Of a stretch of DNA of 64,000 bases, positions 1 to 64,000 are shown piece by piece. Below the pieces are notes generated by a model. The model ran no database searches and had not been told where the DNA came from. It was given only the letters and a program-made list of their open reading frames with translations. Source of the stretch: the human T2T-CHM13v2.0 reference genome, Homo sapiens. Each line of letters begins with the position of its first letter. Position 1 is the first letter of the stretch. Location: the NCBI RefSeq assembly GCF_009914755.1, contig NC_060941.1; one strand, 5' to 3'. The position numbers and the translations under genes are program-made.

Positions 1-196
<196 letters not shown>

Positions 197-1313
197 AAAA
201 CTTTTAATATAAATTCTACTGTCACCAGTATTTGATAGTAGACTGTGGAAGTTAGGTAAGATCAGAGTCTGTGTCACATAAAAGCAAATGTATGGCTAAG
301 AAGGAAAAAAAAACCTTTGCTTCACACGTATCCATGTAATAGAGGTTTATCCTCACTTCCCCCTTTCCCCTCCCTCAGTCAATTTGCAATAATAATAATT
401 TAAAAAAGGTAAAGTGGTGATGTCGTGGAACAAATTACTTTGCTTGAAAGACACAACTGCAGGTTGGTGTTTACGGGAGGACTCAGACTTGGCATGGTAT
501 TGTGAGGCAAAGAGGACGCTTGTTAGGAACTTGTGATCATTATTGAACCAGGCAGGGGAACCTGGGCCCCTGAACTCTGTCTCTTTATACTGCATTTTGA
601 AAGCAGCACTTGGCTCTCTAATTGCCCCATATGCTGGTTTTATTCGGTGGCTCAGCTGGGTGGAGTGAACTCTGGGAAGAGATGCATTCATTTTTAGTTA
701 CCTCACCAGATTGCTAATTTTCACTCTGGAGGCATAAATCACCATAATTACTGTAATCCCAAGACGAAGGGACTTGCTATTCTGGCACAAGGGCAGCAGC
801 TATTTGTACCGCCAAAGCTGTTCTACCTGAGAGCTGGGGAAAGAGTTGCATATGGCTGGTTCTGCCAGGACACTCTTAGATTTGGGGTGGAGGGTGTGCT
901 CGGAGCCCATTATCCTTTACTTGGGAGAAATGGAGATCCTGGAGGAGCAGTTTCTTCTGTGTTAGTGGCAAGCCTGTGGCTTAAGACAGAGCTTTGGCCC
1001 TCGGCTCACTGCACAGCCCACACTGCCCAGCTGTTGACATGTTTGACTTGCAAACAGAACATCAACAGAACTTCAGAACTTCAGTTCCTCTTCTCTCATC
1101 TTTTCCCATCAACTCATTCCTTGGTTTGTCTTGGTTTTTGTTTTTGCATTTCTCCTGAGGAAATCCTTATTAATTTCTGAAGAAATTACCTCAAATAGAA
1201 ACCAGATACTACAAAAATCCCTAGTACCCTGGAGCAGAGGCTAAATATCATTAGGGAGGGGGAAAACAGAAAAAGCCCAGTGTAACTTGTCACTTTGTCA
1301 TTCATACTTATAA

Positions 1314-1777
<464 letters not shown>

Positions 1778-1867
1778 CAGTGTTTTTCTTTTTAAATAAA
1801 ATCAACCTAAACTAAGTCTAAAAAATACCAACTAGATCCTGAATCAAGGTCGCTTAAAAGATGAGTA

Positions 1868-2144
1868 ACTGGCGCAGTGGCTCATGGCTGTAATCCCAGC
1901 ACTTTGGGAGTCTGAGGCGGGCAGATCACGAGGTCAGGAGATCGAGACCATCCTGGCTAACACGGGAAACCCCGTCTCTACTAAAAATACAAAAAGTTAG
2001 CTGGGCGTGGTGGCAGGCGCCTGTAGTCCCAGCTACTCAGGAGGCTGAGGCAGGAGAATGGTGTGAACCCGGGATGCAGAGCTTGCAGTGAGCCGAGATT
2101 GTGCCACTGCACTCTAGCCTGGGCAACAGAGCAAGACACCATCT

Positions 2145-2178
<34 letters not shown>

Positions 2179-2205
2179 AAAGAAAAAAGAAAAAAAGAAA
2201 AAAGA
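1868..2205 (+). mobile_element. AluY-like element with long A-rich tail
   Basis: GAGATCGAGACCATCCTGGCTAACACG diagnostic; about 60-nt A-rich tail. Confidence 0.9.
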
Positions 2206-3654
2206 TGAAAAACTGATAAATAAATATGAAAAAATTCCTTGCCATTTCCACAGAAGGTGGAGAGGCCGAGATGGGGGAATACCATTTTCTTGACAAGTTC
2301 ATATCATAATGGTGTCTGGGTGCCTGGCTTTGTGTTTGTTTTTGCCTGACATTTTGAAGAGTCTTAAAATGCAAGAGAAATGGGAAACTTGACTATACCA
2401 AAAAAAAAATCTGCTTAGGAAGAACATTTTTTTTTTTTTTTTTTTGCCTAATACTATAAAGCCTTGGAGAATTTAGAATCTAAAGCATCTGTTATTGCTG
2501 ATGGCAGGTTGATGGCCTAAAAAGAGAGGGAACTGTAGGTCAGGAATGTTTTGCGCAAAAATGAGGCTGCGCTTGGGTATTAGAAAATAAGGCAAACAAA
2601 TAACAGATTGCAACAGGATAAACTGCCCTGTGAAGTAGACTTGCCCTCCAACCCCAATCTGCCTGCCCTCAGATGACGGTAAACAGACCAGCTTTTTTTT
2701 TTTTTTTTCTGTCTTCCAATCACCTGCCCTCATGTTTAGGCAGCAGAGATCTAAGTTATAAACACAGCTCTGCCAGGAGACCCCTTGGCTGAGAATGGCA
2801 TTCAGAGTATTCTAGTTCTTCCTTGATGTTTTTCCACTTTCAGACCTCCTATCCTTTTTAGAACCTGCCACAGTGCCTGGTCACAAGGTTGAAGTTTAAT
2901 ACAAATTTAATAAGTTGGTCCAAATTTGGAGATGAATTCTGGGGAAAAGTCAAACAGTGAAAAATAAGGAATTTTACTTTCTCTGGGGGCTCCCAGGCTC
3001 TCTGGTTGGGTCAGGGCCCAAGTGGAGCAGGGAAGAAGGGGCCACTCTTTCTGAAGTCTCCCTGCATGAATGACAGTAACAGTTGAGTGGTAGTCATATG
3101 CTTAGAAGCAAACCATTCTGATTTTGCCTCCTAGAGCAGAGATGTCTCCCCTAAGATCCATTTTACCCCAGCAGAAAAGGCCAGGGTTGTCTGGGTTGTG
3201 GCAACACTGTTTTGACAGAAAGCCCTATGATTTTTCTCACAAACTTCCCTAAGGATGCTGTCTTTCAGCTACACGTACTTAGATAATTTCTTCTCCCTTA
3301 CCAACTCAACCTGATGTTGCTAAGAGGTTCAGTACTTTCTCTCTGCTTTCTACCTCATCCCAACCCCCAAGTTCTTTCCCAAATTCCAGCAGCTGGGACC
3401 AGTCTCTGGGACAGAGCAGAAATAACATGGAAATCGGGGGTAGGGTTAAACACATCTATAAGTCTAGGAACAGGCAGAAAAGTAACATCCCTGTTACTAC
3501 AAGTTTGGTATCAGGAAATAATTTCTTATCCATCATGAGTGGTGATATGGGTAGTATGAGCATAAGTTATATGTAGAGGTAAATTATTTACTGGGCTATT
3601 AAAGGGCCACATGGAGGCTGTCCAAGGAAAGTCATACAATAATAATGGAAATTT

Positions 3655-3956
3655 ATTATTATTATTTTATTTTTTGAAACAGAGTATCACTGTCGCCCAG
3701 GCTAGAGTACATTGGCGTGATCTTGGCTCACTGCAACCTCCGCCTCCTGGGTTCAAGCAATTCTCCTGACTCAGCCTCCCGAATAGCTGGGACTACAAGT
3801 GTATGCCACCACGCCCGACTAATTTTTGTAGTTTTAGTAGAGTCGGGGTTTCACCATGTTGGCCGGGCTGGTCTCGAACTCCTGACCTCAGGCGATCTGC
3901 CTGCTTCAGCCTCCCAAAGTGCTGGGATTACAGGTGTGAGCCACTGCACCCGACCT
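3655..3956 (-). mobile_element. AluS
   Basis: Alu consensus; AATAATG(G/A)AAATT flanks. Confidence 0.9.
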
Positions 3957-4965
3957 AATAATGAAAATTAATTATATCTGATATTATGTTGAAAAATATT
4001 CTATCCAGAGGACAGTTCGGAAACATTTACTTTTGCACTGCGTTCGATTCACGGTCTCTTATGGGGAGGAAGAGTAGGAGGATTCCATGTGCATCTGTGT
4101 TTGGGCTGTCAAGTTATCTGTATCTACATAACTATTTGTTTTCCTTTGGCTTCAAAGAAATTTTTGGTGTTGCAAGAAATATGTATATTGCAGAAAAACT
4201 GTCACTTCTTAAAATGTGCAGTTAATGGCATATCTAAATAAAATGTAATGTTTTGCTGTTAATATTTACTATTGATATATATGTTCAATAATTCCCAAAC
4301 AATTCTAACATTTAGTATTTATTAATTCTAGTATTTATTGCTACTACTGCTGCTACATGTTATGGTTCCATAGCCCCTATTCTGACAGAGCTTTGAAAAC
4401 AAAACAAACTCCCTATCTGTTCCTCCTTCCGGTTAAATATTGGAGGAAAGCAGAATAGTAATATTAATTTTTAAAGAGAAAGAAGCACAGAGAATGAACA
4501 TCAGATAGAATAAGCCCTTGAAATCGTAACTCCAAGCTGGCAAATTGAGCACATTGGATCAAGTGCAGAGTTTTCCATTCTATTCATGGGGAGAAAGAGG
4601 AAGCGAAATGGGGAGGGGTAGGAAGAACTCAGAGGGTTTAGTAGTGATTCCTTAGGAACCTGGAAACCTGGAGCTTCTGGAGACAGTGAGAACAATGGCT
4701 GGGTTTTTCTCTGCCTGTCATTTTTCAGTCCATGATGAGATGTTGAAGAAACAGAGTCCAAAGGTACACCAGTGTAAAAATGTTGCCAAAGTGAAAAGTG
4801 GGAGACTGATTTCCTCCTTCCGATTGATTGGAGAGCCATTCACTTTAGGGTGCTTCTGTTTCCTTACTCATCACACAGAGCACTGGAGTGTGGGAAAAAT
4901 CCCCATCCCACATTAAGGTTGCCACAAAGGTAAAAAAGACCTGAAGCAGAAGTTGGGAGACCTGA

Positions 4966-5869
<904 letters not shown>

Positions 5870-6129
5870 TAGGGTAGAGCAACATTATTCTAGTTTACAG
5901 ATGAGAAAACTAAGGCCCCAGAGATTGATTTGCCCAAGCAGCCAGCTGGCAGTGGAAGTGCCAGTTTCTTCGTGTGTAAAACAAGAGAAGGCAATCTACT
6001 GCCTACTGGCTTGTCAAGGGTCACTTGAGATCGGACGACAGGAACCACAAAGAAGTGAGGCCGGGAATTTGCGGATCCACAGTAAAGCAAGTTTGTCTTT
6101 TTCCAGACGTGCATTAAGATTCCTTTTTC

Positions 6130-6700
6130 AAGTGTTCTAAAGCGCAGGCGCAGGCTGTTTTGCGGTTGCCTCCCGGCGCCTCTTGTGCAGGCCGGGGTCG
6201 CCCTCTGCCGACCCAGGGCGGGAGCGCGCTGAGTGAACGTTTCCAGGCCTGAGGGCGGGCGGAGATTTTTCTCGCCTGTAGAGGGCGCAGATCGGCGTGC
6301 AGAGTAACCCACTCTAGTTGTCCCTTCCTTAAGCACTTCCTGTTTGATCTCTATGATCCATCCTGTTGGGACTTGATTCGTTCCTCAAATTTTCAATTTA
6401 CCGTAAACAAAGGGGACGCGCGCTGACCCGGAAGTGAAAGCTGGAACCCGGCCGGAGTAGCTCTGAGCGCCGGCTGTGAGGAAGGAGGTTCTGGGCAAGC
6501 TATAGCCATGGCTGTGGCTGTAGCCATGGCGGGAGCCTTAATCGGGTCGGAGCCAGGCCCCGCGGAAGAACTTGCCAAACTCGAGTACCTGTCTTTGGTG
6601 TCAAAGGTTTGCACTGAGCTGGACAATCACTTGGGGATCAACGACAAGGACCTTGGTGAGCTCGGGGAGGTCCCTGGGACCTCAGTTTGGGATTGAGGGA
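6130..6700 (+). promoter_or_regulatory. DHX8: CpG-rich TATA-less promoter and first exon region of DHX8
   Basis: Local CpG/GC enrichment. NRF1-like GCGCAGGCGC 6142-6151, GC boxes ~6253-6262, ETS sites CACTTCCTG 6334-6342 and CCGGAAGTG ~6428-6436, forkhead GTAAACAA 6403-6410, all just upstream of ATG 6508. Confidence 0.85.
6508..6655 (+). CDS. DHX8: DHX8 exon 1 coding part ([13 protein letters not shown]...NDKDL)
   Basis: Kozak GCCATGG; recognised DHX8 N-terminus; donor G|gtgagc; 148 nt. Confidence 0.97.
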
Positions 6701-7086
6701 AGCGGAAGGAGGAAGGAGAAAGGTGGTTGATGGACCGAAAGTATGTTCGTGTGAATCTGTCTCTCTCTGTCGCAGACACCGGTGCCCAGGGTACACGCTG
6801 CCGTGGCCTCGGCTTGAGAGCCCTCGAGAAACTTTAGAAACTTTCCCAGAGCTGTCAGTGAAGCCCGGGGCGGTCATCTCTGCTTGATTGTTTTTTGTTT
6901 GTTTTTTCAGCCTCAATTAAACATGTTTAACAACAACAGCAGCAGATGCTGCGATGACGACGATGATGGCTGACGTTTATTGGGTGCTCACTATGTGCTA
7001 GATGCGATGCTCAGCTCTTTATTGACATTATTTTATTTGGTCTTCACGCCACTCTGTGACATAGTAGTTAGCGTCTGTGCTTTTAA

Positions 7087-7474
<388 letters not shown>

Positions 7475-8346
7475 TAGAAAAGGCTAGGGTCCTAAAGCTA
7501 AAGCCATAGACAGATGGAGCCTTTATGAAGGTACAGAGGATGGATGGGATCAAGGGCAACCAATGGATGGATTGACCTTTGGTACGTACAGCAAGGCTTC
7601 TTCAGTTGTAACAGGAGCGAGGACAGAGAATACAGTTGCAGATTCAGATGAGTTTAGAGATTGGTGGTGGGAAGATGAGTGAGAGAGTTCCAGCCCACTC
7701 TTCAGTTTCCTAAATGAAGATAAAGTCATCAACCGGAGGGATGGAAGGGAAGGGGCAGGTGACAGGAGGGGTTAGGGAAGTTAGACGAGTGACCTTTGGT
7801 AAGATTCATAGTTTCTCTGAAGCTGTTTTTCTCATCTGTGAAGTGGGACGATGTCTTCACAGGGTCACCATATAGCATTTAGGAAGATGCCCTGCAGCCA
7901 GTATATTTTAGTTTACTTTTTTCTCTTGCCTCCCAGCCAAGATGTGTCTGTCCTATATAACTTTTCCCGCAGGATTCTTCTCTTTTAGTTGATAATGAGG
8001 TGATAATTTCGTCGGTTTTGCTATCTCGTTAATATGTTTCCTTTATTCAGCAAATATTGAGCTGGGGGCTAGGCATACCACAGAGAACAAGACAGATTTC
8101 TGCTTTCAGGGAGCTTACCTTTCTCTCTGTTTTCATTTTAACTCCTAATACCTTGGCCTTTTAGAAGAAACAAAAAAGTTATTGACATTAACCCCCAGTG
8201 TTTAATTGTTTTGATGTTAACTTCATTTGTGTACAAAAATAGAGCGAAGTATAAACTTCATAATCTTTTAGTTTATTTATAGCTAAAGATCTCAATTAAT
8301 TTGCAGAAAACCCACAAATATGCTTTTTCTGTTACATACAGAATTA

Positions 8347-9356
<1,010 letters not shown>

Positions 9357-10157
9357 GATTACTGATGGCTGGCAGTGAGAATGTGCTTCAGACTGCTTTG
9401 GGAGGGGCTCTTTTGAGCATGACATGCCTAGCACCATGGGACTTAGTTCTCCCTCCACATTTCTTGAAAGAATGTAGCCTCTGAAGTTAGATTGCCTGGG
9501 TTTTATTCCTAGCTCCCCCCAGTTATTATTGGGTAGGTCAGTGTCTCAAACCGTCAGCTTCCTCATTGTAAAACATGACAATAATAGCACCTACTTATGA
9601 GGGTTGTTTTGGGGATCATGAAGTAACCCATAAAAAGCACTTAGCATAGTGCCTGGCACGTAGTAATGTTCAAAAAGTATTAACCATTGACATTATCGTT
9701 ACTAACTTATTATGCATAAGATGTGTTCGTGTAGCCTGATGGCATTTGGCTTTCACTTTATCAGAAAGATAAAGGCACATTCCAGGATGGAAATTGTATG
9801 GTAGTACTACTTTATGAGTTAGTCATCTAGATCTTTCATGTTATTTATTCATTTACTTTTCTAGGATTAGCATTCAAATGAAAGCATTACAGTTTTTTTG
9901 TGGGTCTCATAGTATGAGGCTTATTATCTCAGTCTACTCCCGAGTAGCTAGGACTACAGATGCATACCACCACCCCCGGCTGATTTTTGTATTTTTTGTA
10001 GAGATGGTGTTTTGCCATGTTGCCCAGGCTGGTCTTTAACTCCTGGGCTCGAGCAATCTGCCCACCACAACCTCCCAAAGTGCTGGCATTACAGGCGTGA
10101 GCCACTGTCTGAAAGTAGCTTAATAAATAGCTCTAATATTAGAAGTTTCAAGAACTA

Positions 10158-11133
<976 letters not shown>

Positions 11134-11441
11134 TCATCAATGTGGAGATTGCACCACCCAGCAGCTGCCTGGCCCTCATATACAGATTGGGTCTGTCCTT
11201 CTGTTGTGTGCCTCTGTGTGTCTACATGGGCTCATGCTTTTTATTGTCACCTTTACAGTCTAGTCTAGGTGGCAGCGTGCCCAGGTAGTGGTTTTGTGAG
11301 AAGAGGGTACCATGATGTGGGTCAAATAGGTCTTCCTAGTTTAAATGCACTCAAGGGCTACATTGAGCCATTTTGTAGTAATATCTTCCTTTCATTTGTA
11401 TAAATTCTCTAGAATATGTGTGGATAATTTCAGCAGTCTAG

Positions 11442-12325
<884 letters not shown>

Positions 12326-12850
12326 ATAATTTATGTTTTAATGTCACTATTGATTTTAAATTTTGATAGGGTTTAATATAGGATTTTGATATAGGAAGGA
12401 GACAATTTTATACATATCAATTAAATAAGCCATTAAGTGTGTAATGTTTTCATGCCATTAAGTAGTGATGATTTAACCAGATTTTCTGTGATACCTCTAG
12501 GAAAACAGGGCAGGATTTTCATCATTAAGTCTTTGTAGGTATTTACATTCTTGTTCTGTGAGTCAGGAAGTTGGAAACAAGTTTTGGGGGTAGTTCTAAA
12601 CCTTGGGAAATAAAATGGTTGCAGGGAGCCTAATAACTTTTCTCCCCAAAGAGTCCTAAATATCGGCTTTCTCTGAAGCTATTATACTAGGTTCATGCTA
12701 CACCAGGTTGACACACTATGTTTCATGTATTCCAATTAGCTAAATTCAAGTGCGTAACCACCCTTCCCTACAGGACATTCTTTGCCTTTTAAGTGTATTT
12801 AAGCACTGATATGGGAGCTGACAATTTTCGTTCTATGTTTCTTTTCAAAG

Positions 12851-12923
12851 GATTCTCTTATTAGTAACTTGCTGCGTCTCATACAAACCATGCGGCCTCC
12901 AGCGAAGCCTTCCACTAGCAAAG
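12851..12923 (+). CDS. DHX8: DHX8 exon 3 ([24 protein letters not shown])
   Basis: tcaaag| acceptor, |gtaagc donor; 73 nt. Confidence 0.96.
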
Positions 12924-13624
12924 GTAAGCAGAGCTTCCAGCTGAGCTTAGCTTCTAGAATGGTGTAGGTTTTGAACATCCTGTAAATTGCATTTGTTTTC
13001 CTCTCAGCAGTTGCTGAGCAAGTAAATGTTCCAGTAAGATTTTTCAAATGGGCTGGGCCTAGCGGCTCACTGCTGGAATCCCAGCACTTTGGGAGGCCAA
13101 GGTGGGAGTATCACTTGAGCCCAGGAGTTTTAGACCAGCCTGGGCAACATAGAGAGACCTCATCTCTACAAAAAAATAAAAAAATTAGCCAGGCATGATG
13201 GCGTGCCTCCGTAGTTCCAGCTACTTGGGAGGCTAAGGAAGGAGTGTTGCTTGAGTCCAAAAGGGTGAAGCTGCAGTGAGCCATAGTTGCACCAATGTAC
13301 TTTAGCCTGAGTGACAGAGGTTTTTTTCCCCGTTTCAAGGGGAAAAAAAATTTCAAACGACTTAAGACAAAATAAAAAAGATAAGACATAACCCAATGAG
13401 TATTGCTACACTCCTCTTTCTGCTACATTTCGAGATAGTTTGTGATCAATGTATTTAGAAAATTAAATTACATTTATAGTAACAGGTATGATTAATATAT
13501 AGCAAAATGCCATGTTCTGTTTCAGTTTGATACAAATCTATTGTTGAAGTTATTTTGTTAATCATTAATAATATTAAATATATATCTCTTTTTTTAACCC
13601 CTTCATGCTCTTTAATGAAACAAG

Positions 13625-13710
13625 ATCCAGTTGTTAAACCTAAAACAGAAAAAGAAAAGCTGAAGGAACTCTTCCCAGTCCTTTGCCAACCGGACAACCC
13701 TTCTGTTCGG
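13625..13710 (+). CDS. DHX8: DHX8 exon 4 ([29 protein letters not shown])
   Basis: aacaag| acceptor (weak), |gtactg donor; 86 nt keeps the frame. Confidence 0.92.
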
Positions 13711-14642
13711 GTACTGATACCATTTTAAGAGTGTCTACTATAAATATATATTCTCAACCCCTTTTCTTTGTCTCATAGTAATTTTATTAATTTTAAGTTT
13801 GCCTTTGTTGTAACTTATTTTTAAGAATGAAAGTGTTTGATCACTCCCTGAGCATGTACTATGTATTGAATTTGTTAAGGGGTTCTGAGAATGATATTCA
13901 AGGGAAATGAGATTGGGAATTTGGGGAAGTAGTGATTAGGAATATGAAATAAGGTTCTGGAACAGATGCCTAAGGTGTGAAATTAGATTTTTTTTTTTTG
14001 CTCTGTTACTTGTTAAAGGTCTAATTTTTAAAGCATTTTGATTTTTAAATTTCATTTTAATAAATATTTATTGAGTACTTACTGTATGCCAAACACTGTT
14101 CTAAGTACCTGGATAACAGCAGTGAACAGAACAGACAAGAGTTTCAGCCTTTGGAGATTATATCCTAATTTTGGGGTAGGGAGCAGGAAATAAACATGTA
14201 AACATTCTGGTGGGGAGGAGATAGGCAATAAACAAACAAATAGGTATGTAACATAGCAGATAGCAATAAGGGCTATTTAAAAAAATAAAGCTGGAGTGGG
14301 GGTAGGGAGGAAGAGTGCAGAGGGAGAGTTGCTTTTTAAAATTTTTAACACCTGTTTTCTATTAATATAATCATCACTTGCATTCTTTCATGGCAGGGAT
14401 GATTAATATCTAACTGCCTTTCATAGAATTCTATTAAGGACAGAGGGGATTTGTCAAATGTAGCAGTAATTCTCAAGAGCCTTTTTTCCATTTCTTCTGC
14501 ATCTATCCTGAATCAAGTTTGAAATCTCTGCCCCTCTTCTATTTCCCTCACATAGTGATTAGTGATTTATAGATGTACCTGAGGTACATACAGATTCTTG
14601 AGTAGTTTTTTTTCCTAACTTTGCCGGCCTCTACCTCTGCAG

Positions 14643-14752
14643 ACCATGTTGGATGAAGATGATGTGAAAGTTGCTGTGGATGTCCTGAAAGAACTGGAAG
14701 CTTTAATGCCCAGCGCAGCAGGCCAGGAGAAGCAAAGAGATGCTGAACACCG
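14643..14752 (+). CDS. DHX8: DHX8 exon 5 ([13 protein letters not shown]...DAEHR)
   Basis: ctgcag| acceptor, |gtttgt donor; 110 nt. Confidence 0.95.
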
Positions 14753-15140
14753 GTTTGTCCTTAGTGTCCTGTCCTTTGGAAGTTTAGGGTACTGTGACAG
14801 TTGAATATTATGGACCAGCCAAGCAAAATTTTGGGCAAGTTTACAGAATCTGGACTGGTCATATATCATATTGTTGGATCTGTTTTCATTGCTTCCTGCT
14901 AAGTGTATGTAGCAAATGCTAGGTTGTTCAGAATATAGAAGTCAGGGTTGAAAGAGGCTGAATATGTTTGTGGCTCAATTCTTTATTGGCTTATAGGGAT
15001 GTCGTAGTTATTGAAACTCTAATTTAGTTCAAAACCTAGTGGGTACCTACCATGTGCATGGCACTGTACTGGGTGCTTGGGGATGCGAAGATGAAATCGG
15101 ATTGGTTTCTTTTTTAAACAGGTGCTTATTGATTTGTTAG

Positions 15141-15500
15141 GGACAGGACAAAGAAGAAGAAGCGGAGTCGAAGCCGAGATCGAAACCGAGATCGAGACAG
15201 AGATAGGGAACGAAACCGAGATAGAGACCACAAGCGGAGACACCGATCCCGCTCTCGATCACGTTCCAGGACCCGGGAGAGGAATAAAGTGAAGTCTAGA
15301 TATCGGTCCAGGAGCAGGAGTCAGAGTCCCCCCAAAGACCGGAAGGACCGGGACAAATATGGAGAGCGGAATCTGGATAGATGGCGGGATAAGCATGTGG
15401 ACCGCCCTCCTCCAGAAGAGCCCACCATTGGTGACATTTATAATGGCAAAGTTACCAGCATCATGCAGTTTGGTTGCTTTGTGCAGCTGGAAGGACTAAG
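15141..15500 (+). CDS. DHX8: DHX8 exon 6 (RS/RD-rich domain and start of S1 domain)
   Basis: tgttag| acceptor, |gtaatg donor; 360 nt encoding [14 protein letters not shown]... and [21 protein letters not shown]. Confidence 0.96.
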
Positions 15501-15904
15501 GTAATGACTGGTGCTCTTTTGTTCACACCAGTGATGGGCAGAATTTCTTTTATCACTGAGGATGTTCACATTCTAAAAAGTTACTTTGATTAATGACACT
15601 TTAGTCAAATCAGCCATACATGGTTCTTAGAAATTGACTCTTTTGAAATGTTACAGAGCCATTTATTCCTTTCTCTGTCTTCAGGAGATCTGTCCTTTGC
15701 TTGTTGGGACAGATAGAATTTGCTTCCCCACCCCATGTCTCCCCATGAGGAGAGTGTTAATACTATTTTATTGTTTGACCACCTTCATGGTACTTTTCTC
15801 TTGAGTTTAAGACCATTTTCTTTTGTTAGTTCCAGTAAGGGTAGAAATTGGTTGGGGGAAAAATATTTTTTGGCATGTTCCAGATGTGTCTGGCTCTCCC
15901 TCAG

Positions 15905-16049
15905 GAAGCGGTGGGAAGGCCTGGTGCACATCTCTGAGCTCCGGCGGGAGGGTCGTGTGGCCAATGTAGCTGATGTCGTGAGCAAAGGCCAGAGGGTCAA
16001 AGTCAAAGTGCTGTCCTTCACTGGGACCAAGACCAGCCTGAGCATGAAG
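15905..16049 (+). CDS. DHX8: DHX8 exon 7 (S1 domain, [12 protein letters not shown]...SLSMK)
   Basis: cctcag| acceptor, |gtaggt donor; 145 nt. Confidence 0.97.
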
Positions 16050-16142
16050 GTAGGTGAGATGGTCAGCCTGTTCTTACATGTGATGGCCAAGGGAATGGAA
16101 GAGGACAGCAAGTGAGACAGCTCCCTTGTTTTTGTGCCTTAG

Positions 16143-16346
16143 GATGTGGATCAAGAGACTGGAGAAGATCTAAACCCAAATAGACGGCGAAATCTTGTCG
16201 GGGAGACCAATGAGGAGACCTCAATGCGGAATCCTGATAGACCCACTCACTTGTCCCTTGTCAGTGCTCCTGAAGTAGAGGACGACTCACTGGAACGCAA
16301 GCGCCTCACCCGAATCTCTGACCCAGAGAAGTGGGAGATCAAACAG
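16143..16346 (+). CDS. DHX8: DHX8 exon 8 ([12 protein letters not shown]...KWEIKQ)
   Basis: ccttag| acceptor, |gttggg donor; 204 nt. Confidence 0.96.
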
Positions 16347-16448
16347 GTTGGGGCCTTTACTTTTCATGACCAGATAGTCATTCAGCATGTAGCATGGTGC
16401 TTAGGGGTGTGCCCTGGAGCACGATGGCCTGGGATAACTTTTGGCCAC

Positions 16449-16785
16449 TGTATTAGTCTGTTTTCACACTCCTGATAAAGACGTACCTGAGACTGGGCAA
16501 TTTACTAAAGAAAGAGGTTTATTGGACTTAGAATTCCACTTGGTTGGGGAGGCCTCACAATTATGGAGGAAGGTGAAAGGCATATCTCACATGGCAGTAG
16601 ACAAGAGAGCTTGTGCAGGGAAATGCCCTTTTTAAAACCATCAGATCTCATGAGACTTACTCACTATCGTGACAACAGCGTGGGAAAGAGCTGCCTCCAT
16701 GATTCAGTTACCGTCCACTGGGTCCCTCCCACACACGTGGAAATTCAAGATGAGATTTGGGTGGGGACACAGCCAAACCATATCA
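16449..16785 (-). mobile_element. THE1-type (MaLR) solo LTR
   Basis: TG...CA termini, THE1 end TGATATGGTTTGGCTGTGTCCCCACCCAAATCTCATCTTG on - strand, exact 5-bp TSD GCCAC (16444-16448 and 16786-16790). Confidence 0.92.
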
Positions 16786-16899
16786 GCCACTTATTAGCCG
16801 TGTAATCCTTAGCTAAGCTACTCTACCTCATGCCTCAGTACCCTTTTCTATAAAACAGGACCAGTGTTGGTGGTGTGAGGATTAATTAAAGGTGAAAGT

Positions 16900-19299
<2,400 letters not shown>

Positions 19300-19941
19300 T
19301 CATATTCTTAGTAATTATTCTGAAAACCCTGGATCCACCTAGATTACCTCTGAGTTGCCCTGGAAACAACTTTTAACTCAGCCCATAATGACTTTTTTGA
19401 AATTATGAAATCTTATGATAGAATTCTCTAACTTATATTGTAGTAGTAAGTGAGCACCTACGTACTCACCACCCAGCTTAAGAAGTAGAATTTTACAAGC
19501 ACCTCTGAAGCCCCTACATGCTCCCCTCTGCTTAGATCTTCTTTCTTCCTTCTAGGAGTAACCACCGTCCCACATTTGTGTTAATTACTCCCTGGCTTTT
19601 CTTTAGTTTTACCATCTACGTATCTATCCCTAAACATTATATTGTGTTGTCTATTTTTGAACTTAACTCATTTTTCTTTTTTTTTGACTTACATATTTTT
19701 GATATTTATGTTGATATTTATATTGGTATTTCACTCACTTTTATTGCTATAGAGTGTTTATATATAAATTGTCTATAATTTATCCATTTTACTTTTGATG
19801 GACATATGAGTTGTTTCTTGGTTTTTGGTTAATCTTTGTGAATAATAGTATTTTGAAATTGCTATATTGTCTCTTAGTGCTTATGTGCAAAATGTTCTTT
19901 TTTCCCTAAATGCATAGAATTACTGGGTAGGCCAAGTGTCA

Positions 19942-20226
<285 letters not shown>

Positions 20227-20406
20227 TTACTGGGTAGTAAGAAATGTGTGTGTTTGACTTTGCTGGGCAGTTCCAAATTGTTTTCTGTTGGTTTCTGTAC
20301 CGTTTATACTTCTGCCATAAGTGTAAGCAAGTTCCGCTTGGTGTTGTTCAATTGTCGAACTAATTTTTTACAAATTTATTTTGGGTTAAGAATTATTCCA
20401 CAATGA

Positions 20407-21470
<1,064 letters not shown>

Positions 21471-22415
21471 TAAAGTAATGGGTCAGGTTATTAGATCTGC
21501 GTAAGTAGAACTTGGGCCACAGAAAGTATTACTGGCTGTTAGCCAGGGTCTATAATAGTTTTATTTTAAATGGAGGTTGGGTTGGCTTTATTGCTTTTGC
21601 CTGTTGAATTCTTTTGTGCTCCTTTTGTGTATTTTGGGTGGAAGCAGAGATAGATAGGAATGCTTAATCTGCCATCATTGCCTTTGCCTGGATTCCTTAG
21701 GGCTTGAATCTTGCAGATTCAAAGGCAATTTTGAAGGATTTACTTGAGCACTTGGGGCTGGCCACCATAGAAAGCTGTAGCACTGGGTGCTGGAGAGGGC
21801 AGAGCTGTAAGGGGAATCCAAACCAGAATTCATAGAACAATAAACATTTTAGGTATGGAAAAGGGTATATTTAAAGGTCTCCCAGCCCAGCACATATGAA
21901 ATGCTTATAATCCACGCATATCATTCTTCTGCGGTGTTCTTCTCATATGGTCATCTCATAGCTGCATGACATTGTTAGTGACAGGGAATTCACCAGCCCT
22001 TAAGGAGGTACATTTCATCATGAGATGGATCTGATCGCTAGTTCTTCTTTAGGCATACCTGAAACCTCGCTCACTGAAGTGTCCACATTGGTCTTGATTT
22101 TGGTTCCCAGGGTCATACAGAAAAATTCTTATACCTTTCTTATGTCCTTCATACGTTTAAAGGTAGCACATCATTCCTATCTCTTTTGGGGTTCTCATAT
22201 TCAAACTAAACATCCAGTTCCTTCAATGATGTAACATTGTCCTTGTTCATTTTATCTGAATATGCTACGGTTTATCCATTTCTTTCATATAGTCTGTTAC
22301 ATTGATAAGAACTTTATTCCAGATGTAGTCTCATGTTTTAGATTACAGGAGCTTAACTTCTACATATTATTTCCCGGACATTTAATCCATGTTGTTTTTT
22401 CTTCTGTTGCACCAG

Positions 22416-22976
<561 letters not shown>

Positions 22977-23097
22977 TCAGTTAGAGCATGTTTGGTTTTT
23001 TCTTAAACACATGTTTAAAACCAAAAATGTTTTAATAGCCATGGTCAAATCATTAGACTGAGTTTTTCTTCTGAATCACTTTAAAAATGTTATTCTA

Positions 23098-23387
<290 letters not shown>

Positions 23388-23479
23388 CTAAAGGTAATAC
23401 AGCTTTGAAGCTTCCTTTTTCATATAATTCTTTGTGCAGTAAATATTAGCTACTAGATATAGTCATAACAAATACTTAT

Positions 23480-24700
<1,221 letters not shown>

Positions 24701-24897
24701 GCATGTAATAGAGATTCAAATATTAGATTAGGTTCGGCATGATGGCTCACGCCTGTAATCCCAACACTTTGGGAGGCCGAGGCAGGAGAATTGCTTGAGG
24801 CCAGGAGTTCAAGACCAGTCTGGGCAACATAGTAAGACCTTATCTGTATTTTATTTTATTTTGTTTTGTTTTGTTATTTTAGTTTAGTTTAGTTTAG

Positions 24898-25026
<129 letters not shown>

Positions 25027-25811
25027 TGACCGCCACCACGCACGAGTAATTATTTTGCATTTTTGGTAGAGACAGCGTTTCACCATGTTGGTCAGGCTGG
25101 TCTCGAACTTCTGACCTCAAATGATCTTGCCCACCTTGGCCTCCCAAAGTGCTGGGATTACTGGTGAGCCACCGTGCCTAGCCCTTGTCTCTATTTTAAA
25201 ATTAAATTTTTAAAAACGACAAAAATAAAAACCAAAATATTAGATTTACAGTAGAAGGTTGGACATATTCGTTCATTGTTTAACAATATCATCTTCCATT
25301 TCCTCAGAATAAACCCATTCATTCCCTTTTACCCTTTAGTGAAATGTTCTCCATGACCCTCCTTTGGCCTCTGCCTAAGCTCACTTATTTGGTTAGTAGG
25401 CATAAGTATTTTTTCGTAGCCAGCTTTTGGCATCAAATTTGTAAAATGTTTGCATATGCTAGAGAGCCACTAAAATTCTGCTCATTTTTTTTTGCTCCTC
25501 AAGCCACAATTCCAAGGTGAATCTTGAAAATATAAGCTAGGTCTGGGCAAGGTGGCTCACACCTGTAATCCCAGCACTTTGGGAGGCTGAGGCAGACAGA
25601 TCACTTGAGTTGGGGAATTTGAAACCAAGCTGGGCAATGTGGTGAAACCCTGTCTCTAAAAAAATACAAAAATTAGTCCAGGCATGGTGGCTCATGCCTG
25701 TAATCCCAGCAGTTTGGGAGGCTGAGGCGGGTGGATCACCTGAGGTCAGGAGTTTGAGACCAGCCTAGCCAACATAGTGAAACCCCATCTGTGCTAAAAA
25801 CAGAAAAATTA

Positions 25812-26015
<204 letters not shown>

Positions 26016-27103
26016 TCAGGAGGCTAACGTGGGAGGATTGCTTGAGCCCAGGAGGTGGAGGTTGCTGAGCTGAGATCTCGCCACTGCACTCCAGCCTGCT
26101 GGGCGTCTGAGCCAGACCCTGTCTCAGAAAAAGAAAAAAATTAATCTGAGAGAAACCAGGCACAACAGACCACATATTGTATGAAGTATCCAGAATAGAA
26201 CCCGTAGACATAGAAAGTAGACTAATGGTTGCCAAGGGAAAGGAAAAGGGAGGAATGGGGAGTAACTGCTAATGGGTACAGGGTTTCTTTCTGATATGAT
26301 GAAAATACTCTAAATAGTGGGGATAGTTGCACAACTTAATGAATATACAGTAAAACACTGAGTTAAACACTTAAAAAGAGTAACACGGAGACCTGGCTTG
26401 GTGGCTCATACCTGTAATCCCAGCACTTTGGGAGGCCAAGGAGAGAGGATTCCTTGAACCCAGGAATTTGAGGCTGCAGTGAGCCGTGATTGCGTCACTG
26501 CACTCCAGCCTGGGAAACAGAGCAAGACCCTGTCTCAAAAAAATAAAATAAAATAAAAAAAGTGTAACATGGTTTGTGAATTACATCTCGATATAGCAGT
26601 TATTTAAAAAGGGGAGAGTGCTGCGCATGGTGGCCATACCTGTAATTCCATTACTTTGGGAGGGTGAGATGGGTGGATTGCTTTAGCCCAGGAGTTCGAG
26701 ACCAGCCTGGCAACATAGAGTGACCTCTTCTCGCTTGAGCCCAGAAGGTCGGGGCTGCAGTGAGCCAGGATTGCACCACTGCACTCCCACTTGGATGACA
26801 GAGCAAGACCCTACCTAAAAAAAAATAATTCCAGTGTCAAGCAGTCAGGTCTTCACTTCTCTCAACTAACCTTTTTTCTGACATCACAGGTGTGTAGCAC
26901 CACTTGTTACAGTCTCTTTCCCATTCCCTGCTGCCCCTTCTATATTCTTTTCTTCACATTAATTTGTTTCTTTGAGTACTTTTGATCACGGGTCGCTGAA
27001 TTGAGATGCTGCATGTGCAGTGCCCGCATGCCATTTTATTTTTTTCCTGGTACATCTTGAGGTAGCTTGAGGACAATACTAAGTTGCCTGTTTTCCTTTC
27101 CAG

Positions 27104-27285
27104 CGGAAGGCAGACAGATTGCTGCCAACATGAGGGGTATTGGGATGATGCCCAATGATATTCCTGAGTGGAAGAAGCATGCCTTTGGGGGCAACAAAGC
27201 CTCTTACGGAAAAAAGACCCAGATGTCAATCCTTGAGCAGAGGGAGAGCCTGCCCATCTACAAACTGAAGGAGCAATTGGTCCAG
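27104..27285 (+). CDS. DHX8: DHX8 exon 12 (...[20 protein letters not shown])
   Basis: ttccag| acceptor, |gtgaga donor; 182 nt. Confidence 0.97.
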
Positions 27286-27516
27286 GTGAGAAGACTTTTA
27301 TGATGTATTGGTGGGGAGTAGGGTTATTGTCTAAAAGAGGGGTGATATTTTTAAACTGAAACTAACGGGACAAGTATGTGCCTACTTGAAGTGGCTCATC
27401 CAAAAGAGTTAAGAAAGAAGGATAAAACTTTCTAAATACTTTTTTTTTAAATGGGGCTGGGCGCGGTAGTGGATGCCTATAATCCCAGCACATCAGAGGC
27501 CAAGGCAGGAGGATCA

Positions 27517-27864
<348 letters not shown>

Positions 27865-28459
27865 CTAAAAAAAAAAAAATTACCTGGGTGTGGTGGTCCA
27901 TGCCTGTAATCCCAGCTACTCGGGAGGCTGAGATAAGAGGATTGCTTGAGCCTGAGAGGTCGCGGCTACAGTGAACTGCAATCACACCACTGCACTCCAG
28001 CCTGGGCGACCAAGTGAGACCCCATATCACAAATGTTTGTGTGTGCGTGTACAGACACACATACTTATGTATGTGTCTGTATATCTTCTTTTTCCTGGGG
28101 CCCCTAGAACAGTTTCCAAGTGGGCAGAGTATTGTGTTGCATGGACCAACAGCTCTGTTCAGTAATTAAAAATGAGGATACTCAGTCAATAAACTCATAT
28201 GGGCAACTCATAGAGTGCTTCGGTACTCTATATTCTGGAGTTCTGATTTTAAGACCACCGAGTCTTCCTTGAGGTAATCAGGTTTACTAGTTTCTAGTGA
28301 ATCCTTTCAACAATATCTTATATGTATACAAGCAAGTACAAATATATGCACACACACGCACACACATTTTATATGAGTACTGTGTGTGTTTACAGGTGGC
28401 AGTGATATTATATACACTGTTCTACATCTTTTTCCACTTAATGATATATCTCAGAGATT

Positions 28460-28487
28460 TGTGTGTGTGTGTGTGTATGTGTGTGTG
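28460..28487 (+). repeat. (TG)n microsatellite
   Basis: Seen directly. Confidence 0.95.
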
Positions 28488-28488
28488 A

Positions 28489-29071
<583 letters not shown>

Positions 29072-29374
29072 TCATCTCAAAAAAAAAAAAAAAGCCTTTT
29101 TTTATGGGCTGTATTATTTGGATAGGCTCTGGTTTATTTAACTAGTCCTATATCCATAGAAACATCGTTGATTGTAATCCTTGGCTGTTACAAACAACGT
29201 AGAAATAAGAAATAACTTTTGGGGAAAGATATAGAAATTTGGGAGTTACAGTGGGAAGGAACATTTTTTATGTATCTTTTAAATTCATTGTTGACTTCTT
29301 TAACTATATGTGTATATTCCTCTTTTCTTTGGTGTTAGAATATAGTAATTATTTTATTCCAGAGTAATGTAGAT

Positions 29375-29452
29375 TTTAATGACCATATTTATATTCTGTT
29401 TAATGACCATATTTATATTCTGGCAGATTTTAATGACCATATTTATATTCTG
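29375..29452 (+). repeat. Three copies of a 24-nt unit TTTAATGACCATATTTATATTCTG just upstream of DHX8 exon 13
   Basis: Copies at 29375-29398, 29399-29422 and 29429-29452. Confidence 0.95.
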
Positions 29453-29462
29453 TTGCTTTCAG

Positions 29463-29657
29463 GCCGTCCATGACAATCAGATCCTGATTGTCATTGGTGA
29501 GACAGGATCTGGAAAGACAACACAGATCACCCAGTACCTGGCGGAGGCAGGCTACACTTCCAGGGGCAAGATTGGGTGTACCCAGCCCAGAAGAGTGGCA
29601 GCTATGTCGGTGGCCAAAAGAGTGTCAGAGGAGTTTGGTTGTTGCTTAGGCCAAGAG
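29463..29657 (+). CDS. DHX8: DHX8 exon 13 (motif I GETGSGKT, motif Ia TQPRRVAA)
   Basis: tttcag| acceptor, |gtaagt donor; 195 nt. Confidence 0.98.
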
Positions 29658-29962
29658 GTAAGTAGATAGTGGAGTCGCTCGAAAAATACCAGAAGCAAAG
29701 GCCCAGGTCTCTTAATCTATCAAATGGAAATATTAATAATACTGCCTTTTTTCAGGTTTCTCCTGAGGGAGAGAGGGTTCCCATTGTCATAATCAGTCTG
29801 TTCAGAGTATAGTCTAAGACATACCTTACTATGAGGAAATTACTGTACATCTTGATCAGATTCTTAAGATTATGAGTGAGAGTGACTGGGCTGAAATCTT
29901 GCCTGGTGATTGGGAAAAGGAGACATTTGTATCCTAGGTTTTCCCCTTCTCTTCTGCTTTAG

Positions 29963-30190
<228 letters not shown>

Positions 30191-30268
30191 TGAATTCTGG
30201 CAGTTGGATTTGAGTACCTGTGTCTTTGGGTAGTCCTTTTCAGTAAGCCACATAATATTTCTCTTCAG

Positions 30269-30479
30269 ACAGTTCAGAAACGGCAGGACATGAAGCTGAT
30301 TGTCACCTCAGCCACCTTGGATGCAGTGAAGTTTTCTCAATACTTCTATGAAGCTCCCATTTTCACCATCCCAGGTCGAACATATCCAGTGGAAATACTG
30401 TACACAAAGGAACCTGAGACAGATTATCTGGATGCCAGCCTGATTACTGTTATGCAGATTCATTTAACAGAACCACCAG
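30269..30479 (+). CDS. DHX8: DHX8 exon 15 (motif III SAT)
   Basis: cttcag| acceptor, |gtaagg donor; 211 nt; LIVTSATL. Confidence 0.97.
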
Positions 30480-30798
30480 GTAAGGGGAAAAAGCAATTTT
30501 CCTTTTTGGGAGGCCTAATTTTCCCTCTTAGGCCAAAAGTCCTCATATGGGTATCTTTTTTGCTAATCTTTTTAAAAACAACTTCTAAATATTCATCTCT
30601 CTGCAAGCCTCAGGCTTGTATGTTTGAAATGATGGTGGTTATAATGTCATATATAAACAAACTTGTATTGTTTACTTACTGGTCAGAATATGAATGCATA
30701 TGTTCTGTTATTTGAAGTTTTATTAATATCACCATAGCCCTTGTATAGGACACACATACACACACAGAAAGTAGATGAATGTTCTATTCTGCTCGTAG

Positions 30799-30980
30799 GT
30801 GATATCCTGGTCTTCCTGACTGGTCAGGAAGAAATTGATACTGCTTGTGAGATCCTGTATGAAAGAATGAAATCCCTGGGACCTGATGTTCCAGAGTTAA
30901 TTATCCTCCCAGTGTACTCTGCTCTTCCCAGTGAGATGCAGACCCGAATCTTTGACCCAGCTCCACCAGGCAGCAGAAAG
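30799..30980 (+). CDS. DHX8: DHX8 exon 16 (motif [12 protein letters not shown])
   Basis: tcgtag| acceptor, |gtaaca donor; 182 nt. Confidence 0.97.
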
Positions 30981-31064
30981 GTAACATGGGCAAAAATGAA
31001 GCTTCCATGTGCCCTGAAACCATGTGTTGTGTGCAGCCTGTCAGCCATAGTAGGGATTGCTTAG

Positions 31065-32810
<1,746 letters not shown>

Positions 32811-32844
32811 ATTTACCCTTTTAAAGTGTACAGTTCAAAGGCTT

Positions 32845-33145
32845 TTACCCATGGTATGTGGGGATTGGTTCCAGGACCCCCGAGGATACCAAAATCCAAG
32901 TATGCTCAAGTCTCTTATGTAAAATGCCATAGTATTTGCATGTAAACTATGCACATCTTCCTGTGTGATACTTTATCTCTAGATTACCTATAATACCTCA
33001 TACAGTGTAAATGCTATATAAGCAGTTGTTTTACTGTATTTTTTATTTGTATTTTTTTATTGTTGAATTTTTTTCCTCAAATATTTTTAATCTGCTGTTG
33101 GTTGAATCCATAGATGGGGAACCAGCAGATACAGAGGGCTAACCA
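32845..33145. mobile_element. MER2 (Tigger-family non-autonomous DNA transposon) inside an old L1
   Basis: GGGGATTGGTTCCAGGACCCC...GATACCAAAATCC and GTTGGTTGAATCC...GATACAGAGGGC resemble the MER2 consensus. Confidence 0.8.
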
Positions 33146-33149
33146 TATT

Positions 33150-33914
33150 CACAGAATTGTGCAGCCATCACCACAATTATATTTAGAACAATTTTATCTC
33201 CCTAAAAAGAAATGCTGTACCCTTTAGCAGTCATCTACCCCCATTTACTCCTCTGCTCAGCCTCTGGAAACCACTAACCTATATCTTCCATCTCTGTGGA
33301 TTTGCCTATTCTAGACATTTCATATAAATGAAATCACATATTTGTGGCTGGCTTATTTCCAGTGATTTTTCCAGACTTAGCATGTTTTCAGAGTTCATCA
33401 ACATTGTAGTATGTATCAATACTTCATTTCTTTTTCTTGCTGAATACTGTTGTGTTGTATGGGCACAACACATTTTGTTTATCCATTTATCAGTTGATGG
33501 ACATTGGAGCTGAGCGCAGTGGCTCACACCTGTAATTTCATCACTTTGGGAGGCTGAGGCAGATGGATCACCTGAGGTCAGGAGTTCAAGACCAGCCTGG
33601 CTGATATGGTGAAACCCTGTCTCTACTAAAAATACAAAAATTAGCCAGGCGTGGTGGCGGGTGCCTGTAATCCCAGCTACCTGGGAGGCTGGGACAGGAG
33701 AATCACCTGAACCCAAGAGGCAGAGGTTTCAGTGAGCCGAGATCGTGCCATTGCACTCCAGCCTGGGCAATGAGCAAAACTATCTCAAAAGGAAGATAAA
33801 GATAGACATAGGAGTCATTTTCACTTTTGGGCTTTCTTGAATAATGCTGCTGTGAACATTTGTTTACACATTTTTGTGTGAGCCAGGCGCAGTGGCTTAT
33901 GCCTGTGATCCCAG

Positions 33915-33951
<37 letters not shown>

Positions 33952-34570
33952 AGACAGAGTCTTTCTCTGTCATCCAGGCTGGAATGCAGTGGCATGATCT
34001 TGGTTCATTGCAACCTCTGCCTCCCAGGTTCAAGTGATTCTTCTGCCTCAGCCTCCTGAGTAGCTGGGATTACAGGCATGTGCCACCATGCCTGGCTAAT
34101 TTTTGTATTTTTAGTAGAGACAGGGTTTTGACATGTTGGCCTGGCTGGTCTCGAACTCCTGATCTCAGATGATCCATCCGCCTCAGCCTCCCAAAGTGCT
34201 AGGATTACAGGCATGAGCCACCACGCCTGGCAGATCCCAGCATTTTTGGAGACCAAGGTGGGAGGATCCCTTGAGCCCAGAAGTTCAAGATCAGCCTGGG
34301 CAACATGGTGAGACCCCTATCTCTACAAAAAAAAAAAAAAAAAAAAATCAGCCAGGCGTGGTGGCACATGCATAGTCCCAGCTACTCAAGAGATTGAGGT
34401 GGGAGGATCACTTGAGCCTGGGAGGGTGAGGCTGCTATGAGCCATGATCACACCACTATACTCCAGCCAAGGCTACAGAGCAAACCAGACCCTGTCTCAA
34501 AAAAGAAAACCAAGTTTTTGTGTGGACGTATGTTTTCATTTCTCTTGGACATATACCTAAGAGTAGAAGG
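33150..34570 (-). mobile_element. Old L1 fragment interrupted by Alus (+ 33506-33795; + ~33880-34510 with nested - Alu 33918-34232)
   Basis: L1 3' signatures between Alus; nested Alu flanked by duplicated GATCCCAGCATTTTT. Confidence 0.75.
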
Positions 34571-34581
34571 CAGATGGACTT

Positions 34582-39223
<4,642 letters not shown>

Positions 39224-39641
39224 TGCAAACATAATTTTTAAAATGACTGCAGAGTCATCATTGGGATGATTGACGTAATATGTTTATTTCACTTACATTT
39301 TTGGTCATAACTGTGGGGATGGTGTTCTGTCATCTTGTTTTATGCTTTCTCTTTTATATTGCGCCACACTATTTTGAAGATATATGTCTCAGATCTGTAT
39401 AATATTTCTTCCATTAACCCTGCTTGTATTGCCTCCCTCGAACAAACTTCCCCGAAGTGCTGAGTATGGAGAGGGGAAGATAAGAGCATTGGTAGTCTTG
39501 GAAATGGTCCCAAAGGAAGTGAAATCAACCCCATTTCTGATTTTGCCAGTTGTTAATTGTCCCCCTTTTAACAGATATCCTGGGTAAAGCTGTTAAGCAG
39601 TGTTTAACAGATATGTTGCTTTTATATGCCCACCCCTCTAG

Positions 39642-39854
<213 letters not shown>

Positions 39855-41059
39855 TAAATGAATTTCAGTTTTATGAACCTTGTTAAATACTTTAGTAACC
39901 TCATGAAAGCAGTCCCTTTGAGTGAAATGCAAATGGCTGTGATAACAGCCTCTCACGGCAGGTCTGGGGCTAAGTTGGCATGTCTGCTGTGAACACACAT
40001 TTTTTCTTACCATAACAACCAGCAGGATATTAGGTTGTAAAAGGTTCTAGTTAGGAGCATTTTCTAAAAGGAAATTAGAAAAATATAATCAATGCCAAAC
40101 TGTGGACACACACACCTAACCTCAACCACTTTAGCGCTCAGATCCAATTCTGTTCTTTTAGAACGAGAGAAAACCCCCTGTTCAAAAACTTTGCAAGGGA
40201 ACTGTCAGTACAGATTTCAGACTGGCTCTCAGGGGCTTGGTTTTCATTCTGAATCATTGTTCTTCCTCTCTCAGTCCCCAGTGAGGACTTCATTCTCTTT
40301 TGGCAGGAGGAGCTGTATGAGTAATTTCCCAGCTGATGGCGTTTCCCCCGACACTGATGCTACCCTGGAGCCCTGGTACTTTCTGGTGCAGAGTGCTCTG
40401 TTGTCATTTATTATTTATTCCCTGTCAAAGAGGCTAAAACAGAGCTTTGGAAAGAAAAAAGAAACCTACTCCAGTCTCTGAAGTGCCAACAGAGAGGCAT
40501 CTGTGGCTTGGACTTCAGCTCCAAACTGCGACTTTGGGCAAGTTTATTTACTTTGCCCTCTGCTCTGTGTTCTGCTCTGAAAAAGGGGCTGTTAATAGTA
40601 TTTGTTGGAAAGATAAGTGAGATAATGTAGGTAAAGGCACTTGGCACAGTGCTTGATGATTGCTAACATAATTCATCATAGTTATTATTCACACAATAAA
40701 CATTTATTGAACACCTGCTGTGTTTATGGTCACAATCACTTTATGAGAAAGAAATAGAAAGCTTAGGTCCTACCACATCACACTTTATATACACTTGAAT
40801 CGTGCATCATTCAGTCGTTTCTTTTATTCATCGAATTAGCTAATGTATTGAACACATGCTACATGCCAGGCATGTAGATTGCACTGTGGTGGTTTTGTGA
40901 ACATAGTTTTTACCCAGTGTGAACTCTCTGAAAGCAGGGGCCATATCCTGGCCATCTTTATATCCCTCCCACCTAACATGGTATGAGATCCCTCATAGAT
41001 ATATAGTAGAAATGATGTATGCAAGAGACAGGACAAGTTGGTAGACTATATTATTATTA

Positions 41060-41960
41060 TTATTATTGTAAAATACATAACAACATTTACTATTGTAAGC
41101 TTTTTAAAGTATACAATTCAGTGGCATTAAATACATTCAAGATGTTGTACAACCATCACCAACATCCATTTCCAGAACTTTTTCATTGTCCCAAACAGAA
41201 ACTCTGTACCCATTAAACAGTAACTCCCCTTTCCCCCTTCCTCTATCCCTTGGTAACTACTCTTCTACTTTTTACCTCTCTGAATTTGTCTATTCTAGAT
41301 AGCCTCATTTAAGTGGAATCATACAATATTCTTTTGTATCTGACCTGTTTCTCTTAGAATAATGTTTTCAAGATTTATTCATGTTATTTTCAAGGTTTAT
41401 CCATTTATTTCATTCCTTTCTAAGGGTGAATAGTATTCTGTTGTATGTATATACCACATTTTGTTTATCCATTCATCAGCAGATGGACATTTGGATTGTT
41501 TCTACCTTTTGGCTATTATCAATAATGCTGCTGTGAACATTAGTGTGCAGGTATCTGTTTGAGTCTGCTTTCAGTTCTTTTGGATATATACCTAGAAGTG
41601 TAATTGCTGGGTCATGTGCTAATTCTGTATTTAGCCTATTAAGGAACCACCAAACTTTTCTACAGTGGCTGCAACATCTTACATTCCCACCAGCAATGCA
41701 TGAGGTTTCTGATACCTCCCGTCCTCACTGACATTTGTTAGTTTCTGTTTTTTAAAAAAATTATAGCCATCCTAGTGGGTATGAAGTGATATTTCATTGT
41801 AGTTTTGATTTGCATTTCCCTAATTACTACTGATGTTGTGCATCTGTGCATCTTTTTATGTGCTTGTTGGCCATTTGTATATCTTCTTTGAAGAAATGTC
41901 TATTCAAGCTCTGTGCCTATTTTTTAAATTGAGTTGTTTGTCCTTTTGCTGTTGAGTTGT
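41060..41960 (-). mobile_element. Old L1 (L1M-type) 3' fragment
   Basis: ATACCACATTTTGTTTATCCATTCATC, AATGCTGCTGTGAACATT, TTTGATTTGCATTTCCCTAAT signatures. Confidence 0.85.
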
Positions 41961-42061
41961 ACATATTGTCATTTTGAGAGAGTGTTAGGGTTTTTTGTTT
42001 TTTTTTTTTCTTGGAAGACGTTTTATCATGTTGCCTAGGCTGGTCTCAACTCCCGGACTCA

Positions 42062-42574
<513 letters not shown>

Positions 42575-42605
42575 TTATCACATGCCTTCTTCCTTTCTGT
42601 TCTAG

Positions 42606-42743
42606 GCCATGGGTATCAATGATCTGCTGTCCTTTGATTTCATGGATGCCCCACCTATGGAAACTTTGATCACAGCCATGGAGCAGCTGTACACACTGGG
42701 GGCCCTGGATGACGAGGGCCTGCTCACTCGCTTGGGCCGCCGG
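42606..42743 (+). CDS. DHX8: DHX8 exon 19 (winged helix, [12 protein letters not shown]...LGRR)
   Basis: ttctag| acceptor, |gtaagg donor; 138 nt. Confidence 0.97.
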
Positions 42744-43226
42744 GTAAGGGACAGACTCAACTTCCTGTGCTTTTGGGAAGATTCCCTGGTCAGCCTTTCA
42801 CATCCTTCGGTCTGTACAAAATCAGGCTGAGGCCGTGGATAAGCTTTGAGTAAAATTCTAAATGTTTGTTTTTAACCTGAATTTCTCCACTGTCACTTTA
42901 AACTGTTTCTTCTTTATACAAAAAGGTGTTCTGTTCATAATTTTGCCTGAGGATGTATTACTGAATGTAGCCTTAATTAGAAACGGCATCTGCAAAATTC
43001 TCATCTACCCCAACAGTAGTTATATGCTTGGTCACATACATCCCGTTGGAGTTTATTTGGGAAAAGAATAAACAACAGCATTCTTCTGATAGAGAAAGGC
43101 ATCCCAAGGCATCATTATGCTTTGGGAAAATCTGTGTTGTTACCCACTCTGACCAAGGTCTTGCTCTGGTGAATCCAAATGTGTCTTCCACAGGGAAGCA
43201 GTTGTAGTCTTTTTTTGTCCCTCTAG

Positions 43227-43355
43227 ATGGCAGAGTTCCCTCTGGAGCCAATGCTATGCAAAATGCTCATCATGTCTGTGCATCTGGGCTGCAGTGAGGA
43301 AATGCTGACCATTGTATCCATGCTGTCTGTGCAGAACGTCTTCTATAGGCCCAAG
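43227..43355 (+). CDS. DHX8: DHX8 exon 20 (HA2, MAEFPLEP...FYRPK)
   Basis: ctctag| acceptor, |gtagga donor; 129 nt. Confidence 0.97.
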
Positions 43356-43844
43356 GTAGGAAGTTCAGATCCAAGTTTAGATGGGGGTGCCATGAAGTTG
43401 GGGTAGTTGGCCTGTTGCCATTCCAATGCTTGATGTGGACTTTTTTTTTTTTTTTTTTTTTTTTGAGATGGAGTCTCACTCTGTTGCCCAGGCTGGAGTG
43501 CAGTGGAATGATCTTGCAATCTCTACCTCCCGGGTTCAAGCAGTTCTCCTGCCTCAGCCTCCAGAGCAGCTGGGATTACAGGCGTGCGCCACCGTGTGCT
43601 GCTAATTTTTGTATTTTTAGTAGAGACAGGGTTGCACCATGTTGGCCAGGCTGGTCTCAAACTCCTGGCCTCAAGTGATCCTCTTGCCTCAGTTTCCCAA
43701 AATGCTGGGATTACAGGCCTGAGCCATCATGCCTAGCCTGATGTGGACACTTTTGATAGGGTCTTGTAGGGCTCCCTAGAATTGCTCCATGTTCAGTTAG
43801 TAGCTGTTGAGTCGGAAATGTTCCTCTGTCCCACTGCTTGGCAG

Positions 43845-44041
43845 GATAAACAAGCCCTTGCAGATCAGAAGAAGGCCAAATTCCACCAGACTGAAGGGGA
43901 CCACCTCACCCTGCTAGCTGTGTACAACTCCTGGAAGAACAACAAGTTCTCCAACCCATGGTGCTATGAGAACTTTATCCAGGCTCGTTCCCTGCGCCGG
44001 GCCCAGGACATTCGCAAGCAGATGTTAGGCATAATGGACAG
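43845..44041 (+). CDS. DHX8: DHX8 exon 21 ([10 protein letters not shown]...GIMDR)
   Basis: tggcag| acceptor, |gtaagc donor; 197 nt. Confidence 0.97.
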
Positions 44042-44522
44042 GTAAGCTGGAATCTGATGACTCTGCATGTTTGAGTTGAACCACCTTGAGTATCATGTCT
44101 TTTCATCTCTGTGTGTACCTATAAAGCTATAGGCACCTTTTCTCTTGCTCCTCACATAACCCTTTTCCTCCAGCTTTTCCATCTTTGTTATATTCCTTCT
44201 CCCCAAGTAAGGGTATGCCTGAGAATTACCTCAGATACCTAAGAGGAAGATTATCTGTTAGTTGTTGAAAAAAATGCTCTTTGTTTGCAACCCTCTGGAA
44301 CATTATTACTGTGGAATTGAATACCTGTCTAAACAAAGTGTCTGTCTCTGAGTGCCTCCGTCTGCCCACTGTGTAGAGCTGCCTCTGTAGTACACTTAGG
44401 GCTGGAAGGAAGGTCCTGGTGACTACTCTGGGCACCCCAAGATGGATGTGTTGGGCACTGTCATTGTGAAAATAGACCTGTGAAAGCTGAGTGGGCTCAT
44501 ATCTTTTGTCCTATCTTGATAG

Positions 44523-44702
44523 ACACAAGCTGGATGTTGTTTCCTGTGGCAAGTCCACAGTCCGAGTGCAGAAGGCCATCTGCAGTGGGTTCTTCCGTAA
44601 TGCTGCCAAGAAAGACCCGCAGGAGGGTTACCGGACACTGATCGACCAGCAGGTGGTCTATATCCATCCTTCCAGTGCCCTCTTCAACAGACAGCCAGAA
44701 TG
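44523..44702 (+). CDS. DHX8: DHX8 exon 22 (OB fold, ...[16 protein letters not shown])
   Basis: tgatag| acceptor, |gtaggt donor; 180 nt, ends in phase 2. Confidence 0.97.
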
Positions 44703-45262
44703 GTAGGTGGACATGTCCCAGGGTCTAGGGGCTTTTCTGGGCAGAGAAAAACCTGTAAATTTCCTGGTATTTTGTGATTGTGTCTTCACTACTCCCAGTA
44801 TGTCCTAGTATAACACTGCTTGCCTTTCTAGAGCAGCAGAAACCTGAATTAGGCACAATGTATCAAACCCTATGAGAGAATTAAAATCATAGGGGTGAGA
44901 CCTAGTTGAAAAAAAAAATTGTGGTTTAAAAAACTACGTAGTGGCCAGGCACAGTGGCTCATGCCTGTAATCCCAGCACTTTGGGAGGCTGAGGTGGGCA
45001 GATCAGCCGAGGTCGGGAGTTCAAGACCAGCCTGACCAACATGGAGAAACCCTGTCTCTACTAAAAATACAAAATTAGCCAGGTATGGTGGCGCATGCCT
45101 GTAATCCCAGCTACTTGGGAGGCTGAGACAGGACAATCGCTTGAACCCAGGAGGTGGAGGTTGCAGTGAGCCGAAATCACCCATTGCACTCCAGCCTGGG
45201 CAACAAGAGCGAAACTCCATCTCAAAAAAAAAAAAAAAAAAAAAACAACTACCTAGGGGCTA

Positions 45263-45586
<324 letters not shown>

Positions 45587-46102
45587 TTAAAAAAAAAAAC
45601 TTGTTTTAAAGTAGCATTTTTAAAAAATTGGACTCTATCTAGAACCCTAATATAAAACTGATTTAAAACCACCATGTTATCACAGTAGAAGGGTTAGAAA
45701 TGTGGCTCCTTGCATGTTTGGCCTTCTCCATCCCTTGTGGCAGTGTGAGGCCCCTCTTCAGAGCCCTAGAATTCTGTGGAAACATTCTAATAAACATCCT
45801 CACATTTTATAGAGCAAGAAACAGATTAGAGAAGGGATGTGATTGGCTCCATGTCACTTAACTAGTTAGAGCCAGAGCCAGGACTAGAATACATTCTCCT
45901 GAGACCTTTCTTGTGGTTAGAGGTGTGCGGGTGCTTCAGTATTGGGGTGTGGCTGTCATAAACAGACTGCAGTCTTATAGGTGTCAGGCAGGAGAGGTAA
46001 TAGTATAAAATGTAAGCTCAGCTGAGGCCTACTAGGGACCAGGTTGACTGTAGAGTGGGGCCTATATCCAGAGGCTTGAGTACTATCTCTGTCCCCCCTC
46101 AG

Positions 46103-46322
46103 GGTGGTGTACCATGAGCTGGTGCTCACCACCAAGGAATACATGCGTGAAGTTACCACCATCGACCCTCGGTGGCTTGTGGAGTTTGCCCCAGCCTTCT
46201 TCAAGGTCTCAGACCCAACTAAGCTAAGCAAACAGAAGAAGCAACAGCGTCTTGAACCCTTGTACAACCGCTATGAGGAACCCAATGCCTGGAGAATATC
46301 TCGAGCTTTCCGACGGCGCTGA
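46103..46322 (+). CDS. DHX8: DHX8 exon 23 coding part (VVYHELV...SRAFRRR*)
   Basis: cctcag| acceptor, TGA 46320-46322; all exons sum to 3663 nt = 1220 aa. Confidence 0.98.
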
Positions 46323-47431
46323 AAGGCAAGATTGTTCCTTTGCCTCTCCAGCAGCAGTAGCCAGGGCTTGGACTTATCGATGACAGGCTGGTCCTGAGGA
46401 TACAGCTGTCCCGTGACTGACTGTCTTAACTGAGCATTTTCTCAACTCGACTCTCATTTCTTCCCTGCTGGTAAAATAGAAACAGGGATTTAAACCTGGC
46501 TTTGGCAAGAGCCTGCAGCCTCCATCACCCCAAGTCCTTGGGCCCAGTTGGGAGCTCATATCTAACACAGAGACACATTGCATCAACTTCAAGAAAGGGA
46601 CAATTTGTGCAGCTCCAGGATGGGAAGGTGGAGTGGGTGAGCATCTTGTGCAGGGACATGGTGAGTGCCCTGATGCCCCAGCTAGCAGGAGCTACTGTGC
46701 TCATCTAAAGTGTTTGCCCCACTTCCCACCCCGTCTCCAGCCCCTGTACTTTGGCTTGACCTCGTGGAAATATTTATTTTCTTAAGGAAACAAAAATGGT
46801 TTTCTGTGACTGTTTTCTTTTAGCCGAAAGGTTAGGATATTGGCCTGGGCTCAGGGTGAGGGAGATTTAGTATCTGTGCTCTGGCACACATGATGAGAAT
46901 CCCCTGAATCCCCTGAAACCAGAACGCAGGGCCTCTTTGCGCTCGGAAACGACGTACAACCCAGACTTCCAGCCTTGTCTTTCAGCATCAGCACTAGCCG
47001 GGCCGTGCTGGGGGATCACCCGATGATCAACCATGTCCTCTCCACAGAGCACTTCAGTCTGGAGGCCTGAGTGGCTACAGATGGCACATATTAAATACAG
47101 AAGGTTTCCCCTTGCTCCCTCCACCTCCCACATTCGCAATGTGCAGCATGTCCCATTTCCTTTTGAAACATACTAAGTAACAACACAGCTTTTATTTTAT
47201 TTTGTTTTTATTTTTTTCCCCTGAGGTCCTGGATGGACTTTAACAAAGGGATTTTATGGTCAAAACCTCCCTTTCCCCACTCCAAACAGAAAACAAACAT
47301 AACACCTCTCCTCTCAGCTGGTTTGTGCTGCCAGTATCTGTGCTGCAGGGCTTGTTCTTAGTGGTTTTTTCCTAGCACTTGCTTGGAGAATAGCCACCTC
47401 CTTGTGCCCTCCTCACAGCTCCTGAGGAGGG

Positions 47432-48245
47432 TTTTTTTTTTTTCTTCCCATAGAGATGGGTTCCCACTGTGCTGCCCAGGCTGCTCTCCAATCCCTGGCG
47501 TCAAGCAATCCTCCTGCCTCTGCCTCCCAAAGCGCTGGGATTACAGTTGAGAGCCACTGTCCTCTGCACTGAGGAGGCTCCTTACCTGGCGGAACATCAG
47601 GCAGGTCTTGCCAGGCCAGGTTTCGGAACTTACGGAAAGCTGGTCTGGATGTAGTGCTTGTAGAGAAGCTTCTGAGAGATTGGGCACATCCTGTTACGTT
47701 GCTGCTTCTCCTGTCCTTATGTTATTAGTAAGTTCTGAAGTGATGTAAATGCTAGAACTACTGTAGAACTGTATGCCAGACACTAAGAGAGACTATGTAA
47801 CATTCCAGGATATAAAGGAATGTATGTTGTCACTGGGCAGCAAACCACACCCTAAAGACAATTCAGAAAGAGTCCGAGGGAGAGGAATATAGGCCAGGCA
47901 ATCTGCTGGCTGCAGATCCCTGCCCCTTCATTAAGCTGAGTGCCTCCTGATTCTGTCTGAGTATTCGCCTTTGTAAGCCCAGGCCAGTAATCAAGGGGCA
48001 GGGCATTGTTGTGTGTTAACCTTGAAGGCCTTCTGGGGAGAGACAGTACAGGGACCTCAAATGAAACCAAAGGGGAAACGGGGACTGGGCACCCACCTCC
48101 CCAATCTCGTTTTGTTTTTGTTTTTGTTAAGACAGGATCTTGCCATCTTGCCTAGGCTGGCATCAAACTCCTGAGCTCAAGTGATCTTCCTGCCTCAGCC
48201 TCCTGAGTAGCTGGGACTACAGGTGCATGCCACCACACCTGGCTC
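47432..48245 (-). mobile_element. Two antisense Alu monomers downstream of the DHX8 stop (~47432-47560, ~48110-48245)
   Basis: Alu monomer consensus. Confidence 0.8.
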
Positions 48246-48970
48246 CCAGTCCTAATTCCAGCCTAAATTTTCCCCATTCAGAAACACTCCTGGATATAGT
48301 GGCCCAGCCTGTCCTGACTGAGTGCCCAGCACTGACAATGTTGACACCTGGGGAGGGAGGGTTGGGTTTCAAGCTGAGGTTGAAAAGGGATGTTGAATGG
48401 GCTAAGGATAAGAGACAGCAGGGTTCGTTATCTTTTCTGGCTCAGGTGGAGGAAAAAGAAGGATCCCCATTCTGTGGGTGTTCCTTGACCATCTCTCTAC
48501 GCTAGAGCTGAGGTCACTTCTCTGCTATGACAACATAGCTGGGTTCTGACCTTTTGACCATCAGGAAAGCAATGTCAGCAGCTGAGCTGAGCCTGCTCTG
48601 AGGGAGAAGGGGGGGGTCCTGTCCAGATGCAGAAGGGGAGCTTGCCTGCTGCTCTCACACAATGGAGCCCTTGTTTCTCTTCCTTGAACCAGTATTTCCC
48701 AAGATTGAGTGACAGCCCAGGAGAGGATGTGGGTCTCATGCAGAGAGCTGGGATCTTCTTGGCCATTAAAGTATATTGTTCACCCCCACCCCGCGAGAAC
48801 CAAGCTCAGGAGTTGCCTGCCTCTGCACACATGCTGAGTGTGCTGTTTGTGTATATGGCAGGACCGTCCCTATGGGGCATGTGTGAGCTCCGCAGCTGGG
48901 TCAGGCTCCTCGGTCCAGGTTTACTTCATCCCGCCTGGACGTGATTTGGCTTTGACTGTCTCTCCTGCAG

Positions 48971-49073
48971 CCCAAAGCACTTCCTCCCTGTGGTTGCTGT
49001 AGCTGTCTCATTGGAGCAGTGCCTCTCCAAGTTTGAGGATTTGAACAAAGAACTGGGACTGGTGACTTGTTAA
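48971..49073 (+). CDS. DHX8: Alternative DHX8 terminal exon (CPKHFLPVVAVAVSLEQCLSKFEDLNKELGLVTC*), 1181-aa isoform
   Basis: Acceptor ttgactgtctctcctgcag|; open in exon-22 phase; ATTAAA 49244-49249 followed by U-rich sequence. Confidence 0.7.
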
Positions 49074-49243
49074 TGAACAGTTCAGAGGGCAGAGGGCCAT
49101 CATCTCAGCTTGTGGAGACCTTTCTTTCCCTGGATGCTGCTTCTCAGCTAACTCCCTCTCTCTTCGTGTGTGTACTCGGCCTTCAGGGTTTCCACCGATT
49201 TTTACACCTTCTTCCCACCACGATAGCTTGGCTTTAATGTGGA

Positions 49244-49249
49244 ATTAAA
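49244..49249 (+). terminator. DHX8: Candidate distal DHX8 poly(A) signal ATTAAA
   Basis: ATTAAA with downstream U/GU-rich tracts; other candidates at 47090 and 48765. Confidence 0.5.
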
Positions 49250-50337
49250 TTATATATTTTTAAAACCTGTTTTTAAAATTTTGTTTCTTGCACTAAATTA
49301 TGTCAGTACATTGATATTTTGTGTTTCTAGGAAGAAGTAATGTTGCCTTTTATTTGTGGGTAGTAGTCGAGGGGCATCCCTTCCTGCAAGGGATGGTCTC
49401 AGGTTGGTGCTGGGCCAACCTGAGACATGAACAGAGTTGGGCTGGCCCAACCTCAGCACAGCTGCAGTTTCTATTTAACAGGAGAGCACCGGTTTTTACC
49501 TGAGCATGTCTCCTGGGCAGCGGTTTACATAGCAGCTGGCTCTAGAACCACCCATTCTGCCCCTCCCACCTGTTGTCACATCTCAGTCATACGTCCTCCA
49601 TAGGTGTCACCATGTTGTCCACTTTGCCATTTCTACCTACCCCCAAAAAACTCAGCCTCAGGACTCTGATCTCTCCCAAATTTGGGCAAGGAGAATCTAG
49701 GTGTTTCCCACTCCCCGGAAGATCTAATCTCCACTGGCCAGAATCCAGGGCCTGCTCTAGCCTCTCTCTGTACCATCTGGCCTGGGAGCCTTTCTCCTTT
49801 GCCCCATTCTCCAGACAAACACTTGTCCCCAACCCCAGCAAAAGTAGCAACCTAGAGCTGAGGTAGGAGGGAGGACATGCAATTGGGGTCTATGTGGGAC
49901 AGCAGGGTCATGGGAACAACTGGGATCACAGAAACCAAAGACCAAAACCCTGTCTGAGGAAGTCCCAGGAGGGAGACCCTTGCCACTCAGTAGCCCACCT
50001 GACCCGCCCACAGGGGCAGGGAGACTGCTGCTGGAAGCAGGCCCAAAGTGCACAAGGGGCGCCTGTCCAGGTTATCAAGTACCCCCTGTCCATTATTTCT
50101 GGATCCTCACACAGTAATGCTGGGAAGGGGGAAGGGCAGGTATCATTAAGCCCATTTTTCAGAAGAGAAACAGTCAGGTGAACTGCCTTTTTTCAAATCT
50201 ACATGAGGATTTAAGCGCCAGGGCCTGGCCCCAAACCAGTCAGCTCTGCTTCAAGACCAGAGCTCTTTCTACCCCCAGGTCTGTTCCCACATGGCAGCAA
50301 AGAGGACACAGGAGAACTAATGGGAGAAGTGGGGGCC

Positions 50338-50343
50338 TTTATT
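50338..50343 (-). terminator. ETV4: ETV4 poly(A) signal AATAAA
   Basis: TTTATT on + strand, about 650 nt past the ETV4 stop. Confidence 0.8.
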
Positions 50344-50993
50344 AAGGTCTGGCAGATGTGGTGGAGGTGGAAGTACAAACCCAGGCCTGGGCCTAGGAAA
50401 GGGCAGAAGAAAGGCAAAGGGTCCCTTGGAGCAGGAACCCATCCCTCTCTGCTTATACCCAGCACCCCTCATCCCAGGTTCCTTTCTTCAACCTCCGCCT
50501 GCCTCTGGGAACACAGAGCACCAAGAACTGACAAACCGGGACCCTCCAGGGCCACAGCGTGGGGCAGAGTCCAGGCTTCTGTCTCCCCGCAGTGGGAGAT
50601 CTGGGGAGCTCAGTGAACCTCCTCACCCTCCTGCCAGTATGAAGTTGGGAAGCGCCTTCTCTGTCCCCCAGAACAGAACAAACTCTTGTTCTCTGTGGTT
50701 GGGGAAAAGGTGTGGGGGGCTTGGACCTAGGAAGAAGCTGAGCTGAATTCCTCCAGGGCCCAGGTGAAACCCCCAGGGGAGTTTCTGAGACTCTAGACTT
50801 GCCATTTCTCCACTTTTCCTTCCCAATGACTCCGGTGAGCAGCTCAGAGTCTGGGCTAGGGCAACTGGTAGGACAGTGGGGATCTGCCCCAGAGACATCT
50901 GTGGGTTTCAGATGAAGGTTTCCCCAACACCAGATTCATTTATATGTACACAGGGCAGCACCCACCTGCGGCAGGGGGAACAGCCGCTGGGGG

Positions 50994-51218
50994 CTAGTAA
51001 GAGTAGCCACCCTTGGGGCCAAATGGCTGGGCGGGGCCAGCCAGCTCTGGGAGGTAGGCGGGGCTCTCATCCAAGTGGGACAAAGGGACTGTGTCCTCCT
51101 CACTGACAGGCCGGTCAAACTCAGCCTTGAGAGCTGGACGCTGATTGTCCGGGAAGGCCAAAGAGAAGAGGGCCTCGGGCTCACACACAAACTTGTACAC
51201 GTAACGCTCACCAGCCAC
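50994..51218 (-). CDS. ETV4: ETV4 last exon (13) coding part (VAGERYVYKF...GGYSY*)
   Basis: End of PEA3-type ETS domain and C-terminus; acceptor ccatag|; 225 nt. Confidence 0.97.
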   Translation of the reverse strand: MAGERYVYKFVCEPEALFSLAFPDNQRPALKAEFDRPVSEEDTVPLSHLDESPAYLPELAGPAQPFGPKGGYSY

Positions 51219-51609
51219 CTATGGGGAGAGAGAAGGTCTGGTCAGCCTGGCTAGCCGCCCAGCCTTTGTATGGGGTAAGGTGGGGGAGTGGGGAATGTGG
51301 CCCTTCTACCAGTACAGGCAGATGCTCGGGGCATTTCTCTCCCATGCTGGTTCCTGAGAAGCTGACTCTCCCTTCACAGTTCTTACTCCTTTTTCATCTC
51401 AACTTCTCCATGCTTGGGCTTCTCAGTTACAGTGTTGCACTTTTTTGGGGGAGGAGAACCTTGGGATTCTCCACAATTTCTTGTCTCTCTGACTGATTCA
51501 TTATCTGATCCTACAAAGTTGCTGAGAACTGCCCTGCTGACCCTCTCCCCAGTCAGCTTCTCACAGCCACTGCCCCCCACCACCTTGTCCCTAGACCCAC
51601 AGCCCCCAC

Positions 51610-51711
51610 CTTCTGCATGATGCCTTTCTCATAATAGTATCGGAGCGAGCGGCTCAGCTTGTCGTAATTCATGGCTGGCCGGTTCTTCTGGATGCCCCAG
51701 AGCCTGGCGAC
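51610..51711 (-). CDS. ETV4: ETV4 exon 12 ([34 protein letters not shown])
   Basis: ETS recognition helix; GT-AG boundaries; 102 nt. Confidence 0.98.
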
Positions 51712-51978
51712 CTGGGAACAAAACAGTTTTGGGGTAGAGATGCTACCTTGGCAGAGGAAAAAATGGGGGTAAGGTCAGAAAGAGCACTTGAGATTCTTGG
51801 TGCAAAGTGCCAAGCTAGCTCTGCAACAAAGCATCAGCCCACAGACTTAGGCTTGGCAAGAATTCAGGTTAGGTAAAGCAAGAATCATGATGGAGGCACG
51901 TGCCACCATTTCCCAGGTTCTCCCACCTCCAGGCTGTAAACTTTGGAAAGGAGGGCTGGGAACATCCGAGAGGCCCAC

Positions 51979-52151
51979 CTCCTCAGGCTCAATGAGCTTG
52001 AACTCCATTCCCCGGCCCGTCCAGGCAATGAAATGGGCATTTGTTGGGTCATCCAGCAAGGCCACCAGAAATTGCCACAGCTGCAGGGCACCCCGGCGCT
52101 GGTAGGGCGGCCCCTCTCGAAATGCACCGACCCCTTCCTGCTTGATGTCTC
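51979..52151 (-). CDS. ETV4: ETV4 exon 11 (DIKQE...[14 protein letters not shown]...IEPEE)
   Basis: Start of ETS domain; 173 nt; GT-AG. Confidence 0.98.
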
Positions 52152-52358
52152 CTGGGGAACACGAAAATAGGAGGTGTGGGGTTTGTGTCTTTTGGTCCCC
52201 CAAGCAACCGCCTCCCACCCGAGGGATTTCTCGAAGGGGTCTCCCCAGGTACTTTTCTATGGGTCCCACCCTCTTGCAACAATGAAACGTGATGTGACTC
52301 CTGCAGGGACACAGCGTGATAAGACCTTGACCCTCCCATCAACAGTCACTTCTCTGAC

Positions 52359-52427
52359 CTTCAAATTTCTCAGGGACAACGCAGACATCATCTGGGAATG
52401 GTCGCAGAGGTTTCTCATAGCCATAGC
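52359..52427 (-). CDS. ETV4: ETV4 exon 10 (GYGYEKPLRPFPDDVCVVPEKFE)
   Basis: cacaag| acceptor, |gtcaga donor; 69 nt. Confidence 0.95.
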
Positions 52428-52581
52428 CTTGTGGAGGAAATTGGGGGTTGCTCAGATCTGGGGGTTCACCGATGAGACCCCAGAGAGTCCAGAGGGACTC
52501 CTGGCCAGGGAGACCCTCCCCCATGGCAGCGCTCCCTCCCCCAACATGGAGGGCTTGGCAGGGGAAGGGGGGCTGCCTTAC

Positions 52582-52656
52582 CCATGGCCCCGTCACCTGG
52601 AGAGGGCCCAGAGAAGCCCTCTGTGTGGAGGTACATTGATGCGCACCCGGTGACAT
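52582..52656 (-). CDS. ETV4: ETV4 exon 9 (DVTGCASMYLHTEGFSGPSPGDGAM)
   Basis: ccacag| acceptor, |gtaagg donor; 75 nt. Confidence 0.95.
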
Positions 52657-53071
52657 CTGTGGGGGAAGAAGGGGTGATGTGAGAAGTGGCTTGGGGTGGA
52701 GCTCGAGGGCAGGGGAGGAGGAAGTCCTATCCACATTCAAGAATTTCTTCCTTCCAGCCTGCTTCCTGGTGACTGTTCTTTGCCCAGGTTGCCTGCCAAC
52801 CACAAAATCCCAGGGAAAGTTCACCCAGAGGGAGTGTGATGCTGGAACCCCTCCTCAACTTGAGGGCTGCGGCTGAGGCCATGGAAGGCAGCAGCGGGGG
52901 CTGGGCAAGCTGTTCTGAAGGGCCCAAGCTGCCAGGGAGCAGCTGTTTCCTGCGAGTTCAGGGGGAGGAGGGAGGGTGAGATGAACGTCCGGGGAAAGAG
53001 TTCGGTGTCCACGCCTAAGACTCCCTCAGAATGGACAAAAATGTCCGGTCAGCAGGTCAGGTTCCCAGCCC

Positions 53072-53109
53072 TGTGCACGCGCGCGTGTGTGTGTGTGTGT
53101 GTGTGTGTG
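53072..53109 (+). repeat. (CG)n(TG)n alternating purine-pyrimidine tract
   Basis: TGTGCACGCGCGCGTGTGTG... seen directly. Confidence 0.95.
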
Positions 53110-53322
53110 AGACAGAAACAGAGCGTGCGCCTGCATGCACCTGGGGAAGAGGCAGTGGGCACTGGGCCTTGTTTTTTCAGGTCTAACAGAGCACATTCCA
53201 CTTCGTTTCATTCCATTCCATAGGATAGGAACCTTCCCACTCCACATCGGGAAGGCGGCTGTGTGAAGCCACCCGTTCAAGTTCCAACCCCTTCCCGCCC
53301 TCCCCCCACTGCACTCCCACCT

Positions 53323-53422
53323 ATGAATGAGAAGATGGTGAAACATGACACCTCCGGGAGGAGGCGGGAGGGTGGGCTCATTCATGCCTCCATTTTGTGA
53401 ATGGAATTCCTGACTCCATTCA
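53323..53422. promoter_or_regulatory. Cluster of Capicua (CIC)-type octamers in ETV4 intron 8
   Basis: TGAATGGA 53398-53405, TCCATTCA 53415-53422, near-matches TGAATGAG 53324-53331 and CTCATTCA 53377-53384. Confidence 0.6.
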
Positions 53423-53979
53423 GGAGTAGCTGGGGGGAGGGGCAGGAGTTCAAGGGCATGTAACACAATCCCCTCCGGTCTACAGCCTTTGAAGGTCAGC
53501 GGCAAGAGTGCCTCCCTCCTCCTCTCCCCAGCTCACTGCCAAGCCTGGCTCAGGCTTATGCCCTGGATTTGAGGACAGGAGCACCATCCGGTTCTTAGTT
53601 GGACAGCCTGGGGGGTTGTGGTTCATCCCCCTGCCCTTGAACGGTTGTGGGCACCACAAAAAGGGAAATTCTAAAGTTCTAGCTAGCTCTGGGCCTACTC
53701 TAATAAACTCAGATCTAGGGCTACTAATGTAACAAAAGCCAGGAGGAAAGAAGAAAAGGCAGGGTTTTCTGGACCCTTCCTGGGACTGGCCCTCCTTCGG
53801 CCCTTGAGGCTTTGAACTATAGCTATTTATGAACACAGGTGAGTGCATCTCACTCCAGTCAACAGCCAGGTGGAACTAGAATTTAAAGAAGTCCCTACTT
53901 CCTCTGCCCTTGCCTCTGGCCAGGGCATACATCAATTGGGAGGCTCAAATATGTAAGCCACATATTAACCTGTGCTTCT

Positions 53980-55114
<1,135 letters not shown>

Positions 55115-55148
55115 TCACATGCCACCCTGCCCCACCCCAGTCTCTTAC

Positions 55149-55414
55149 CTGAGTCGTAGGCGAAGTCCGTCTGTTCCTGTTTGATCACCACCCCCGCCCC
55201 TGGGTACCTGTGCCCATTGACCCCACCCTGGTCCACGGCTGGCTGGCCCGCCTGTTCATACAGGGGATCATGGTATTCTTGCTTAAAGCTCTGCTGGGGA
55301 TAGGGTGGGCAGGGCTCCGACAGCTGGTGTTGGTAGGGGGCTGGGAGGGGTTCCCGGCCCCCTCCCTGAGATGTGAAGGAGTGGCAAATGTCCAGGGGCT
55401 GCTGGAAGACGGAG
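55149..55414 (-). CDS. ETV4: ETV4 exon 8 (SSVFQQP...FKQE...IKQEQTDFAYDS)
   Basis: atccag| acceptor, |gtaaga donor; 266 nt; psi-KxE SUMO-type motifs. Confidence 0.95.
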
Positions 55415-55661
55415 CTGGATGTGGTTGGATGGAGAAGGAAGAGAAGAGAACTTTAAATTAATCCTTCCTCGAGCCTGTTACTCCTAGGCTTTTAGAGTGG
55501 GCTCCGGAATGGGGGGTAGGGGGTTGGGGTGTCAGTATTTCTCCCTTTCTATTCCACTGCCCCCTGCCTCTACCACCCCACAGCTCAAGTCTTTATGGAG
55601 AACACTCAGGAATTGAAAAAACACCTGGGCCCATGAGCAGTGGGTTTCCCTGTCTCCTTAC

Positions 55662-55823
55662 CTATGTTCCCCGAGGTACCCATGGCCAGGGTGGGGCTGG
55701 GAGGTGCCAGAGGATCTCAGGAAATTCCGTTGCTCTGCCCGGGGAAAGGGCTGTAGGGGCGACTGTCCAAGGGCACCAGGGGCAGGGGACTTGATGGCGA
55801 TTTGTCTGGGGGGGTCATAGGCA
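55662..55823 (-). CDS. ETV4: ETV4 exon 7 (AYDPPRQIAIKSPAPG...YLGEH)
   Basis: ctccag| acceptor, |gtaagg donor; 162 nt, symmetric phase 2-2. Confidence 0.95.
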
Positions 55824-56333
55824 CTGGAGTTGAGAAGGAGACAGGGGTGAGGGGGCAGAGAAGCTGGAAAGCATCTTTGAACCCTTCATTCCTAGGAAAG
55901 CGAGGTCACAGGGATTACAGGAGAAGGAAGGATAGAGGGGGCTGAGAAGGGAACGGCAGGAGCCACAGACTCAGCCCTAGCCAATTCTTTTCTTTTTCAG
56001 AGACAGTCTCCCTCTGTTGCCCAGGCTAGTCTTGAACCCCTGGGATTCATACAGGGGGGATTTGTTGCTCAGAGCAATGGTTTAGGTGGGACAGTGGGCC
56101 TCTTGGTGGAAACAGAATCTGCTCTGGCCTCAGTATATATTCCTGAGGCCCTCTGCTGCGTTTTCCGTCTATTCAGAGGAAATCCTTAGCTGTATTGCTT
56201 CCTTACAAGTGCTAGAAAATCCTTTCTGTTGTCTAACTTGCATCTCAGCTGCTGCCTCTGCTCATGGGTGCCCCCTGCCTCCCTCCTCTGGAACCCTTCT
56301 CCTACCCTTCACCAGGTCCAGGCTGGGGCTCAC

Positions 56334-56460
56334 CTGGAGTAAAGGCACTGCTCGCCATGGTGGTAGGGGAGTGGCGGCTTCCTGCTGCAGGACAGGGCCG
56401 GGTCTGTGCGGGGACTCTGGGGCTCCTTCTTGATCCTGGTGGTGGGGCTGTGGAAAGCTA
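56334..56460 (-). CDS. ETV4: ETV4 exon 6 (LAFHSPTTRIKKEPQSP...CLYSS)
   Basis: ccacag| acceptor, |gtgagc donor; 127 nt. Confidence 0.95.
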
Positions 56461-56803
56461 CTGTGGGGGTGGAGGGGACAGAGCAAGGCCAGAGCCTGTC
56501 ACACAAGAGGCAGGCAGGGCTTCTGATACCTTCTGAGCTTTGAGGACCAGCTGGGTGACTGGTACAGCCTCCTTCCCTCTCTGGGTATCAATTTTCTGAG
56601 ACCCGCAGTGAGACAAGAACATTTTGGCTATTTACATTATGTCTAGTTTATACATCAGACTAGTGTCTGATTATTGACTAAATAAACCATCTAAAGTTCA
56701 ACATTTAGGCTGGGCACGGTAGCTCACACCTGTAATCCCAGCACTTTGGGAGGCAGGAGTCCAAGACCAGCCTGGCCAACATGGTGAAACCCTGTCTCTA
56801 CTA

Positions 56804-57046
<243 letters not shown>

Positions 57047-57095
57047 CTAGGGCCTGTAGTTTTCCTGAGTGCCCTGGAAAATTCCAGGGGAGTGA

Positions 57096-57197
<102 letters not shown>

Positions 57198-57213
57198 TGA
57201 AGTCAGAAGTTCA

Positions 57214-57480
<267 letters not shown>

Positions 57481-58056
57481 TCAGCTGACTAACATTATAC
57501 ACATGCTCCTACTTATCTGTGAAGAACACTGGCCTTTCCTGTGGCCCCTGCGGGGTTCCCAAACTCTGGCCACGAGGCTGAGCAGCAAAGAGTTGGTTCC
57601 AAGCCGGTGTGAGATTCAGTTTTAACCGCAGTCCAGTCAAATGCCGTTTGTAACCAACTATTCTCTGCTGTTTTTGATTCTTTGTGCCCCATTGTTTCAC
57701 TGGTGAAGACAGTTGACAGCAAAGTATCTGACATTAAAGCAGGGTTTGTTTTTTGGTTTTTGTTTTTTTTGAGATGGAGCCTCGCTCTGTCACCCAGGCT
57801 GGAGTGCAGTGGCTCAATCTTGCCTCACTGCAACCTCCGCCTCCCAGGTTCAAGCGATTCTCATGCCTCAGCCTCCTGAGTAGCTGGGATTACAGGTACA
57901 CGCCACCATGCCCGGCTAATTTTTGTATTTTAGTAAAGACGGAATTTCATCATGTTGGCCAGGTTGGTCTCAAACTCCTGACCTCATGTGATCCACGCGC
58001 CTCAGCCTCCCAAAGTGCTGGGATTACAGGCGTGAGCCACCACACCCAGCCTAAAG

Positions 58057-58275
58057 CAGGGTTTCTCAACAGTGGCACTACTGACCTGTGGGCCAGATAG
58101 TGTTTTATTAATAATATTGTAAGGAGCGGTCCTGAGCATCATAGGATGCTTTTAGCAGTATCCCTGGCCTCTCTATCCACTAGACACCAGTAGCACCCCA
58201 CCCTCAACTGTGACAACCAAAAATGTCTACAGATATTACCAAATGTCTCTTGGGAGGCAAAATTGTCCCCAGTTT
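58057..58275 (-). mobile_element. MER20 (hAT-Charlie) element
   Basis: CAGGGTTTCTCAAC...CCACTAGACACCAGTAGCA...TGTGACAACCAAAAATGTCT matches MER20 in reverse. Confidence 0.8.
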
Positions 58276-58324
58276 ATGGAAGTGACTTAGAATACTAGAA
58301 CTGGGGGCGGGCGCACTGGGCTCA

Positions 58325-58660
<336 letters not shown>

Positions 58661-58886
58661 TCAGATATAAGGCAATGGAGAACCAGAGGGATAGTGTCTG
58701 CTCTAAGGTCACACAGCAAGAACATGTCAAGCCCCAGATTTCAACCAAGGTTTTCATTCCAGTTATTGCCTTGGTCTTTAAGATCAAACCCCACTGTGTT
58801 TTAGGAGAGAACAAGCTGCTCTCTTGTGATTCTCTATCCTATGACTCACTTCCTGCCATCCTCCACTCCCTATACCCTCTCCCCAG

Positions 58887-58973
58887 GGACCTCTACTCAC
58901 GGTTTTCTGAATGGAAATCAGGAACAAACTGCTCATCACTGTCTGGTACCTGAGCTGCAGAGAGAAGTCAGAG
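58887..58973 (+). other. Candidate + strand exon antisense to ETV4 exon 5, in frame with DHX8 exon 22 (WDLYSRFSEWKSGTNCSSLSGT*)
   Basis: Acceptor ctccactccctataccctctccccag| and consensus donor GAG|gtgagt. Confidence 0.55.
58901..58954 (-). CDS. ETV4: ETV4 exon 5 (AQVPDSDEQFVPDFHSEN; COP1 degron)
   Basis: ctgcag| acceptor, |gtgagt donor; 54 nt, phase 1-1; conserved PEA3-family EQFVPDF motif. Confidence 0.95.
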
Positions 58974-59071
58974 GTGAGTTTGGGGCGGAGCCCTGGTTGT
59001 CCCCTGGGAGGCTCCATTATTACAGCCCTGCAGATTAGCAACAGCCAAGAAAGGACCAACAGCCTTTAGAT

Positions 59072-59280
59072 CAGGGGTGTCCACATTGTAAGAATTGTCT
59101 TGGGCCACACATAAAATACACAAATACACTAACACTAACGATAGCTGATGAACTTAAAATCACAAACAAATCTCATAATGTTTTAAGAAATTTTACAAGG
59201 AATTTATGTTGGGCCTGGGCCGCATTCAAAGCTACCCTGGGCTGAAAGTGGCCCACAGGCCCACGGGTTGGACAAGCTTG
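59072..59280. mobile_element. MER30 (hAT) element
   Basis: CAGGGGTGTCC...AGAATTGTCTTGGGCCACACATAAAATAC...GGTTGGACAAGCTTG; similar 8-bp flanks CTTTAGAT/CTTGAGAC. Confidence 0.8.
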
Positions 59281-59548
59281 CTTGAGACTAAAGGCTGCTC
59301 CACCCTAGGTCCTAGTGTCTTCCACCTCTGGGCTCCACTAAGACCCAGGAGGGAAGACTGTTCTCAGAACCTGTCTGAGCAGATTCCAGTCTTTCTTCTT
59401 CTAGATGCTTTGTCTTTATTTCCTCCATTTTTCTGAAGTGAAACAGCCTCGCCCCTCAGAGTTTACAAAACTCCCTTAAAGCTCACAACAGTCATATCTA
59501 GGATGGGCAGGCATTATAAGCAGTGGGATCCTGTGGATTTAAAAATCA

Positions 59549-59838
<290 letters not shown>

Positions 59839-59858
59839 TCAAAAGAAAAATAAAATTA

Positions 59859-60002
<144 letters not shown>

Positions 60003-60028
60003 CTACTAAAAAATTAAAAAATTAGTCA

Positions 60029-60247
<219 letters not shown>

Positions 60248-60384
60248 TCACGAGGTCAGGAGTTTGAGACCAGCCTGACCAGCATGGTGAAATCCTGTCT
60301 CTACTAAAAATACAAAAATTAGGCCGGGCGCGGTGGCTCACGCCTGTAATCCCAGCACTTTGGGAGGCTGAGGCGGGCAGATCA

Positions 60385-60888
<504 letters not shown>

Positions 60889-61449
60889 TCATCCCCTTAA
60901 TGTGCAGCTAAGGAGGGGAGGGATTCCCAAGGTTGGTGATCCGAAGAGCTCTCCCAGGATGCCAGGATGGGTGGAGCTGGGTTGGGGAATAGGCAGGAAA
61001 ACTGAAATACAGCAGCAGCTCATCCATGGCTTCTAACCTGAACATCAAACTCTGATTTCTAGTTCTTATTCTGGCCTCCCCAGAGCGGGGCTTCTCAGGT
61101 GGTTATACAGCTAAGAATCTCCCTTGATCCCAGAGTCTTGGCCCACTTTTGCCCCTCTCTCAAAAATAAATGGATCACAGCAGGAAATGTAGACACCAAG
61201 AAGAACTTCCTGATATTATTCCAGGAAGAGAGTGGTTCTAGGGTGATGCAGTGGAACCTGTAGCCCGAGGAGGCTGGACTCTCCTTCCCTGGAGACTGCT
61301 CTCTCCTTCCCTGGAGACTGCTCTCAGATTGGACAATGGGGAAACTGATAAAATGCCCAGAGAGGTCAAAATGGCTGGTGAGGGGTATGAGATGGCTAGA
61401 AAAAACCTCCACACCCCCGGCCTATACAAATACATATCCCATCTCTTTT

Positions 61450-62105
61450 GCTTCTCTCTAGGCTAAGGCTCCATCATTTCTTACTTGGATTTCACCCACG
61501 GCCTCTTACCAGGATACCCTATTTTCATTCTTACCTCCTATGGTCCCTTGCTCTCCACCTAGGTGTCACAGTGATCTTTTTACAACAGAAATAAAATCAT
61601 TTCTCTCTGTTATTTAAAGCATGAAATCCAAACGCTTGCCCTTGGCCTCCAAGGCTCTGCATGACTTGGCCTTGCCTACCTCTCTGACCTGCCTCTCCTT
61701 GCCTGTGAATCTGCAGCACTCTGGTCTCCTTTCTAGCCCTCAAAGCTGCTGAGCTTGTTCCTTCTTCCCCAGATGCTTTCTTGCCTTTTTCTTTTTTTCC
61801 TGACCATCAGAGTCTCAGCTCACTTTGACATCTCTGGAGAGGCCTTCTCTGACCACCCCTAAACCAAAGTGGTTCCTCCTGGCTCTCTATTGCATCTATG
61901 TTTTGTTTTCTCCCTGGCACATATTGCCACCTGAATATATTAATTTATGTTTACCTGTTTGTTATCTACCTATCTCCTCCACCAGGAAGTTAAGCTCTGT
62001 GAGGGCAAGAGCTTTATCTTTTTTGTCATCTGATGCCCCAGCACCCAGCACAGGGTTAGAGTAGACGCTCAGTGCTGTTATTTCTTGACTACATGAATAA
62101 ACATG
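61450..62105. mobile_element. L2 remnant
   Basis: GAGAGGCCTTCTCTGACCACCC, AAGCTCTGTGAGGGCAAG and TGAATAAA-type end. Confidence 0.65.
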
Positions 62106-62618
62106 CAATAATCGTTTGTCCTCAGGCTGGCAGAAGTCAGCACTGTGGGCCTGAGGGCATGCACTGAAGAGATCCTGACCATCCTAGCCCTTCCCTGCAG
62201 GCTCCCCCTCTCCACACACAAGGCAACACTAGAGGCAGGTCCTCTCCAGGAAAGCACATCTCACAGGGGATATTTTAGGTTGTGATATGTTGCTTGGCAA
62301 GAATATTCTTCAACAATTTGCTTTAAATATCAGAGGTGCCAAGTGTTTATAAACATAGGCTTATATTAATAGATAGTTGATTTCTTGACAGAAGCATTAG
62401 GGAGAGGGAGTTTAACAATCACAAGCCACCAGCAGCTAAACGAGAACTTAGGACAAGTCAACATAATAATACTTTGGTCTGAAGTGACCAAAGACATCAA
62501 TGAGACATGAAATCCGCTGGCAAGAACAAACAGAAACACACAGCCAGCACACATCTTTTCAGGAGCACAAACACGGCAAAAAGACAACCATTCCCAAACT
62601 GGCCTGATTCAAGAGTCA

Positions 62619-63113
<495 letters not shown>

Positions 63114-64000
63114 TCAGGTAATCCTTTCACTTCAGCCACCACAACCTTAAAAATAGGCACATTTGGATAGAGGGTAAGAGGCCAAATCTGTCCACCTGCC
63201 CAGGGATGCAAAGCCAGGCTCCCCACTGTGCCCTCTGGTCCATTCAGAGGCAACATCCCCCAAGGTGGCAGGAAGCTGGGGTAATGGGAGCAGAGTGACC
63301 AACATTTCCCTCCCTCCTACTAGGCAAGAAGGGTCCCAAGGGAAAGGGTGGTGCAGAACTCAGGGGTGGCTGACGCATTCCGGCCCCACCCCTGGGGCCT
63401 CATTAACTGCTACTTTCCATTGAGGTAATGGGCTGGGGGTATCTCTTGCTGGCGTCACTGGTGCTGGAGAGCAGAGAACCCTCAGCATCATCTTGCCTTT
63501 CTTCCTGCCTCGGGCCTGACAGTTTAACCAGGGACCCCTCCAGGCCCGGAATCCAGGAGGAGGCTTCCTCCAGCACACAGACCACACCCCAAAAGAGGTG
63601 GTGCCATCCTCTTCCCAGAGCCAGGAGAAATCTGTCCTAGCTCAGCCCCTCCCCCAAACACTGGCCTTCTCCCAAAGGGGTAGGCCAGGGCCCTCAGTCA
63701 TCCAGAGACTGTCAACAGGATAGAAACAGGAACACTGAGCCTCGCGTTCCTGGAGAGCAGGAGAATTTTTAATTACCATGTTTCGTCTTAAGTGTACACC
63801 ACTCTCTTTATTTATTTGTTAACTTGGCTGAGTCTTGGCTGCCAAGCCAGTGTGCCAGGGTCTGTCCCCAGCTCCATCCCGGTACTAAGATGGAGTTTAT
63901 CTGTCTGGGGACGAGGCAGATGATTAAGGAGGGGGTGGGAAAAGTGCCAAGACAGCATAATGCCCAGAGAGAGAGAAAGAATTTTAGGGACTCTCCTTTC

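What the first reader, a model, noticed from the sequence alone, without database searches (positions are those of the whole stretch)
58887..58973. Mirror exon: a DHX8-strand exon that fully covers ETV4's COP1-degron exon in antisense
Seen: on + there is a long pyrimidine tract with CAG (58886) and a consensus GAG|GTGAGT donor (58973/4). The 87-nt exon between them covers ETV4 exon 5 (58901-58954) plus 14 and 19 nt of both its splice-site flanks. Joined to DHX8 exon 22 (phase 2) it reads WDLYSRFSEWKSGTNCSSLSGT*, giving 1169 aa; the stop is only 20 nt before the donor, so it would escape NMD if the next exon is the last. About 53 nt would code on both strands. Established: ETV4 exon 5 encodes ExxVP-type COP1 degron residues (EQFVPDF) and is 54 nt, phase 1-1, so skipping keeps the frame. 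Inference: DHX8 read-through RNA could act as a natural splice-switching antisense, or cause polymerase collision, yielding degron-less stabilised ETV4. A DHX8 variant extending into ETV4 may already be annotated; the regulatory link is the new idea.
Basis: partly seen in the sequence, partly recalled or inferred. Interest (0 to 1): 0.8.

Follow-up and report, generated by a model that had tools for sequence, protein, structure and literature searches.

The report
Annotated DHX8 read-through exon mirroring ETV4 exon 5
A rare, already annotated extension of the DHX8 gene carries an 87-base exon lying exactly opposite the small ETV4 exon that holds both COP1 destruction signals, but nothing yet shows that it controls ETV4.

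Summary
The + strand has CAG|G at 58885-58887, an 87-nt exon (58887-58973) and GAG|GTGAGT. It covers ETV4 exon 5 (58901-58954) plus 14 and 19 nt of its flanks. Joined to DHX8 exon 22 it reads W-DLYSRFSEWKSGTNCSSLSGT-stop, giving 1169 aa.

The exon is already in the RefSeq table supplied with the finding, and the DHX8 gene end (67274) sits 16 nt after an AATAAA.

The regulatory idea has no support.
- The upstream junction 44702>58887 is assumed. A 3'UTR donor at 46660 is an equally good partner and would make the exon untranslated.
- The 1169-aa protein would have a cut OB-fold.
- ETV4 exon-5 skipping is reported but rare: 7.1% of ETV4-expressing TCGA prostate tumours, and not at 1% or more in any of six cell lines.
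- No paper searched links DHX8 and ETV4 through antisense.

My reading is that the exon is a by-product. ETV4's own branch-point-like ACTCAC and its G-runs after the exon read, in reverse complement, as a donor and a C-rich acceptor tract. DHX8 has no AATAAA after its stop, so polymerase may run on. The feature is real and the function is unproven.

The parts
58845..58886 (+). 3' splice region of the + strand exon. It has a branch-point-like CTCAC (58845-58849, A at -39), an AG-free pyrimidine-rich tract and CAG.
   Evidence: 16 of 18 pyrimidines. The window PWM scores it 9.37, with 12 of 31 annotated acceptors higher. The branch point is inferred.
58887..58973 (+). 87-nt alternative DHX8 exon, antisense to ETV4 exon 5 and its splice sites.
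   Evidence: Listed in the RefSeq table supplied with the finding. Sequence, translation.
58951..58953 (+). TGA stop in the frame carried over from DHX8 exon 22, 20 nt before the donor.
58974..58979 (+). 5' splice site GTGAGT (GAG|GTGAGT). On the minus strand it reads ACTCAC, branch-point-like, with its A 21 nt before ETV4 exon 5.
   Evidence: It is one of 4 AGGTRAGT words in the window. The PWM scores it 8.54, with 17 of 30 annotated donors higher. The branch-point role is inferred.
58901..58954 (-). ETV4 exon 5, 54 nt, codons 68-86. It encodes V70P71D72, S73 and V78P79D80.
   Evidence: PMC10075989 and PMC8151852 passages.
58861..58900 (-). ETV4 exon 5 donor (ACC|GTGAGT) followed by three G-runs at about +17 to +33. 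Their complement is the C-rich acceptor tract of the + exon.
   Evidence: The donor scores 0.76 on the window PWM, with 28 of 30 higher. An enhancer role for the G-runs is inferred from general knowledge.
44523..44702 (+). It encodes the first half of the OB fold.
   Evidence: Pfam PF07717 profile positions 1-48 of 83.
46103..46660 (+). DHX8 last coding exon (stop at 46320-46322), used as an internal exon through the 3'UTR donor ATG|GTGAGT at 46660. This is the alternative upstream partner.
   Evidence: and the hub table. Pfam PF07717 profile positions 52-82 of 83.
49244..49265 (+). ATTAAA and the poly(A) site shared by three alternative DHX8 terminal exons.
   Evidence: and the hub table.

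Best explanation
The 87-nt exon is a real, low-use exon of DHX8 transcripts that fail to terminate after the DHX8 3'UTR. They run about 19 kb into the convergent ETV4 gene and end at a poly(A) site in ETV4 intron 4 (window 67274).

The exon sits where it does because ETV4's own splicing signals around its small, weak-donor exon 5 mirror into + strand splice signals. The branch-point-like ACTCAC 21 nt before the exon reads GTGAGT on the other strand. The G-runs after the exon's donor read as a C-rich polypyrimidine tract ending in CAG|G. A second ACTCAC further out supplies a + strand branch point.

The resulting RNA is most likely non-productive. If it is spliced from 46660, it is a normal DHX8 reading frame with an intron-bearing 3'UTR, which is NMD-prone. 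If it is spliced from 44702, it encodes a 1169-aa DHX8 with half of its OB fold replaced by 21 unrelated residues.

Shown: the sequence anatomy, the annotation, and the poly(A) signals. Inferred: low abundance, the branch-point and enhancer roles of the mirrored elements, and the lack of function.
For: - The exon and the gene end at 67274 are in the RefSeq table. AATAAA lies at 67253, 16 nt before that end.
- No AATAAA occurs on + between the DHX8 stop (46322) and 53702. There are only three ATTAAA, and no hexamer of either kind lies within about 1 kb upstream of the selected transcript's end at 48145. This fits leaky termination.
- The mirror anatomy can be read directly.
- ETV4 exon 5's donor is the second weakest of 30 on the window PWM.
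- 3 of 8 ETV4 internal exons, against 0 of 21 DHX8 exons, have an antisense acceptor scoring 9 or more within 40 nt. This fits G-rich intron starts mirroring into acceptor tracts.
- The paralogous exons of ETV1 and ETV5 keep the coding sequence but have AT-rich flanks and no mirror sites (0 of 2). So the sites come from ETV4's intron context, not from the coding sequence.
- Pfam places the exon 22/23 boundary inside the OB fold, and the lost 72 aa are conserved in Prp22, Prp16 and Prp43 chains.
- No strong donor (NAG|GTRAG) lies on + between 58974 and 67274. This fits one further, terminal exon.
Against: - I could not see any expression data, so 'rare' and 'non-productive' are inferences.
- The configuration is unusual: 1 of 29 exons, and 0.16% of random intervals. 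The exon covers exactly the ETV4 exon that holds both COP1 cores, which leaves room for selection.
- Conservation of the + strand sites in other mammals could not be tested.
- The PWM rests on only 30 donors and 31 acceptors from this window.
Confidence: 0.7

Rival explanations
1. The DHX8 read-through RNA, and above all its spliced 87-nt exon, pairs with ETV4 pre-mRNA across the 3' splice site, exon 5 and the 5' splice site. This would force exon-5 skipping and yield an ETV4 lacking both COP1 cores, which would therefore be stable.
For: - The exon is complementary to intron 4 positions -19 to -1, all of exon 5, and intron 5 positions +1 to +14.
- Exon 5 has a weak donor. Skipping it is in frame and removes both VPD cores.
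- Mutating these cores stabilises ETV4 (PMC10075989, passages).
- A 4-6 junction is reported in 7.1% of ETV4-expressing TCGA prostate tumours and in no peritumoral tissue (PMC10066307, Table 4).
- Antisense overlap is thought to affect splicing at THRA/NR1D1 (PMC4569393, passages).
Against: - No data link the two RNAs. 0 papers hold DHX8, ETV4 and antisense together. The listing for the 15 papers that hold DHX8 and ETV4 showed mostly GWAS and genomic-survey titles, none on antisense (14 listed; titles and abstract starts only).
- Exon-5 skipping alone did not reach 1% in any of six cell lines by Nanopore, while exon-4 skipping reached 11.5% (PMC10066307, Table 3).
- Spliced mRNA is exported, and action in trans needs nuclear co-presence at matching amounts.
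- The TTN-AS1-276 effect was independent of exon overlap (PMC12054628, abstract).
Confidence: 0.06
2. The read-through matters as transcription, not as an exon. Convergent DHX8 polymerases running over 17 kb of ETV4 would dampen ETV4 output in general (transcriptional interference or double-stranded RNA), with no special effect on exon 5.
For: - The annotated DHX8 span overlaps ETV4 from its 3' end (50321) to intron 4 (67274), stopping 176 nt short of exon 4 (67450-67497).
- DHX8 has weak terminal signals.
- Interference between convergent genes is a known phenomenon (general knowledge).
Against: There is no measurement of read-through level here, and nothing in the papers read points to it.
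Confidence: 0.12
3. The exon serves DHX8. Spliced from exon 22, it makes an NMD-resistant mRNA for a 1169-aa helicase with an alternative C-terminus that has a function of its own, for example as a dominant-negative form.
For: - The frame stays open for 21 codons, and the stop lies 20 nt before the last likely junction.
- That is inside the 50-55 nt window in which a stop codon escapes NMD (general rule).
Against: - The OB fold (PF07717) would be cut at about profile position 50 of 83.
- The lost segment is conserved among DEAH helicases.
- An open run of 21 codons is expected by chance about 36% of the time (my arithmetic).
- The 44702>58887 junction is unverified, and it would have to skip a strong acceptor at 46103.
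Confidence: 0.04
4. The exon is an annotation artefact, a model built from mis-stranded ETV4 reads.
For: It overlaps an ETV4 exon, and predicted RefSeq models can be wrong.
Against: - Its ends (58887 and 58973) differ from ETV4's (58901 and 58954) and carry AG and GT only on the + strand.
- A matching AATAAA and gene end exist on + at 67253 and 67274.
Confidence: 0.05

Closest known systems
THRA (TR-alpha2) / NR1D1 (Rev-erb-alpha) convergent antisense overlap
   Same: Two convergent protein-coding genes whose transcripts overlap in antisense at an alternatively used exon. The authors state that several lines of evidence suggest the overlap affects expression of the mRNAs (PMC4569393, abstract and passages).
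   Different: There the overlap joins the final exons of two abundant mRNAs and is eutherian-conserved, with mutational data. Here a rare read-through exon covers an internal 54-nt cassette exon, and neither function nor conservation is shown.
TTN-AS1-276 natural antisense transcript
   Same: An antisense transcript that changes exon usage of the sense gene (PMC12054628, abstract).
   Different: [quoted passage not shown] That argues against simple masking as a default mechanism. It is also a dedicated lncRNA, not the tail of a coding gene.
Synthetic splice-switching (exon-skipping) antisense oligonucleotides
   Same: The 87-nt exon is complementary to both splice sites and the whole body of the target exon, which is what an exon-skipping oligonucleotide targets (general knowledge, recalled).
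   Different: It is embedded in a long, capped, presumably exported mRNA of unknown abundance. It is not chemically stabilised, and no effect has been shown.
Degron-loss forms of PEA3-family factors (ETV4-AAA, TMPRSS2-ETV1 truncations)
   Same: An exon-5-skipped ETV4 would lack V70P71D72 and V78P79D80, the sites whose mutation stabilises ETV4. Truncated ETV1 fusions lacking the COP1 degrons accumulate (PMC10075989 and PMC8151852, passages).
   Different: Those arise by engineered mutation or chromosomal fusion. A splice-derived form is only reported as a rare junction (PMC10066307, Table 4), and its stability has not been measured.
ETV4 exon-skipping isoforms catalogued in prostate cells
   Same: Same gene and same exon numbering. 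The delta-5 isoform appears as the 4-6 junction (PMC10066307, sections 6-7).
   Different: The paper does not mention COP1 or antisense (0 occurrences of each) and did not study delta-5. Its common forms are delta-4, delta-7, delta-8 and delta-6-8.

Membership tests
cis-natural antisense pair (convergent genes) with exon-exon overlap | Transcripts arise from opposite strands of the same locus. | tested here: met
   The splice-site dinucleotides fix the strands: AG..GT on + at 58885/58974, and on - at 58955/58899. Both exons are in the RefSeq table supplied.
cis-natural antisense pair (convergent genes) with exon-exon overlap | Mature exons, not only introns, overlap. | tested here: met
   58887-58973 (+) contains 58901-58954 (-) in full (and the hub table).
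cis-natural antisense pair (convergent genes) with exon-exon overlap | Both RNAs are present in the same cells. | not testable with these tools
Antisense-regulated alternative splicing (THRA/NR1D1 type) | The antisense RNA covers the regulated splice sites. | tested here: met
   It covers intron 4 positions -19 to -1 and intron 5 positions +1 to +14. The putative branch A at -21 lies just outside.
Antisense-regulated alternative splicing (THRA/NR1D1 type) | The sense exon is alternatively spliced. | tested here: inconclusive
   The 4-6 junction is in 7.1% of ETV4-expressing TCGA prostate tumours (Table 4). It is not at 1% or more in any of 6 cell lines (Table 3). Source: PMC10066307.
Antisense-regulated alternative splicing (THRA/NR1D1 type) | Changing the antisense level changes the sense splicing. 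| not testable with these tools
   This needs an experiment. No paper was found.
COP1 degron, (D/E)(D/E)-x-x-x-V-P-(D/E) as written in PMC8151852 | A V-P-(D/E) core with acidic residues upstream. | tested here: met
   VPD occurs at residues 70 and 78. E67 stands before the first core and D74-E75 before the second.
COP1 degron, (D/E)(D/E)-x-x-x-V-P-(D/E) as written in PMC8151852 | Mutating the core stabilises the protein in a COP1-dependent way. | not tested
   Taken from the literature: V70P71D72 and V78P79D80 changed to AAA (PMC10075989, passages).
Stop codon that escapes NMD (50-55 nt rule, general knowledge) | The stop lies less than about 50 nt before the last exon-exon junction. | tested here: inconclusive
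   The stop is 20 nt before the donor. That the next exon is the last one is only suggested: no strong donor lies on + up to the poly(A) site. The frame applies only if the junction is 44702>58887.
Intact DEAH-helicase OB fold (Pfam PF07717) | The whole 83-position domain is present. | tested here: not met
   This applies to the putative 1169-aa variant. Exon 22 gives profile positions 1-48 and exon 23 gives 52-82, and the variant lacks exon 23.

The most novel reading that the evidence does not exclude
DHX8, itself a splicing helicase, would through leaky termination make a natural exon-skipping antisense against the one ETV4 exon that holds both COP1 cores and the ERK site Ser73. Cells with more read-through would then make a COP1-resistant, long-lived ETV4. 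The + strand splice sites would be kept by selection for this purpose.
Probability: 0.05. Interest if true: 0.7.

Novelty: already known. Interest (0 to 1): 0.3.

Why it matters
ETV4 dosage is set largely by COP1-mediated destruction, and a degron-dead ETV4 is enough to start prostate neoplasia in mice (PMC10075989, passages). A natural route to a degron-less ETV4 would therefore matter for cancer and for FGF/ERK-driven development.

As things stand, the exon is an annotated minor DHX8 variant and the link to ETV4 is only an idea. The useful by-products of this check are:
- both COP1 cores and Ser73 sit in one skippable 54-nt exon with a weak donor;
- a simple sequence rationale (branch point mirrors to donor, G-runs mirror to acceptor tract) explains why an antisense exon can form exactly over a small exon in a GC-rich gene.

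Tried and rejected
- Conservation in other mammals could not be tested: no vertebrate genome other than the window's own is reachable.
- Expression and junction reads could not be checked: no RNA-seq resource is available.
- Which upstream donor joins 58887 could not be settled. The table lists exons, not transcript structures.
- Paralogue test: the ETV1 and ETV5 exons were found in the own genome. They have no antisense splice sites (0 of 2). So 'the coding sequence forces the mirror sites' is rejected.
- 'Every exon has a mirror' is rejected: 1 of 29.
- 'The donor word is itself improbable' is rejected: 4 found against 5.15 expected.
- 'Sequence strength proves use' is rejected: about half of the equally strong pairs on + are not annotated exons.
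- The first Pfam call failed on a mis-framed exon 21 reference. I dropped exon 21 and repeated with exons 22 and 23.
- Literature. DHX8+ETV4 gave 15 papers; the 14 listed were mostly GWAS and genomic-survey titles, none on antisense (titles and abstract starts only). ETV4+'natural antisense' gave 6, none relevant by title or abstract. DHX8+ETV4+antisense gave 0. ETV4+'exon 5'+skipping+degradation gave 1, unrelated.
- The genome-wide study of antisense transcription and alternative splicing that I recalled (Morrissy et al., Genome Res 2011) is not held in the library. It turned up only as a cited title.

Full report
**1. What is there**

On the + strand the sequence reads ...ccctctccccag|GGACCTC... 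with AG at 58885-58886. The exon runs from 58887 to 58973 and is followed by GTGAGT (GAG|GTGAGT).

Upstream of the AG lies a CTCAC at 58845-58849, 39 nt before the exon. From there to the acceptor there is no other AG, and 16 of the last 18 bases are pyrimidines. So the + strand carries a complete set of plausible 3' and 5' splice signals.

The RefSeq table handed over with the finding lists exactly 58887-58973 among the 'exons of other transcripts' of DHX8 and puts the DHX8 gene end at 67274. I fetched the DNA beyond the window from the window's own genome. An AATAAA lies at 67253, 16 nt before that end. The long DHX8 form therefore ends in ETV4 intron 4, 176 nt short of ETV4 exon 4 (67450-67497).

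The exon cannot be a mis-stranded copy of ETV4 exon 5. Its ends differ from ETV4's and have AG and GT only on the + strand.

**2.

- DHX8 exon 22 ends ...GAA TG|gtaggt at 44702.
- TG plus the first G of the exon gives W. The exon then reads DLYSRFSEWKSGTNCSSLSGT and stops at TGA 58951-58953, 20 nt before the donor.
- The peptide of the normal last exon matches DHX8 residues 1149-1220 in solved spliceosome structures. The variant would therefore have 1148+21 = 1169 residues.
- The minus strand of 58902-58952 reads QVPDSDEQFVPDFHSEN.
- The exon is 54 nt, flanked by phase-1 introns. Its flanks are covered for 14 and 19 nt, and the two frames overlap over 53 nt.

**3.

I translated ETV4 exons 2-6 from the genome. 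This puts VPD at residues 70 and 78, both inside exon 5, which spans codons 68-86.

- Passages of PMC10075989 state that ETV4 was stabilised by V70P71D72-AAA and V78P79D80-AAA at two adjacent COP1-binding sites of the form ExxVPD.
- Passages of the review PMC8151852 add that ERK phosphorylation of S73, between the two degrons, blocks COP1 binding. S73 is also in the exon.
- Skipping exon 5 keeps the frame, creates no stop in the part translated, and leaves no VPD.

**4. Is it more than chance?**

The donor word AGGTRAGT occurs 4 times in the window on both strands, against 5.15 expected from shuffles. Two of the three on the + strand are annotated exon ends.

I built a position-weight matrix (PWM) from the window's own annotated splice sites. 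Equally pyrimidine-rich acceptors number 27 on + and 18 on -. The matrix rests on 30 donors and 31 acceptors, so it is rough.

- The candidate donor is near the median of annotated donors (17 of 30 higher).
- The candidate acceptor is above the median (12 of 31 higher).
- 22 pairs on + and 14 on - score at least as well. Only about half of those on + are annotated exons.

So sequence alone would not prove use. The annotation does that.

The position is what is unusual. Of 29 internal DHX8 and ETV4 exons in the window, only ETV4 exon 5 has an antisense acceptor and donor within 40 nt of its two ends, at either threshold. For random intervals the rate is 0.16% at the candidate's scores and 2.0% at relaxed ones.

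Across a whole genome that rate would still give hundreds of such exons by chance. A 21-codon open frame is expected about 36% of the time (my arithmetic).

**5. Why there**

Read on the ETV4 strand, the 3' end of intron 4 is ...ccaaACTCACctctgacttctctctgcag|, and exon 5 is followed by GTGAGTAGAGGTCCCTGGGGAGAGGGTATAGGGAG....

- The ACTCAC fits the branch-point consensus yUnAy (recalled), with its A at -21. Its reverse complement is the + strand GTGAGT.
- The three G-runs at about +17 to +33 are, in reverse complement, the C-rich tract that ends in CAG|G.
- G-runs just after a donor are known splicing enhancers of small or weak exons (general knowledge, recalled).
- Exon 5's donor ACC|GTGAGT is the second weakest of 30 on the window matrix.

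Further support for the mirror idea:
- 3 of 8 ETV4 internal exons have an antisense acceptor scoring 9 or more within 40 nt, against 0 of 21 DHX8 exons. ETV4 is the GC-rich, short-intron gene of the two.
- The homologous exons of ETV1 (QVPDNDEQFVPDYQAES) and ETV5 (QVPDDEQFVPDFQSDN, 51 nt) keep the coding sequence. They sit in AT-rich introns and have no antisense sites (0 of 2).

The mirror sites are thus a property of ETV4's intron context. The branch-point and enhancer roles are inferences.

**6. Why polymerase gets there**

Between the DHX8 stop (46320-46322) and 53702 the + strand has no AATAAA. It has only ATTAAA, at 47090, 48765 and 49244.

- The last of these precedes the shared end, 49265, of three alternative terminal exons.
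- The selected transcript's end at 48145 has neither hexamer within about 1 kb upstream.

Weak terminal signals fit leaky termination, but I have no measurement of it.

**7. What the RNA would be**

The table also lists an exon 46103-46660, and ATG|GTGAGT lies at 46660 in the 3'UTR. Two upstream partners are therefore possible, and I could not settle which is used.

- From 46660: the reading frame is the normal one. The stop lies 338 nt before a junction, so the RNA would be NMD-prone by the usual rule, and the mirror exon is untranslated.
This would need the strong acceptor at 46103 to be passed over.

In the second case the Pfam OB_NTP_bind domain is split. Exon 22 gives profile positions 1-48 and exon 23 gives 52-82 of 83. 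The lost 72 residues are conserved in Prp22, Prp16, Prp43 and DHX15 chains. So the product would have a broken fold.

No strong donor lies on + between 58974 and the poly(A) site.

**8. The regulatory idea**

For it:
- The exon is complementary to both splice sites and to all of exon 5.
- Exon 5 looks weak.
- A 4-6 junction is reported in 7.1% of ETV4-expressing TCGA prostate tumours and in no peritumoral tissue (PMC10066307, Table 4).

Against it:
- In the same paper's Nanopore survey, primed in exon 3, exon-5 skipping alone is not among the forms reaching 1% in any of six cell lines. Exon-4 skipping reaches 11.5% (Table 3).
- That paper mentions neither COP1 nor antisense.
- The unspliced read-through is complementary to exons 5-13 alike.
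- A spliced mRNA would have to stay in the nucleus in sufficient amount.
- For TTN-AS1-276 the effect on exon usage was independent of exon overlap and of Pol II rate (PMC12054628, abstract).
- I found no paper linking the two genes in this way.
- Supplements of these papers were not opened. Those of PMC10066307 might list low-frequency delta-5 reads.

**9. Comparison and verdict**

The closest known case is the convergent THRA/NR1D1 overlap (PMC4569393). The locus meets the structural criteria of a convergent antisense pair with exon-exon overlap. The functional criteria are untested.

The physical feature is already annotated, so I rate it already known, with modest interest.

Noticed in passing
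window 46322-53702 (+), especially 48085-48145: No AATAAA lies on the + strand for 7.4 kb after the DHX8 stop. The selected transcript's 3' end at 48145 has no AATAAA or ATTAAA nearby and is followed at once by sequence that looks like an inverted Alu (my reading).
   Followed up: partly
window 51595 and 56316 (+): Two more strong antisense acceptors lie just outside ETV4 exons 12 and 6 (window-PWM scores 9.9 and 14.1). They have no good donor on the far side. G-rich ETV4 intron starts seem to mirror into acceptor tracts repeatedly.
   Followed up: partly
L003:3450-3497 (window 67450-67497, minus strand): ETV4 exon 4 (48 nt) supplies E67, the acidic residue before the first VPD core. Its skipping is the commonest in-frame N-terminal variant, up to 11.5% in PC3 (PMC10066307, Table 3). 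It may weaken the first COP1 site. That paper did not discuss this.
   Followed up: no
L006 (own genome contig C3) and L005 (contig C7): The ETV5 exon is 51 nt and lacks the codon matching ETV4 Ser73. ETV1 has Asn there. This agrees with the review's statement that the ERK site is specific to ETV4.
   Followed up: partly
L003:1741-1790, 3671-3712, 4411-4462: Long dinucleotide microsatellites (CA/CT and GT runs) lie in ETV4 intron 4, intron 3 and the region upstream of the coding start.
   Followed up: no
window 58843-58849 (+) = minus strand about +47 after ETV4 exon 5: A second donor-like AAG|GTGAGT lies on the ETV4 strand 47 nt after the real exon-5 donor. It is the mirror of the + strand's branch-point-like ACTCAC and could serve as a cryptic ETV4 donor.
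   Followed up: no
whole locus: ETV4 and DHX8 are named together in the abstract of an antidepressant-response GWAS (PMC9117153; search listing only).
   Followed up: no
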